From Escherichia phage REP2, in sequence record OQ174501.1: a DNA stretch of 64,000 bases; one strand, written 5' to 3'. The notes below the pieces were generated by a model, which saw only the letters and a list, made by a program, of their open reading frames with translations, did no database searches and was not told the DNA's origin. This document shows, piece after piece, positions 1 through 64,000 of the stretch (its first letter is position 1; every line of letters starts with the position of its first letter). The position numbers and the translations under genes were made by a program.

Positions 1-2
1 CT

Positions 3-155
3 AATATTGAAATCACTGGATACAACTGGTTCGGTTGCTCTGAAAATGATTTCCAACATACTGGATTTCGTGCTATTGGACCTACTGGGCAGAAAGTAGA
101 AGGAACCGTGTGTTCTGGTCTATTCTTCAAGGATTCGACTATCCGTTTTAAATAA
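3..155 (+). CDS. Hypothetical protein, C-terminal fragment (5' end outside window)
   Basis: Only frame open from the window edge to TAA at 153-155; sits immediately upstream of gene 39, where T4 has small 39.x ORFs. No start codon in window. Confidence 0.35.
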   Translation, partial: NIEITGYNWFGCSENDFQHTGFRAIGPTGQKVEGTVCSGLFFKDSTIRFK

Positions 156-180
156 AAGGCCTTCGGGCCTTTAGCTTTAT
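155..180 (+). terminator. Hairpin AAAGGCC-TTCG-GGCCTTT with weak T-rich tail
   Basis: Perfect 7-bp stem with TTCG loop directly after the upstream stop codon; tail TTAGCTTTAT is only moderately U-rich. Confidence 0.45.
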
Positions 181-224
181 GATTACCGGAGTATAATATT
201 CCCGAAACCAAACGAGGATAAGTG

Positions 225-2042
225 ATGATTAAGAATGAAATTAAAATTCTGAGCGATATTGAACATATCAAAAAGCGTAGCGGCATGTATATTGGCTCTT
301 CTGCTAATGAAATGCATGAGCGCTTTCTGTTTGGTAAATGGGAAAGTGTTCAGTATGTACCTGGTCTTGTTAAGCTTATTGATGAAATTATCGATAACTC
401 AGTAGATGAAGGTATTCGTACTAAGTTTAAATTCGCAAATAAAATTAATGTTACTATTAAAAACAATCAAGTAACAGTTGAAGATAACGGTCGCGGTATT
501 CCACAAGCGATGGTTAAAACACCTACCGGTGAAGAAATTCCTGGTCCTGTTGCTGCATGGACTATTCCAAAAGCAGGTGGTAACTTTGGTGATGATAAAG
601 AACGCGTCACTGGCGGTATGAATGGTGTTGGTTCTAGTTTGACAAACATTTTTTCTGTGATGTTTGTCGGTGAAACTGGTGATGGTCAAAATAATATTGT
701 AGTTCGTTGTTCAAATGGCATGGAAAATAAATCATGGGAAACTATTCCTGGAAAATGGAAAGGAACTCGTGTTACTTTCATTCCTGATTTTATGTCATTT
801 GAAACTAATGAGCTGTCCCAAGTTTATCTTGACATTACACTAGATCGTCTCCAGACACTTGCAGTAGTTTATCCTGATATTCAATTTACCTTTAATGGTA
901 AAAAGGTTCAGGGCAATTTTAAGAAATATGCACGCCAATATGATGAGCATGCTATTGTTCAAGAACAAGAAAATTGCTCTATTGCGGTTGGTCGTTCACC
1001 GGATGGTTTTCGTCAATTAACTTATGTGAATAACATTCACACTAAGAATGGTGGCCATCACATTGACTGTGTTATGGATGATATTTGTGAAGACCTTATT
1101 CCACAAATCAAACGTAAGTTCAAAATTGATGTGACTAAAGCACGCGTTAAAGAATGTTTGACTATCGTTATGTTTGTTCGTGATATGAAAAACATGCGAT
1201 TTGATTCTCAAACTAAAGAGCGTTTGACTTCTCCATTTGGTGAAATCCGTAGTCATATTCAGCTTGATGCTAAAAAGATTTCACGTGCTATTTTGAATAA
1301 TGAAGCAATTCTGATGCCAATTATTGAAGCTGCACTAGCTCGTAAATTGGCGGCGGAAAAGGCAGCAGAAACTAAAGCAGCTAAAAAGGCTTCTAAAGCT
1401 AAGGTTCATAAACATATTAAAGCGAATCTTTGTGGTAAAGATGCTGACACTACTCTTTTCTTGACTGAGGGTGATTCGGCTATCGGATATCTTATTGATG
1501 TTCGTGATAAAGAACTTCACGGTGGTTATCCATTGCGCGGTAAAGTTCTCAACAGTTGGGGTATGTCTTATGCAGATATGCTTAAAAACAAAGAACTATT
1601 TGATATTTGCGCAATCACTGGATTAGTTCTCGGTGAAAAAGCTGAAAACTTGAATTATCATAATATTGCTATTATGACTGATGCTGACCATGATGGTCTA
1701 GGAAGCATTTATCCTTCTCTGCTCGGATTTTTTAGTAATTGGCCAGAATTGTTTGAGCAAGGACGAATTCGCTTTGTCAAAACTCCTGTAATCATCGCTC
1801 AGGTCGGTAAAAAACAAGAATGGTTTTATACAGTCGCTGAATATGAGAGTGCCAAAGATGCTCTACCTAAACATAGCATCCGTTATATTAAAGGACTTGG
1901 CTCTTTGGAAAAATCTGAATATCGTGAGATGATTCAAAATCCAGTATATGATGTTGTTAAACTTCCTGAGAACTGGAAAGAGCTTTTTGAAATGCTCATG
2001 GGAGATAATGCTGACCTTCGTAAAGAATGGATGAGCCAGTAG
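225..2042 (+). CDS. 39: DNA topoisomerase II large subunit, fused gene 39/60 type (GyrB-like ATPase plus Toprim)
   Basis: Translation MIKNEIKILSDIEHIKKRSGMYIGS... matches T-even gp39 as recalled; 605 codons as a single ORF. ATG at 225 follows GAGGATAAG; the listed ORF start at 222 is a GTG. Confidence 0.9.
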   Translation: MIKNEIKILSDIEHIKKRSGMYIGSSANEMHERFLFGKWESVQYVPGLVKLIDEIIDNSVDEGIRTKFKFANKINVTIKNNQVTVEDNGRGIPQAMVKTPTGEEIPGPVAAWTIPKAGGNFGDDKERVTGGMNGVGSSLTNIFSVMFVGETGDGQNNIVVRCSNGMENKSWETIPGKWKGTRVTFIPDFMSFETNELSQVYLDITLDRLQTLAVVYPDIQFTFNGKKVQGNFKKYARQYDEHAIVQEQENCSIAVGRSPDGFRQLTYVNNIHTKNGGHHIDCVMDDICEDLIPQIKRKFKIDVTKARVKECLTIVMFVRDMKNMRFDSQTKERLTSPFGEIRSHIQLDAKKISRAILNNEAILMPIIEAALARKLAAEKAAETKAAKKASKAKVHKHIKANLCGKDADTTLFLTEGDSAIGYLIDVRDKELHGGYPLRGKVLNSWGMSYADMLKNKELFDICAITGLVLGEKAENLNYHNIAIMTDADHDGLGSIYPSLLGFFSNWPELFEQGRIRFVKTPVIIAQVGKKQEWFYTVAEYESAKDALPKHSIRYIKGLGSLEKSEYREMIQNPVYDVVKLPENWKELFEMLMGDNADLRKEWMSQ

Positions 2043-2071
2043 TTTACTTTACTACAAGGATGTGGTATAAT
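2042..2071 (+). promoter_or_regulatory. T4-type early promoter (GTTTAC -35, 18-nt spacer, TATAAT -10)
   Basis: GTTTAC at 2042-2047 and TGTGGTATAAT with TATAAT at 2066-2071; upstream of the rIIA.1-like ORF and rIIA. Confidence 0.55.
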
Positions 2072-2096
2072 TAATTGGGCAAATGAGGATATTGAA

Positions 2097-2300
2097 ATGA
2101 AATCATATAAAGTAAATTTAGAACTTTTTGATAAAGCAGTTCATCGAGAATATAGAATCATTCAACGCTTTTTCGATATGGGAGAAGCCGAAGAATTTAA
2201 AAACCGCTTTAAGGATATTAGAGATAAAATTCAATCCGACACTGCAACTAAAGATGAACTACTAGAAGTTGCTGAAGTTATTAAACGCAATATGAATTAA
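2097..2300 (+). CDS. Small hypothetical protein (rIIA.1 position)
   Basis: 67-codon ORF between gene 39 and rIIA with RBS GAGGA upstream. Confidence 0.5.
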
Positions 2301-2310
2301 TGAGGAAATT

Positions 2311-4488
2311 ATGATTATCACCACTGAAAAAGAAACAATTCTTGGCAATGGTTCTAAATCAAAAGCATTTAGCATCACAGCATCTCCTAAAGTATTTAAA
2401 ATTCTGTCATCTGATTTGTATACAAACAAGATTCGTGCAGTAGTCCGTGAATTAATTACTAATATGATTGATGCCCATGCACTTAATGGAAATCCTGAAA
2501 AATTTATCATACAAGTTCCAGGACGATTAGATCCGCGATTTGTTTGTCGAGATTTTGGTCCGGGTATGAGTGATTTTGATATTCAGGGTGATGATAATTC
2601 TCCTGGGTTATATAATTCATACTTCAGTTCATCTAAGGCTGAATCTAATGACTTTATTGGCGGGTTTGGTTTAGGTTCTAAATCTCCGTTTAGTTATACT
2701 GATACATTTAGTATTACTTCGTATCATAAAGGTGAAATTCGTGGTTATGTAGCTTACATGGATGGTGATGGTCCACAGATTAAACCTACATTCGTAAAAG
2801 AAATGGGTCCAGATGATAAAACTGGTATTGAAATCGTAGTTCCAGTTGAAGAAAAAGACTTTAGAAACTTTGCTTATGAAGTTTCTTATATCATGCGACC
2901 ATTCAAAGATTTGGCTATCATTAATGGTCTTGACCGCGAAATTGATTATTTTCCGGATTTTGATGACTATTACGGTGTAAATCCAGAAAGATACTGGCCT
3001 GATCGTGGTGGATTATATGCTATCTATGGCGGTATTGTTTATCCTATCGATGGTGTTATTAGAGACCGTAACTGGCTAAGCATTCGCAATGAAGTGAATT
3101 ACATTAAGTTTCCAATGGGTTCACTTGATATTGCTCCATCTCGCGAGGCTCTTTCACTGGATGATCGTACTCGTAAAAATATTATTGAACGAGTTAAAGA
3201 ACTCAGTGAGAAAGCATTTAATGAAGATGTAAAACGATTTAAAGAATCCACATCTCCCCGTCATACATATCGTGAATTGATGAAGATGGGGTATTCTGCT
3301 CGAGATTATATGATTAGTAATTCAGTCAAATTTACGACTAAAAATCTGTCATATAAGAAGATGCAAAGCATGTTTGAACCTGATAGTAAGTTATGCAATG
3401 CAGGAGTTGTGTATGAAGTAAATCTTGACCCTCGACTGAAGCGCATTAAGCAAAGTCATGAAACTTCAGCCGTTGCATCAAGTTATCGTCTGTTTGGTAT
3501 TAATGCAACAAAAATTAATATCGTTATTGATAATATTAAAAATCGTGTTAATATTGTCCGTGGATTAGCACATGCGTTAGATGATAGTGAATTTAATAAC
3601 ACTTTGAATATTCATCACAACGAACGCCTTCTGTTTATTAATCCAGAAGTAGAATCGCAGATTGATTTGCTTCCTGATATTATGGCGATGTTTGAAAGTG
3701 ATGAAGTTAACATTCATTATTTGTCAGAAATTGAAGCTTTAGTTAAAAGCTATATTCCAAAGGTAGTTAAAAGTAAAGCTCCTCGTCCTAAAGCTGCTAC
3801 AGCATTTAAGTTTGAAATTAAAGACGGGCGCTGGGAAAAAGAGGAATTATTTACGCTCACATCAGAAGCAGATGAAATTACTGGGTATGTAGCGTATATG
3901 CATCGTTCTGATATTTTCTCTATGGATGGTACTACATCTCTTTGTCATCCATCTATGAATATTTTGATTCGTATGGCTAATCTTATTGGCATTAATGAGT
4001 TTTATGTTATTCGTCCGCTTTTGCAGAAAAAGGTAAAAGAACTCGGTCAGTGCCAATGTATTTTTGAAACTCTGCGTGATTTATATGTAGATGCTTTTGA
4101 TGATGTAGATTATGATAAGTACGTAGGTTATTCAAGTTCAGCTCAACGATATATTGATAAAATTATCAAGTATCCTGAACTAGATTTTATGATGAAGTAC
4201 TTCAGTACAGATGAAGTTTCTGAAGAATATACACGACTCGCTAATATAGTTAGTTCATTGCGCGGTGTATATTTTAATGGTGGAAAAGATACCATCGGTC
4301 ATGACATCTGGACAGTAACTAATCTTTTTGATGTATTATCAAATAATGCTTCAAAAAACAGTGATAAAATGGTTGCTGAGTTTACCAAGAAATTCCGTAT
4401 TGTTTCCGACTTCATCGGATATCGCAACTCTTTAAGTGATGATGAAGTTTCTCAAATCGCTAAAACTATGAAGGCCCTTGCGGCCTAA
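2311..4488 (+). CDS. rIIA: rIIA protein (membrane-associated, GHKL-like ATPase fold)
   Basis: 725 codons, same length as T4 rIIA; N-terminal region has GHKL-like motifs ([10 protein letters not shown] ... DFGPGM ... GGFGLGSKS); position matches. Confidence 0.9.
4473..4485 (+). other. Intercistronic hairpin GGCC-CTTGC-GGCC at rIIA 3' end
   Basis: 4-bp GC stem overlapping the last rIIA codons, just upstream of the rIIB RBS. Confidence 0.3.
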
Positions 4489-4499
4489 TAAGGAAAATT

Positions 4500-5438
4500 A
4501 TGTACAATATTAAATGCCTGACCAAAAACGAACAAGCTGAAATTGTTAAGCTGTATTCAAGTGGTAATTACACCCAACAGGAATTGGCTGATTGGCAAGG
4601 TGTATCGGTTGACACAATCCGTCGTGTTTTGAAAAATGCTGAAGAAGCTAAACGCTCTAAAGTTACTATTAGCGGTGACATTACAGTTAAAGTTAATAGC
4701 GATGCAGTTATTGCTCCAGTTGCTAAATCTGACATTATTTGGAATGCATCTAAAAAATTCATTTCAATTACTGTTGACGGTGTAACTTATAACGCAACTC
4801 CTAATACTCATTCAAACTTCCAGGAAATTCTTAATCTGCTCGTAGCAGATAAGTTAGAAGAAGCGGCACAAAAAATTAATGTTCGTCGCGCTGTTGAAAA
4901 ATATATTTCCGGCGATGTTCGAATTGAAGGCGGAAGCTTGTTCTATCAAAATATCGAATTACGGTCTGGTTTAGTTGATCGTATTCTCGATTCGATGGAA
5001 AAAGGCGAAAACTTTGAATTTTATTTTCCATTCTTGGAAAATTTGTTGGAAAACCCAAGCCAAAAAGCGGTATCTCGACTCTTTGATTTCTTGGTAGCAA
5101 ATGATATTGAAATTACAGAAGATGGTTACTTCTATGCTTGGAAAGTAGTTCGCAGCAATTACTTTGACTGTCATTCAAATACTTTTGATAACAGTCCTGG
5201 TAAAGTAGTTAAAATGCCACGTACTCGTGTGAATGACGATGATACACAAACTTGTTCTCGTGGTCTGCATGTGTGTTCTAAATCTTATATTCGTCACTTT
5301 GGCAGTTCAACCAGCCGAGTTGTAAAAGTTAAAGTACATCCGCGTGATGTAGTATCAATTCCGATTGATTACAACGATGCTAAAATGCGTACCTGTCAAT
5401 ACGAAGTAGTTGAAGACGTTACTGAACAATTTAAATAA
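4500..5438 (+). CDS. rIIB: rIIB protein
   Basis: 312 codons, same length as T4 rIIB; immediately follows rIIA with RBS AAGGAAA. Confidence 0.9.
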   Translation: MYNIKCLTKNEQAEIVKLYSSGNYTQQELADWQGVSVDTIRRVLKNAEEAKRSKVTISGDITVKVNSDAVIAPVAKSDIIWNASKKFISITVDGVTYNATPNTHSNFQEILNLLVADKLEEAAQKINVRRAVEKYISGDVRIEGGSLFYQNIELRSGLVDRILDSMEKGENFEFYFPFLENLLENPSQKAVSRLFDFLVANDIEITEDGYFYAWKVVRSNYFDCHSNTFDNSPGKVVKMPRTRVNDDDTQTCSRGLHVCSKSYIRHFGSSTSRVVKVKVHPRDVVSIPIDYNDAKMRTCQYEVVEDVTEQFK

Positions 5439-5452
5439 GGGCTTCGGCCCTT
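5437..5452 (+). other. Stable UUCG-tetraloop hairpin (AAGGGC-TTCG-GCCCTT), no U-tract
   Basis: Perfect 6-bp stem with TTCG loop after the rIIB stop; followed by an RBS rather than a T-run. Confidence 0.5.
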
Positions 5453-5466
5453 AACTAAGGAAAATT

Positions 5467-5661
5467 ATGTTAGGTTATCAAGCACGAGTAAAAGAAGAAT
5501 ACGATCAATTAATGCTCAAAATTAATGCACTGAGCAAATTTTTAGAAAGCGCAAAGTTTCTAACAGTTAGTGCAGTTGAGCAAGAACTGTTACTTTCGCA
5601 GTTTATCTCAATGAAATCTTATGCTGACTGTTTAGAGAAAAGAATTGAACAATTCAAATAA
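5467..5661 (+). CDS. Hypothetical protein
   Basis: 64-codon ORF with RBS AAGGAAA; flanked by hairpins. Confidence 0.45.
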   Translation: MLGYQARVKEEYDQLMLKINALSKFLESAKFLTVSAVEQELLLSQFISMKSYADCLEKRIEQFK

Positions 5662-5671
5662 ATAAATAAAT

Positions 5672-5695
5672 AAGGGCTTCGGCCCTTTTGTTTTA
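5672..5695 (+). terminator. Rho-independent terminator (AAGGGC-TTCG-GCCCTT then TTTTGTTTT)
   Basis: Perfect stem with UUCG loop followed by a T-rich run. Confidence 0.7.
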
Positions 5696-5704
5696 AGGTA
5701 AATT

Positions 5705-6034
5705 ATGATTTATTGTATGAATATCGGTGACACCGACATAAAAGAAATTTCTCTACATGGTAATCATTACGCTAATATTGTGTACTGCAATAAATTCGAG
5801 TTTGGGCATGAAAAACTTGGAGTTCTTTACTGCAATGATGTTATAGTCATGGACAAAAAGAATCTCGATGAACTTGATCGTAATTCTTTAGATGAAAATG
5901 ATCGAATTTACTATGGTACTCTTAAAGTGTATAACGCTTATCTTAGTGGTAAAAAGGAAAGTTTAAATGCAGAAAACGAATCCGGGGTTACAGAGACTAT
6001 TTCAGATTCCGACATTTACCCTATCGAACAGTGA
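5705..6034 (+). CDS. Hypothetical protein
   Basis: 109-codon ORF; its 3' end overlaps the next ORF by 68 nt, so one of the two boundaries is uncertain. Confidence 0.4.
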   Translation: MIYCMNIGDTDIKEISLHGNHYANIVYCNKFEFGHEKLGVLYCNDVIVMDKKNLDELDRNSLDENDRIYYGTLKVYNAYLSGKKESLNAENESGVTETISDSDIYPIEQ

Positions 6035-6524
6035 CTTGACTAGTGAAATGAAGGTCAAAATTGCTGATACAGCAAGATACTCTTTAAAACAAAACCCGAA
6101 CCAGGATAAAGCAGAAGTTATTGAAAGATGTCGTATCGCGGTGTACGCAGAGTTTTTTGTAGCAGATTGGCTAAACGGGTATGTTAACAAAGGACAAGAG
6201 GATGTTAATGACCCGTATACATACGCATGGGATGTATTGGCGCATCCAAGATACTGCGGGCTTCGTGTAGAAGTTAAGACACATCAAACTGACTCGCGTT
6301 GGATTTCTGTAACAACAGGATGCAGCGGAGAGTATCCATACGGTTCTGGAATAAATCTAGGGCCCATTCTGAATCATCAGGTCGCTGACTGTATAATTAT
6401 ATTCAACACTAAAGAAATTCACCCAGGTGTCATCCAGTACACTCCGAAGTTCATCGGTGATAGAGAAGACCTTCGTAAGGTTGTAAGAAAAAGCAACTAC
6501 AACGGATGGTATCTTTCCATTTAA
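5967..6524 (+). CDS. denB: Putative endonuclease IV (DenB-like)
   Basis: 185 codons, the length I recall for T4 DenB; lies between rIIB and ndd as in T4. Identity rests on size and synteny only. Confidence 0.45.
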   Translation: MQKTNPGLQRLFQIPTFTLSNSDLTSEMKVKIADTARYSLKQNPNQDKAEVIERCRIAVYAEFFVADWLNGYVNKGQEDVNDPYTYAWDVLAHPRYCGLRVEVKTHQTDSRWISVTTGCSGEYPYGSGINLGPILNHQVADCIIIFNTKEIHPGVIQYTPKFIGDREDLRKVVRKSNYNGWYLSI

Positions 6525-6540
6525 AAATTTTCACAAAACG

Positions 6541-6570
6541 GTTTACATACCACAAGGACCGTGGTACTAT
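6541..6570 (+). promoter_or_regulatory. T4-type early promoter
   Basis: A-rich upstream, GTTTAC at 6541-6546, 18-nt spacer, TGgTACTAT at 6562-6570. Confidence 0.6.
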
Positions 6571-6604
6571 ACAACTATCAACTGATACGGATTTGGAGAG
6601 TAAA

Positions 6605-6868
6605 ATGAAATTTAAATTTTATTATGCTAAGCATAAAATAACTGATGAGTTTGTGTCAGTTGAATATTCTAGCGATGATGAAGGCATGATTTATACTCGC
6701 TTAGGATTATCGCATTGGGAGTCCGATCAGCCTTATTTTTCAACTCCTGAAGAAATTACACGCTTAGTTAATGGTCATATGAATGACCACTGGAATGTAA
6801 TTCTTTCAGATAGTCTTAAAGCGGCTATTAATAGTAATGAAATGAAAATCGCTGAGATTGAACTATGA
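6605..6868 (+). CDS. Hypothetical protein (87 aa)
   Basis: ATG at 6605 preceded by GGAGAG; the listed ORF start at 6506 lies inside the promoter and is rejected. Confidence 0.5.
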   Translation: MKFKFYYAKHKITDEFVSVEYSSDDEGMIYTRLGLSHWESDQPYFSTPEEITRLVNGHMNDHWNVILSDSLKAAINSNEMKIAEIEL

Positions 6869-6951
6869 GTTCACTATGGTGGTGTTTTGTTTGGTTAATT
6901 AGTATTCCAGTAATTTGTTTAACATTTACTTTTGTGATGAGGTTATTATGA
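6865..6951 (+). CDS. Tiny hydrophobic peptide (28 aa, MSSLWWCFVWLISIPVICLTFTFVMRLL)
   Basis: ATGA overlap with the upstream stop; a single predicted transmembrane helix; sits where T4 carries its ndd.x small ORFs. Confidence 0.3.
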   Translation: MSSLWWCFVWLISIPVICLTFTFVMRLL

Positions 6952-7046
6952 AAATTTTTAATTCTGTACTTATTGCTTGTGCGTGGTGGGTTGCACAAGT
7001 TTCGGCAGTAGTGATTGGTATTCACATTTATTACGAATATTTTTAA
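6948..7046 (+). CDS. Tiny hydrophobic peptide (32 aa, MKIFNSVLIACAWWVAQVSAVVIGIHIYYEYF)
   Basis: ATGA overlap with the previous peptide; hydrophobic core. Confidence 0.3.
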   Translation: MKIFNSVLIACAWWVAQVSAVVIGIHIYYEYF

Positions 7047-7053
7047 AAAAGTT

Positions 7054-7083
7054 GTTTACAAGACTGTTCTTCCGTGGTACTAT
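7054..7083 (+). promoter_or_regulatory. T4-type early promoter
   Basis: GTTTAC at 7054-7059, 18-nt spacer, TGgTACTAT with -10 at 7078-7083. Confidence 0.6.
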
Positions 7084-7111
7084 TACCCTATCAACTACGG
7101 AGGAACAGAAA

Positions 7112-7225
7112 ATGAAAAAGATTGTTAAAGCTATATGGAATGTAGTTATAATACTAATAGTTTTGAGTATATTCCCAATCGTTTTAATGATTGATGTATT
7201 AAACGCTTACTTTGGATTTATGTGA
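7112..7225 (+). CDS. Small membrane peptide (37 aa)
   Basis: ATG at 7112 preceded by GGAGG; translation MKKIVKAIWNVVIILIVLSIFPIVLMIDVLNAYFGFM. Confidence 0.4.
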   Translation: MKKIVKAIWNVVIILIVLSIFPIVLMIDVLNAYFGFM

Positions 7226-7232
7226 GGAAAAT

Positions 7233-7430
7233 ATGAAGCGTAAAAGCACTGCGTTTACATTTATTGAATGGTTTTTCGATAATATTTTTCCGGCTTTATT
7301 CATTTTCATGCTGATTTTTGCCTTAGGTTCAGTTGTAGTTGGAATCTATTTGATGGCGGTAGTTGGAATGGACATTCATCAAAATGGTTTAAAATCCGTG
7401 GTTGAAACAATTTGGAATGGTGTAAAATGA
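7233..7430 (+). CDS. Small membrane protein (65 aa)
   Basis: ATG at 7233 after GAGGAAA; two hydrophobic segments. Confidence 0.4.
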   Translation: MKRKSTAFTFIEWFFDNIFPALFIFMLIFALGSVVVGIYLMAVVGMDIHQNGLKSVVETIWNGVK

Positions 7431-7537
7431 TGAATTTGCTGAGCGGTTGGTTTTATATTCTTATGTTTTACATTGGCGCAAATTTCCCATATTGGATGGG
7501 ATGGTCAACAACTGCGTTTGGATTTTATACTCCTTGA
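7427..7537 (+). CDS. Tiny hydrophobic peptide (36 aa)
   Basis: ATGATG start overlapping the previous stop; translation MMNLLSGWFYILMFYIGANFPYWMGWSTTAFGFYTP. Confidence 0.3.
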   Translation: MMNLLSGWFYILMFYIGANFPYWMGWSTTAFGFYTP

Positions 7538-7545
7538 GGTGAATT

Positions 7546-7761
7546 ATGAAAATCTTTAAAGATGTAAAAGTTGGTGAAATTTTTTGTTTAGATAATGGTG
7601 ATCAGTTAATTCGTATTTCACCTCTTAAGAGCACTAGCGAGAAACCGACAGTTAATGCTACTTTAGCAAATAACAGTAATGAACGTTTCTGTATTGAAAA
7701 TGATACTGAAACTTATACTGTAGAAGAGTTTTGGGAATTGAGCGTCGACTGCGACGATTAA
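7546..7761 (+). CDS. Hypothetical protein (71 aa)
   Basis: ORF preceded by GAGGTGAA. Confidence 0.45.
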
Positions 7762-7767
7762 TTTAAT

Positions 7768-7787
7768 GGCCGCGTATTCATGCGGCC
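7768..7787 (+). other. Hairpin GGCCGC-GTATTCAT-GCGGCC upstream of ndd
   Basis: Perfect 6-bp GC stem with 8-nt loop; no U-tract; followed by the ndd RBS. Confidence 0.4.
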
Positions 7788-7819
7788 TTGGAGTAGAAAA
7801 TAATTTAGAGGAAATTAAT

Positions 7820-8278
7820 ATGAAATACATGACTGTTACTGATCTGAACAACGCAGGCGCTACTGTTATTGGTACAATCAAGGGTGGTGAGTGGTTTTTA
7901 GGAACTCCGCATAAAGATATTTTATCTAAACCTGGATTTTACTTTTTAGTAAGTAAATTAGATGGTCGTCCATTTAGTAATCCATGTGTGTCTGCACGAT
8001 TTTATGTAGGTAATCAGCGTTCTAAGCAAGGATTCAGTACAGTTCTAAGTCATATTCGTCAACGTCGGTCTCAGCTTGCACGTACTATTGCAAATAACAA
8101 TATGGTATACACAGTATTTTATCTGCCTGCTTCTAAGATGAAACCTCTGACGACAGGATTTGGTAAAGGTCAGTTAGCTTTGGCGTTTACCCGTAATCAT
8201 CATTCCGAGTATCAAACACTTGAAGAAATGAACCGTATGTTGGCTGATAACTTTAAATTCGTTTTGCAGGCATATTAA
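7820..8278 (+). CDS. ndd: Nucleoid disruption protein Ndd
   Basis: Translation [18 protein letters not shown]... matches T4 Ndd as recalled; about 152 codons; RBS GAGGAAA. Confidence 0.85.
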
Positions 8279-8358
8279 TGAGTAATTTCCACAACGAACA
8301 CGTGATGCAGTTCTATCGTAATAATCTTAAAACTAAAGGCGTCTTCGGACGCCAGTGA
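8278..8358 (+). CDS. stp: Stp peptide (26 aa, activator of the host anticodon nuclease)
   Basis: Not in the ORF track (too short). Translation [26 protein letters not shown] read from sequence; TAATG overlap with ndd; order ndd-stp-ac-52 as in T4. Confidence 0.75.
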
Positions 8359-8365
8359 GGAAAAT

Positions 8366-8524
8366 ATGAATATTGCAAAATTATTAGGAGTTATTTCATT
8401 TATTTGTTGGATAGTAGCATGTGTTTTAACTATCTGTATTGATGCCAGCAGTGTGTTTTCGCAAGCTTTAGCTCAGGGTATGTGTGCATATTTAACATTT
8501 GTGTTGTTATCTACTAATGATTAA
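8366..8524 (+). CDS. ac: Ac-like small membrane protein (acriflavine sensitivity)
   Basis: 52 codons, hydrophobic (MNIAKLLGVISFICWIVACVLTICIDASSVF...); RBS GAGGAAAA; position between stp and 52. Confidence 0.6.
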   Translation: MNIAKLLGVISFICWIVACVLTICIDASSVFSQALAQGMCAYLTFVLLSTND

Positions 8525-8657
8525 GAAAATCTTGGGCTATTCATTAGCCCTTGCTATTTTATTGATAGCATTATATTACGGAATAATGTTCGGATTAATT
8601 CAAGTCGTGCTTTTCATTTCTGATGTTATTATGGCACTACATTCACTAGTATGGTAA
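8517..8657 (+). CDS. Small membrane protein (46 aa)
   Basis: ORF overlapping the ac 3' end; hydrophobic (MIKKILGYSLALAILLIALYYGIMFGLIQVVLF...). Confidence 0.35.
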   Translation: MIKKILGYSLALAILLIALYYGIMFGLIQVVLFISDVIMALHSLVW

Positions 8658-8661
8658 ATTT

Positions 8662-9990
8662 ATGCAACTGAATAATCGTGATTTAAAAAGTATCATTGAT
8701 AATGAAGCATTGGCTTATGCTATGTACACGGTTGAAAATCGTGCTATCCCAAATATGATTGATGGATTTAAGCCAGTTCAACGATTTGTTATTGCTCGAG
8801 CTCTTGATTTGGCACGAGGAAATAAAGATAAGTTTCACAAACTCGCTTCTATTGCAGGTGGTGTAGCAGACCTTGGATATCATCATGGTGAAAACTCTGC
8901 ACAAGACGCAGGTGCTTTGATGGCTAATACTTGGAATAATAACTTTCCTCTGTTAGATGGTCAAGGAAACTTTGGTTCTCGTACCGTTCAAAAAGCAGCG
9001 GCAAGTCGTTATATTTTTGCTCGTGTAAGTAAAAATTTCTATAGCGTATATAAAGATACTGAATATGCTCCGGTACATCAAGATAAAGAACACATTCCGC
9101 CTGCTTTCTATTTGCCTATTATTCCTACTGTTCTTCTTAATGGTGTTTCCGGTATTGCAACTGGTTATGCAACTTATATTCTTCCTCATAGTGTTTCTTC
9201 TGTCAAGAAAGCTGTATTGCAAGCTCTTCAAGGAAAGAAAGTAACTAAACCGAAGGTAGAATTTCCAGAATTTCGCGGTGAAGTCGTTGAAATTGACGGT
9301 CAATATGAAATTCGTGGAACGTACAAGTTTACTTCACGAACTCAAATGCATATCACTGAGATTCCGTATAAGTATGATCGTGAAACTTACGTGAGCAAAA
9401 TTTTAGACCCGCTTGAAGATAAAGGCTTTATTACGTGGGATGATGCTTGCGGTGAGCATGGGTTTGGCTTTAAAGTTAAATTCCGTAAAGAATACTCTTT
9501 GAGCGATAACGAAGAAGAACGCCATGCAAAAATTATGAAAGACTTCGGGTTGATTGAGCGTCGTTCCCAGAATATTACCGTCATTAATGAGAAAGGAAAG
9601 CTGCAAGTTTACGATAATGTAGTTGATTTAATCAAAGACTTCGTTGAAGTTCGTAAAACTTATGTCCAAAAACGAATTGATAACAAAATCAAAGAAACTG
9701 AATCAGCATTTCGTTTAGCCTTTGCCAAGGCGCATTTCATTAAGAAAGTAATTTCAGGTGAAATTGTTGTGCAGGGTAAAACTCGCAAAGAACTGACCGA
9801 AGAACTTTCTAAAATTGATATGTATTCTTCTTATGTTGATAAACTAGTCGGAATGAATATTTTTCATATGACTTCCGACGAAGCAAAGAAACTTGCTGAA
9901 GAAGCTAAAGCTAAGAAAGAAGAAAACGAATATTGGAAAACTACTGATGTAGTTACCGAATACACTAAAGATTTAGAGGAAATCAAATGA
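8662..9990 (+). CDS. 52: DNA topoisomerase II medium subunit (GyrA-like)
   Basis: 442 codons, same as T4 gp52; N-terminal region resembles the GyrA breakage-reunion domain. Confidence 0.9.
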   Translation: MQLNNRDLKSIIDNEALAYAMYTVENRAIPNMIDGFKPVQRFVIARALDLARGNKDKFHKLASIAGGVADLGYHHGENSAQDAGALMANTWNNNFPLLDGQGNFGSRTVQKAAASRYIFARVSKNFYSVYKDTEYAPVHQDKEHIPPAFYLPIIPTVLLNGVSGIATGYATYILPHSVSSVKKAVLQALQGKKVTKPKVEFPEFRGEVVEIDGQYEIRGTYKFTSRTQMHITEIPYKYDRETYVSKILDPLEDKGFITWDDACGEHGFGFKVKFRKEYSLSDNEEERHAKIMKDFGLIERRSQNITVINEKGKLQVYDNVVDLIKDFVEVRKTYVQKRIDNKIKETESAFRLAFAKAHFIKKVISGEIVVQGKTRKELTEELSKIDMYSSYVDKLVGMNIFHMTSDEAKKLAEEAKAKKEENEYWKTTDVVTEYTKDLEEIK

Positions 9991-10136
9991 GTCCATTCAT
10001 AGGTATTACAAGCGCTGCATTAGTATCTGGTGGCATTTTACTGGCGGGTTTAGGTGTTGTTCCTGCCGTAGCAGGAGGTCTTCTTGCGTTCGGAATTCAA
10101 CGTGTTATCATGATAGTTATCACAGTCATGCAGTAA
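9987..10136 (+). CDS. Small membrane protein (49 aa)
   Basis: ATGA overlap with the gene 52 stop; Gly/Ala-rich hydrophobic peptide; terminator follows. Confidence 0.35.
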   Translation: MSPFIGITSAALVSGGILLAGLGVVPAVAGGLLAFGIQRVIMIVITVMQ

Positions 10137-10141
10137 TTTTA

Positions 10142-10171
10142 GGGAGAGCCTCGGCTCTCCCTTTTTTATTT
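10142..10171 (+). terminator. Rho-independent terminator (GGGAGAGCC...GGCTCTCCC then TTTTTTATTTT)
   Basis: 8-9 bp GC-rich stem followed by a strong T-run. Confidence 0.85.
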
Positions 10172-10191
10172 TAAAATTTTTTCACAAAACG

Positions 10192-10221
10192 GTTTACAAC
10201 CAAAGCATACTGTGGTACTAT
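10192..10221 (+). promoter_or_regulatory. T4-type early promoter
   Basis: A-rich upstream, GTTTAC at 10192-10197, 18-nt spacer, TGgTACTAT at 10212-10221. Confidence 0.6.
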
Positions 10222-10225
10222 ACAA

Positions 10226-10248
10226 CTATCAAATAAATGAACTGAAAC
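10226..10248 (+). repeat. 23-nt leader repeat CTATCAAATAAATGAACTGAAAC, copy 1
   Basis: Identical to 10571-10593; both copies start just downstream of an early-promoter -10. Confidence 0.7.
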
Positions 10249-10270
10249 AAACAACCCGGAGATACAAAAA

Positions 10271-10498
10271 ATGAAATTTAAAATCGAAAACGAAATCGTT
10301 AAAGCTAAAAATGCTCTGACTGCTAACAAACTGGTTGTAGATGGTATTGAATATGATATCTGTGGAGTTCGTGAAGAAAAACCTGGTGTTCTGACTTTCT
10401 TCACAATGATTTTTAAATTTAAAGGTGACACAGAATTCAAACAGTTTGATTTTGCCCATGAAGACGAAATCGAAGTTCGTAATCTGAACATTAAGTAA
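10271..10498 (+). CDS. Hypothetical protein (75 aa)
   Basis: ORF with RBS GGAGA upstream. Confidence 0.5.
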   Translation: MKFKIENEIVKAKNALTANKLVVDGIEYDICGVREEKPGVLTFFTMIFKFKGDTEFKQFDFAHEDEIEVRNLNIK

Positions 10499-10536
10499 GT
10501 ACTTTATTAGAGCTCTTGAAAAAGAGTGCAAAAAAG

Positions 10537-10566
10537 TGTTTACTTCTGCTTTAAACATGATACTAT
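10537..10566 (+). promoter_or_regulatory. T4-type early promoter (motA)
   Basis: GTTTAC at 10537-10542, 18-nt spacer, TGaTACTAT at 10558-10566. Confidence 0.6.
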
Positions 10567-10570
10567 AGAC

Positions 10571-10593
10571 CTATCAAATAAATGAACTGAAAC
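10571..10593 (+). repeat. 23-nt leader repeat CTATCAAATAAATGAACTGAAAC, copy 2
   Basis: Identical to 10226-10248. Confidence 0.7.
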
Positions 10594-10603
10594 GGAGATT
10601 AAA

Positions 10604-11239
10604 ATGTCTAAAGTAACTTACATCATCAAAGCTTCTAACGATGTTCTGAATGAAAAAACTGCTGCGATTTTAATTACCATTGCTAAGAAAGATTTCATTA
10701 CAGCCGCAGAAGTTCGTGAGGTGCATCCAGATTTAGGTAATGCAGTAGTTAATAGTAATATTGGGGTATTGATTAAAAAAGGCCTGGTGGAGAAATCTGG
10801 TGATGGATTAATCATTACTGGTGAAGCTCAGGATATTATTTCAAATGCAGCAACTTTATACGCACAGGAAAACGCTCCGGAACTGCTGAAAAAACGAGCA
10901 ACTCGTAAAGCTCGCGAAATTACTTCTGATATGGAAGAAGATAAAGACTTCATGTTAAAACTTTTAGATGAAAATGGATTTGTTCTTAAAAAGGTTGAAA
11001 CTTACCGCAGTAACTATCTCGCTATTTTAGAAAAACGCACTCACGGAATTCGTAATTTTGAAATTAACAACAATGGAAATATGCGAATTTTTGGATACAA
11101 AATGATGGAACATCATATTCAGAAATTTACTGATATCGGAATGTCATGTAAAATCGCTAAAAACGGTAATGTGTATCTTGACATTAAACGCTCGGTAGAA
11201 AACATTGAAGCTGTAATCACTGTAGCATCTGAACTGTGA
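10604..11239 (+). CDS. motA: Middle-transcription activator MotA
   Basis: 211 codons, same as T4 MotA; translation MSKVTYIIKASNDVLNEKTAAILITIAKKDF... matches as recalled. Confidence 0.9.
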   Translation: MSKVTYIIKASNDVLNEKTAAILITIAKKDFITAAEVREVHPDLGNAVVNSNIGVLIKKGLVEKSGDGLIITGEAQDIISNAATLYAQENAPELLKKRATRKAREITSDMEEDKDFMLKLLDENGFVLKKVETYRSNYLAILEKRTHGIRNFEINNNGNMRIFGYKMMEHHIQKFTDIGMSCKIAKNGNVYLDIKRSVENIEAVITVASEL

Positions 11240-11249
11240 GGAATAAATA

Positions 11250-11579
11250 ATGAACAAGTTAGAAATTGTCAATGAACTTCGTCGTTGTGCAGAACCCACT
11301 CAAGAGGGGTGGGACATCTGGTACCATGGAGCTTATCTTGGAACTATCGTAAAGATTAAGACTGGTAAATACATGATTATTCGTGAAAGTAAAGATGCTC
11401 CAGTAGGTATTCGCAATAATTTTATGGCAGCGATAAGTTCATTTACGGATGCAGCTTACGAAATTTACCTTGCTGATTATAAAGAATTCCAGGAATCTCA
11501 ACCAGTTATTCGTTCAATTGGTGTTAACAAAGCTCAACAGAAAACTTTGTGGCAGCGTATTAAAGGATGGTTTAAATGA
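11250..11579 (+). CDS. Hypothetical protein (109 aa)
   Basis: ORF with RBS GAGGAATAA. Confidence 0.5.
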
Positions 11580-12040
11580 AAACATTTGAAGAAAGACTTG
11601 AAATGCTAAACGTTGCATTATCTCGTGAGACTCCAGAGAGTTTAGCCGAAAAATTTAAATCAGCAGGTTATACTAATTATACGGAAGAAGATGTTCTGAA
11701 AGAAGTTCCTGAAATCTGTTGGCAGCCTGCATACTGGGATGAAAACCAAAAGTATCAACGACGAATTGTATGTGCTGCTAATCGGTTTAAATTAAAGGAT
11801 GGTGGAACTCTTGTTATTCCTGGTGCTCGTCATTATTCTAAAGATATGGCAGCAGTTTTAGATGTAGTTAAACCTCAATTAGTTACTCAACAAGTTTGTG
11901 ATGATGACCAAGGGTTTATTGACCAATATAGTAATTATTGGACACGTGAAGAAGCAATGATTATTGCAACTTACGCTGGACAAGTACGTATTGAACGTGG
12001 TGGTAGTGAAAAAGAACTTTACTCTGAGGACCTTTACTAA
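11576..12040 (+). CDS. Hypothetical protein (154 aa)
   Basis: ORF overlapping neighbours by 4 nt. Confidence 0.5.
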
Positions 12041-12336
12041 TGAATATTAAAAAGTTTCAAATTGATGGAATTATGAATCAAATCCAGGCGCTGGAATATG
12101 CCAATAAAATGATGTCAACTAATTGGGGAATTTATACCAATGAACCGGGATTTAAATTCTGTGATATGGAATTAACTAAAAAGCTCGTAGGAAAAGATTA
12201 TGTATGTCCATTTAGTTCTCCAGTAAATGGAATGTTAAAACCTGCTTTACGCGATCTTTATATTGCGATGAACGAAGAAATGATAAAAGAATTAAAACGT
12301 CAACTGAAGGTGATTCAATTTGGCCAGGGAAATTAA
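12040..12336 (+). CDS. Hypothetical protein (98 aa)
   Basis: ORF starting at an overlapping TAATG. Confidence 0.5.
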   Translation: MNIKKFQIDGIMNQIQALEYANKMMSTNWGIYTNEPGFKFCDMELTKKLVGKDYVCPFSSPVNGMLKPALRDLYIAMNEEMIKELKRQLKVIQFGQGN

Positions 12337-12538
12337 TTCAAAATCTGACTATTTTAATTCTCTCAATGATAAAGATAAAAATCTAATACGGCATTTTATT
12401 GTTGAGATGGGATATATTGATACACGTGATTTAAGAGAACATATATTTGAATGTGGTGTAGCTAAAAAGTTTTCATTCACATGCAAATGTTTGAGAGAGG
12501 TAATTCAGCACTATGAACAATTTAGTCGCAAAACATAA
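12320..12538 (+). CDS. Hypothetical protein (72 aa)
   Basis: ORF overlapping the previous one by 17 nt. Confidence 0.4.
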   Translation: MAREINSKSDYFNSLNDKDKNLIRHFIVEMGYIDTRDLREHIFECGVAKKFSFTCKCLREVIQHYEQFSRKT

Positions 12539-12621
12539 TTTTAATAAAGCTTCTGTTCATAAGGATAAGAAGAAAGCGTTTAAAGAATCTAATCGCAAAC
12601 AGAAACATAAGGGGAAGGTCT

Positions 12622-12900
12622 ATGATTATTGATTCTCAATCTGTGGTTCAATACACAATCAAAATTGATATTCTAGAAAAGCTATATAAGTTTCTACCAA
12701 ATTTATACCACTCAATTGTTAATGAATTAATTGAAGAACTACATCTTGAGAATAATGATTTCTTGATTGGAACTTATAAAGACCTCTCAAAAGCAGGATA
12801 TTTTTACGTAATTCCAGCTCCAGGAAAAAGTATTGATGATGTATTAAAAACTATAATGATTTATGTCCATGATTATGAAATTGAAGATTATTTCGAATGA
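12622..12900 (+). CDS. arn: Anti-restriction nuclease Arn (McrBC inhibitor)
   Basis: 92 codons; translation MIIDSQSVVQYTIKIDILEKLYKF... matches T4 Arn as recalled; position between motA and asiA. Confidence 0.8.
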   Translation: MIIDSQSVVQYTIKIDILEKLYKFLPNLYHSIVNELIEELHLENNDFLIGTYKDLSKAGYFYVIPAPGKSIDDVLKTIMIYVHDYEIEDYFE

Positions 12901-13049
12901 GTCATAATCTTGAAAAAGTAATCGAGCATAATGTAGCTCAGGAACGCGAGTCGTTCAAGGAATTCGTAGAAAAAATTTTTGAAGAAAATAACACAGACCA
13001 GTTTACAAATCAAGCGTCTGATGATATTATAATAAAGTCAACTAATTGA
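12897..13049 (+). CDS. Small acidic hypothetical protein (50 aa)
   Basis: ATGA overlap with the arn stop; not in the ORF track (under 60 aa). Confidence 0.3.
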   Translation: MSHNLEKVIEHNVAQERESFKEFVEKIFEENNTDQFTNQASDDIIIKSTN

Positions 13050-13061
13050 GTGGTATAGTTA

Positions 13062-13334
13062 ATGAATAAAAACATTGATACAGTTCGTGAAATTATTACT
13101 GTTGCGTCTATTTTGATTAAATTTTCCAGAGAAGATATTGTTGAAAATCGTGCTAATTTTATTGCATTTCTGAATGAGATTGGAGTAACGCATGAAGGTA
13201 GAAAGTTAAATCAGAATTCATTCCGTAAAATTGTTTCTGAATTAACCCAAGAAGATAAGAAAACCCTCATCGACGAATTCAACGAGGGTTTTGAGGGTGT
13301 ATATCGATATCTAGAGATGTATACAAACAAATAA
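13062..13334 (+). CDS. asiA: Anti-sigma-70 factor AsiA
   Basis: 90 codons; translation MNKNIDTVREIITVASILIKFSREDIVENRANFIAFLNEIGVTHEGRKLNQNSF... matches T4 AsiA as recalled. Confidence 0.9.
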   Translation: MNKNIDTVREIITVASILIKFSREDIVENRANFIAFLNEIGVTHEGRKLNQNSFRKIVSELTQEDKKTLIDEFNEGFEGVYRYLEMYTNK

Positions 13335-13991
13335 TTATTTAGCCCTTCCTAATATTCTGGCCGCCTGAGAACATATTGATTCAAGGCGGTCATTACTTAT
13401 ATGATCATTTCTATACCAGTACATGGTTATTGTTCCAGCATAGATATTATCCAAATTGAAATATGGACAACTGTACATGTAATTTATTTCGGGAGTAGGC
13501 TTTTTAGTTGGTAAAAAAGCAAATTTTGAGTCGGAATAATAATGACGTCCATTTAAATGAACTGCATATTCATCCATAGTTTTATCAACAGGATATCCTC
13601 CAAGTGATTTTTCGCTTATTGTTGAAGGTAATTTTCCTTCGTATGCTATAATATCAACAAAATAGTTTAAGTTTTTAGGGCGGAAAGAATATACCGCACT
13701 AAAGTCTGCCTCAGATGATATATGAACTATCTGGAGTTGTTCCAGGGCGACAGATTCAAAGCGTGCATTTCTTTCCTTTTCAATAATTTCGCTGTATGTT
13801 TCATACTTTGATTGCTTATAGTACTCAAAGAAACTATCTCCCCTATACCAAACAATCGCCATTATAAACAAAAGAATTACGACAGCTACCCGGGAAGCAA
13901 GAACTTTCCCGGTAGCATTATCTTTGAACAAGCGATCTAGAACACCAAATAGAATATCAGAGGGCGAAAATGATATTCTAGGTGCTGCCAT
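13335..13991 (-). CDS. t: Holin T
   Basis: 218 codons, same as T4 holin; N-terminal cytoplasmic segment, one transmembrane helix (VAVVILLFIMAIVWY), large periplasmic domain; RBS AGGAGGG. Confidence 0.85.
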   Translation of the reverse strand: MAAPRISFSPSDILFGVLDRLFKDNATGKVLASRVAVVILLFIMAIVWYRGDSFFEYYKQSKYETYSEIIEKERNARFESVALEQLQIVHISSEADFSAVYSFRPKNLNYFVDIIAYEGKLPSTISEKSLGGYPVDKTMDEYAVHLNGRHYYSDSKFAFLPTKKPTPEINYMYSCPYFNLDNIYAGTITMYWYRNDHISNDRLESICSQAARILGRAK

Positions 13992-14021
13992 AGACCCTCC
14001 TTTTAAGGGTATTTATTCACA

Positions 14022-14804
14022 TTATACTCTTGGACCATATATTGCTCCAACATTTTGCCATGTTGGAGCGGACCCTATGACAGCATAACCAGCAGCACCG
14101 CCATCATATTCAGATCCTTGACCGCGAATATTGCATCTACCTCCCGCGGAACCTACTTCACCACCGTTTCCGCCATTATAGATACCATTCACGGATCCTG
14201 AGCCAGGTGCAGAAATAGTACCACCAGTCGCGCCTGATTGCATATCAATAGATCCGCCTGGCGCACCAAAAGGACGACCGCCACCGCCGCCAAAGGTCAA
14301 TCTCATTTGTGAAAAAGGAGAATAATATCCGCCGCCACCGCCACCGCCGCCGCCTGCAATAGCTCCGCCATTATTAATTCTTAGTCTCCCACCAATATCG
14401 TTTTGAATACAATGACCCCCAGCTGAGCCAGGACTATTGCTACCACCATTACCTCCACGACCATACATCGTTACGCCATGTATATTTAACTGAACATATT
14501 CATTTGGTGTATCTCCGTACATGAAGAATAAAGGAACATCTTTAGAATATGATACTAAATCACCTGTAATATTAAACACTATAGGTGCACTACCGGCCTC
14601 AAAACATCTATCTCGGAACCATTGACCATTGAAGTTATGGTCTGCTCCAAGTGTATGAATAATTTCTCGTGAGCGACCTGCAAATTGACTCATCCAGCAA
14701 GGAACACCCAATCTTAATTGACCAGCCGCTTGACTCATCCATCGTTGCCCTGTTTCATTTGCGGCTGAACTTCCAATCCAACCAGGAACACCAACTACTG
14801 CCAT
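14022..14804 (-). CDS. 38: T2-type receptor-recognising adhesin gp38 with glycine-rich motifs
   Basis: 260 codons with poly-Gly runs ([24 protein letters not shown]) separating variable segments, as in T2/K3/Ox2-type gp38; immediately downstream of gene 37. Confidence 0.8.
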
Positions 14805-14816
14805 AATTTATCTCCA

Positions 14817-14835
14817 AAGGGGGCGTTGCCCCCTT
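14817..14835 (-). other. Intercistronic hairpin AAGGGGGC-GTT-GCCCCCTT between genes 37 and 38
   Basis: Perfect 8-bp palindrome with 3-nt loop, directly upstream of the gene 38 SD (GGAG) on the minus strand. Confidence 0.55.
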
Positions 14836-14839
14836 GTTG

Positions 14840-17785
14840 TTAGAATTTAAAATATTTACTAATTTTGCGAGCAATTTTAGTAAAGAAAGGAGTTTTCAAT
14901 TCTTTAATTTCTTCACTCATTTCCTGAATAGCCTTAATTAAAAGAGCATTCACAGCAGAGTTAGAAATTGTCAGAACATCAGATCCATCAACTTCAACTT
15001 TAGATACAGCTTCCGGTAATTCCTTTTCAAGGTCCTGAGCAATAATACCAACTTCACGTTTAATAACGCTACGGTCTTTAATAGACTTAACTTTATCGTA
15101 AATATAAACTTTCAGTCGGCATACTTTTTCGACTGCTCCATATTCTAATTCTTCTTTATTAATCTTGAGACGGGAGTCAGAACGAATATACACATCGCTA
15201 AAGCTACCATTTCCTGGTGTATAAAAGAATCCATCATGATGGAATTCAAACACAGCTTGTGGGTGTCCAGCATCAGGAGAAGCCTCCGTGGATCCGACAC
15301 GAATGATTGCTTGCCCCCACTGTGATGGAATACGACGCATACCAAAGTCAACAGCGGTGCTATATCCTTGATTGGTTATAACGCTTCTTGCTTTAAGAAT
15401 AGGATAATAACAATCCTGTGAAACATAACCATGATCAACGAATAATGGAGCTTCTACTCGCCATTGGTTGCCCCAATCACCCGGTTGTCTAGCAATCCAT
15501 CCAGAACCGTTAATGTGTACACGGTCGCGGTTAACGTTAACCATTGCGGTATTTTGCGGGTTTAACGCAATCTCACCATTGTTTGTGATATGTACTGCCG
15601 CCTGAGAAGCATAGCTATAAAATGCTAGCGAATTATCAGCACCACCCTTGCCAATATACCAGTTACCAGTCCCGTCTATGTCACCGCGAATATGCAAAGA
15701 ATTACTAGCAGTTGTTGATAATACAATAGAATCATTAGGTGCATTGATTGTTAACCGACCTGTCATCGTATCACCGCCTTTACCTACGCGAGTATTCAAG
15801 GCAGCATCTAAATTTGTCGCATTGTTATATTTCTTCCAGATTGAACCGGCAATATTACCATCTGTATTAAGGAACGCATCACCGACATATACACGTCCTG
15901 GAGATTTAAAATAACCTGACGGCATGAAAGTCCATTGTTTTAACCCATCTGCTGTTCCATTAGCGGATAAATCACCCTGAGCAATGATCTTATATTCGGA
16001 TGTACCTATAGCCATACCAGTGGCAAAGGTGATATTACTTACAGTATTTTTCTGTTTAACAATTGGCGCAAACTGGTTTTTATTTGAATCGTCAATAGCC
16101 TGATATAATGGCGCAATGGTAGTATTCTGATTTGCGTAAGTATTAGAACCAGAACCGCTAGCAGGGGCTTGAATATATGCTCCTGGAGCAAGTGAAATTT
16201 TCTGATTAGCACCAAGATTAACAGCAGCAGTGATATTCAGCAATCCCCTAAAGTTTTGTTGAGCAGTCCAAGTATGTGATCCGTCTTCAAGAACAACACG
16301 GCGACAAGTATTAGTCCTACTTCCTGGATTACCAGCGATACGAACAACGAAATAACGGTAGTTTGTCTGGGATACAGTACCGCGCCAAACCTGAACAGTA
16401 CGCCCTGTGCCAGTGTGTTCGCTAGGACCAACGGAAAACATAACCAAGTTTCCGTCAATCGTCCCCCAATCCATATTTGCTGGCATGTTCTTTATTTTGT
16501 TCAAAGGAACGCTAAACATACTACCAGGAACAAAATCAAAGGTTTGCCAATCTAACTCCGCTAATTGAGCTTTAATACCACCCATACCCAAAGTAATTGG
16601 CAGAGAGTAAGATGTATATACTTCGTTCCATGCACCCCACGCACCACCAGTATATGCACGCTCAAAAATACGTCCGCGAGTAGTTGCGCCTGTTCCGGCA
16701 GTAGTAAATTTTTGGAAAATAGCACCACCAGAAGCACGCTGTTTAACTTCCAGCAAACCAACAATAACAGGCGGCAAACCTTCACCTGTAGGGCAGTTAA
16801 TAACGGCATCGGTGCCTAAAATATTATATAACCCAGGAGTTTTAAAATCATTAAGGTCACCATCATAGAAAGTCGCTGGTGTGCCATGACCAACCTGCTT
16901 CCATTCCTCCCACTTAGGTGCACTAGCATCCCATGCAGCAGCGAGACAACGAGTATAAACCATACCCATGCGGGTAGTATAACGCTGAGTTCTCGTGTAT
17001 AAACCACCTTCAAATATTTCTAAAAATCCTTGTGCGGCTGATCCTTCTTCTGGATAATGGCGATCAAATGATGCGATTGCGCTTGAACTGTTTCGCCATA
17101 AGCCACAATGTTCTAATTCTCCCAAGCTATCAAGGTCAATCGTTTGTGAAAGTGGACGAGTTGACGCTTGAACATTACGCCACACACCCCATGGACCATC
17201 GACGCCATTCCATTTAGCAGATAAGGAACGAATATAGACGTTACCAGATCTTACAGTATAACGCTGAGTGCCAGCAAATTGGCCGGCCACAAACACTTCT
17301 AGTACACCTACGGCATTTTCTTCTGGGAATTTATTTGCTGGTTGCGCATTTGTTGAAGTAGATTTCGACCAAACACCAAGATATTCTTCAATGGGCCCAT
17401 ACGTATCTAAATTAGCATCAGTAGGTAATTCGCCATTATTTTTTATAAATGTTGTGCTATTGACATTTATGTCAGATGGAGTTAAGGTAATGTCTTTTGA
17501 CCCATCAAAAGATATACCATTAATTTTCCTAGGTGTTTGCAATTTAGTAGCTGTGCTAGAATTTCCAATTAAAGTTCCAGTTATATTTTCTGTAACCTCT
17601 AAAGACCCATTTATAGTTCCTCCATATTTTAAACCTAATTCTATAACACTACCTGAGTCATCTTTTGTGAAAATTGTTTTATCTTTTAAGTTTATAGCCA
17701 ATTCACCTTCGGCTAATACTGAAGCAGCAGGACGTTGACCTGCAGTTTTGCTTCTTTTAAATTGTATTTGTTTTAAAGTAGCCAT
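14840..17785 (-). CDS. 37: Long tail fibre distal subunit gp37 with C-terminal intramolecular-chaperone-like domain
   Basis: 981 codons between genes 36 and 38; C-terminal ~115 residues carry a ...[18 protein letters not shown]... motif resembling the autocleavage region of S74-type intramolecular chaperone domains. Confidence 0.85.
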
Positions 17786-17793
17786 AAGTCCTC

Positions 17794-18444
17794 TTAATAA
17801 TAGCCGAAATCTTGAACAGAATCCTTAATTACGATTTGGTCAAATCGTGGAACGTGTGAAGGTTGAGATGCAGGATTCTGTGAAAAAAGGTTTGGCGCAG
17901 TTAAATTTCCTGTCATAGTGTCTCCAGAGCGTAATACCCTAGAGTTTGCATTTGTTGTAACAGTATTTATTGCTCCATCAACATAATCTTTACGAGTAAC
18001 ATCAGATGCTGCGGAAGGAGTAGATGTAACAGTTACAGATGGAGCCGTTACAGCCCTGGTAAATGTTGTCAAACCTTCTGGTGTAATAGTAATTTGTCCA
18101 GTAGTGATTTCACTACCTGCAGGTCTAAAACTAATACCGCCGGAAGAGCCACCAACTACAAGAGTATTACCGGTACCGCCACCAGAACGAATTCGAATGG
18201 GGGTTTCATTATTACTTAATTGAAGATAACTATTTACCCCGTAATTAATAGTAATTGGACCGGTGTAAGTACCACCATTAGCTTTAGAAACGAAATCGTT
18301 ATCAGCTGCCTGCGGTTTATTATATTCTGAATATATTTTAAATGATTTGTAGAGTACATCGTCACCGGCTGAATTCAATGGAAAATTTCCTTGATGCCAA
18401 ATGACAGATCCACCTACAGTTGAACCTACTTTTAAATCAGCCAT
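17794..18444 (-). CDS. 36: Long tail fibre hinge protein gp36
   Basis: 216 codons (T4 gp36 about 221); position between 35 and 37. Confidence 0.85.
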
Positions 18445-18467
18445 TATATGCCCCTTTATTTTAATAT

Positions 18468-18475
18468 TATTTATA
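18468..18475 (-). promoter_or_regulatory. Late promoter TATAAATA (gene 36)
   Basis: Exact TATAAATA on the minus strand, about 24 nt upstream of the gene 36 start. Confidence 0.6.
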
Positions 18476-18482
18476 AAGAAAA

Positions 18483-18502
18483 AGGGAACCCGAAGGCTCC
18501 CT
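18483..18502 (-). other. UUCG-tetraloop hairpin between genes 35 and 36
   Basis: Minus-strand RNA AGGGAGCC-UUCG-GGUUCCCU forms an 8-bp stem with one G-U pair. Confidence 0.5.
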
Positions 18503-18506
18503 CAGT

Positions 18507-19622
18507 TTAAACTTCTCTAAATTCTTGCCCAAACACTTTGCCAGTTTTAGAAGAGGCTTGTGTAGGAAGTACCATTATATCTGGAGGTGAAGCCGATTCG
18601 CAGACATAATTAACGCGAATACCGTTGACGCCAAATTCGGCAGGTTTTGAAATGCCGCCATTTCTTGATACTTCAGAAAAGCTTAAATTTCTCATGCCGC
18701 CTTGACCTGCTTGGGCAGTTCTTTGTGCATATATCGTAAATCCTACTGCATTTTCAGGAACAACTACATAATCTTCTTTTAATTCCCAAGACCCAGCTTG
18801 CCCAGTAAACTCAGCTTGGGTCGAGGAAATATATCCATTTGATGCATCATAAAAACGAATAGATATATTTGTAGTTCCAAGATCAAGTAAATCAGCATCA
18901 GCATATAGTTGTGCTTTAAGATAAAGAACATCACCAGGAATTAAATTGTAGTCAGAAAGTTTACTTATAGCAGCTGAAGTTGGCAATCGCGCAATTTCAT
19001 TATTAGTTCCTCCAACCGCAGACATAAATTGCTCAACGCTTTCGTATGTTCTTTTAGGAAATCCTGTAGCTCCGACGTCTTCTAAACTATCAAATACAAC
19101 ATCTAAAATAGTTTGATAATCATCTGTGCTTTTTCTATTACTTAGTTTAACATGCTCTAATGCAATAGCTCTTTTAGAAGAAGTATAAAAAGCAGCATAT
19201 GACACGTCAAATCTTGACAATACTGAATCTGATGGAAAAACTGAAGTTCCTGCTCCCCTTAACCAAGATACCACTTCAGGAGGAAAATTAACCTTTCCGC
19301 TAGTTAATATAGCAACAAGTCTATTGTTTGACAAAGAATTCATGAAACTGACAAAAGCGGCAGATGTTGTATTGTTTGAAGCAGAAAAAGCATATGACTT
19401 GCTATCAACTAATGCTCCCGTAGAAGGGTCAAAAACTCTTAAATGAAGACCTGCACTAAATGTTTGATTTCCAACGGGATTATCCTGAAATTTAACATAT
19501 GGTCCCGCAGTAGAAAGCGGGCAAGAACCCGCTATGCTTATTTTATATCTTACTGAATTGCTTTCCGATAAAAATGGCGTTTGGACATATCCTTGTCCAA
19601 ACTCTGCCATAAATTTTTCCAT
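18507..19622 (-). CDS. 35: Long tail fibre hinge connector gp35
   Basis: 371 codons (T4 gp35 about 372); position between 34 and 36. Confidence 0.85.
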   Translation of the reverse strand: MEKFMAEFGQGYVQTPFLSESNSVRYKISIAGSCPLSTAGPYVKFQDNPVGNQTFSAGLHLRVFDPSTGALVDSKSYAFSASNNTTSAAFVSFMNSLSNNRLVAILTSGKVNFPPEVVSWLRGAGTSVFPSDSVLSRFDVSYAAFYTSSKRAIALEHVKLSNRKSTDDYQTILDVVFDSLEDVGATGFPKRTYESVEQFMSAVGGTNNEIARLPTSAAISKLSDYNLIPGDVLYLKAQLYADADLLDLGTTNISIRFYDASNGYISSTQAEFTGQAGSWELKEDYVVVPENAVGFTIYAQRTAQAGQGGMRNLSFSEVSRNGGISKPAEFGVNGIRVNYVCESASPPDIMVLPTQASSKTGKVFGQEFREV

Positions 19623-19630
19623 AATACCTC

Positions 19631-22600
19631 TTATTCAATCCACTCAAATTTAACAGTTTTATTCACTGGGTCAGGAATAATGCGAACATTACCAATTCGC
19701 AAGAAATCGCGAATAGTAAGATTACCTATTATTCCATTATCAGATGGGATCGCTCCTATATCTGAAGGTTGAGGAGGGTTACCTCCGTCAAATACCTGAA
19801 CAAAACTTGACCAAGAGTTTTTGGTTTTCTGCCATGTACGTGTCCAGCGAGTGGTACGTGCTTCTGGGGTCGTTGGATAAGTAATCCAATCTTGGTAAAG
19901 TGAATCAAGTGTGTTACCAAACTGAGTCAATGTACCAGGAGATTTAACTTCTTCACCACGTTCTAAGTATGGAAGTCCAGTCACTTCATTAGTTTTTTCA
20001 ACCATTTTAAAATAACCCGGGAACTGGTTATAAGTGGCTGAATCATTAATATCGATTGACCAGAATCCTACTGTATCAGATGTTGGCGCACGGGTATATA
20101 AATCAGAGGTTTTAGTACCCTGAGAACGAATTCTCGAGTTAACAGTCAAACCACCCGAACTTATAGTAGCACCTTTTGCAATGATTAAGCTTTCACCAAT
20201 CGTTACTTGGCCAGATGCATTATTAATAGCTAAAGGACGCAATCCATTAAATCCGCCAGTCTGATCACCCGATGCAGTAAGCATAAAATTCGTTACTGAC
20301 CCGTCATTGCGAACAATGAAACCATAATTTCCGCTAATAGCACGGAAAGCATTTGCGCTTCGAGAAATAATTTCACCAGTTGCAGTGACTGAATTACCAA
20401 ATGTTGCTACACCATTTGCATTCAATGTTCCTGAAGCATTAACATTTATCGGTGTTACTGTACCGTTGATATTAAATGTTATATTTCCAGCTTTATTACG
20501 CTGAGAATAAAAATGACTAGACGTTTCATCACTAACTTCAAATACGGTAGAACGTGTTGTGTCTGATTCCCCACTAAATTGATTTCCCCACACTCTGACT
20601 GTCATCGTTTGAGCTGGGTTTGTTCCAGTTTGAGGTCCTTTCTCAAAAATCAGACGAGTTGCCGTTCCAGTATTAGAAATAGTTAATGTACTATTTGCTG
20701 AAACTGATCCACCGAATGTAGCAGTACTAGATGATACAAGAGGGGCACTCAGATTCGTTTGTTGGGTTAAGGTTAGTGAACCATTAACTGTTTGTGCAAT
20801 ATCCCTACGAATGAACTGGAGCGAATCTAGACCATCTAATAAATTACTATCTACAGCTTTTGCTTTTAATGGCAAATAATTTGCTAATACGCGATTTAAT
20901 TCATATGGTGATACTGCATAACCATTTTTCTCATATGATTCTAATGGCTGTGTTGAACCTACCGTATCATTACCAACGAATGTAATTGAACCAGATGAAG
21001 TTTTAACAAAACCTCTTATCGCAGTAGTCGCTGCCCAAGTAGGTTCACTCTGCACAATCCATTTTAAATTTTTTGGAGATACAGCAGTATTTGCTGACGT
21101 TCCAGCTACAGTTTCAGACCGAGTTGCAACTTTAATAACGCCTTCCTGTGCTTCAGTAGATTTAGTACCTAAAAGCTTTTTAGGAGTTATTAGAACATTA
21201 TCTAATGTTCCTGCAGCAGCTTCAACTTGTGTAGCTACACGAAGTGTACCACGCTGTGTCTCATTTGCTTCAAGAATATTAAGGGTATAATGGTCCCAGA
21301 GAGTTCCTGATTCAACTAATCCAGATAGAGCAACAACAGAAGTACGATCAGTACTATTAAATCTGGTTTTAATTTTTAATGGTGTAGAGATACGAGTATC
21401 GTCGACGCCTGCGTCGAATTCAACCTGTGTAGCAATTTCAGCTATACCACTTAAACTTTCAGTTGCTCTACGGTCATTTAAAGTTTTAGGAGTGACTGCA
21501 CGAGTATAATCAGTTCCTGTATTAACTTCACTTTGTGTAGCAATTTCAATTAAACCAATTCTTGCATCAGTTGATGTCTTTTTATGTAACGTTTCTGGCG
21601 TTACAACCGCATTTGCCCATCCTTCTTGGCTTTGTCCAGCAATTACTTCACTTTCAACTGCTAAAATTACTGCGCCTTGTTGCGTTGGAGTAGCTTTATA
21701 CTGATCCAAAGCTTTAGGTGAAACAACTAAATTATTAGTGTTTTTATTATAAACATTCGTACCATTTAATTCACGACTAGAAGCTGGAGTAGCTCCTGCG
21801 GTAGATACAAAAGTTACAATACCAGATAATGATTCAGAACCTTGACGAGCTTGAAGCTTTTTAGGAGTGATGATTGTAGTATCATCAGTACCTGTATTAG
21901 TTTCCTGCTGCGTAGCAATTTCAGCGACACCTCTACGAGTTTCTGTAGCAGTTCTTTCATTCAGCTTTTTAGGAGTGATGATAAGGTCATCTGCAAAAGA
22001 GAATGTAGTGTTCTGATTTACTTGAGCAGTAGTTGCTATTCTTGCAATACCTCTGCGAGTTTCAGTAGCAGTACGATTAGCTAACGTTTCTGGAGTAATT
22101 GCCAATTCTTTTTGCGGAGAATTTTCTAAATCAGCATTTGCTTGAGCTTGTGTAGCTAAAGCAATTACGCCTAATCTTGCTCTAGTAGAATTATTTAAAG
22201 AATCGACTCTTTCAACTGTTGGAACGTTTTGCTGTACAACCCAGTATTTTCCATCAGAATCTTCTATATAAGCAAGTTGCAAAACTGGTACATAATTAGT
22301 TTCACCATTAAAAACTAATTCTTGAACTGTTACCCATTCAGCTTCAGGCGGATATTCTGAACGTTTTGGAAATTGCAGCAATTGAACTGAAGAAGCAATT
22401 TTATCTTCACCGGCAGCTTTGATTTTAACTGTTTGTCCTTTTCTCATATAATTCATGGAAATCTTAACAGTATCACCGATAGAAATATCAGTTGGAAGCT
22501 GAAGTTCAATCGTTTGAGTTGTTCCATTATTCGCGCCAAATACCATGACTTCTTCATTTGGACGAATATTAGAATTAGTCGTTATAATGCGTAAACGTGC

Positions 22601-23500
22601 TTTACTATCCCCGTCAAACAATCTCCACAATTTCTCATTATCATCAAACATCAAGAAACCATCAATAGATGTACGACCTTCAATGGAATGAGTTCCAACT
22701 TCTTGTACAGAAGTAGTTTCATCGTATGTAGTAACGATAGTATGATATAACGGATTTAATTTATCTAAATCAACGAAATTAATGATATCTCCATGATTGG
22801 CAAATCTTGGAAGTTTAACATTAATCGGTGCGGCAGAAGTAAATCTACGTACGATAAAATCATTAGATTGTGCTTGATATGCAGTCGATGGAGTAACAAT
22901 TGCAGCTTCTCTGCTATAATCAGCAATATACATTTGCCACAAACGGTTATTAAAAATGAATACCATCTGTGACTTTGGATGAGTCATTAAAACTGAACGT
23001 ACTTGTTCACCTCTAAAATTGACAATACTCTGATTTGAAGAATTTATTTTAACCTGATTTATGCCAGGTTTTCCACCGATATCTTGAATTATTACGGTTT
23101 CTCCATCAAGCGGAGAAGGTGGTAAAGTAAACTCAATGTCATTGCCAACTGATGTATCTACTGAAATTGCTTCTCCAGATTTTAATTGATATGGTCCAGA
23201 TGATACAGTTGTATATACAGCATCAGTACGTAATGCTTTCCAACGAATTCTATTAAAATTTCCAGCAGGTTTTGGAATATTATCCGTTGCTGCCCAAAAA
23301 CGATTATTATAAATGATTACAAAATCTTTTAAATATCCACGAGTTGGATCATATTGCTGAACTGTGTTTTCTTGAATTAAGTAATCAACGTTAACACCGT
23401 CAGTTCCTACGGTACGATCAGCTAAAGCTACGTTGATTATTTTATCGCCACCTGCGTCCAGACCATCTTCTGCTCTGAACTTTCTTTTAATCTCGGCCAT
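19631..23500 (-). CDS. 34: Long tail fibre proximal subunit gp34
   Basis: 1289 codons, same as T4 gp34; internal tandem ~38-aa fibre repeats (ETRRG-A-IAT...ITPKKL). Confidence 0.9.
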   Translation of the reverse strand: MAEIKRKFRAEDGLDAGGDKIINVALADRTVGTDGVNVDYLIQENTVQQYDPTRGYLKDFVIIYNNRFWAATDNIPKPAGNFNRIRWKALRTDAVYTTVSSGPYQLKSGEAISVDTSVGNDIEFTLPPSPLDGETVIIQDIGGKPGINQVKINSSNQSIVNFRGEQVRSVLMTHPKSQMVFIFNNRLWQMYIADYSREAAIVTPSTAYQAQSNDFIVRRFTSAAPINVKLPRFANHGDIINFVDLDKLNPLYHTIVTTYDETTSVQEVGTHSIEGRTSIDGFLMFDDNEKLWRLFDGDSKARLRIITTNSNIRPNEEVMVFGANNGTTQTIELQLPTDISIGDTVKISMNYMRKGQTVKIKAAGEDKIASSVQLLQFPKRSEYPPEAEWVTVQELVFNGETNYVPVLQLAYIEDSDGKYWVVQQNVPTVERVDSLNNSTRARLGVIALATQAQANADLENSPQKELAITPETLANRTATETRRGIARIATTAQVNQNTTFSFADDLIITPKKLNERTATETRRGVAEIATQQETNTGTDDTTIITPKKLQARQGSESLSGIVTFVSTAGATPASSRELNGTNVYNKNTNNLVVSPKALDQYKATPTQQGAVILAVESEVIAGQSQEGWANAVVTPETLHKKTSTDARIGLIEIATQSEVNTGTDYTRAVTPKTLNDRRATESLSGIAEIATQVEFDAGVDDTRISTPLKIKTRFNSTDRTSVVALSGLVESGTLWDHYTLNILEANETQRGTLRVATQVEAAAGTLDNVLITPKKLLGTKSTEAQEGVIKVATRSETVAGTSANTAVSPKNLKWIVQSEPTWAATTAIRGFVKTSSGSITFVGNDTVGSTQPLESYEKNGYAVSPYELNRVLANYLPLKAKAVDSNLLDGLDSLQFIRRDIAQTVNGSLTLTQQTNLSAPLVSSSTATFGGSVSANSTLTISNTGTATRLIFEKGPQTGTNPAQTMTVRVWGNQFSGESDTTRSTVFEVSDETSSHFYSQRNKAGNITFNINGTVTPINVNASGTLNANGVATFGNSVTATGEIISRSANAFRAISGNYGFIVRNDGSVTNFMLTASGDQTGGFNGLRPLAINNASGQVTIGESLIIAKGATISSGGLTVNSRIRSQGTKTSDLYTRAPTSDTVGFWSIDINDSATYNQFPGYFKMVEKTNEVTGLPYLERGEEVKSPGTLTQFGNTLDSLYQDWITYPTTPEARTTRWTRTWQKTKNSWSSFVQVFDGGNPPQPSDIGAIPSDNGIIGNLTIRDFLRIGNVRIIPDPVNKTVKFEWIE

Positions 23501-23534
23501 TCTCCCGGGCTCCTATTGTGTTTTCAATAATAAG

Positions 23535-23542
23535 TATTTATA
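23535..23542 (-). promoter_or_regulatory. Late promoter TATAAATA (gene 34)
   Basis: Exact TATAAATA on the minus strand, about 35 nt upstream of the gene 34 ATG. Confidence 0.7.
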
Positions 23543-23604
23543 CCTGTTTACTTTAAGATTTAGATAGTATATAATAGAAATCTCACTAATTGAACGAGGT
23601 TCAT

Positions 23605-24522
23605 ATGGATTTAGAAATGATGCTGGATGAAGATTACAAAGAAGGAATTTGCTTTATTGACTTTAGTCAAATTGCTCTTTCAACTGCTCTGGTAAACTTC
23701 CCAGATAAAGAAAAAATTAATTTATCGATGGTTCGTCATTTGATATTGAACTCAATTAAGTTTAATGTCAAAAAAGCAAAAACGCTTGGATACACTAAAA
23801 TTGTACTGTGTATTGATAACGCGAAATCTGGATATTGGCGTCGTGATTTCGCTTATTATTATAAGAAAAACCGTGGAAAAGCACGAGAAGAATCTACTTG
23901 GGACTGGGAAGGTTATTTTGAATCCAGTCATAAAGTTATAGATGAATTGAAAGCTTATATGCCATACATTGTTATGGATATTGATAAGTATGAAGCAGAT
24001 GACCACATTGCTGTTCTTGTTAAAAAGTTCTCTTTAGAAGGACACAAGATTTTAATCATTTCATCGGATGGTGACTTTACTCAACTTCACAAATATCCAA
24101 ATGTTAAGCAATGGTCACCGATGCACAAGAAATGGGTTAAAATTAAAAGCGGTTCTGCTGAAATTGACTGTATGACTAAAATCCTTAAGGGCGACAAAAA
24201 GGATAACGTTGCTTCGGTTAAAGTACGATCTGATTTTTGGTTTACCAGAGTTGAAGGTGAACGAACTCCTTCAATGAAAACTTCAATAGTTGAAGCTATT
24301 GCTAATGACCGTGAGCAAGCTAAGGTGCTTCTCTCAGAATCTGAGTATAATCGTTATAAAGAAAATTTAGTTCTAATTGATTTTGATTATATTCCTGATA
24401 ATATTGCTTCAAACATTGTGAATTACTATAATTCATATAAATTACCACCGCGTGGCAAAATTTATTCATATTTTGTAAAAGCGGGTCTTTCTAAATTAAC
24501 TAATAGCATTAATGAATTTTGA
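23605..24522 (+). CDS. rnh: RNase H (5'-3' exonuclease, FEN-like)
   Basis: ATG at 23605 (MDLEMMLDEDYKEGIC...) gives 305 codons as in T4 RNase H; the listed start at 23590 is a TTG and is rejected. Confidence 0.9.
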   Translation: MDLEMMLDEDYKEGICFIDFSQIALSTALVNFPDKEKINLSMVRHLILNSIKFNVKKAKTLGYTKIVLCIDNAKSGYWRRDFAYYYKKNRGKAREESTWDWEGYFESSHKVIDELKAYMPYIVMDIDKYEADDHIAVLVKKFSLEGHKILIISSDGDFTQLHKYPNVKQWSPMHKKWVKIKSGSAEIDCMTKILKGDKKDNVASVKVRSDFWFTRVEGERTPSMKTSIVEAIANDREQAKVLLSESEYNRYKENLVLIDFDYIPDNIASNIVNYYNSYKLPPRGKIYSYFVKAGLSKLTNSINEF

Positions 24523-24530
24523 GGTGAATA

Positions 24531-24800
24531 ATGGCTAAAAAAGAAATGGTTGAATTTGATGAAGCTATCCATGGCGAAGACTTGGCTAAATTTATTAAAG
24601 AAGCATCTGATCATAAACTGAAAATTTCCGGTTATAATGAACTGATTAAAGATATTCGAATTCGTGCCAAAGATGAACTTGGCGTTGATGGTAAGATGTT
24701 TAATCGTCTATTAGCTTTGTATCATAAAGATAACCGTGATGTGTTTGAAGCTGAAACTGAAGAGGTAGTTGAACTTTATGACACAGTTTTCTCTAAATGA
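24531..24800 (+). CDS. dsbA: Double-stranded DNA-binding protein DsbA
   Basis: 89 codons as in T4; position between rnh and 33. Confidence 0.8.
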   Translation: MAKKEMVEFDEAIHGEDLAKFIKEASDHKLKISGYNELIKDIRIRAKDELGVDGKMFNRLLALYHKDNRDVFEAETEEVVELYDTVFSK

Positions 24801-25116
24801 TATTCGTCCGGTCGATGAGACCGGTCTTTCAGAAAAAGAACTTTCAATTAAGAAAGAAAAGGATGAAATTGCAAAGCTTCTTGACCGTCAAGAAAACGGA
24901 TTTATTATTGAAAAAATGGTAGAAGAGTTTGGAATGAGTTATCTTGAAGCTACGACAGCATTCTTGGAAGAAAACTCTATTCCTGAAACTCAATTTGCTA
25001 AATTTATTCCTTCGGGGATAATTGAAAAAATCCAGTCAGAAGCTATTGACGAAAATCTTTTACGTCCTTCTGTTGTTCGTTGTGAAAAAACTAATACATT
25101 AGATTTTCTACTATGA
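24778..25116 (+). CDS. 33: Late transcription co-activator gp33
   Basis: Starting at MTQFSLNDIRPV... gives 112 codons as in T4 gp33; overlaps the dsbA 3' end. Confidence 0.8.
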   Translation: MTQFSLNDIRPVDETGLSEKELSIKKEKDEIAKLLDRQENGFIIEKMVEEFGMSYLEATTAFLEENSIPETQFAKFIPSGIIEKIQSEAIDENLLRPSVVRCEKTNTLDFLL

Positions 25117-25766
25117 TTAAACTCCGCATGCCTGCTGGTGGTGAAAGATATATTGATGGTAAATCAGTTTATAAATTATACTTAATGATAAAACAACATA
25201 TGAATGGAAAGTATGATGTAATTAAGTATAATTGGTGCATGCGGGTGTCTGATGCCGCTTATCAAAAGCGAAGGGATAAGTATTTTTTCCAGAAGTTATC
25301 AGAAAAATATAAATTAAAGGAACTTGCTTTAATCTTTATAAGCAATCTGGTTGCTAACCAAGATGCTTGGATTGGTGACATCTCTGACGCTGATGCACTT
25401 GTGTTTTATCGTGAATATATCGGACGCTTAAAGCAAATTAAATTTAAGTTTGAAGAAGATATTCGCAACATTTATTATTTTAGTAAAAAAGTTGAAGTTT
25501 CTGCTTTTAAAGAAATCTTTGAGTATAATCCAAAAGTTCAGTCGAGTTATATTTTTAAACTACTTCAATCGAATATAATTTCGTTTGAGACGTTTATCTT
25601 GCTTGATTCGTTTTTAAATATAATCGATAAACATGATGAACAGACTGATAATTTAGTTTGGAACAATTATTCTATAAAGTTAAAAGCTTATAGAAAAATT
25701 TTAAATATTGATTCACAGAAAGCTAAAAATGTTTTCATTGAAACTGTGAAATCTTGCAAGTATTAA
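25113..25766 (+). CDS. 59: Helicase loader gp59
   Basis: 217 codons as in T4 gp59; ATGA overlap with gene 33. Confidence 0.9.
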   Translation: MIKLRMPAGGERYIDGKSVYKLYLMIKQHMNGKYDVIKYNWCMRVSDAAYQKRRDKYFFQKLSEKYKLKELALIFISNLVANQDAWIGDISDADALVFYREYIGRLKQIKFKFEEDIRNIYYFSKKVEVSAFKEIFEYNPKVQSSYIFKLLQSNIISFETFILLDSFLNIIDKHDEQTDNLVWNNYSIKLKAYRKILNIDSQKAKNVFIETVKSCKY

Positions 25767-25774
25767 TTGCTTAT

Positions 25775-25782
25775 TATAAATA
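25775..25782 (+). promoter_or_regulatory. Late promoter TATAAATA upstream of gene 32, with possible overlapping MotA box
   Basis: Exact TATAAATA; TTGCTTAT at 25767-25774 and TATAAT at 25786-25791 could form a middle promoter. Confidence 0.45.
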
Positions 25783-25799
25783 GATTATAATTATCTCAC

Positions 25800-25865
25800 T
25801 GACCAGCTATGAGGTCATACATCGTCATAGCACCAACTGTTAATTAAATTAAAAAGGAAATAAAA
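25800..25865 (+). promoter_or_regulatory. Gene 32 translational operator (pseudoknot plus unstructured A/T-rich leader)
   Basis: TGACC...GGTCA and GCTATGA...TCATAGC interleaved (H-type pseudoknot, 25800-25831), followed by TTAATTAAATTAAAAAGGAAATAAAA up to the ATG. Confidence 0.7.
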
Positions 25866-26774
25866 ATGTTTAAACGTAAATCTACTGCTGAACTCGCTGC
25901 ACAAATGGCTAAACTGGCTGGAAATAAAGGTGGTTTTTCTTCTGAAGATAAAGGCGAGTGGAAACTGAAACTCGATAATGCGGGTAACGGTCAAGCAGTA
26001 ATTCGTTTTCTTCCGTCTAAAAATGATGAACAAGCACCATTCGCAATTCTTGTAAATCACGGTTTCAAGAAAAACGGTAAATGGTATATCGAAAATTGCT
26101 CATCTACCCACGGTGATTACGATTCTTGCCCAGTATGTCAGTACATCAGTAAAAATGATCTGTACAACACTGACAATAAAGAGTACAGTCTTGTTAAACG
26201 TAAAACTTCTTACTGGGCTAACATTCTTGTTGTAAAAGACCCAGCTGCTCCAGAAAACGAAGGTAAAGTATTTAAATATCGTTTCGGTAAGAAAATCTGG
26301 GATAAAATCAATGCAATGATTGCAGTTGATGTTGAAATGGGTGAAACTCCGGTTGATGTAACTTGCCCGTGGGAAGGTGCTAACTTTGTACTGAAAGTTA
26401 AACAAGTTTCTGGTTTTAGTAACTACGACGAATCTAAATTCCTGAATCAATCTGCGATTCCAAACATTGACGATGAATCTTTCCAGAAAGAACTGTTCGA
26501 ACAAATGGTTGACCTTTCTGAAATGACTTCTAAAGATAAATTCAAATCATTTGAAGAACTGAGCACTAAATTCAGTCAAGTTATGGGAACTGCTGCAATG
26601 GGTGGTGCCGCTGCAACTGCCGCTAAGAAAGCTGATAAAGTTGCTGATGATTTGGATGCATTCAATGTTGATGACTTCAATACAAAAACTGAAGATGATT
26701 TTATGAGCTCAAGCTCTGGCAGTTCATCTAGTGCTGATGACACAGACCTGGATGACCTTTTGAATGACCTTTAA
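25866..26774 (+). CDS. 32: Single-stranded DNA-binding protein gp32
   Basis: 302 codons; translation [23 protein letters not shown]... with zinc-binding Cys/His and acidic C-terminal tail, as in T4 gp32. Confidence 0.95.
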
Positions 26775-26796
26775 TAGATTATATTACTAATTAATT

Positions 26797-26825
26797 GGGG
26801 ACCCTAGAGGTCCCCTTTTTTATTT
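26797..26825 (+). terminator. Rho-independent terminator (GGGGACC-CTAGA-GGTCCCC then TTTTTTATTT)
   Basis: 7-bp GC stem followed by a T-run, directly after gene 32. Confidence 0.85.
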
Positions 26826-26845
26826 CAAAAATTTTTCATAAAACG

Positions 26846-26875
26846 GTTTACATCCTTGTCCTTCCATGGTACTAT
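26846..26875 (+). promoter_or_regulatory. T4-type early promoter
   Basis: GTTTAC at 26846-26851, 18-nt spacer, TGgTACTAT. Confidence 0.6.
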
Positions 26876-26918
26876 ACAACTATCAGCAATACTGCTGATA
26901 ATTAAAGAGGAAAATAAT

Positions 26919-27149
26919 ATGGCTAAAGTTGATATTGACATCGTTGATTTTGAATATATTGAAGAAATTATTCGTAATCGTTATCCTGAACTTAGTATCA
27001 CAAGTATTCACGATGATCCCAATTATTGCAATTTTTCTATTGTCATTGAAGGTCCTCTTGAAGACCTCACCCGCTTTATGGCTAATGAATATTGTGATGG
27101 TATGGATTCTGAAGACGCAGAATTTTACATGGGATTGATTGAACAATAA
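26919..27149 (+). CDS. Hypothetical acidic protein (76 aa)
   Basis: ATG at 26919 after AAAGAGGAAAA; the listed start at 26856 lies inside the promoter. Confidence 0.5.
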
Positions 27150-27156
27150 TTATCAA

Positions 27157-27175
27157 GGGGGCTATTACAAGCCCC
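27157..27175 (+). other. Hairpin GGGGGC-loop-GCCCC
   Basis: 5-6 bp GC stem with 8-nt loop after the previous stop; no clear U-tract. Confidence 0.3.
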
Positions 27176-27195
27176 GTTAAAATGAGGAAAACGTA

Positions 27196-27561
27196 ATGTA
27201 TATTGGCAAAAAGTATGAGCTTGTTCCAAGACTTATTGATACATTTATTAATTATCGCCCACGTTCTAATTCATCAATAGTTAAAATTATTCAAGAAAAT
27301 GGTGGATGGTTTGAAGTTAAAGAAGCTTTCTTTGTTGATGGATTTAGAGTAATAAAACACATTGAATGCGCAAATGGAAAGCATTTTTACTTTAACGTTT
27401 GTGAAGACGAATTTCATTGTTTCCGCGAATATAAAGAACCTACTTCTGAAGAGGATGAAGTTAAAGACAAGGTTTCTGGCGTAACAAAAATTCACTGCAT
27501 TGTTGACGAAAATAATGTAGATGAAATCATTGAACTTTTGCGAAAAACTTTCAAAAAGTAG
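27196..27561 (+). CDS. Hypothetical protein (121 aa)
   Basis: ORF with RBS GAGGAAAA. Confidence 0.5.
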   Translation: MYIGKKYELVPRLIDTFINYRPRSNSSIVKIIQENGGWFEVKEAFFVDGFRVIKHIECANGKHFYFNVCEDEFHCFREYKEPTSEEDEVKDKVSGVTKIHCIVDENNVDEIIELLRKTFKK

Positions 27562-27590
27562 TTTACAACAGGGTAGTAGTGTGATACTAT
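27561..27590 (+). promoter_or_regulatory. T4-type early promoter embedded in a 10-bp palindrome
   Basis: GTTTAC at 27561-27566, TGaTACTAT at 27582-27590; GGGTAGTAGT (27571-80) pairs with ACTATTACCC (27586-95). Confidence 0.55.
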
Positions 27591-27619
27591 TACCCTATCA
27601 AAACTAATGGAGAAAAGAA

Positions 27620-27688
27620 AATGTTCGCACCTTATATTATGGCAGCAGTTATGTTGGTCTGTTTATATCTTTTGATTAAAGCTTGCTA
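27620..27688 (+). CDS. Tiny hydrophobic peptide (22 aa, MFAPYIMAAVMLVCLYLLIKAC)
   Basis: ATG 7 nt after GGAGAAAAGAAA; not in the ORF track. Confidence 0.3.
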
Positions 27689-27699
27689 AGGAGAATAAA

Positions 27700-27942
27700 A
27701 TGAGATTACAACGCCAGAGCATCAAAGATTCGGAAGTTAGAGGTAAATGGTATTTTAATATCATCGGTAAAGATTCTGAACTCATTGAAAAAGCTGAACA
27801 TCTTTTACGTGATATGGGATGGGAAGATGAATGCGATGGATGTCCTCTTTATGAAGATGGAGAAAGCGCAGGATTCTGGATTTACCATTCTGATGTTGAT
27901 CAGTTTAAAGCTGATTGGAAAACTGTGAAAAAGTCTATTTGA
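27700..27942 (+). CDS. Hypothetical protein (80 aa)
   Basis: ORF with RBS AAGGAGAA. Confidence 0.5.
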   Translation: MRLQRQSIKDSEVRGKWYFNIIGKDSELIEKAEHLLRDMGWEDECDGCPLYEDGESAGFWIYHSDVDQFKADWKTVKKSI

Positions 27943-27952
27943 GGAAAATATT

Positions 27953-28296
27953 ATGTCTGACATTCATGTAACTGGAATTTCTCAAGTAAAAATTCGTTGC
28001 CAACTTAAAACCGCGCCTGGGACGGCTTTTATTAATTTATCACACGACATAGATTCCCGTGAAAGCCAGTTAATGGGTGTAATTACATTTTACGCTGGAT
28101 TTGGCGGAAACAAATTTACTGTAGGGGAAATTGTCGGCCGTAAATTAAAAGTTCAGAAGAACGTGTTAGAACTTTTTAATGATCTTTACGATGATAGTGA
28201 TGAAGTTTTTGATGAAATCGCACAAGCAGTTAACAGAGGAATGGTAACTTTAGTTAAAATGATTGACGCTAGCGGATATGCTCATGACTCTTTTCA

Positions 28297-28312
<16 letters not shown>
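27953..28312 (+). CDS. Hypothetical protein (119 aa)
   Basis: ORF with RBS GAGGAAAA. Confidence 0.5.
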
Positions 28313-29138
<826 letters not shown>

Positions 29139-29157
29139 AATAACACGTGGCGGAAAT

Positions 29158-29505
29158 ATGAATTTTAATTATTACCCTATTCTATTAGAAAAAGACGAGA
29201 AACAGCCAAAGTGGCAGGGTCCTCAGTTTATTAAAGGTGTCTATCAATTAGTAGTTCCTAAAGACAAGATTTATAGCAGTTGTTTCACTGAATCCGCTTG
29301 CAGTATTTTCGGTAATAGTTCTCCATATTGGAATTTTGACATAAAGCTGGATAGAAATATCGATATTTGGTTGAAAGCTATGGATATTGGTAATATCACG
29401 TTTGATGAGAATAATTATCATATTATTGGTCGCTTTTCCAAACGCGGTAAAGAATTATATTTCACGCCTGAAATTGAGAGAAAATTTGATGCTAAACCGT
29501 ATTGA
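29158..29505 (+). CDS. Hypothetical protein (115 aa) inserted between frd and td
   Basis: ORF with RBS GGCGGAAAT; in T4, as I recall, td follows frd directly. Confidence 0.45.
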   Translation: MNFNYYPILLEKDEKQPKWQGPQFIKGVYQLVVPKDKIYSSCFTESACSIFGNSSPYWNFDIKLDRNIDIWLKAMDIGNITFDENNYHIIGRFSKRGKELYFTPEIERKFDAKPY

Positions 29506-29550
29506 TTATTTAGCTTCATAAAATGTATTATAATTTATATAAGGTACTAA

Positions 29551-30411
29551 ATGAAACAATACCAAGATTTAATTAAAGACATTTTTGAAAATGGCTATGA
29601 AACCGATGACCGAACGGGCACAGGAACAATTGCTCTGTTCGGTACTAAATTGCGTTGGGATTTAACTAAAGGCTTTCCTGCAGTAACAACTAAAAAGCTC
29701 GCCTGGAATGCATGCATTGCTGAGCTAATATGGTTTTTATCAGGAAGCACAAATGTCAATGATTTACGATTAATTCAACATGATTCATTAATTCAAGGCA
29801 AAACAGTCTGGGATGAAAATTACGAAAATCAAGCAAAAGATTTAGGATACCATAGTGGTGAACTTGGTCCAATTTATGGAAAACAGTGGCGTGATTTTGG
29901 CGGTGTAGACCAAATTATAGAAGTTATTGATCGTATTAAAAAACTGCCAAATGATAGGCGTCAAATTGTTTCTGCATGGAATCCAGCTGAACTTAAATAT
30001 ATGGCATTACCGCCTTGTCATATGTTCTATCAGTTTAATGTGCGTAATGGCTATTTGGATTTGCAGTGGTATCAACGTTCGGTAGATGTTTTCCTCGGTC
30101 TTCCATTTAATATTGCATCATATGCTACGTTAGTTCATATTGTAGCTAAAATGTGTAATCTTATTCCTGGAGATTTGATATTTTCTGGTGGTAATACTCA
30201 TATCTATATGAATCACGTAGAACAATGTAAAGAAATTTTACGTCGTGAACCTATGGATTTATGCGAATTACAATTAAAATTTCCAGATGAATTTGATGAA
30301 TGGGACACAGAATCGCAGGTATTTTGGTTGAGTCAATTTGCAAAGCCTCATAATTTTGTTCTTAACAACTATGAATCACATCCTCCTATTAAAGGAAAGA
30401 TGGCGGTGTAA
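29551..30411 (+). CDS. td: Thymidylate synthase (uninterrupted, no intron)
   Basis: 286 codons as a single ORF, equal to the spliced T4 TS length; conserved TS motifs (RTGTGT, active-site PPCH). Confidence 0.9.
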
Positions 30412-30419
30412 TTTTATTA

Positions 30420-30695
30420 TTGCGAGGATATATGATTTTACGATTTAAAGATACTTCTGGTGTAGTTCTTTTTACACTTCCTAACCCAAGCGAGTTAGAA
30501 GTTCCAGGACCAAATCAGCCTATTATCATTTATGGCAAAAAATATTATACTCATAAAATGACCCGTGAGTATTTTGATAATAAAATTTCCACAGTTAAAA
30601 CTTCTTCTGACTGTTACTACGATATTACTGTTTTAACGGAAGAACAATATGAACACTTACAACCGCGCAGGCCGTATATGCCGAGTAGTGAATAA
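30420..30695 (+). CDS. Hypothetical protein (91 aa)
   Basis: ORF downstream of td. Confidence 0.45.
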
Positions 30696-30975
30696 ATACA
30701 AATCCGACTTTGATGTTAATATTCACCGCGGTACATTTTGGGGAAATTACGTCGGTAAAGATGCTGGCAGCCGAGAGGCTGCCATTGAATTATTCAAAAA
30801 AGATTTTATACGTCGAATTAAATCCGGAGAAATAACTAAAGCACATTTAGAGCCTTTACGTGGAATGAGGCTAGGATGCACATGTAAACCAAAGCCGTGT
30901 CATGGTGATATAATAGCTCATATAGTTAACCGATTGTTTAAAGACGATTTTCAAGTTGAGGACTTATGCAATTAA
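30649..30975 (+). CDS. DUF4326-like protein (108 aa)
   Basis: Motifs FWGNYVG...RE.A...F and [20 protein letters not shown] match the DUF4326 signature as I recall it; overlaps the previous ORF by 47 nt, so its start is uncertain. Confidence 0.4.
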
Positions 30976-32399
30976 TTAATGTTATCAAAAGTAGTGGTGT
31001 TTCTCAGAGCTTTGACCCGCAAAAAATTATTAAAGTTTTATCTTGGGCAGCTGAAGGAACATCTGTAGATCCTTATGAATTATATGAAAATATTAAATCA
31101 TATCTCCGTGATGGAATGACCACTGATGACATTCAGACTATTGTCATTAAGGCTGCTGCGAATTCTATTTCAGTTGAAGAGCCTGATTATCAATACGTAG
31201 CTGCACGCTGTTTAATGTTTGCTCTTCGTAAGCATGTTTACGGGCAATATGAACCACGTTCATTTATTGACCATATTTCTTACTGTGTAAATGAAGGTAA
31301 ATATGACCCCGAATTATTGTCAAAATATTCAGCAGAAGAAATTACATTTTTAGAATCAAAAATTAAGCACGAACGGGATATGGAATTTACTTATTCCGGG
31401 GCGATGCAATTAAAAGAAAAATATCTAGTTAAAGATAAAACCACTGGTCAAATTTATGAAACTCCACAGTTTGCATTTATGACTATTGGAATGGCATTGC
31501 ATCAAGATGAACCTGTTGATAGATTAAAACATGTTATTCGTTTTTATGAAGCAGTATCTACTCGACAGATTTCACTGCCAACTCCTATTATGGCTGGTTG
31601 CCGTACTCCGACTCGACAGTTCAGTTCATGCGTTGTTATTGAGGCAGGAGATTCATTGAAGTCTATCAATAAGGCTTCCGCTTCGATTGTTGAATATATC
31701 TCTAAACGCGCTGGAATTGGTATTAACGTTGGTATGATTCGTGCTGAAGGTTCTAAGATTGGCATGGGTGAAGTACGCCATACTGGTGTTATTCCTTTTT
31801 GGAAACATTTTCAGACTGCAGTTAAATCATGTTCACAGGGTGGAATTCGTGGCGGCGCTGCTACTGCTTATTATCCTATTTGGCATTTGGAAGTTGAAAA
31901 TCTTCTTGTTTTGAAAAATAACAAAGGCGTAGAAGAAAACCGCATTCGTCATATGGATTATGGTGTTCAACTGAATGATTTGATGATGGAACGTTTTGGA
32001 AAGAACGATTACATTACTTTGTTCAGTCCCCATGAAATGGGCGGAGAGCTTTATTATTCTTATTTTAAAGACCAAGACCGTTTCCGTGAATTGTATGAAG
32101 CCGCAGAAAAAGACCCTAATATTCGTAAAAAGCGTATTAAAGCTCGTGAACTATTTGAATTGCTCATGACTGAACGCTCAGGAACAGCAAGGATTTATGT
32201 ACAGTTCATTGATAATACGAATAACTATACTCCATTTATTCGTGAAAAGGCACCTATTCGTCAGAGTAACTTGTGCTGTGAAATTGCTATTCCAACAAAT
32301 GACGTGAATAGCCAACAAACCCGTTTAATCAAAATTAAGAAGTCGGATGTAGCTAAGTTTTATGAAGCTAATCCTGGCGGTATAATTCAAAGCAAATAA
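30966..32399 (+). CDS. nrdA: Ribonucleotide reductase alpha subunit, N-terminal piece (477 aa), truncated by insertion
   Basis: ATP-cone N-terminus and class I core up to the active-site segment SNLCCEIAIPTNDVN; then 29 unrelated codons and a stop. Confidence 0.85.
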   Translation: MQLINVIKSSGVSQSFDPQKIIKVLSWAAEGTSVDPYELYENIKSYLRDGMTTDDIQTIVIKAAANSISVEEPDYQYVAARCLMFALRKHVYGQYEPRSFIDHISYCVNEGKYDPELLSKYSAEEITFLESKIKHERDMEFTYSGAMQLKEKYLVKDKTTGQIYETPQFAFMTIGMALHQDEPVDRLKHVIRFYEAVSTRQISLPTPIMAGCRTPTRQFSSCVVIEAGDSLKSINKASASIVEYISKRAGIGINVGMIRAEGSKIGMGEVRHTGVIPFWKHFQTAVKSCSQGGIRGGAATAYYPIWHLEVENLLVLKNNKGVEENRIRHMDYGVQLNDLMMERFGKNDYITLFSPHEMGGELYYSYFKDQDRFRELYEAAEKDPNIRKKRIKARELFELLMTERSGTARIYVQFIDNTNNYTPFIREKAPIRQSNLCCEIAIPTNDVNSQQTRLIKIKKSDVAKFYEANPGGIIQSK

Positions 32400-33150
32400 A
32401 GTACACAGACCGTTAATAAATAATCCATAACAAGAGGAAAAGTTATGGATTATTCTAAAATTTACAATAACCTTATTTCTAAAGCTAAGAACAGAAAATT
32501 AGATTGCTATACCGAATCACACCATATTATACCTCTGTGTATTGGTGGTTCTGATACAAAGGAAAACCTGGTAGATTTGACACCCGAAGAGCATTACATA
32601 GCTCATCAATTATTAGTAAAGATATATCCAGATAATCATAAATTGGTATTTGCCGCTAATATGATGTGTGTTTATTCTGAAGATAATATTGAACGAAAGA
32701 ACACCAATAAACGCCATGGGTGGCTTAGAAGAAAATTGGCTATTTCTGTATCTGAAAATAATAAAGGCAAACCAGCTTGGAACAAAGGTATTCCGGTAAC
32801 TGACGAGCATAGAGAAAAACTTCAAACAACTTGGGTATTTACTTTCCCGGACGGTCATGAAGAAATCCATAAAGGCCTAAGAGAATTTTGCGAACTACAT
32901 TCACTCAATGCTTCGGCAATGTCGGCCGTATGCAAAGGCAAAAGGTCTCAACATAAAGGCTTTAAGTGTCGAAAGCTTGATAATATCTCTGAAAACGATA
33001 ATCAAGAATACGTCAGTAAACCTCATCCAAAGGGATTAAAACCCCATAACTTAATTGCTGTAAAAATAAACGGTATAGAATATCAATCAATACATCGAGC
33101 ATCTAAAGCTCTAGGAATATCTCGAAAAAAGGTAGAAGAATTAAATGAAT
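32310..33150 (+). mobile_element. Homing-endonuclease gene insertion splitting nrdA (about 0.84 kb)
   Basis: Segment between the last conserved NrdA codon (about 32309) and resumption of NrdA-like sequence (about 33151) carries only a free-standing HNH endonuclease ORF. Confidence 0.5.
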
Positions 33151-33155
33151 ATTGA
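32445..33155 (+). CDS. HNH homing endonuclease (Mob-like, HNH plus NUMOD/HTH modules)
   Basis: N-terminal HNH motif (ESHHIIPLCIGGSDTKENLVDLTPEEHYIAH), NUMOD3-like KPAWNKGIPVTDEHREKL, C-terminal HTH-like segment; own RBS AAGAGGAAAAG. Confidence 0.8.
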   Translation: MDYSKIYNNLISKAKNRKLDCYTESHHIIPLCIGGSDTKENLVDLTPEEHYIAHQLLVKIYPDNHKLVFAANMMCVYSEDNIERKNTNKRHGWLRRKLAISVSENNKGKPAWNKGIPVTDEHREKLQTTWVFTFPDGHEEIHKGLREFCELHSLNASAMSAVCKGKRSQHKGFKCRKLDNISENDNQEYVSKPHPKGLKPHNLIAVKINGIEYQSIHRASKALGISRKKVEELNEY

Positions 33156-34134
33156 TTATGAATTTGTAGATGAATTTTACGAAGATGATGAGTATACAAC
33201 AATACAAGTTATTGAAAACAAAGGTGAAGTGGGCCTCTGTACTCTCTCTGCATTCGTACTGGATAATTTTGACTGGCAAGACCAAGATAAAATTAATGAA
33301 TTGGCAGAAGTCCAGGTTCGTGCTCTTGATAATCTTTTGGATTACCAAGGATATCCAGTTCCTGAAGCAGAAAAAGCTAAAAAGCGTCGTAACCTCGGTG
33401 TAGGTGTTACTAACTATGCAGCTTGGTTGGCAAGTAACTTTGCTTCTTATGAAGATGCTAACGATTTAACACATGAACTATTTGAGAGATTACAGTATGG
33501 ACTCATTAAAGCATCCATTAAACTCGCCAAAGAAAAAGGACCTTGTGAATATTATTCAGACACTCGTTGGTCTCGAGGCGAATTACCTATCGACTGGTAC
33601 AATAAAAAGATTGACCAAATCGCAGCTCCAAAATACGTTTGTGACTGGTCGTCGCTGCGGGAAGACCTTAAGCTCTTTGGCATCCGTAATAGCACATTAT
33701 CAGCACTTATGCCATGTGAGTCATCTTCCCAAGTTTCTAACAGTACAAACGGTATCGAGCCTCCACGTGGACCAGTCTCTGTTAAAGAATCAAAAGAGGG
33801 CTCCTTTAATCAAGTCGTGCCCAATATTGAGCATAACATAGACCTTTATGATTATACATGGAAATTAGCTAAGAAAGGTAATAAACCTTATCTTACGCAG
33901 GTAGCTATTATGCTGAAATGGGTTTGTCAATCAGCTTCGGCGAATACATACTATGACCCCCAAATCTTCCCTAAAGGCAAGGTTCCAATGTCAATAATGA
34001 TTGATGACCTTTTGTATTTCTGGTATTTTGGCGGAAAAAATTTCTATTATCATAATACCCGTGACGGTTCTGGTACTGATGATTATGAAATAGAAACTCC
34101 AAAAGCTGAAGATTGTTCATCCTGTAAATTATGA
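33145..34134 (+). CDS. nrdA: Ribonucleotide reductase alpha subunit, C-terminal piece (329 aa)
   Basis: Begins MNIDYEFVDEF... and continues with GEVGLCTLSAF and the conserved C-terminal CxxC tail; ATG overlaps the endonuclease stop. Confidence 0.85.
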   Translation: MNIDYEFVDEFYEDDEYTTIQVIENKGEVGLCTLSAFVLDNFDWQDQDKINELAEVQVRALDNLLDYQGYPVPEAEKAKKRRNLGVGVTNYAAWLASNFASYEDANDLTHELFERLQYGLIKASIKLAKEKGPCEYYSDTRWSRGELPIDWYNKKIDQIAAPKYVCDWSSLREDLKLFGIRNSTLSALMPCESSSQVSNSTNGIEPPRGPVSVKESKEGSFNQVVPNIEHNIDLYDYTWKLAKKGNKPYLTQVAIMLKWVCQSASANTYYDPQIFPKGKVPMSIMIDDLLYFWYFGGKNFYYHNTRDGSGTDDYEIETPKAEDCSSCKL

Positions 34135-34185
34135 TATAATTTGACTCACGGACGAGTCACCAACTATTAACTAAGCGGAAAATTT

Positions 34186-35364
34186 ATGAGCACAGTTTTT
34201 AATACAAATCCAGTTGATGTTTTAAAAGAACCTATGTTTTTTGGTTCAGGTCTTGGTATTGCGCGTTATGATATTCAACGTCATAAAGTTTTTGAAGATT
34301 TAACCGAAAAGCAGTTGTCATTTTTCTGGCGTCCTGAAGAAGTAAACTTAATGATGGATGCTGCACAGTTTAATAAGCTTCCTCAATATCAGCAGAATAT
34401 TTTTACTAATAATCTGAAGTATCAATCACTTCTGGATAGCATTCAGGGTCGTGCACCGTCTGCTGTACTTATGTCGTTAATTTCAGACCCAAGTCTTGAT
34501 ACATGGGTTGCTACATGGACTTTTAGTGAAACTATTCACAGTCGTTCATACACTCATATTATGCGAAATCTTTATACTGATCCGTCAAAGGTATTTGATG
34601 AGATTGTATTAGATAAAGCTATCATGAAACGTGCTGAATCTATTGGTCGTTATTATGATGATGTTCTGGTTAAGACGCGCGAATGGGAAAATGCAAAAGA
34701 AATTTTTAAATGTTTTTCCGAAAATGAATATGATTTAGATGCATATTCAAATAGTCTTATGCATGTGGAAGAATGTAAATATGCATTGATGAAGTCGCTT
34801 TATCTCTGCCTTCATGTTATCAATGCCCTGGAAGCTATTCGTTTTTATGTATCCTTTGCATGTACTTTCAACTTCCATAAAAATATGGAAATCATGGAAG
34901 GTAATGCGAAGATTATGAAATTCATTGCTCGAGACGAACAACTCCACCTTAAAGGCACCCAGTATATTATTCGTCAGCTCCAACTTGGCACTGATGGTGA
35001 TGAATGGGTTAAAATTGCCAAAGAGTGTGAACAAGAAGCAGTTGATATTTTCATGGAAGTTAACCGCCAAGAAAAAGATTGGGCAGTTCATTTATTTAAA
35101 GATGGCGATGTTCCTGGATTAAATACAAATAGCATGTGGAGCTTTATTGATTACTTAACTGTGTCTCGTATGAAACAGTGTGGTCTTCCATGTCCAATTA
35201 CCGATGCTCCGGTTAAACATCCATATCCTTGGATTCGTGAATACCTTAATTCTGATAATGTTCAATCCGCGCCGCAAGAAGTAGAACTGTCATCTTATCT
35301 TGTTGCACAGATTGATAATGATGTTGATGATAAAGTTATGATGAGTTTTAAAAAATATTTTTAA
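34186..35364 (+). CDS. nrdB: Ribonucleotide reductase beta subunit (uninterrupted, no intron)
   Basis: 392 codons as a single ORF with ferritin-like R2 motifs; T4 NrdB about 388 aa after splicing. Confidence 0.9.
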   Translation: MSTVFNTNPVDVLKEPMFFGSGLGIARYDIQRHKVFEDLTEKQLSFFWRPEEVNLMMDAAQFNKLPQYQQNIFTNNLKYQSLLDSIQGRAPSAVLMSLISDPSLDTWVATWTFSETIHSRSYTHIMRNLYTDPSKVFDEIVLDKAIMKRAESIGRYYDDVLVKTREWENAKEIFKCFSENEYDLDAYSNSLMHVEECKYALMKSLYLCLHVINALEAIRFYVSFACTFNFHKNMEIMEGNAKIMKFIARDEQLHLKGTQYIIRQLQLGTDGDEWVKIAKECEQEAVDIFMEVNRQEKDWAVHLFKDGDVPGLNTNSMWSFIDYLTVSRMKQCGLPCPITDAPVKHPYPWIREYLNSDNVQSAPQEVELSSYLVAQIDNDVDDKVMMSFKKYF

Positions 35365-35368
35365 GGAG

Positions 35369-35384
35369 TGGGCCGCAAGGCCCA
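35369..35384 (+). other. Hairpin TGGGCC-GCAA-GGCCCA between the denA SD and start codon
   Basis: Perfect 6-bp stem with GCAA loop; GGAG at 35365-35368 lies 5' of it and the ATG at 35392 lies 3' of it. Confidence 0.55.
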
Positions 35385-35391
35385 TTTTATT

Positions 35392-36979
<1,588 letters not shown>

Positions 36980-36982
36980 GCT

Positions 36983-37012
36983 GTTTACAAGTCCCTCGTG
37001 TTGTGTTATAAT
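36983..37012 (+). promoter_or_regulatory. T4-type early promoter (alc), part of a duplicated promoter-leader module
   Basis: GTTTAC at 36983-36988, 18-nt spacer, TATAAT at 37007-37012; about 52 of 58 nt identical to 52823-52880. Confidence 0.6.
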
Positions 37013-37043
37013 AATCTTACTGACATAACATGAGGACTTTATA

Positions 37044-37547
37044 ATGGATTTGCAGCTTATTACTACTGAGATGGTCGTTGAAGCATACGGTGATACTACA
37101 GATGGGATTTCTGTATTCAAAGGAAATCGTCGAGTTGGATATATCACCGATCTTAAGAAAGATTTAGCTAAGCAAGTCAAGCGGAAAACTACCATTAAAG
37201 AATATCGAAATCGTCGTCTTGAGCAAGCCCGCGATATGCTTCCTGATGCGGTTGAAGAGATGAAAGTCTTTTTAGAAAATCAACTCGCTAAGTATGAGTG
37301 CGAAGTGTTCATTAATCAGACTCAGCCCAATGTTCATATCAATAGCTGTAAATGCTATATCATCGTTAATCCTTTGACTGGAAAGCATCGTCTTGGAATT
37401 AGTAATCCAAATCGTAGTGCATCGGATATGGCAGAAGATGTTGAGGCATGCTTTAAAATTTCTAAATCTCCGGCTGAACATCATATTTTAATTAACGGTC
37501 TTTCTCAAGACGATATTGTAGAGGTTATTAAAACTTTATGCATGTAA
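37044..37547 (+). CDS. alc: Alc (host transcription unfolding/termination on cytosine DNA)
   Basis: 167 codons as in T4 Alc; position after rnlA. Confidence 0.85.
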   Translation: MDLQLITTEMVVEAYGDTTDGISVFKGNRRVGYITDLKKDLAKQVKRKTTIKEYRNRRLEQARDMLPDAVEEMKVFLENQLAKYECEVFINQTQPNVHINSCKCYIIVNPLTGKHRLGISNPNRSASDMAEDVEACFKISKSPAEHHILINGLSQDDIVEVIKTLCM

Positions 37548-37891
37548 GTAATTTTACAGCTGGATTGCTATTACTTGTAATAGCATTTGGCGGAACATCT
37601 ATTATTTTAAAAAATAAGGTAGAAAGATTAGAAACATCAGTTACTGAAATTACAAAAACGGCCAATGAAAACGCCTTAGCATTAAATAATTTACGAATTC
37701 AGTATAATTATATTGATGCGATGAATAATAAAAATCGTGAGGCGATTGCTGCTATTGAGCGTGAAAATGAAAAACTGCGCAAAGACGCAAAGAAGGCGGA
37801 TGTGGTGGCTCGTAAGCCAGGATTGGTTGAAAAACAAATCAACAACTCCTTCAACAAGTTCGCAGAAGACATCCAGGACCTTTCTAAATGA
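37538..37891 (+). CDS. Hypothetical membrane-anchored coiled-coil protein (117 aa)
   Basis: N-terminal transmembrane segment (TAGLLLLVIAFGGTSIIL) followed by a charged helical region. Confidence 0.5.
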   Translation: MHVSNFTAGLLLLVIAFGGTSIILKNKVERLETSVTEITKTANENALALNNLRIQYNYIDAMNNKNREAIAAIERENEKLRKDAKKADVVARKPGLVEKQINNSFNKFAEDIQDLSK

Positions 37892-38187
37892 TTAAACTAT
37901 CAGCAGTAATATTATCTATTGGTCTTCTAGTTGGTTGTTCGACAAAGCCTCTAGAAGTAAAGAAAGAAACAGTTCATCCTAATTGGCCTGTACAAATAAA
38001 GTCATATGACGAAGCTAAACTATCTTGGCAAGTTAAAGTTATTGATGGTAAAGCTTGGGTCGGTATGCCATTTGAAGATTCTCAGGAATTTCGTATTTGG
38101 CTTAATGATGTAAAACGATATGTACACGACCAGAAAACTATGATATGTTATTATCGTCAAGAGTTAAAAGAGGATAAATGTAAATGA
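37888..38187 (+). CDS. Putative lipoprotein (99 aa)
   Basis: Signal peptide with lipobox (AVILSIGLLVGCST). Confidence 0.5.
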   Translation: MIKLSAVILSIGLLVGCSTKPLEVKKETVHPNWPVQIKSYDEAKLSWQVKVIDGKAWVGMPFEDSQEFRIWLNDVKRYVHDQKTMICYYRQELKEDKCK

Positions 38188-38410
38188 TTTCATGGCATCA
38201 ATTTGAACATCTCAAAGGATTGATTTATGAATCCGAGATGGCTGCAATGATTTATGGACGCCAGATTCAGCGATTAGAATCTTTACCTCCAACTAATGAT
38301 GTTTTATTAGCTCAATCACGTGCTAATCTTAAAAATGAATATCAAAATAAGTGGGGTAAAGCATCTAAAGACCTGCATGATTATATTCAATCATTAGTTG
38401 AGAAAAATAA

Positions 38411-38414
<4 letters not shown>
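38184..38414 (+). CDS. Hypothetical protein (76 aa)
   Basis: ORF with ATGA overlap to its neighbour. Confidence 0.45.
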
Positions 38415-39632
<1,218 letters not shown>

Positions 39633-39633
<1 letters not shown>

Positions 39634-39830
39634 TGGCTTGGCACCATGAAACTTGGGCTATTGTTATTGTAAATAGCGGTTTAGTTGGTACTAGTAATGG
39701 GCAATTTTGTGTATTTACTAGTGAAAATAGAGCATGGGAGGAATGCCTTAAATTAAGAGAAAAGAATCCTGATGTTGAACTAGTAGTAAAGAAAACTAAA
39801 CTGCCTTTACCATGGAAAACGTATGAATAA
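39633..39830 (+). CDS. Hypothetical protein (65 aa)
   Basis: ATG overlapping the pseT stop (TAATG); the listed upstream start is rejected. Confidence 0.4.
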
Positions 39831-40023
39831 CCTAGAAAAGATTTATCGTCTTTGTGATAAAATTGAAAAAGAAAAGAAATATCTATTTTGTCTATGGCCT
39901 ATTGTTGACGGAAGAGTAGGCCTAGATGTTCTTGATTATGAAACAGAAGACAAAGTAGATGGCGCAACTTTTGATAACGCTTTGGATGTTATTGATTGGC
40001 TTGAAGAAAATTATGTGAGGTAA
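39823..40023 (+). CDS. Hypothetical protein (66 aa)
   Basis: ORF overlapping its upstream neighbour by 8 nt. Confidence 0.4.
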   Translation: MNNLEKIYRLCDKIEKEKKYLFCLWPIVDGRVGLDVLDYETEDKVDGATFDNALDVIDWLEENYVR

Positions 40024-40025
40024 AT

Positions 40026-40301
40026 ATGTTTCCGACTTACTCTAAAATCGTAGAAGTAGTGTTTAGCCAAATTATCGCTAATAATATGTTTGAAAAACTT
40101 GATAACGCAGCTGAGCTTCGAATCCATGCTCAAGTGATTCATGTATTGAACACTTTGCTTCCAGACCAGGTGGATTCTGTTGCCATCACGTTGTATCCAG
40201 GTTCCGCGCATATCATTGTCGTATTCGGTCTTGATGCTGAGCTAGTCATCAAAGGCGATATTCGCTTTGAATCACAGACATCAGAATTCAAAGCAATTTA
40301 A
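40026..40301 (+). CDS. Hypothetical protein (91 aa)
   Basis: ORF with short RBS. Confidence 0.4.
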   Translation: MFPTYSKIVEVVFSQIIANNMFEKLDNAAELRIHAQVIHVLNTLLPDQVDSVAITLYPGSAHIIVVFGLDAELVIKGDIRFESQTSEFKAI

Positions 40302-40302
40302 A

Positions 40303-40332
40303 GTTTACTTTACGGTAGAGTTGTGATATTAT
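40303..40332 (+). promoter_or_regulatory. T4-type early promoter with palindrome flanking the -10
   Basis: GTTTAC at 40303-40308, TATTAT at 40327-40332; GGTAGAGTTGT and ATAGCTCTACC form an 11-bp inverted repeat. Confidence 0.55.
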
Positions 40333-40362
40333 AGCTCTACCAAAACAAACGAGGAAATTGAA

Positions 40363-40890
40363 ATGAGCGAATGGTTTGAAGAAGATAAGGTTTATCGCTT
40401 TAAAACTGGGTATAAAGATATTTTTAATGAAACTTGCGGGGCTAATAAACGAATTGCCCAGTTTATTGGGGAAAATTCATTTAAAGTAAAAATAGATCCT
40501 GCGAAAAATGTTATTAGCATTAAACGTGAAATTGATGATTGTTGGTATAAAGCTGTTGATGTAATGGGTGAATCCTATAAAGTTAGCCCGTTATTTTCAA
40601 TTGCTTATATGTTAGAATATTCTTTTTTCGAAGAAGTTCAAAAAGATGATTCTGTAAGTAAATTTGAAATTAAAACTGATAAAGAAATTAAGTGGAAAGT
40701 AGTAGGTATTACTGGTTGTATGTTCTATATCTATGCTCAAACTGATACGAAGGAAGAAGCTAAAAAGAAAGCTCTAGAATATCTTGAAGAGCATGAAGAA
40801 GGTCCGGTAATGATTACCCAAGATGCTGAATTAGTTTCTGTCAAATTAGTTAAAAATGTTGAAAGTAAGGAGCTAGGATCAACATGCTAA
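40363..40890 (+). CDS. Hypothetical protein (175 aa)
   Basis: ORF with RBS ACGAGGAAA. Confidence 0.5.
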   Translation: MSEWFEEDKVYRFKTGYKDIFNETCGANKRIAQFIGENSFKVKIDPAKNVISIKREIDDCWYKAVDVMGESYKVSPLFSIAYMLEYSFFEEVQKDDSVSKFEIKTDKEIKWKVVGITGCMFYIYAQTDTKEEAKKKALEYLEEHEEGPVMITQDAELVSVKLVKNVESKELGSTC

Positions 40891-41120
40891 GCGAAAAACC
40901 AATTACTGTTAAAGAATTCCAAGAAAAAGTTAAACTATTTGCTCAAGAATTGGTAAATAAGGTTTCTGAACGATTTCCTGAAACGTCGGTTCGTGTTATT
41001 ACCGAAACTCCTCGTTCGGTATTAGTAATTGTGAATCCAGGTGATGGTGACCAAATAACACATCTCAAATTGGATTTTGATGGATTAGTTGAAGCACAAA
41101 GGGTGTATGGCGTACTATGA
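40884..41120 (+). CDS. Hypothetical protein (78 aa)
   Basis: ORF overlapping its upstream neighbour by 7 nt. Confidence 0.45.
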   Translation: MLSEKPITVKEFQEKVKLFAQELVNKVSERFPETSVRVITETPRSVLVIVNPGDGDQITHLKLDFDGLVEAQRVYGVL

Positions 41121-41455
41121 TGAATTTAACTGATATAATTGATAATTGTCTTGAAAATGATACTGGCGATCATAGAGCGCTTGACTCTGAAACAGCAAAG
41201 TTCATTAGAATAACTTTAATGAATGATACTCTGGTGAATAGTATTCATCCTTCTGTGTATGATGCTATTATTGTGACGAAGTATCCGGTTGAGCTTCATA
41301 AAAAGATGGTTGGCGCAATTTTTATTGATAAGAAAAACCGCTTTAAAGATGGGCAGAATATAATTAGTTCTGTTATTAAAAGTATAACTAAACTTCGTCA
41401 CGAAATTTATCGTGTTGAAACTGCTAAATCTGCTTATCTGGTGATTATGAAATGA
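41117..41455 (+). CDS. Hypothetical protein (112 aa)
   Basis: ORF with ATGA overlap. Confidence 0.45.
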   Translation: MMNLTDIIDNCLENDTGDHRALDSETAKFIRITLMNDTLVNSIHPSVYDAIIVTKYPVELHKKMVGAIFIDKKNRFKDGQNIISSVIKSITKLRHEIYRVETAKSAYLVIMK

Positions 41456-42033
41456 AAGCGAGTACAGTACTTCAAATTGCATATTTAGTATCACAAGAAT
41501 CAAAATGTTGCTCCTGGAAAGTAGGAGCAGTAATTGAAAAGAATGGACGTATTATTTCTACTGGATATAATGGTTCACCTGCAGGTGGTGTGAACTGCTG
41601 TGATTATGCTGCTGAGCAAGGTTGGTTGCTGAATAAGCCTAAACATACTATCATTCAAGGTCATAAGCCTGAATGTGTATCGTTTGGTTCAACTGATCGT
41701 TTTGTATTGGCGAAAGAACATCGTAGCGCGCACTCTGAATGGTCGTCTAAAAATGAAATTCATGCTGAACTAAATGCGATTTTGTTTGCTGCACGAAACG
41801 GTTCTTCAATTGAAGGTGCTACTATGTATGTAACACTTTCTCCTTGCCCAGATTGTGCAAAAGCAATAGCTCAATCTGGAATTAAAAAGCTGGTTTATTG
41901 TGAAACATACGATAAAAATAAACCTGGCTGGGATGATATTCTGCGAAATGCAGGTATTGAAGTGTTTAATGTTCCTAAGAAAAACTTAAATAAGTTAAAC
42001 TGGGAAAATATCAACGAATTCTGTGGTGAATAA
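41452..42033 (+). CDS. cd: dCMP deaminase
   Basis: 193 codons as in T4 Cd; zinc-binding deaminase motifs (HAE...SPCPDCAKAI). Confidence 0.9.
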   Translation: MKASTVLQIAYLVSQESKCCSWKVGAVIEKNGRIISTGYNGSPAGGVNCCDYAAEQGWLLNKPKHTIIQGHKPECVSFGSTDRFVLAKEHRSAHSEWSSKNEIHAELNAILFAARNGSSIEGATMYVTLSPCPDCAKAIAQSGIKKLVYCETYDKNKPGWDDILRNAGIEVFNVPKKNLNKLNWENINEFCGE

Positions 42034-42269
42034 TGAAATTTCGTTTGGTACAGCTCACAGCAATTAGTTCTTATTCCAACGAGAACATTTCATTTGCTGT
42101 AGAGTATAAGAAGTATTTTTTCTCTAAATGGAAGCAGTATTATAAGTCAAACTGGGTTTGTATTGATAGACCACATAGTTGGAAATCTGATTTAGAAAAA
42201 TGCCAAAAATTACTTTCCACTCTTAAAGAACGTGGAACAACTCATATTAAAACTGTAATAGGTAAATAA
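42033..42269 (+). CDS. Hypothetical protein (78 aa)
   Basis: ORF with ATGA overlap to cd. Confidence 0.45.
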   Translation: MKFRLVQLTAISSYSNENISFAVEYKKYFFSKWKQYYKSNWVCIDRPHSWKSDLEKCQKLLSTLKERGTTHIKTVIGK

Positions 42270-42578
42270 ATGAAACTGACGACTGAACAAAAAGTAGCAA
42301 TTCGTGAAATTTTGAAAACTAAATTGTCCATGGGTGTTTCAAACGTAGTTTTTGAAAAATCTGATGGTACTATTCGTATTATGAAAGGTACTCGTGATGC
42401 AGACTTTATGCCAACCATGCAAACTGGTAAATTGACTGAATCTACTCGGAAAGAATCTACTGATATGATTCCGATATTTGATGTTGAACTTGGCGCATGG
42501 CGAGGTTTTTCTATTGACAAATTGATTTCTGTTAATGGTATGAAAGTTGAGCATTTGCTTCAATTTATTGGTAAATAA
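42270..42578 (+). CDS. Hypothetical protein (102 aa)
   Basis: ORF starting at an overlapping TAAATG. Confidence 0.45.
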   Translation: MKLTTEQKVAIREILKTKLSMGVSNVVFEKSDGTIRIMKGTRDADFMPTMQTGKLTESTRKESTDMIPIFDVELGAWRGFSIDKLISVNGMKVEHLLQFIGK

Positions 42579-42634
42579 ATGCTTTAAGAATTATTTGTTA
42601 TTATTAATTCATCTGTTAACAAAAAGGAAAAACG

Positions 42635-42970
42635 ATGTCTGAAGTACAACAGCTACCAATTCGTGCTGTCGGTGAATATGTTATTTTAGTTTCTGAACCT
42701 GCACAGGCTGGTGATGAAGAAGTTACAGAATCAGGACTTATTATCGGTAAACGTGTTCAAGGTGAAGTTCCTGAACTGTGTGTAGTTCACTCTGTTGGTC
42801 CTGATGTTCCTGAAGGTTTCTGCGAAGTCGGTGATTTGACTTCTCTTCCAGTTGGTCAAATTCGAAATGTTCCGCATCCTTTTGTAGCTCTGGGTCTTAA
42901 GCAGCCAAAAGAAATTAAACAAAAATTCGTTACTTGTCACTATAAAGCTATTCCATGTCTTTATAAGTGA
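42635..42970 (+). CDS. 31: Co-chaperonin gp31 (GroES-like)
   Basis: 111 codons as in T4 gp31; translation [30 protein letters not shown]... matches as recalled. Confidence 0.9.
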
Positions 42971-42978
42971 TATAAATA
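42971..42978 (+). promoter_or_regulatory. Late promoter TATAAATA upstream of rIII
   Basis: Exact TATAAATA immediately after the gene 31 stop, about 140 nt upstream of rIII. Confidence 0.45.
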
Positions 42979-43117
42979 ATAATATGAATTGGGTGTCGGA
43001 ATAATAAGTTAACCGAACAATTCTATGTGGTAGTCTACAACTGAGAGATCTGTCGAAAGAAGATGAAATTCAGAAGAACGTGACTACCGAGTTTTAATCT
43101 CTAACGAGAATTTTTAA

Positions 43118-43366
43118 ATGATTAAACAATTACAACACGCTCTTGAACTGCAACGAAACGCATGGAATAATGGTCACGAAAACTATGGCGCATCTATTGA
43201 TGTTGAAGCCGAAGCTCTTGAAATCCTGCGTTATTTCAAACATCTAAATCCTGCTCAAACTGCATTAGCTGCTGAGCTTCAGGAAAAAGATGAACTTAAG
43301 TATGCTAAGCCTCTGGCTTCTGCTGCACGAAAAGCAGTTCGTCACTTTGTGGTAACATTGAAGTAA
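43118..43366 (+). CDS. rIII: rIII lysis-inhibition accessory protein
   Basis: 82 codons as in T4 RIII; position after gene 31. Confidence 0.8.
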   Translation: MIKQLQHALELQRNAWNNGHENYGASIDVEAEALEILRYFKHLNPAQTALAAELQEKDELKYAKPLASAARKAVRHFVVTLK

Positions 43367-43612
43367 TTTATTGGAGATTCACTGCCTTAGTGTGAGCTAA
43401 AATCGAGGAGCCATCGAACTGTCTGATTAATGATTTGCGAATCATTATAGTTTTAAGACCCCGGCAGTTTTATGGTGTACCTCTTGAATGTGAATGATGA
43501 CGGGTTTATGGTTATCCTGGTCGTTAAATACCCAAAAAACCTATGTTCCCCTTGAGGGCTTGCGCAGGCAATGCCAATAAGTCCTGCATTTTCATTTAAA
43601 AGAGAATTTATA

Positions 43613-43789
43613 ATGGCAAAACAAGCTAAAGCAAAGAAAGCAGTTGAAAAGAAAGTTGGTGATTCTAAACGCGCTGGCTACAAGCGTGGGTCGAACTCTC
43701 GTATCAATCAAACTGTTGAGAAGATCATGCGCCGAGCACGTGCGGTTCTTCGAGATGATGCTTCTCGTTTTGGTAAGCAGAAAGCATAA
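43613..43789 (+). CDS. Small highly basic protein (58 aa from MAKQAKAKKAVEKKVG...)
   Basis: Lys/Arg-rich ORF; start chosen at the internal ATG of the listed 43571 ORF; strong terminator follows. Start uncertain. Confidence 0.4.
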   Translation: MAKQAKAKKAVEKKVGDSKRAGYKRGSNSRINQTVEKIMRRARAVLRDDASRFGKQKA

Positions 43790-43794
43790 GTTGA

Positions 43795-43823
43795 GGACTC
43801 CTTCGGGAGTCCTTTTTTATTTT
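43795..43823 (+). terminator. Rho-independent terminator (GGACTCC-TTCG-GGAGTCC then TTTTTTATTTT)
   Basis: Perfect 7-bp stem with UUCG loop followed by a T-run. Confidence 0.85.
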
Positions 43824-43842
43824 CCAAAGACTGCATAAAGTT

Positions 43843-43872
43843 GTTTACAGTATGGTTCCTTTGTGATAGTAT
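43843..43872 (+). promoter_or_regulatory. T4-type early promoter
   Basis: GTTTAC at 43843-43848, 18-nt spacer, TGaTAGTAT. Confidence 0.55.
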
Positions 43873-43899
43873 TATCTTACACAAACAAAGGAGAATAAA

Positions 43900-44232
43900 A
43901 TGAAAACGATTAATCTGAACGCTGCAGTTAAAACTAAATGCTTCAATGGTAAATATGATGAAACTATGTGGTTCTTAATGGCAGTTGAAGGTGATATTAT
44001 TGAAGTAGAAACAACAGAAGGTATGGGAACAGATTTCACCTTTACAATTCAAGTTCATAATTTCTTTACTGGTTGGATTTATGAATTGAATACAGTAATC
44101 GTTGGAAAAATTGAACAAAATGAATTAGGTGAATGGTATTATGTTACAGCTCGCCAACGTGCCGAACGCTTAATTGAGAAGATGAAAAAAGTTGGTAAAC
44201 TTGATATGCAGCATTGGAAAGTAGTAAAATAA
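43900..44232 (+). CDS. Hypothetical protein (110 aa)
   Basis: ORF with RBS AAGGAGAA. Confidence 0.5.
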   Translation: MKTINLNAAVKTKCFNGKYDETMWFLMAVEGDIIEVETTEGMGTDFTFTIQVHNFFTGWIYELNTVIVGKIEQNELGEWYYVTARQRAERLIEKMKKVGKLDMQHWKVVK

Positions 44233-44234
44233 TT

Positions 44235-44263
44235 GTTTACTTTGGTACAGGATATGATATTAT
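44235..44263 (+). promoter_or_regulatory. T4-type early promoter with palindrome GGTACAGG/CCTGTACC flanking the -10
   Basis: GTTTAC at 44235-44240, TATTAT at 44258-44263; 8-bp inverted repeat at 44244-44251 and 44267-44274. Confidence 0.5.
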
Positions 44264-44287
44264 ATACCTGTACCGCAATTAAACATC

Positions 44288-44665
44288 TTGGAGAATAAAA
44301 TGAACTACATCAACTTTGAACGTAAATATGTTTCTAATGGTATTGCAGGTTCTATTGATACTATTTGCCTTTGGAAACATCAAAATGGATCAGTATGCGA
44401 AATTGAACAGTATATGACTCCTAACTACGTTTATATGCGATTTGAAAACGGTATCACGGTTTCAATCACAATGGAAGGTTCCAACTTCAAAATCGCTCTG
44501 GATGATGATTTTCGTCAACGCGATTTAGGGACCCATCCTTGCTGGAATGGCGCTAATCGTAAGCTTCTGGTTAAAACTTGGATTCGTCATATTTTGAGTA
44601 ACAGAGCTAAACCTGAGCATCTTGAAGCAATCTTTGATGTAGTTCTTAACGAATTTGATATTTAA
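44288..44665 (+). CDS. Hypothetical protein (125 aa)
   Basis: ORF with RBS GGAGAA. Confidence 0.5.
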   Translation: MENKMNYINFERKYVSNGIAGSIDTICLWKHQNGSVCEIEQYMTPNYVYMRFENGITVSITMEGSNFKIALDDDFRQRDLGTHPCWNGANRKLLVKTWIRHILSNRAKPEHLEAIFDVVLNEFDI

Positions 44666-44674
44666 AATAAAACA

Positions 44675-44688
44675 GGGGCTTCGGCCCC
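44675..44688 (+). other. UUCG-tetraloop hairpin GGGGC-TTCG-GCCCC
   Basis: Perfect 5-bp GC stem between adjacent ORFs; no U-tract. Confidence 0.45.
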
Positions 44689-44705
44689 TTACTGAGGAAA
44701 ATACT

Positions 44706-44993
44706 ATGTTTATGACTACTTATTTTGATACCCGCAAAAATTTCTGTGAAGTTGTTTTCTCTAAGGCGCCTAAAGACCTTCCTGCTCATTTGCAACCTAC
44801 CAGTGAATCGATTAAAAATTATGTTGATGTGGTTTGTCCTTTAGAGTTTCGCACTGTAAATGGGCGTGATACTTTGTCTATCATTAAACTTAATGGCGAA
44901 ATTGACATTGATCCCTCAATTGCGCGTGAAATTAATATTTCTGATATTGGCGGCGGTAATGTTAAATCACATGGGTTTCAGATGAGGTTCTAA
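44706..44993 (+). CDS. Hypothetical protein (95 aa)
   Basis: ATG at 44706 after GAGGAAAA; the listed start at 44655 is a TTG spanning the hairpin. Confidence 0.45.
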   Translation: MFMTTYFDTRKNFCEVVFSKAPKDLPAHLQPTSESIKNYVDVVCPLEFRTVNGRDTLSIIKLNGEIDIDPSIAREINISDIGGGNVKSHGFQMRF

Positions 44994-45190
44994 TGAAATT
45001 CTTTTTAGGTCAAACCGTTGAATTAAAGGGAGTTGGTATACCTGGATTAATTTCTAAGGTTTTACCCGCATTTAAATTGGGAGATGTTCAAGTAAAAGAG
45101 GCTTATATTGTTTCTTGGGTAGATGGAAATGAAGACCTTCATATGGGCGATGAATTATCTCCTATCTATGGATTAAAGGAATTAATATGA
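44993..45190 (+). CDS. Hypothetical protein (65 aa)
   Basis: ORF with ATGA-type overlap. Confidence 0.4.
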   Translation: MKFFLGQTVELKGVGIPGLISKVLPAFKLGDVQVKEAYIVSWVDGNEDLHMGDELSPIYGLKELI

Positions 45191-45393
45191 ATATAATTAA
45201 TAAGATTTTTGGAATTCAGTACATTAAGGTCACATATAAAGTAACAGATAAAAATCCGTATACTGATGAACACGAAGAACCACAAGTTGAGTCTATTATA
45301 TTAGAAAAGGACCCTAACTGGCCAGTTGAATTTCGTCTTCCTTGCTATGGTCATTGGGCTGATGTTGAAATTATAAGCATTGAAAATGTCTGA
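45187..45393 (+). CDS. Hypothetical protein (68 aa)
   Basis: ORF with ATGA overlap. Confidence 0.4.
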   Translation: MNIINKIFGIQYIKVTYKVTDKNPYTDEHEEPQVESIILEKDPNWPVEFRLPCYGHWADVEIISIENV

Positions 45394-45844
45394 GTTAGAG
45401 ATTAGAAGTAATTTTAGATGGCCATCATGTGCATTAAGTAATTTCGCTCAATGGCCTTTCGTTATGGATGGTATTCAATTTGGAGGTCTCGAAGGATTCC
45501 TCCAAGGATGCAAGGTGAAAAATGTTGAACAACAACGTCGTATATTTGGGTTATCTGGGCTTGCCGCCCAACAAGCTGGAAGGTCTTATGCTAGAGCTCA
45601 GGACCGTGGGACCCTCTTCTGGCTTGGAGTTCCGTTTTCAAGATACTCCCCGGCGTGGAAAGAATTATACACAAATGCATATTTTGAAGCAGCGATCCAA
45701 AACAAGGGCTTTCGTGATGCATTACAAGCCTCGAAAGGAAAAGTTTTGAAGCACAGCATGGCTAGTGGTCTAACAAAAGATGATACAATACTAACCGAAG
45801 CTGAATTTATTAATGTGTTAAACCTATTAAGAGATTCTCTATGA
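45380..45844 (+). CDS. NADAR/YbiA-family protein (predicted ADP-ribose-processing hydrolase)
   Basis: N-terminal F-x-LSNF...F..DG..F...E signature and overall size match the NADAR (DUF1768) family as I recall it. Confidence 0.55.
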   Translation: MKMSELEIRSNFRWPSCALSNFAQWPFVMDGIQFGGLEGFLQGCKVKNVEQQRRIFGLSGLAAQQAGRSYARAQDRGTLFWLGVPFSRYSPAWKELYTNAYFEAAIQNKGFRDALQASKGKVLKHSMASGLTKDDTILTEAEFINVLNLLRDSL

Positions 45845-46704
45845 AGCCTACTATTTTAACTGATATTGATGGAGTATGTTTAAGCTGGCAATCAGGTCTT
45901 CCTTATTTTGCCCAGAAATATAATCTTCCGTTAGAACATATTTTAAAAATGATCCAGGATGAGAAATTTATTTCTCCTGGTAAACTATTTAATTGCGATG
46001 AAGAACTTGGCGTTAAGCTAATTGAAAAATACAATCGTTCGGATTTTATTCGATACTTGTCTCCATATAAAGATGCCCTGTGTGTAATTAACAAATTAAA
46101 AGAAGATTATAATTTTGTAGCTGTTACAGCATTGGGTGATTCTATTGACGCTCTGTTGAATCGTCAATTTAATTTGAATGCTCTTTTTCCTGGTGCCTTC
46201 TCAGAAGTAATGATGTGTGGTCATGATTCTTCAAAAGAAGAGTTGTTCAAAAAGGCAAAAGAGAAATATAACGTAATTTGTTATATTGACGATCTCGCTC
46301 ACCACTGCGACCACGCGAGTGAAATATTAAATGTTCCGGTTTATTGGATGGCTCGAGGAGAGCGTGACAATATTCCAAAAACTGCTCAGCGAGTTTATAC
46401 ATGGAATGATATAGAAAATAAGCTTTTTTCACCGAAGGAAAATAAAGAAAGTTTTGATAGTGAAAAAGCTATAAAAGATGTAATTGAGAAGATGGTTAAA
46501 AACGATTCTTTTCGTTGGAACACTACCTGGAGAACTCCTGGATTTAATCCGTATAATCCATATTATACACATCCATATAATCCATATTATACACACCCGT
46601 ATCATATGAATCCATTCCATACGTGGAGTTATACTAAGCCTGGTGATGCAGGGTATTTTAATAGATTTACTAGTGGTGATAATATTTTCCAAGGAGCATT
46701 CTAA
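45841..46704 (+). CDS. HAD-superfamily hydrolase-like protein with Pro/Tyr-rich repeat tail
   Basis: Motif I DIDGV at the N-terminus and a D-D pair (YIDDLAHH) typical of HAD phosphatases/nucleotidases; ATGA overlap with the NADAR gene; C-terminal NPYNPYYTHPY repeats. Confidence 0.5.
   Translation: MKPTILTDIDGVCLSWQSGLPYFAQKYNLPLEHILKMIQDEKFISPGKLFNCDEELGVKLIEKYNRSDFIRYLSPYKDALCVINKLKEDYNFVAVTALGDSIDALLNRQFNLNALFPGAFSEVMMCGHDSSKEELFKKAKEKYNVICYIDDLAHHCDHASEILNVPVYWMARGERDNIPKTAQRVYTWNDIENKLFSPKENKESFDSEKAIKDVIEKMVKNDSFRWNTTWRTPGFNPYNPYYTHPYNPYYTHPYHMNPFHTWSYTKPGDAGYFNRFTSGDNIFQGAF
46553..46600 (+). repeat. Tandem 24-nt direct repeat (2 units) inside the HAD-like gene
   Basis: ATAATCCATATTATACACATCCAT (46553-46576) repeated as ATAATCCATATTATACACACCCGT (46577-46600); encodes the duplicated NPYYTHPY. 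Confidence 0.6.
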
Positions 46705-46973
46705 TGTTTGTCGTTCACACTATTTATGAAAATGAAGGTAATACTACACGTGATTACGGTCACGTAAATCAATTTTTTAGATGCAATCCAGAATTCCGAG
46801 CTCAAAAAGACGAACGAATTTTTAAAAAATGTGTAGAGCAAGGTTTCATTTATATCAAGCACTGGATGCAAGGAAATAAAGTTAGAACTACATATCATAA
46901 GTCTTTACCTGAGCTTAATGATGAATTGATTTATAATAGAGCTGTAAACCAAACCTTGAAGGATGAGCAATGA
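46704..46973 (+). CDS. Hypothetical protein (89 aa)
   Basis: ORF with overlapping start; immediately upstream of the ligase. Confidence 0.45.
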   Translation: MFVVHTIYENEGNTTRDYGHVNQFFRCNPEFRAQKDERIFKKCVEQGFIYIKHWMQGNKVRTTYHKSLPELNDELIYNRAVNQTLKDEQ

Positions 46974-48430
46974 TTCTTAAAATTCTGAATGAAATAGCAT
47001 CTATTGGATCAACTAAGCAGAAGCAAGCAATTCTTGAAAAGAATAAAGATAATGAATTGCTTAAACGGGTATATCGTCTGACTTATTCTCGTGGGTTACA
47101 GTATTATATCAAGAAATGGCCTAAACCTGGTATTGCTACCCAGAGTTTTGGAATGCTGACTATTACCGATATGCTTGACTTCATTGAATTCACGTTAGCT
47201 ACTCGGAAATTGACCGGAAATGCTGCAATTGAGGAATTGACTGGATATATCACCGATGGTAAAAAGGATGATGTTGAAGTTTTGCGTCGAGTGATGATGC
47301 GAGACCTTGAATGCGGTGCTTCAGTATCTATTGCAAACAAAGTTTGGCCAGGTTTAATTCCTGAACAACCTCAAATGCTGGCAAGTTCTTATGATGAAAA
47401 AGGCATTAATAAGAATATCAAATTTCCAGCCTTTGCCCAGTTAAAAGCTGATGGAGCTCGGTGTTTTGCTGAAGTCCGAGGTGATGAATTAGATGATGTT
47501 CGTCTTTTATCACGAGCTGGTAATGAATATCTAGGATTAGATCTTCTTAAGGAAGAGTTAATCAAAATGACCGCTGAAGCCCGCCAGATTCATCCAGAAG
47601 GCGTGTTAATTGATGGCGAATTGGTATATCATGAGCAAGTTGAAAAAGAGCCAGAAGGTCTAGATTTTCTTTTTGATGCTCCTGAAATCAGTAAAGCTAA
47701 AGAGTTTGCCGAAGTAGCTGAATCTCGTACTGCATCTAATGGCATCGCCAATAAATCTTTAAAGGGAACCATTTCTGAAAAAGAAGCTCAATGCATGAAG
47801 TTTCAGGTCTGGGATTATGTCCCGTTGGTAGAAATATACGGTCTTCCTGCATTTCGTTTGAAATATGATGTACGTTTTTCTAAACTAGAACAAATGACAT
47901 CAGGTTATGATAAAGTAATTTTAATTGAAAACCAGGTAGTAAATAACCTAGATGAAGCTAAGGTAATTTATAAAAAGTATATTGATCAAGGTCTTGAAGG
48001 TATTATTCTCAAAAATACCGATGGATTATGGGAAAATGCTCGTTCAAAAAATCTTTATAAATTTAAAGAAGTAATTGATGTTGATTTAAAAATTGTAGGA
48101 ATTTATCCTCACCGTAAAGACCCTACTAAAGCAGGTGGTTTCATTCTTGAATCAGAGTGTGGAAAAATTAAAGTAAATGCTGGTTCAGGCTTAAAAGATA
48201 AAGCCGGTATAAAATCGCATGAACTTGATCGTACTCGCATTATGGAAAACCAAAATTATTATATTGGAAAAATTCTAGAGTGCGAATGCAACGGCTGGGT
48301 AAAATTAGATGGACGTACTGATTACGTTAAGCTATTTCTTCCAATTGCAATTCGTTTACGTGAAGATAAAACTAAAGCTAATACGTTCGAAGATGTATTT
48401 GGCGATTTTCATGAGGTAACTGGTTTATGA
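46970..48430 (+). CDS. 30: ATP-dependent DNA ligase
   Basis: 486 codons; translation MILKILNEIASIGSTKQKQAILEKNKDNELLKRVYRLTYSRGLQYYIKKWPKPG... matches T4 DNA ligase as recalled, including the KADG adenylation motif. Confidence 0.95.
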   Translation: MILKILNEIASIGSTKQKQAILEKNKDNELLKRVYRLTYSRGLQYYIKKWPKPGIATQSFGMLTITDMLDFIEFTLATRKLTGNAAIEELTGYITDGKKDDVEVLRRVMMRDLECGASVSIANKVWPGLIPEQPQMLASSYDEKGINKNIKFPAFAQLKADGARCFAEVRGDELDDVRLLSRAGNEYLGLDLLKEELIKMTAEARQIHPEGVLIDGELVYHEQVEKEPEGLDFLFDAPEISKAKEFAEVAESRTASNGIANKSLKGTISEKEAQCMKFQVWDYVPLVEIYGLPAFRLKYDVRFSKLEQMTSGYDKVILIENQVVNNLDEAKVIYKKYIDQGLEGIILKNTDGLWENARSKNLYKFKEVIDVDLKIVGIYPHRKDPTKAGGFILESECGKIKVNAGSGLKDKAGIKSHELDRTRIMENQNYYIGKILECECNGWVKLDGRTDYVKLFLPIAIRLREDKTKANTFEDVFGDFHEVTGL

Positions 48431-48612
48431 AAGCTTACTTAGAAACAATTGTCGTGGCTCAAAAAGAAGGTGGAGATGTTTCCACTGCGGTATCGCAGGT
48501 TATTCTTGAATTCCCAGATAAACTAGCATATGATGAATTCACGGAAAGATTTGATCCATATGAAAAAGGTCCAAAGTTTGAAGTATATCGTACTCTTTTA
48601 GCTCTCTATTAA
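48427..48612 (+). CDS. Hypothetical protein (61 aa)
   Basis: ORF with ATGA overlap to the ligase; terminator follows. Confidence 0.45.
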   Translation: MKAYLETIVVAQKEGGDVSTAVSQVILEFPDKLAYDEFTERFDPYEKGPKFEVYRTLLALY

Positions 48613-48614
48613 TT

Positions 48615-48640
48615 AAAGGCCTTCGGGCCTTTAATTTTAT
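48615..48640 (+). terminator. Terminator-like hairpin AAAGGCC-TTCG-GGCCTTT plus AATTTTAT
   Basis: Perfect 7-bp stem with UUCG loop and a short T-rich tail. Confidence 0.6.
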
Positions 48641-48645
48641 AAATA
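48638..48645 (+). promoter_or_regulatory. Late promoter TATAAATA (alt)
   Basis: Exact TATAAATA about 24 nt upstream of the alt ATG. Confidence 0.65.
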
Positions 48646-48668
48646 GAATAAACACTAGAGAGGATAAC

Positions 48669-50762
48669 ATGGAACTTATTACAGAATTATTTGACGAAGA
48701 TACTACTCTTCCGATTACAAACTTAAATCCAAAGAAGAAAATACCACAAATTTTTTCAGTTCATGTTGATGATGCAATTGAACAACCAGGCTTTCGTTTA
48801 TGTACCTATACATCTGGAGGTGATACTAATCGTGATTTAAAGATGGGCGATAAAATGATGCACATTGTTCCTTTTACATTAACTGCTAAAGGTTCAATTG
48901 CTAAATTAAAAGGTCTTGGTCCAAGCCCGATTAATTATATCAATTCAGTTTTTACTGTTGCAATGCAAACAATGCGTCAATATAAAATTGATGCCTGTAT
49001 GCTTCGTATTCTTAAGTCTAAAACCGCCGGTCAAGCTCGACAAATTCAACTTATTGCTGATAGACTCATCCGCAGTCGTTCAGGTGGCAGATACGTCCTT
49101 CTTAAGGAACTCTGGGATTACGATAAAAAGTATGCATATATTCTTATACATCGTAAAAATGTATCACTAGAAGACATTCCAGGAGTTCCAGAAATTAGCA
49201 CCGAGCTTTTTACTAAAGTTGAATCGAAGGTCGGTGATGTTTATATCAATAAAGATACTGGAGCTCAAGTAACCAAAAATGAGGCAATTGCTGCATCTAT
49301 TGCACAAGAAAATGATAAACGTTCTGACCAAGCCGTAATCGTTAAAGTTAAAATTTCCCGTAGAGCAATTGCACAAAGTCAGTCATTGGAATCTTCTAGA
49401 TTTGAAAGTGAATTATTCCAGAAGTATGAATCTACAGCAGCTAATTTTAATAAACCAGCTACTGCACCTTTAATTCCCGAAGCAGAAGAAATGAAAATTG
49501 GAATTAATTCATTAGCTTCTAAAACAAAGGCAGCAAAAATTATTGCTGAAGGAACGGCAGATGAACTTCACTATGATTATAAATTCTTTCCAATGAGTCA
49601 AGTCGGTGAAGTTTCAGAAAAAATTAAAGAAGTAATTTTTAATGCAATTAAAAATGAACCAACTACTTCAATAAAATGTTTAGAGAAATACGCAGCAGCT
49701 GTAAATCAATTCTTTGAAGATTATAAAGATAAATGGCTTGCTAATCATAATAAAAATCGTAAAGGACAACCAGATGAAGTCTGGGAAGAAATAACTAAAA
49801 ATTCCTGGAACGCAGCAAAAACTAAATTCCTCAAACGAATGATTTACAGTTTTTCTGGAATTGGTGCTGGTCCAATGATTGATATTACTATTGCCCGCGA
49901 TGGTTCTAAATATACTCCATCACAAAAGCGTGGCATTAGAGAATATTGCGGTTCAGGATATACTGACATCAATAATCTTCTTTTAGGTCGTTACAATCCA
50001 GAACGATACGATGTAATGAGTGAAAAAGAAATTGAATCTGCTATAAATAACTTAGATTCAGCTTTTGAAAATGGTGACCGTATACCAGAAGGCATTACAG
50101 TTTATCGTGCTCAAAGTATGACTGCTCCTATATATGAAGCGTTAGTTAAAAATAAAGTGTTCTACTTCAGAAATTTTGTATCTACTTCTTTAACTCCTAT
50201 CATTTTTGGACGTTTTGGAATCACACATGCTGGTATTGGTCTTTTAGAACCAGAAGCTCGTAACGAATTAACAGTTGATAAAAATGAAGAAGGAATAACT
50301 ATTAATCCAAACGAAATAAGAGCGTATAAAGAAAATCCTGAATATGTTAAAGTTCAAATAGGATGGGCAATTGATGGAGCTCATAAAGTTAATGTTGTAT
50401 ATCCAGGAAGTCTCGGAATAGCAACAGAAGCTGAAGTTATTCTACCACGCGGATTGATGGTCAAGGTTAATAAAATAACTGATGCTTCTAATAATGACGG
50501 AACAACATCTAATAATACAAAACTCATTCAAGCTGAAGTTATGACCACGGAAGAGCTCACCGAATCGGTAATCTATGATGGAGACCATTTAATGGAAACT
50601 GGTGAATTGGTTGCAATGACAGGTGATATTGAAATAGAAGACAGAGTTGACTTTGCATCATTTGTTTCATCAAATATTAAACAGAAAGTAGAATCATCTC
50701 TTGGAATTATTGCGTCTTGCATAGATATTACAAACATGCCTTACAAGTTCGTTCAAGGATAA
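48669..50762 (+). CDS. alt: Alt-type ADP-ribosyltransferase (head-packaged, injected)
   Basis: 697 codons; N-terminus MELITELFDEDTTLPITNLNPKKKIPQIFSVHVDD... matches T4 Alt as recalled; R-S-E type motifs (VYRAQ, FVSTSL, EAEVILPRG). Confidence 0.85.
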   Translation: MELITELFDEDTTLPITNLNPKKKIPQIFSVHVDDAIEQPGFRLCTYTSGGDTNRDLKMGDKMMHIVPFTLTAKGSIAKLKGLGPSPINYINSVFTVAMQTMRQYKIDACMLRILKSKTAGQARQIQLIADRLIRSRSGGRYVLLKELWDYDKKYAYILIHRKNVSLEDIPGVPEISTELFTKVESKVGDVYINKDTGAQVTKNEAIAASIAQENDKRSDQAVIVKVKISRRAIAQSQSLESSRFESELFQKYESTAANFNKPATAPLIPEAEEMKIGINSLASKTKAAKIIAEGTADELHYDYKFFPMSQVGEVSEKIKEVIFNAIKNEPTTSIKCLEKYAAAVNQFFEDYKDKWLANHNKNRKGQPDEVWEEITKNSWNAAKTKFLKRMIYSFSGIGAGPMIDITIARDGSKYTPSQKRGIREYCGSGYTDINNLLLGRYNPERYDVMSEKEIESAINNLDSAFENGDRIPEGITVYRAQSMTAPIYEALVKNKVFYFRNFVSTSLTPIIFGRFGITHAGIGLLEPEARNELTVDKNEEGITINPNEIRAYKENPEYVKVQIGWAIDGAHKVNVVYPGSLGIATEAEVILPRGLMVKVNKITDASNNDGTTSNNTKLIQAEVMTTEELTESVIYDGDHLMETGELVAMTGDIEIEDRVDFASFVSSNIKQKVESSLGIIASCIDITNMPYKFVQG

Positions 50763-50765
50763 ATC

Positions 50766-52823
50766 ATGGAACTTATTACAGAATTATTTGACGGCGCCGA
50801 AGCGCCGGTTGTTAACTTAAATCCTAAGCATAAAATACCTCAAATTTTTGCTATTCAAGCCGGTGAAGAAAGCGTTCTTCCTGGATTTCGATTTTGTACA
50901 TACACCTCTGGCGGTGATACGAATAAAAACGTTAAGCCAGGCGACAAAATGATGCATATCGTAATGATAGGTGTTAATGAGAAACTATCATTAGTTAAGC
51001 TTAAAAACTTGGGTGGAAATCCAATTGGCGTCATTAATGCTGTTTTTGATACTGCTCTTCAAACAATGAAGCAGTATAAAATTGATGCATGCCTATTCCG
51101 CGTACTAAAAAGTAAAACAAATGGCGCAGCTCGTCAAATGCAAGTTATTGCTGACCGTTTAGTACGTACTAAAGGAGCAGGTCGATATGTTCTTTTAAAG
51201 GAAATCTGGGATTATGATAAAAAGTACGCATATATTATGGTTTACCGTAAAAATGCCAATTTAGAAGACATTCCAGGTGTACCTCCTATTTCAACCGAGT
51301 TATTCACAAAAGTTGAATCAAAGGTTGGTGATGTTTATGTAGACGTTAAAACAGGTAATGCTGTTCCTAAAGCTGTTGCTGTTGCTGCTTCTATTGCTTT
51401 AGAAAATGATAAGCGCACGGATCAAGCTGTTATTCAGAAAACTAAAATTAGTCGTCGATTAGCAGCACAAGCTCAATATTCTACTGTTGATGCTTCACTT
51501 CAGGGTGATAGCTTCGCTGCTAAGAAATATCAAGAGTTTGAATCTAAAGTTCCGGTATATAAAGCAGAAGGACCAATGAACTCTGGCGTTATTCAGATTG
51601 GTTCAAACTTTAGCAAAGGAGCTATCGGTGGTATGAGAAGTGCTTCTCGTTTTAAATCTAGTGATTATGAACTCGAAAGCTTCCGAAATCATATTGCATT
51701 GGCTCATGCACGTTTACGTGATCCATCTATCAAGTTACAGAGCGATATAACATATCAAGGTTCTCAAGAATATTTAAAGAATAAAGAATTCTTTGATTAT
51801 AAAACTGATAAAATTTTAAGCGATCTTGCTGATATTAATATTTCTAATAGCTTTGATGTTATTAAGAAAATTATCAATGATTTAGTTAAAGGTTCTAAAG
51901 CTACACCAGATGAAAAGACAGCTATTATTCAATTTGTAATGAATGGAATTTATAAATTAATTGATGAATCTACTGCTCAGGCATATGAATATGCAAGCAC
52001 TGAAGTAACTCCAAAAGGATTAACTCAGGCTGAATCTGATGTAATTGAAGATTATTGCGCAGATTCATATGTTGAAATGAACTCGTTCCTTCTAGGTAAA
52101 CCTGATTCTACACGTGAAGAATATATGGAACGTGCTATTAAGCACATTGAGACGTTGGATTCTGCATTTGCTAAAGGTTCAGTTCTTCCTCCGGGAACTA
52201 CACTTTACCGTGGCCAAGAAGTTACTTTTAAAACTTTACGTCATAATATAGAAAATAAAATGTTCTATTTCAAGAACTTTGTATCTACTTCACTCAAGCC
52301 AAATATCTTCGGTGAATATGGTAAAAATTATATGGCTTTAGATGACGCTGGAACAGTATTTTCTGGTGAAGGAGAAGGTTCAGTTGATGCTGAAGATTTA
52401 ATGCATATGGGTAGTCATTCTACATATGCGAATGAAGACGCTGAAACTAATGTAGGTATGGTAATTAAAGGAGCTGAACGAGTTAAAGTTATCGTTCCAG
52501 GTCATTTATCAGGATTTCCATCCGAAGCTGAAGTTATTTTGCCGCGTGGAATTTTACTGAAGATTAATAAAGTAAGTACGTACATGATGAAAGAAACCGC
52601 TTATAATAAGTATCTAATTGAAGGCACGATTGTTCCTCCTTCTGAACAATTAGAGGAATCGGTATATGATGGTGACCATTTGATGGAAACCGGAGAAGTT
52701 CGTCCAATGGCTGGATTTAATCAATTCCTTGTAGAAGAATCAAAAGAAGAGGAAAGCGAAGTTTCTCAAATCTTAGCTTCTTTGGTTAACATCAACGGAA
52801 TGTCTAAAAAGTTCAAAATGTAG
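50766..52823 (+). CDS. Second Alt-like ADP-ribosyltransferase paralogue (685 aa)
   Basis: Same N-terminus (MELITELFD...NLNPK.KIPQIF) and same catalytic motifs (LYRGQ, FVSTSL, EAEVILPRG) as alt, with a divergent middle region; starts 4 nt after the alt stop. Confidence 0.8.
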   Translation: MELITELFDGAEAPVVNLNPKHKIPQIFAIQAGEESVLPGFRFCTYTSGGDTNKNVKPGDKMMHIVMIGVNEKLSLVKLKNLGGNPIGVINAVFDTALQTMKQYKIDACLFRVLKSKTNGAARQMQVIADRLVRTKGAGRYVLLKEIWDYDKKYAYIMVYRKNANLEDIPGVPPISTELFTKVESKVGDVYVDVKTGNAVPKAVAVAASIALENDKRTDQAVIQKTKISRRLAAQAQYSTVDASLQGDSFAAKKYQEFESKVPVYKAEGPMNSGVIQIGSNFSKGAIGGMRSASRFKSSDYELESFRNHIALAHARLRDPSIKLQSDITYQGSQEYLKNKEFFDYKTDKILSDLADINISNSFDVIKKIINDLVKGSKATPDEKTAIIQFVMNGIYKLIDESTAQAYEYASTEVTPKGLTQAESDVIEDYCADSYVEMNSFLLGKPDSTREEYMERAIKHIETLDSAFAKGSVLPPGTTLYRGQEVTFKTLRHNIENKMFYFKNFVSTSLKPNIFGEYGKNYMALDDAGTVFSGEGEGSVDAEDLMHMGSHSTYANEDAETNVGMVIKGAERVKVIVPGHLSGFPSEAEVILPRGILLKINKVSTYMMKETAYNKYLIEGTIVPPSEQLEESVYDGDHLMETGEVRPMAGFNQFLVEESKEEESEVSQILASLVNINGMSKKFKM

Positions 52824-52852
52824 TTTACAAGTCCCTCGTGTTGTGTTATAGT
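52823..52852 (+). promoter_or_regulatory. T4-type early promoter, second copy of the alc promoter-leader module
   Basis: GTTTAC at 52823-52828, 18-nt spacer, TATAGT at 52847-52852; near-identical to 36983-37040. Confidence 0.55.
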
Positions 52853-52883
52853 AGTTTTACTGACATAACATGAGGAACACAAA

Positions 52884-53174
52884 ATGAAATCTTCTTTGCG
52901 CTTTTTAGGTCAAGAACTCGTCGTTGAGGGCGTTATTCCCGCTGATAACGCTTTCAATGAAGCAGTTTATGATGAATTTATTAAAATTTTCGGAACCGAT
53001 AAAAAGTTTGGAATTTTTCCTTCTGAAAATTTTTCAAAGCCAGAACAGACTGAAAGTATTTTCCAAGGTGTAGTAACAGGTAAATTTGAGTCAGAAGCTC
53101 CGGTAAAAATTGAGGTTTATATTGAAGAAACCTCTGTTGCTTCAGTTGCTGCTTTTATTTCATTCCGTAAATAA
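52884..53174 (+). CDS. Hypothetical protein (96 aa)
   Basis: ORF with RBS GAGGAA; followed by a bidirectional terminator. Confidence 0.5.
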   Translation: MKSSLRFLGQELVVEGVIPADNAFNEAVYDEFIKIFGTDKKFGIFPSENFSKPEQTESIFQGVVTGKFESEAPVKIEVYIEETSVASVAAFISFRK

Positions 53175-53180
53175 AAATAT

Positions 53181-53198
53181 GGGGACCTTTCGGTCCCC
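53181..53198. terminator. Bidirectional terminator hairpin GGGGACC-TTTC-GGTCCCC between convergent genes
   Basis: Perfect 7-bp stem between the plus-strand ORF ending at 53174 and minus-strand gene 54 ending at 53203; A/T-rich on both sides. Confidence 0.6.
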
Positions 53199-53202
53199 AT
53201 TG

Positions 53203-54168
53203 TTATATTGCTCCTAATATTTTACTTTGCGAATTGACAATTCCTGTCATAGTATTAATATTTGAAATGCTTCCTGCAGTTCCCCCTAATCTACTAAGTC
53301 GTGAAAGCGAATTAGATAGTCCAGTAACACCTCCACTATTTCCGAGAACGCTTTGAATACCATTTATAGTAGCAGATTCAAGCCATTCAAGGGCAGCTTG
53401 TCTATCAACTGCTCCAGCCTGCATCACTCTATACGCAAAAGTAACGTCAAATGTAGTTATTTGGTTATCTCCATCATATGATAACTCAGGAGCGCTCACT
53501 GATATTGGAATGCATCCAGTGAACATCACCGCAGTATGAGGTAATCCATTGCGAGAATGAAGATTAACCTGAATATCTGCCTCGACATCTTGCGGCAAAG
53601 CACGCAATCCAGTTACTGGGTCTTGAACAGCGTTAACCCAGTCTTGCATTGCACGATAGTTACAAGCTTCTGAATCCATTCTGAATGAAATAACCAAAGG
53701 GTCTAATTCTCTTCCAGTTATACGAATATTAGGAGAATTATAGTTCCAGTCAGTTTCATAGGATAATCTATTCTCTGGCATTTTTACAGAATATATCATC
53801 AATCCAGATGAGTTATATGCCATGTTAAAGAAGTCAATTAAATATGTACCAACTGTAAATGAGCCTAATAAACTCTGAACAGTACGCTGACTCATAGCGC
53901 CAATAAGATATTTACTGACTCCCGATTTTCTTATTAGTTTTTGTGTGCCAGCGGTAATTAGCGTGGTAATTCCCTGATTAATATCACCTTGAGTTAATCC
54001 CAACCAATCTGAATTTAGACCCAAGTTATTATAAGCAAAGTTACTAATTGAGCTTATTAACGATGAGCTTTTAGTTGATGGAGTTGTAGCAAAAACACAG
54101 CTGAACATATTATTACGTTGGAAGTCTGCGTTTATTGCTTGATTATTAAATTCCTCTAAAGAATACAT
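53203..54168 (-). CDS. 54: Baseplate tail-tube initiator gp54
   Basis: 321 codons (T4 gp54 about 320); order 51-27-28-29-48-54. Confidence 0.85.
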   Translation of the reverse strand: MYSLEEFNNQAINADFQRNNMFSCVFATTPSTKSSSLISSISNFAYNNLGLNSDWLGLTQGDINQGITTLITAGTQKLIRKSGVSKYLIGAMSQRTVQSLLGSFTVGTYLIDFFNMAYNSSGLMIYSVKMPENRLSYETDWNYNSPNIRITGRELDPLVISFRMDSEACNYRAMQDWVNAVQDPVTGLRALPQDVEADIQVNLHSRNGLPHTAVMFTGCIPISVSAPELSYDGDNQITTFDVTFAYRVMQAGAVDRQAALEWLESATINGIQSVLGNSGGVTGLSNSLSRLSRLGGTAGSISNINTMTGIVNSQSKILGAI

Positions 54169-55262
54169 TAGAAAGTCCCCGTATATAAAGAAGCACGGTT
54201 TAACGTAATAATCTCTCTCATAGTAATCTCGAGTGTAAAAGAACTTGGAAGGTTAGGAGCAATAGCTAATCCATTAAAGTTACCATTTGGTGTTTTATCA
54301 AATCTAATACTCTGTATTTGGCATGGACCGAATACTTCAGTCTTTCCATCAAATTTAGAAGTTGCACCAAAGTTTTTCACCATCCAAATTGTCGGGTTTG
54401 AAACTACAAGAACGTTCGTTAAACTCGATGTCATTTTTTCAAATAACGTCTTGTTTTTAATCGCGTCTTCTGGCGTTAATGGTTCAATAAATGTAGAACG
54501 ATACCACTCATCTAAATATCCTTTTATTTCAGCAGCATATTGAGATTTACCAGTTTCACCGTAAGAAAAATAGTTAAAATACTGATAGATATTAATAATA
54601 GCCATTAAATCTTCTGTTGAGCGCGGAGTTAAATCCCAAGTGAACACTTTAGTTCTATTTTCAGCACCGCCGTACATGCTTCTGGCTGTTGTATAGATCT
54701 GTTCATTATTATCAGCCATTATACCTTGTGTTATACTTTCCAACGCTCCAAATACTGCGGTTGAAGCCATATTGCTTAGAACACCAGTAGCAGTACCTCC
54801 GCCTTTTGTAATAAGACTATCTTGAACATCATTAAATCTATGTGATGACGTATCGACGTCAGATTTAGATCTAGGTAAAAGAATATTTGCAACAGGAACT
54901 TTACTTATTGTTCCTGAATTATTATCTGATATTAGTCCATTTGATAGTTTTGATACTGTATTACTGATAGTGTTTCTGGCTGTACGTAAAATACTCGAAG
55001 ATGAAGAAGAGTAGTTAGATCTCATCGTTCTAAGACTTCCAGAATCCCTAGATGACATATTGTATGCAGTAAATAATAATCCATTCTTATATAGATCTGT
55101 TACCTGGAAGTCCCCTGTAGTGTCATTACCACTAGCACGCCCAGTTGGAAACTGGGCTGTGTATGTTTTAGTTCCTACTTCTGATTTAGTACTCTGTCCG
55201 GCTGAAATTGTTTCACCGGACTTTTTAATTAAATCAGCAGTTATTTCTTTAACAATTGCCAT
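54168..55262 (-). CDS. 48: Baseplate tail-tube cap protein gp48
   Basis: 364 codons as in T4 gp48. Confidence 0.85.
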   Translation of the reverse strand: MAIVKEITADLIKKSGETISAGQSTKSEVGTKTYTAQFPTGRASGNDTTGDFQVTDLYKNGLLFTAYNMSSRDSGSLRTMRSNYSSSSSSILRTARNTISNTVSKLSNGLISDNNSGTISKVPVANILLPRSKSDVDTSSHRFNDVQDSLITKGGGTATGVLSNMASTAVFGALESITQGIMADNNEQIYTTARSMYGGAENRTKVFTWDLTPRSTEDLMAIINIYQYFNYFSYGETGKSQYAAEIKGYLDEWYRSTFIEPLTPEDAIKNKTLFEKMTSSLTNVLVVSNPTIWMVKNFGATSKFDGKTEVFGPCQIQSIRFDKTPNGNFNGLAIAPNLPSSFTLEITMREIITLNRASLYTGTF

Positions 55263-55270
55263 ATTATTCC

Positions 55271-57043
55271 TTAATTAACTCCCGTCGCACCAAATACACC
55301 AGGAGCAGTTGTGCTTGTGACAGGTGTCATATTATGAACGACAGTATTTTTCTTAATAACATTATTAGTATTATTGATTGAAGGAGATGCTTGTTGAACA
55401 GGAGCTTGTTGTGCTTTGTTCTTTTCAATCACCTGGACCTGTTTTGCCTCTGGTGATTTAGCAGAAGTTTCAGGTTTTGCTTCAGGTTGATTTTTCTTGA
55501 GCTCTTGATAAGTGGCATCAATTTTAGCAAATCTAGAAGCAAGTTCTTTTTTAACTGCTGGTGAATTATTTAAATCCGGATCATTCATTCGTTTTTTAAG
55601 GTCTTCATGAGCAGCTTCAATTGATTTAACTGTCGAGTCTTTGCTCATATCAGCTGAATCAGCGTATTTTTCAAAACGAATCATCGCAGCACGAGCTTCA
55701 TTAGCTTTCATTAAAGCATTTTTTCTTTCTTCCGGTGAAAGTTGTTTTAATTTTTCTTCTTCTGCTGCACGTTCTTCGTCAGTAGTCAATGCTTCTTTAT
55801 TATCTACACCACGAATCCAGTTAGATGCACGAGTTTTCCAGTTCGCAATTTTGTCTAATCCTTTTGCTATTGGGCCAAGATCATCATTCATTCGTTTATC
55901 TTGATAATTTGCTACTTTTTCTTGGTCTTCTTTATTAAGAGATGCTCCAGTAGAATTTTGGAAATTTTCTAATGCTCTTCCTTCTACTTCATCAGCAGTA
56001 TCCTTCATGCCAGGAATGACTCGAAGAATTGCTGCAGATAATTTAGCCATACCTAATTGAATAAGCTCTCCTAAATTATAAAGAACACTTCCAAGCCCTT
56101 CAACAATAGCTACTGTCAATCCGCCCCAATCTCCAGCTTCCCAAAGTTGTTTAATTTTATCAATAGAATCAAAGATGCTCTGTAATAAAGGACCCCATGT
56201 TCCGGTTTCGCTAGAGAATTTAGTAAAATCAGTGCTAAATAAATCCCAGGCTTTTGAAAATTTATCTGACCAGTATTTAAAATGAACCATCAGCAGGTCT
56301 ATTCCAATAACAACAGCCATTATCAATGCAACCATTTTAGCAGCTTCAATAGCAGCACTGACGGTATACTTAAATAGCATGCTAGATATTTTATCAGTAA
56401 TTGAAATAGATTTCTTAAATCCGAAATCAACTGTCTTTGTTAATTTATCTAAAGCTTGAGATAATTTTAAGTTAAATGCGTCTCTTTTTTGCTTCTCTTC
56501 TGGAGACTCTTGTTTTGGTTCAATTGGCTGAGGAGTAGGGAAAAAATCAGCATCAGGATCATTATTAACTGCTTCAGGAGCCGGTAATAAAGGACCCACA
56601 GATTCAGCTGTATCATCCTCGACGACTTTAACAGGAATAGCATTTTCGACTACTGCTAAACTCGTTCCAGTTTGCTGAATTCCAGCTGTCTGAATTTTTT
56701 GTTCCAGTAAACTTGTTAATTTATCTAATTTGCTTCCGAGCGATTCACCGATTTCTTTATTAATATTGTTTCCAATTTCAACAGTTTCAGCAATTAACTC
56801 AGAACCGGCAGTAGTATCACTTACTGCGCTTTCAACGTTATCAATTGCTCCAACTATTTCATTTGATTTTTCTTCAACAGTCTGAGCTATTAATTCAGAA
56901 GCAGCTTGAGCATCATCTAATTTTGTAGAAATGTCATTAAGACCAGATAAAGTATTAGAAGCGGATTTAGCCGCGTCCTGTGTTGGTTTATTATCTGAAA
57001 TAACTTTTCTACGCATCGTTTGCATTTCTTGTGGCTTTTTCAT
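55271..57043 (-). CDS. 29: Baseplate hub / tail-length determining protein gp29
   Basis: 590 codons as in T4 gp29. Confidence 0.85.
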   Translation of the reverse strand: MKKPQEMQTMRRKVISDNKPTQDAAKSASNTLSGLNDISTKLDDAQAASELIAQTVEEKSNEIVGAIDNVESAVSDTTAGSELIAETVEIGNNINKEIGESLGSKLDKLTSLLEQKIQTAGIQQTGTSLAVVENAIPVKVVEDDTAESVGPLLPAPEAVNNDPDADFFPTPQPIEPKQESPEEKQKRDAFNLKLSQALDKLTKTVDFGFKKSISITDKISSMLFKYTVSAAIEAAKMVALIMAVVIGIDLLMVHFKYWSDKFSKAWDLFSTDFTKFSSETGTWGPLLQSIFDSIDKIKQLWEAGDWGGLTVAIVEGLGSVLYNLGELIQLGMAKLSAAILRVIPGMKDTADEVEGRALENFQNSTGASLNKEDQEKVANYQDKRMNDDLGPIAKGLDKIANWKTRASNWIRGVDNKEALTTDEERAAEEEKLKQLSPEERKNALMKANEARAAMIRFEKYADSADMSKDSTVKSIEAAHEDLKKRMNDPDLNNSPAVKKELASRFAKIDATYQELKKNQPEAKPETSAKSPEAKQVQVIEKNKAQQAPVQQASPSINNTNNVIKKNTVVHNMTPVTSTTAPGVFGATGVN

Positions 57044-57573
57044 TCAAATAATCCAATAATATTGCCAATTCCGGTTATTGGACCATTAGGGCCAGGAATT
57101 GCTAAAGTTGTAGAAATATCATTTGCCCATTTTAAAACAAATGCTGGCATCTCAAGAAAATTAATTTCTTTAACTTCATCATTGACCTTAAGCAAGCATT
57201 TGGATAACATATCGCTTACAGTTAAAAATTGTTCAAATTTTCCAGGAGGTCTAAAATAAAATGTATTTCCTTGGTATTGAAATTCCAATCTTTGACATAC
57301 ATAAACGTCATTAATATCATAAGTATAACCATCTATTTCTTTACGAGATTTAATCTTTCCATTAAATTCTAGCAAATGAATAGAAACGAAATCAACTTCT
57401 GCCGGTGATAAATTTGGACAAATAGAATCAATAAGAAGCTTTAAATTTTCATCAGGACCTTTAACATCTTTTAAAATGTTATAATGTTTAAGACCCATCT
57501 TAGGAATAGAAACTTCTTTATTACTTATCGGAAGAACTACTTTCTTCAGTGGTAGTATCAGTTTTAAATTCAT
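57040..57573 (-). CDS. 28: Baseplate hub distal subunit gp28
   Basis: Starting at the internal Met ([11 protein letters not shown]...) gives 177 codons as in T4 gp28; overlaps the gene 27 3' end. Confidence 0.75.
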
Positions 57574-58693
57574 TTTTAACCTTAACTGGGTCGATTGTTT
57601 CCAGTTTCGTTGCATTAGTGAACATATATAGATGAGTTACTGAATTATTATTGGATAATTCATGGATAACTTCATCAACGTAAAATTCTGTTTTAAATTG
57701 GTTTTTACTATCATTAAAAATAATTTTAACGCCAGGAGTCAAGTTAAAATTACCGACAGTAGAACATTTAGCATAGCCATCGTATTGTGCCATAGTTTGA
57801 AGACGAATAGCTTCTTCATAGCCATTCCTATAAGTCATTTCAGAATAAGCACCTGACCTTGACACTACAATAGAGTTTTCGCCCTTTCCTGTAGTAATCA
57901 TTGGCAATGAAGAATCTAAAAATGAATGAGCATAGATAGTAGCATTTTTCATTGGGTCGCGTTTATGAGGATTCGATTTAGTCAACCAAACGAAATCATA
58001 TGCTAATGGATATTTTAATTCTTGGATGAATTGACCTATTAAAGATGGCTCACCGACAATCATTGGATACGGTTCTTGATTTATCATCATATCATAGTCC
58101 ATCATGTTAACTCCCATGATGTCTTGCCATACAAATACAAATTTGTCACTTCCTACAGCTAGAGCAACTTCTCTGACATACGACAAATAGTTTTCAAATG
58201 TGCTAGTCCATGGAATATCAGGAACATAAGCATTTATAGCATTTATTGCTGGAGTTAATAACGTGCGATCCTGATAAATGACACCAAGCATTTCCTTTAT
58301 AGATTCGCCTGCATCAGAGAAAAACGGTCTGCCAAATTTAAGATTTTCTATAGAATGAATAGTTCCCAATTCAATAGCAATGATGTTATCACCCTTTGAA
58401 TCTACCGATACGGAAAAGTGCTTACATCCATAAATTCGTGTTTTAACATTATTAATATCGTTTGCATTAGCTACAGAAATCTGAATTATTTCATTTCCAT
58501 CCATTTTTGTATGGATATTTTTAGAATCATAAAACTGCAGCATTCCTTCATTTCGACCATAAAGAGAATCCCGCATAGTTAATGTGGTAATAGTAGCAGC
58601 TAATTCAACAAATCTATTATTACTCCAAGCGTCATAACTCTCAAATAATTTAACGCTGAGATTTGGATATCCGGGGCGTTGCAACATACTCAT
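57521..58693 (-). CDS. 27: Baseplate hub subunit gp27
   Basis: 390 codons (T4 gp27 about 391). Confidence 0.85.
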
Positions 58694-59442
58694 TGTTGTT
58701 TATCCTTCTCAATCAGTTTTAATACGAATCCGCGCTCAGCAGGAATCATTTTCATTATTGAATTTAAGCTATAATTACTTTTTACAAGTGTGTGATTAAT
58801 TTGATAAAAAGTAAATATCTCATCTGGATTAACTAATAGCTTAAACACATCTACTATATCAGTGTATTTTTTTACATACTTATTACAACACGACATATGC
58901 AGTGTTAAATTAATAGGATTCATTGCATCGAGAATTTTTTCTAATGTTTCTATCTCGATGGCATCAACAAGTTCTATTTGACTCGATTCGCTAATTTCCT
59001 TCCAATCATACCACATTTCATCTACTTGAACGGAATGAATATTTTCAGTAATCATCTTTGCTTTATTTTCATAAAACTCAGAAGGAAACTTTAATTTAAT
59101 TTTAACATTAGCTACATCAAAAACAGGTTCCTTTAATTCTTTTTGATATATTTCAAATGGAACTGTCTTTTCTTTTTTGCATTTTGGACATACAAATGTG
59201 ACCGGTACTTTAGTTTTACCTATTGACCCTACAAATACCTGCAAAAATATAAATGGTTGCCAAGTCTTCGGATAGTCTCCAAAATAATCGGCAATTAAAT
59301 CAGCAATTATTTCTTTTTGTTCTTGTGGTGACCGATGTTCTATATCGTTTCGAACTAACAAAAAATCTCGATAATCTTCTACCGTAAATGGTTTAAAACG
59401 ATGAACACCATCTGGTAATTTACAACGAATAATGTTTGCCAT
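58690..59442 (-). CDS. 51: Baseplate hub assembly catalyst gp51
   Basis: 250 codons (T4 gp51 about 249); first gene of the minus-strand hub operon. Confidence 0.8.
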
Positions 59443-59459
59443 AGATGCTCCTTTTATTC

Positions 59460-59467
59460 TATTTATA
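59460..59467 (-). promoter_or_regulatory. Late promoter TATAAATA (gene 51 hub operon)
   Basis: Exact TATAAATA on the minus strand about 18 nt upstream of the gene 51 start. Confidence 0.65.
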
Positions 59468-59471
59468 AATA
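59464..59471 (+). promoter_or_regulatory. Late promoter TATAAATA (gene 26), overlapping the divergent gene 51 promoter
   Basis: Exact TATAAATA on the plus strand about 22 nt upstream of the gene 26 ATG; the two late promoters share the palindrome TATTTATAAATA. Confidence 0.65.
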
Positions 59472-59492
59472 TGATAAATAAAGGAGCTAAAT

Positions 59493-60119
59493 ATGTATGA
59501 ATACAAATTTGATGTGAGAGTTGGTTCTAAAATAATCAACTGTCGCGCATTTACTCTTAAAGAATATCTAGAACTTATTACTGCTAAAAAGAACGGTTCA
59601 GTAGAAGAGATCGTTAAAAAGCTAATTAAAGACTGTACAAATGCAAAAGATTTAAACCGTCAAGAATCAGAATTATTGCTGATTCATTTATGGGCGCATT
59701 CTCTTGGAGAAGTTAATCACGAAAACTCCTGGAAGTGCACCTGTGGAACTGAAATACCAACCCATATAAATCTATTACATACACAAATAGATGCACCAGA
59801 AGACCTCTGGTATACACTGGGTGACATTAAAATTAAGTTCCATTACCCTAAAATTTTTGATGATAAAAACATAGCCAACATGATAGTATCATGTATAGAA
59901 ACGATTCATGCTAACGGTGAAAGCATTCCAATTGAAGACTTAAATGAAAAAGAGTTGGAAGATTTATATTCTATCATCACAGAGTCAGATATTGTAGCTA
60001 TAAAAGATATGCTTTTAAAGCCTACTGTTTATTTGGCTGTTCCAATTAAGTGTCCAGAGTGTGGAAAAACTCACGCTCATGTAATAAGAGGACTCAAAGA
60101 ATTCTTTGAGCTATTGTAA
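59493..60119 (+). CDS. 26: Baseplate hub subunit gp26
   Basis: 208 codons as in T4 gp26. Confidence 0.8.
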
Positions 60120-60517
60120 TGGCAAATATTAATAAGCTTTATTCTGACATTGACCCAGAAATGAAAATGGATTGGGACAAAGATGTTTCAAGATCTCTTG
60201 GATTAAGGTCAATTAAAAATAGCCTTTTAGGAATTATTACAACCAGGAAAGGGTCAAGGCCATTTGACCCAGAATTTGGATGTGATTTATCTGATCAGCT
60301 TTTTGAGAATATGACTCCTCTTACTGCTGATACTGTTGAGCGTAACATTGAAAGCGCAGTAAGAAACTACGAGCCACGTATTGATAAATTAGCAGTTAAT
60401 GTAATACCGGTTTATGATGATTATACTCTGATAGTAGAAATACGCTTTTCAGTCATCGATAACCCTGATGATATTGAGCAGATAAAACTACAACTAGCTT
60501 CCAGTAACAGAGTATAA
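60119..60517 (+). CDS. 25: Baseplate wedge subunit gp25
   Basis: 132 codons as in T4 gp25; overlapping start with gene 26 stop. Confidence 0.85.
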   Translation: MANINKLYSDIDPEMKMDWDKDVSRSLGLRSIKNSLLGIITTRKGSRPFDPEFGCDLSDQLFENMTPLTADTVERNIESAVRNYEPRIDKLAVNVIPVYDDYTLIVEIRFSVIDNPDDIEQIKLQLASSNRV

Positions 60518-60543
60518 TGCTTCACGTATAAACGTGGTATAAT
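60518..60543 (+). promoter_or_regulatory. Middle promoter (MotA box TGCTTCA plus TATAAT) for uvsY
   Basis: TGCTTCA at 60518-60524, 13-nt gap, TATAAT at 60538-60543; no GTTTAC -35. Confidence 0.6.
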
Positions 60544-60583
60544 GAATCTAAGTCCATCCAATAACAATTGAATAGAGAACAAT

Positions 60584-60997
60584 ATGAAATTAGAAGATCT
60601 TCAAGAAGAATTGAAGAAAGATGTGTTTATAGATTCGACTAAATTACAGTATGAAGCAGCTAATAATGTGATGTTATATAGTAAATGGCTCAATAAGCAT
60701 TCAAGTATTAAAAAGGAAATGCTTAGAATTGATGCACAGAAAAAAGTTGCTCTTAAAGCTAAATTAGACTACTACTCGGGACGAGGAGATGGTGATGAAT
60801 TTAGTATGGACCGTTATGAGAAATCAGAAATGAAGACAGTTCTATCAGCTGATAAGGATGTTTTAAAAGTTGATACTTCATTACAATATTGGGGAATTTT
60901 ATTGGATTTCTGTAGCGGAGCTCTTGATGCTATTAAATCACGCGGATTTGCTATTAAGCATATTCAAGACATGCGAGCATTTGAGGCTGGAAAATAA
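60584..60997 (+). CDS. uvsY: Recombination mediator UvsY
   Basis: 137 codons as in T4 UvsY. Confidence 0.85.
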   Translation: MKLEDLQEELKKDVFIDSTKLQYEAANNVMLYSKWLNKHSSIKKEMLRIDAQKKVALKAKLDYYSGRGDGDEFSMDRYEKSEMKTVLSADKDVLKVDTSLQYWGILLDFCSGALDAIKSRGFAIKHIQDMRAFEAGK

Positions 60998-61221
60998 TGA
61001 AATATAGCATTGATGATGCTTTTAATTATGAAGAAGAATTCGAAACGGAAATTCAATTCTTAATGAAAAAGTATAATCTCAAGCGTCAGGATATTCGTAT
61101 CCTGGCCGACCACCCATGCGGTGAAGATGTACTTTATGTTAAAGGAAAATTTGCTGGATATCTTGATGAATATTTTTATTCCAAAGATATGGGCATTGAT
61201 ATGCATATGAGAGTTATATAA
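60997..61221 (+). CDS. Hypothetical protein (74 aa)
   Basis: ORF with ATGA overlap to uvsY. Confidence 0.5.
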   Translation: MKYSIDDAFNYEEEFETEIQFLMKKYNLKRQDIRILADHPCGEDVLYVKGKFAGYLDEYFYSKDMGIDMHMRVI

Positions 61222-61224
61222 ATA
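61217..61224 (+). promoter_or_regulatory. Late promoter TATAAATA
   Basis: Exact TATAAATA about 26 nt upstream of the next small ORF. Confidence 0.5.
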
Positions 61225-61249
61225 GATATATAATTTAGAGGAGACAATC

Positions 61250-61417
61250 ATGTCAGATAAGATTTGTGTTGTCTGTAAAACTCCAATCGATTCTGCATTG
61301 GTTGTTGAAACAGACAAAGGTCCTGTACATCCTGGGCCTTGCTATAATTACATTAAAGAACTACCAGTTTCAGAAAGTTCGGAAGAACAATTAAATGAAA
61401 CACAACTTTTGCTATAG
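61250..61417 (+). CDS. Hypothetical small protein (55 aa)
   Basis: ATG after GGAGACAATC; not in the ORF track; translation MSDKICVVCKTPIDSALVVETDKGPVHPGPCYNY... Confidence 0.4.
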   Translation: MSDKICVVCKTPIDSALVVETDKGPVHPGPCYNYIKELPVSESSEEQLNETQLLL

Positions 61418-61440
61418 TGTGACCTTTAGTCTATAGTTTT

Positions 61441-61474
61441 GGCCCTTCCTTTTTGGTTGGGCCTTTTTTAATTT
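61441..61474 (+). terminator. Terminator-like hairpin GGCCC...GGGCC followed by TTTTTTAATTT
   Basis: 5-bp GC stem with a long loop and a strong T-run, between convergent ORFs. Confidence 0.45.
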
Positions 61475-61715
61475 AAAAGCTTTCTTCTACTTCATCGTCT
61501 GAATCTTCTAATTCAGCTCTTTTTCCTGCCAAAGCATCTCTCACAGAGATGTCATCAGTATCTTTTAATTCAGTTTCTTTAACTCTTTTCTTATAATAAG
61601 CTTCAAGTTCTTCTAAACCTTCTAATGTTTGACAAGAGGCAATTTTACCCATAAATTCATCAATAGAAGCTTCATAAAGAAATTGTTTAAATTCTAGTAA
61701 CATCTTTTTCTCCAA
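61473..61715 (-). CDS. UvsW.1-like small protein (80 aa)
   Basis: Small acidic ORF immediately downstream of uvsW on the same strand. Confidence 0.6.
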   Translation of the reverse strand: MEKKMLLEFKQFLYEASIDEFMGKIASCQTLEGLEELEAYYKKRVKETELKDTDDISVRDALAGKRAELEDSDDEVEESF

Positions 61716-61724
61716 AGGGCCGAA

Positions 61725-61740
61725 GCCCTTATAAATTAAC
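61725..61740 (-). other. UUCG-tetraloop hairpin AAGGGC-UUCG-GCCCUU at the uvsW / uvsW.1 junction
   Basis: Perfect 6-bp stem on the minus-strand transcript, overlapping the uvsW stop codon. Confidence 0.5.
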
Positions 61741-63240
61741 TGTTTTCATTACGTAATTAAATTTTTCATCTGCGTAGCGCTGAATACGATCAATGCCGTG
61801 TTTTAAAAGATAGTTCAAATGAACGTATTTCTTTTTCGTATTAGCAGATTTTGGCTTGACGCCTGCGTCATCTATAAGATCCCAGACTGTTGCAATTGTT
61901 TTAGAACCATGTTTACGTAATACGCGACCTATTGTTTGCAATACAATAATTTTAGATTTAACACCGTGTGCTAAAACAACGTGATGCAGATTTTTAACTG
62001 AAATACCAGTAGAAAATACACCATAACTAGCTACTATAATTATTCCTTTACCGTTTTCAGCTAAGGTTTTCATTATATTGCGGGTTTCGGTATCAACTTC
62101 CCCTGATACGTAATAAACTTTATCGTATTCATTTTTAATTAAATCGAAAATAGCTTTACCATGCGATACATGTTTAAACATGACAAAAGCGTTTTCATCT
62201 TTTTGTGCAAGCTTAATAGCTAATTTAGCGATCCATTTATTTCTTTTACTGAGCCCAGTAATAATTTTTATTTCTTCTTGGTAATTTTTTCCCTTTAATT
62301 TAGTAGTGAACTCATCGGGATAGCGAAGAAAAATGCTATTAATTTTTAACTCAGTTACTTGTCCATCTTCCATTAATTTAGAGGTCGTTACTGGCTTAAA
62401 TATTTCACCAAACATTCCAACATACTGCATGATATTGGCTTTGCCATCGCGCAATGAACCAGACAAACCAAATTTAAACATGCAGTTATTTAAACCTGAT
62501 ATTATAGATGAAATACTTTTTCCTGTAGCAAGATGACATTCATCATTCATCATCATTCCAAACTGTGAGAACCATTCTTTTGGTTGTTTTACTACAGTTT
62601 GCCATGTACCAACAACGACTGGTGCATCATTTTTATATTTATCATCTTTTGATGCTCCACCGCCGATTTTCTTTATCATTGCATGACTGAATAAACGATA
62701 GTCAACAAAGTCATCAGCCATCTGAGTTGTCAGAGCAGTTGTTGGAACAATAATAAGAATTTTGCCTTCATAATTTTCCAAATAATATCGAGCAAGCAAA
62801 GCTTGAATTAAAGATTTACCTGCGGATGTTGGAAGATTAAGAATTCTACGACGATTAACTAATCCTTCGAACACTGCATCTTTTTGATACCAATGCGGTT
62901 CAATTCTTTTATTTCCTGAATAGATTTCTAATTTAGAAAGCCATTCATCAAAATCTTTTCTTGATAATTCTTCTTTTTCGTTAATCTGTGGGTCAATCCA
63001 GGCTTTATAGCCAAAGTTATCGCAGAACTTTTTAATTTGCCCGACTAAACCGAATGGAAGAAGGCGATTATAATCTAAAAGACGAATTCGTCCATCCCAG
63101 TGGCCATATTTGTACTTCGGATTAAAACGATACCCATCAGCTTCAAAGCTAAAGAAATCACGGAGTTCATGAAATGTACTTTCTTCGCAATCAATTCTCA
63201 CGTGACTAAAATCATAAAAATGTACTTTAATGTCAGTCAT
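61729..63240 (-). CDS. uvsW: UvsW RNA-DNA / DNA helicase (SF2)
   Basis: 503 codons; translation MTDIKVHFYDFSHVRIDCEESTF... with Walker A (TSAGKS) and DEAH-like (NDECH) motifs, matching T4 UvsW. Confidence 0.9.
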   Translation of the reverse strand: MTDIKVHFYDFSHVRIDCEESTFHELRDFFSFEADGYRFNPKYKYGHWDGRIRLLDYNRLLPFGLVGQIKKFCDNFGYKAWIDPQINEKEELSRKDFDEWLSKLEIYSGNKRIEPHWYQKDAVFEGLVNRRRILNLPTSAGKSLIQALLARYYLENYEGKILIIVPTTALTTQMADDFVDYRLFSHAMIKKIGGGASKDDKYKNDAPVVVGTWQTVVKQPKEWFSQFGMMMNDECHLATGKSISSIISGLNNCMFKFGLSGSLRDGKANIMQYVGMFGEIFKPVTTSKLMEDGQVTELKINSIFLRYPDEFTTKLKGKNYQEEIKIITGLSKRNKWIAKLAIKLAQKDENAFVMFKHVSHGKAIFDLIKNEYDKVYYVSGEVDTETRNIMKTLAENGKGIIIVASYGVFSTGISVKNLHHVVLAHGVKSKIIVLQTIGRVLRKHGSKTIATVWDLIDDAGVKPKSANTKKKYVHLNYLLKHGIDRIQRYADEKFNYVMKTVNL

Positions 63241-63269
63241 GTCTAAATACCATGTAATAAATATATCTA

Positions 63270-63277
63270 TATTTATA
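63270..63277 (-). promoter_or_regulatory. Late promoter TATAAATA (uvsW)
   Basis: Exact TATAAATA on the minus strand about 30 nt upstream of the uvsW start. Confidence 0.55.
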
Positions 63278-63290
63278 CTGAGGAAATATT

Positions 63291-63971
63291 ATGATAGATA
63301 AAGATTATATTGCAGAGCTGAAGGCTCTTGATGATAATAAAGAAGCTAAAGCTAAATTAGCTGAATATGCTGAACAGTTTGGTATAAAGGTCAAAAAGAA
63401 TAAATCTTTTGATAATATCGTTAATGATATTGAAGAAGCTCTCCAGAAGCTCGCTAGTGAACCTATGCCAGAGACTGATGGGTTATCTATTAAAGACTTA
63501 ATTGATGCTGCTGATGCCACAGACGGATTAAAATATGACGATGAAGAAGTCAATCCAGAGGCAGCACTTCTGATTGATTCTCCGGTTAAATCTGACATTA
63601 AAATTGAAGTAGTAGAAACGGATAAAATTCCTGAAAATACCACTGTTTTAATTGAAGATACTCCTTTTGTTGAAGAAAAATTCGAACAGGCTGTAGCTGA
63701 GATTATTGAATCTGAAAAGCCGTCTGTATTTACTCTTCCGGAAAACTTTAGTCCGAATCTTCAGCTGATTGGAAAAAATCCAGGATTCTGCACTGTTCCT
63801 TGGTGGATTTATCAATGGATTGCTGAAACCCCAGATTGGAAATCTCACCCAACTAGTTTTGAACATGCGTCGGCACACCAAACTTTATTTAGCTTAATTT
63901 ACTACATTAATCGTGACGGATCAGTTCTAATTCGTGAAACACGTAATTCTTCTTTCGTAACATTAAAATAA
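63291..63971 (+). CDS. inh: Inh-like protein (prohead protease inhibitor)
   Basis: 226 codons; lies between uvsW and hoc, where T4 carries inh. Identity rests on size and synteny. Confidence 0.55.
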   Translation: MIDKDYIAELKALDDNKEAKAKLAEYAEQFGIKVKKNKSFDNIVNDIEEALQKLASEPMPETDGLSIKDLIDAADATDGLKYDDEEVNPEAALLIDSPVKSDIKIEVVETDKIPENTTVLIEDTPFVEEKFEQAVAEIIESEKPSVFTLPENFSPNLQLIGKNPGFCTVPWWIYQWIAETPDWKSHPTSFEHASAHQTLFSLIYYINRDGSVLIRETRNSSFVTLK

Positions 63972-63980
63972 GGATAACTT

Positions 63981-64000
63981 ATGGCTTTTACAGTTGATAT
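63981..64000 (+). CDS. hoc: Hoc (outer capsid protein), first codons only
   Basis: ATG at 63981 followed by GCTTTTACAGTTGATAT (MAFTVDI), resembling the T4 Hoc N-terminus MTFTVDI; truncated by the window end. Confidence 0.4.

Follow-up and report, generated by a model that had tools for sequence, protein, structure and literature searches.

The segment between alt.-2 and alt.-3 of Escherichia phage REP2 (OQ174501.1) raises the question of why the promoter and leader of one gene, alc, should be found again, almost unchanged, in front of another. The window analysed, a stretch of 64,000 nucleotides, comes from a T4-type phage of the genus Tequatrovirus. When the two copies were compared without gaps, 51 of 54 bases were identical between 36983-37036 (copy A, upstream of alc) and 52823-52876 (copy B, upstream of alt.-3), both on the + strand. 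The spacing of 15,840 bp in direct orientation agreed with the value of about 15.8 kb given in a sequence-only reading of this DNA, which had first pointed to the repeat. The same reading had described a match of 58 nt with about 52 identities; the similarity over this span was recovered, but the count had to be lowered to 51/58, the identity stopping right after GAGGA. The module is bounded exactly by the -35 and by the Shine-Dalgarno sequence (SD), and the three differences between the copies (module positions 29, 32 and 34) are all located in the loop and -10 region. As had also been proposed, the coding sequences downstream are unrelated, no alignment being obtained by BLASTP between Alc (PF17527) and Alt.-3 (PF17602/DUF5498).

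Strong early promoters are present at both sites, and other promoters of the window likewise have GTTTACA, TGn and a -10 resembling TATAAT. The similarity might thus be nothing more than the shared T4 early-promoter consensus, the outcome that the sequence-only reading had named as fatal to its claim. This explanation was refuted and retains practically no probability. The other 12 GTTTAC-type early promoters of the window have the -35, TGn and -10 in common and differ in spacer and leader, whereas both copies have the same spacer, AGTCCCTCGTGTTG, and the same leader, CTTACTGACATAACATGAGGA, which were found in no other window promoter. Furthermore, a search of the window allowing three mismatches returned exactly two sites, against 0.00 expected from 100 shuffles.

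Copy B begins on the last base of the stop codon of alt.-2 (50766-52823, + strand), which encodes an ADP-ribosyltransferase, as does its paralogue alt (48669-50762, + strand). Its early sigma-70-type promoter (52824-52852, + strand) consists of the -35 TTTACA (52824-52829), a 17-bp spacer, TG at 52844-52845 and the -10 TATAGT (52847-52852), with 10 of 12 consensus matches; the start site expected from this promoter is near 52859. Behind it lies alt.-3 (52884-53174, + strand; 96 aa), and the unit is closed against the convergent gene 54 by a terminator-like hairpin at 53179-53200 that is bidirectional. Copy A is found between the stop codon (36977-36979) of rnlA (gene 63, RNA ligase 1; 35855-36979, + strand) and the ATG of alc (37044-37547, + strand; 167 aa). 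Its promoter (36984-37012, + strand; TTTACA, 17 bp, TG, TATAAT) matches the consensus at 11 of 12 positions and would start transcription near 37019. T4 early promoters are characterized by a GTTTACA -35, a 17-bp spacer, TGn, a TATAAT-like -10 and A/T-rich upstream DNA (Hinton 2010), and all these elements are present here. That consensus is silent on the content of the spacer, whereas the spacer of the present module is predicted to carry a second, RNA-level code.

In copy B, the 5' (anti-SD) arm CCTCGTGTTGTGTT (52834-52847, + strand) occupies the spacer and the first base of the -10, and it pairs in a predicted 14-bp helix with the 3' arm GACATAACATGAGG (52862-52875, + strand), which includes the SD GAGG(A) at 52872-52876. 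The shorter arms originally reported, CCTCGTGTT at 52834-52842 and AACATGAGG at 52867-52875, are indeed complementary, over 9 bp including one G-U, and belong to this longer helix. In copy A, the same core CCTCGTGTTGTGTT (36994-37007) is part of a 5' arm extending over 36989-37007 (+ strand), the lower extension AAGTCC of which pairs with GGACTT, and the 3' arm GACATAACATGAGGACTT (37022-37039, + strand) covers the SD GAGGA at 37032-37036. Early-promoter consensus and predicted folding agree in supporting a promoter-leader module with SD-sequestering arms. The sequence-only reading missed the position of the 5' arm within the promoter's own spacer and -10.

As the 5' arms of both copies are situated in the spacer and -10, and hence upstream of any start from that promoter, the hairpin cannot form on RNA made from the module's own promoter but only on read-through RNA, which is central to the likely mechanism. 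The predicted folding energy was -23.0 kcal/mol for the alt.-3 copy (z -5.6) and -22.8 kcal/mol for the alc copy (z -4.9), whereas RNA beginning at the predicted own start was no more structured than its shuffles (z +1.2 and +1.5). Opening the region from the SD through the AUG was predicted to cost 13.2 kcal/mol on read-through RNA versus 2.5 kcal/mol on own-start RNA for alc, and 12.2 versus 2.1 kcal/mol for alt.-3. On read-through RNA the predicted probability that the SD is unpaired was 0.001-0.009. The SD of the own-start alt.-3 RNA was predicted to pair weakly with the coding region (unpaired probability 0.12), although freeing this SD would require only those 2.1 kcal/mol. A search of Rfam 15 retrieved no family at gathering score and only generic hairpins below threshold (MIR6140, 20-22 bits for a threshold of 140; RNA-OUT, 19 for a threshold of 41).

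Two other candidate explanations were rejected. Translational coupling, in which a ribosome stopping at the end of rnlA or alt.-2 would open the stem, was discarded on grounds of distance: from these stop codons it is 9-10 nt to the first paired base and about 60 nt to the AUG, probably more than a terminating ribosome could span in order to open the helix. RegB was ruled out, the Tequatrovirus SD being GAGGA and not the RegB target GGAG.

The transcription context of the two modules was then considered. In the T4 omics classes, alc and alt.-3 are both early RNA/early protein, and alt.-3 is classed as early although it lies behind the late alt and the middle alt.-1 and alt.-2 (RNA classes), while rnlA is assigned to early RNA/late protein. 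The mapped middle promoters PnrdA, PnrdB and PI-TevIII are all upstream of rnlA. In a consensus-based terminator scan, neither hairpin was followed by a T-run or flagged as terminator-like. Since no terminator stands between, rnlA transcripts would enter copy A; for both modules, we infer read-through as well as the position of the start sites. At the other locus, a late-promoter motif TATAAATA (48638-48645, + strand) stands 24 nt ahead of the ATG of alt (48669), and late RNA running through alt and alt.-2 into copy B presumably starts from it; the motif search detected no such late promoter in or near the two modules themselves. The literature searched yielded nothing specific on T4 start-site maps or on an alc hairpin.

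Taken together, we consider it probable that each copy is an early promoter nested in an RBS-hiding hairpin, which acts as a translational lock on read-through RNA, and that the alt.-3 copy was acquired by conversion from alc. According to this model, a T4-type immediate-early promoter would be enclosed in an RNA hairpin by which the ribosome-binding site (RBS) of the following gene is masked. The 5' (anti-SD) strand would be specified by the 17-bp spacer together with the first part of the -10, the loop would hold the -10 and the start site, and the 3' strand would be the initial portion of the leader, with the SD GAGG. RNA initiated at the module's own promoter (near 37019 for alc and 52859 for alt.-3) would lack the 5' strand and leave the RBS open, whereas RNA initiated upstream would carry both strands, with its RBS locked. 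For alc, this upstream RNA would be the nrd-denA-rnlA message, transcribed from middle promoters; for alt.-3, it would be the alt/alt.-2 message, transcribed from the late promoter at 48638. In this way, the early transcripts from their own promoters would probably be the only ones from which alc and alt.-3 are translated, and the synthesis of Alc and Alt.-3 would be uncoupled from that of the upstream genes expressed later. The translational block is proposed from predicted thermodynamics and from comparison between phages.

Such an arrangement would be a variation on a device that is already familiar from T4. Inhibitory translation-initiation hairpins occur at e, soc, 49 and I-TevI, and also at I-TevII/III, mobE and segB (Uzan & Miller 2010). 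In this class, a helix sequesters the SD on long transcripts begun upstream, a promoter inside or after the 5' strand gives a shorter, translated RNA devoid of that strand, and the structure is kept in related phages; as the internal promoter is late (TATAAATA), translation is late only (Uzan & Miller 2010). The modules described here are similar in that the SD lies in a stable predicted helix on upstream-initiated RNA, the transcript from the internal promoter lacks the 5' strand, and the structure is kept in relatives (in 12 of 21 lineages at alc, in Tequatrovirus only at alt.-3). They differ in that the internal promoter is of the early sigma-70 type instead of late, and in that the 5' strand is the spacer of this very promoter, with a predicted restriction of translation to immediate-early times. 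Neither alc nor alt.-3 is among the hairpin examples listed by Uzan & Miller (2010).

In order to compare the alc module across Tevenvirinae, 22 modules were aligned with MAFFT; the 3' arms came out of register and this alignment was excluded from the covariation analysis. The analysis was instead based on an alignment-free test of cognate versus non-cognate duplexes and on an ungapped register fixed by promoter geometry. An early promoter combined with an SD-occluding hairpin was found at alc in 12 of the 21 lineages sampled (Tequatro-, Karam-, Gelderland-, Jiaoda-, Roskilde-, Dhaka-, Marfa- and Winklervirus, EcS1 and others), the arm sequences differing and showing clear compensatory changes, as in the pairs CCTCGTGTT/AACATGAGG, TCTCCATTTGGTT/AACCAAATGGAGA and TCCTCGTCAG/CTGATGAGGA. 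In each of these 12 lineages, the end of the 3' arm falls on the SD, even though the SD sequence varies (GAGG, GGAG, GAGAGG), and the 5' arm always begins directly after the -35, with the matching anti-SD. SD occlusion is absent in the other 9 of the 21: in Teguna- and Kanagawavirus and in Acinetobacter phages, the alc hairpin surrounds the -10 and does not reach the SD, and Mosig-like phages and L072 have no alc hairpin. As for IMG/VR, single proteins retrieved few T4-like loci, and a scan with the Alc alignment performed better.

Over the 21 lineages, the mean energy of the spacer-leader duplex was -14.7 kcal/mol for cognate and -8.9 kcal/mol for non-cognate combinations, and none of 50,000 permutations reached the observed value. 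Canonical pairs occupied 89.6% of 221 pair cells, compared with 37-50% when the partner was slid by 1-3 positions, and pairs 13, 15 and 16 each appeared as 4-6 different canonical pair types. Sense and antisense folding were also compared, a comparison informative only where G-U pairs exist, namely in Tequatrovirus, Jiaodavirus and an element at 7054-7114 of the window (described below). There, G-U pairs occur in the sense strand, and the sense RNA was 5-9 kcal/mol more stable than the antisense; elsewhere the RNA strand was not consistently favoured.

The copy in front of alt.-3 has a narrower distribution. T4 itself has both copies, as have about 498 of the 499 matching Tequatrovirus records, which is the outcome of the search of related genomes that the sequence-only reading had recommended. 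Its notion of a portable cassette is borne out: the anti-SD form at alt.-3 is restricted to Tequatrovirus, where it is 94-100% identical to the alc module, and in six other genera alt.-3 is preceded by a different early promoter and a leader ..CAACATGAGGAA.. devoid of an anti-SD arm. Within Tequatrovirus, the consensus of the alc copy equals that of the alt.-3 copy, and the identity reaches 54/54 in some genomes. The alt.-3 copy appears to derive from alc, because the alc design recurs in 12 of 21 lineages and the six genera lack the anti-SD arm at alt.-3. Most likely, judging from these sequences, the module was copied from alc in the Tequatrovirus ancestor, the direction of copying being the one we infer. 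The alc hairpin would be ancient, and patch recombination (gene conversion) would have placed its module onto an older early promoter at alt.-3, with junctions falling within the shared -35 (GTTTACA) and SD (ACATGAGGA). Polymorphisms at module positions 16, 29 and 32 are common to both loci, which suggests ongoing conversion. In 21 copies, the 3' arm was invariant except for one G-to-A change, which improves a pair, and substitutions in the 5' arm mostly keep pairing (C15T giving U-G, G16A giving A-U); G16T in T6 alc and C12A in L018 (Tequatrovirus) break a pair, the substitutions as a whole being too few for a test.

The stem could have another role than that of a lock. PeSL (promoter-early stem-loop) cassettes are short intergenic units in which a sigma-70-like early promoter, of the form TTTACW-N17-TAYWAT in T4/PST, is combined with a stem-loop, an SD and a start codon; they occur in repeated copies within a genome and have been linked to exchange by recombination, and their stems, located just upstream of the promoter in T4/PST, are described as terminators or attenuators (Arbiol et al. 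2010; Comeau et al. 2014). The present module shares with them the early promoter, SD and start codon in a short intergenic unit, as well as the repeated copies. It differs in that the stem extends from the spacer to the SD instead of lying upstream of the promoter, a placement that resembles the RB49 stems between the -35 and -10 or overlapping the -10, for one of which terminator activity was reported (Arbiol et al. 2010). The stem-loop might accordingly be an insulator of this type, terminating or attenuating upstream transcription or capping the 3' end of the upstream message, with incidental pairing of the SD. Inverted repeats enclosing the -10 are indeed general among the 14 early promoters of the window (-10.8 kcal/mol for cognate and -6.7 kcal/mol for non-cognate combinations; p still 0.006 once the three strongest are removed), and the alc hairpins of several lineages stop short of the SD. 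However, the terminator scan was empty at both hairpins, with no T-run by consensus, and the module is best read as a translational lock; moreover, the fixed position of the arms in the 12 lineages, on the SD and after the -35, is not needed by a pure terminator or stabiliser. We therefore regard the insulator as unlikely. An action of the inverted repeat on DNA, either through binding of a regulator dimer or through a cruciform modulating the promoter, would fit its overlap with the promoter core and the antisense folding as stable as the sense in several genera. It is extremely improbable, since complementarity kept while the sequence varies freely between genera is the signature of base pairing and not of protein recognition, and the sense-strand G-U pairs, where they exist, also favour RNA.

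The alternatives to a selected lock at alt.-3 concern recombination. That copy may be a recombination footprint only, its hairpin unselected and the repeat serving chiefly as a substrate for homologous exchange. The six genera without an anti-SD arm, the polymorphisms common to both loci, the dispensability of alt.-3 in T4 (Vassallo et al. 2024) and the known recombination of PeSL cassettes (Arbiol et al. 2010; Comeau et al. 2014) all speak for this possibility, and conversion could have carried the copy along as a neutral passenger, other genera managing without the arm. Against it stand the retention of both copies in nearly all Tequatrovirus records, the near-invariant 3' arm with mostly pair-preserving changes in the 5' arm, and a setting that parallels alc, each module following a gene whose product appears late; we hold the footprint to be a minority possibility that deserves serious consideration. 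The sequence-only reading had further suggested that recombination between the direct repeats could delete or duplicate the 15.8-kb interval. Repeats of 54 bp, 94-100% identical and in direct orientation, would be suitable for this, as short patches of homology reportedly suffice for recombination in T4 (discussed in Arbiol et al. 2010). Nevertheless, neither the rnlA-module-alt.-3 nor the alt.-2-module-alc junction was found in any of the 499 Tequatrovirus records. The interval carries genes 30 (ligase) and 31, both essential in T4, and a 15.8-kb duplication would exceed the terminal redundancy of the headful-packaged genome; such products would therefore be transient at most, and this role of the repeat is highly improbable. 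Unlike PeSL cassettes, the copies lie 15.8 kb apart and flank essential genes, and thus viable deletions of the mini-circle type are not expected.

Returning to the translational lock, its importance would lie in the double use of the early-promoter spacer as a silencer of the downstream RBS, no translation taking place from middle or late read-through RNA. Since alc is directly downstream of genes that are still transcribed later, this would explain how Alc, the host-transcription shut-off factor, is confined to the first minutes of infection. The modules would be the early-only counterpart of the late-only hairpins of e, soc, 49 and I-TevI, and would indicate that a promoter spacer is able to carry a second, RNA-level code. 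The alt.-3 copy would moreover provide a dated case in which microhomology at the -35 and SD allowed a regulatory cassette to be copied from one gene to another, unrelated one; PeSL-type shuffling is presumed to follow this route. The model bears on the mismatches between transcript and protein timing in T4 omics data, and a promoter that insulates translation from upstream transcription could be a compact part for synthetic circuits.

Finally, an unrelated sequence of the same design was found at 7054-7114, before the ORF of the ndd.4/ndd.5 region. Promoter-embedded anti-SD hairpins may tentatively be viewed, at somewhat less than even chances, as a general device of the T-even early region that tells transcripts apart by their start, conserved at alc, gained by conversion at alt.-3, independent at 7054-7114 and present in weaker versions elsewhere.

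The intervals 36983-37036 (copy A, before alc) and 52823-52876 (copy B, before alt.-3) were found to be identical at 51 of 54 positions in an ungapped alignment that runs from the G of GTTTACA to the A of GAGGA. When the window was searched with up to three mismatches, just these two sites were recovered, against an expectation of 0.00 in shuffled sequences. The near-identity noted in the sequence-only reading thus stands, and its count of 52 matches over 58 nt is corrected to 51. The three differences all fall within the loop and the -10 region. The flanks are unrelated, as are the downstream proteins, which agrees with the earlier remark on the two coding sequences. The arms proposed to sequester the Shine-Dalgarno (SD) are indeed complementary, the helix being in fact 14 bp long.

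Each copy scores as a strong promoter of the sigma-70 type, with TTTACA, 17 bp, a TG extension and TATAAT or TATAGT, a layout corresponding to the T4 early-promoter pattern (Hinton 2010). The 5′ arm, CCTCGTGTTGTGTT, is encoded by the latter half of the spacer together with the initial base of the -10. Its partner, the 3′ arm GACATAACATGAGG, begins about 3 nt past the expected start and terminates on the SD, 8 nt 5′ of the ATG. A transcript initiated at the module's own promoter (own-start RNA) cannot contain the 5′ arm, a point that had not been drawn out. For RNA including the promoter region, a hairpin of -23 kcal/mol was predicted (z -4.9 for alc and -5.6 for alt.-3), whereas for RNA from the predicted start the amount of structure did not exceed that of shuffles (z +1.2 and +1.5). 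The predicted ensemble cost of freeing the SD through the AUG was 13.2 kcal/mol on RNA reading through from upstream versus 2.5 on own-start RNA for alc, and 12.2 versus 2.1 for alt.-3; on read-through RNA, the predicted probability that the SD is unpaired was 0.001-0.009.

Conservation was followed in the rnlA-alc intergenic region of 21 lineages of T4-like phages. In 12 of them, the same architecture is present with arm sequences that vary by lineage: GTTTACA, an anti-SD arm directly after it, the -10 in the loop and a 3′ arm ending on the SD. An alignment-free duplex test covering all 21 lineages, including those lacking this feature, gave a mean spacer-leader pairing of -14.7 kcal/mol with the cognate leader versus -8.9 with leaders of other lineages; the cognate leader was the best partner in 12/21, and none of 50,000 permutations reached the observed mean. 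With the register set from the geometry of the promoter, canonical pairs filled 89.6% of 221 pair cells, compared with 37-50% when the partner was slid by 1-3 nt. Six canonical pair types occur at pair 13 and four each at pairs 15 and 16, and pairs 10 and 11 change jointly between C-G and U-A, together with an SD change from GAGG to GGAG. The alc hairpin thus displays strong compensatory covariation, which marks it as an old, conserved structure.

In Teguna- and Kanagawavirus and in Acinetobacter phages, the alc hairpin surrounds the -10 and stops short of the SD; within the 21-lineage comparison, none was found in Mosig-like phages or at locus L072. The arrangement differs in Gaprivervirus, where part of the alc N-terminus is present a second time, as a 78-codon duplicate between rnlA and full-length alc (154-387 and 401-904 of locus L023; also L010, L051, L052 and L073). 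Upstream of this duplicate is a terminator-like hairpin, GGGGTGTACAAGCCCC, which has the -35 as its loop and comes with a T-run; a second, separate leader hairpin pairs the SD.

The window belongs to Tequatrovirus, as shown by sequence identities over this region of 100% with Escherichia phage REP3 and 96-98% with RB51, wV7 and T4-group phages. On the window's + strand, the early-transcribed one, the order is rnlA (gene 63), alc, pseT.3 ... cd, 31, rIII, 30, alt.1, alt, alt.-2, alt.-3; beyond these lie late genes 54 and 48, in convergent orientation. Pfam searches confirmed RNA ligase 1 (rnlA), Alc (PF17527), Alt.-3 (DUF5498) and two ADP-ribosyltransferase paralogues. The latter, alt and alt.-2, are full-length tandem copies (48669-52823; 697 and 685 aa) sharing their first 29 nt exactly (48668-48696 and 50765-50793). 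In T4, the second copy has decayed, leaving the short ORFs alt.-1 and alt.-2, and the inter-module distance accordingly differs among Tequatroviruses, from about 13.2 to 15.8 kb. A bidirectional terminator-like hairpin (53179-53200; ATGGGGACC..GGTCCCCAT) separates alt.-3 from gene 54; its T-run, ATTTTTATTT, is on the minus-strand side.

Both modules lie 3′ of genes whose products are needed late. The tail-fibre attachment factor gp63/RnlA is classed as early RNA/late protein in T4 omics data, and Alt is a late protein packaged in the head; TATAAATA occurs at 48638, 24 nt 5′ of the alt ATG. The mapped middle promoters PnrdA, PnrdB and PI-TevIII would feed transcription through rnlA, and a terminator scan detected no terminator between rnlA and copy A or between alt.-2 and copy B. 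Nevertheless, alc and alt.-3 are early RNA/early protein in the T4 omics data. Given this combination, we think it rather probable that, because of the module, alc and alt.-3 are translated exclusively from transcripts of their own immediate-early promoter; both genes would be silenced on middle or late read-through RNA, and the anti-SD written into the promoter spacer would be the means. The logic would be that of the SD-locking hairpins of T4 e, soc, 49 and I-TevI, with the opposite temporal sign. One main rival is a role like that of PeSL (promoter-early stem-loop) cassettes, as a transcriptional attenuator or in an RNA-end function. Spacer complementarity in the window agrees with PeSL stems, which are reported to overlap the -10 box; the terminator scan found no T-run 3′ of either module hairpin, and no Rfam family matched them.

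The other main rival regards the alt.-3 copy as a neutral passenger of a conversion event. An early promoter also precedes alt.-3 in Gapriver-, Dhaka-, Mosig-, Marfa-, Kanagawa- and Gelderlandvirus, and the leader there follows the pattern ..CAACATGAGGAA..ATGAAATC; no anti-SD arm was found in the alt.-3 spacers of these six genera, which have a small local hairpin only. Compared with them, the anti-SD form is restricted to Tequatrovirus, where it is none other than the alc module: 10 alc copies and 11 alt.-3 copies each yield the same 54-mer as consensus, and identity reaches 54/54 in some genomes. This identity is bordered by the -35, where any two early promoters agree, and by ACATGAGGA, a stretch that the alt.-3 leader already shared with alc in its ancestral form. 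These sequences are most economically read as the result of a patch conversion, with alc as donor and alt.-3 as recipient, in the ancestor of Tequatrovirus. This reading lends support to the earlier description of a portable promoter-leader cassette and is in line with the PeSL concept (Arbiol 2010; Comeau 2014). The same alleles segregate at both loci at module positions 16, 29 and 32, hinting at continuing exchange or, equally, at recurrent transitions. The ingredients are known separately, namely T4 early promoters, PeSL cassettes, and hairpins that sequester a ribosome-binding site and are circumvented by a promoter within them. Their combination, an early promoter with an anti-SD spacer that is conserved with covariation at alc and was copied to alt.-3, did not turn up in the literature reviewed, although a prior mention may exist.

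Deletion or duplication between the copies, as formerly suggested, was not borne out. Among 50,697 phage records searched, 499 matched and none held either predicted recombinant junction; in all 499, each junction query was split into two distant places. The interval includes genes 30 and 31, which are essential in T4, and a 15.8-kb duplication exceeds the terminal redundancy of a headful, so stable rearrangements are not expected. The module was also seen at a T4-type alt.-2/alt.-3 junction in MG010123.1 (31810-31885; 32 kb, "Staphylococcus phage SAJK-IND"), annotated there as prohead scaffold protein; this record probably stems from an assembly that is chimeric or contaminated. In Mosigvirus ST0 (2480-2545 of locus L004), TATAGTAGTCCTACTGAAACATGAGGAACACAAAATG matches the module's -10 and leader half at 85% over 46 nt, upstream of a 66-aa ORF between denB and ndd; its different spacer pairs with the region just past the -10, not with the SD.

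A third element of the same design and unrelated sequence occupies 7054-7114. GTTTACA (7054-7060) is followed by the 5′ arm CTGTTCTTCCGTGG (7064-7077), the -10 TACTAT (7078-7083) and the 3′ arm CTACGGAGGAACAG (7095-7108), which covers the SD GGAGGA; a membrane ORF of 37 codons starts with the ATG at 7112, in the ndd.4/ndd.5 region. For this third element, opening the ribosome-binding site was predicted to cost 17.4 kcal/mol when transcription reads through from upstream and 1.2 for own-start RNA; its conservation extends to about 494 records of Tequatrovirus. Across the window's 14 GTTTAC-type early promoters on the + strand, spacers favoured their own downstream 40 nt over those of other promoters (-10.8 versus -6.7 kcal/mol, p < 2e-5; p = 0.006 without the three strong cases). 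Inverted repeats around the -10 are a general trait of these 14 promoters, including those at 27561, 40303 (GGTAGAG/CTCTACC), 43843 (a weaker anti-SD, TCCTTTG/CAAAGGA) and 44235 (GGTACAGG/CCTGTACC). Many early-promoter spacers also carry a short hairpin with an SD-like (A)AGGA(A) loop, such as GCACaaggaaGTGC, ACACCaaggaaGGTGT, ATCCatggaaGGAT and CCACAAGGACCGTGG; sites include the alt.-3 promoters of other genera (L032-L037), Mosig-like alc (L025/L061) and 6547-6561 in the window.
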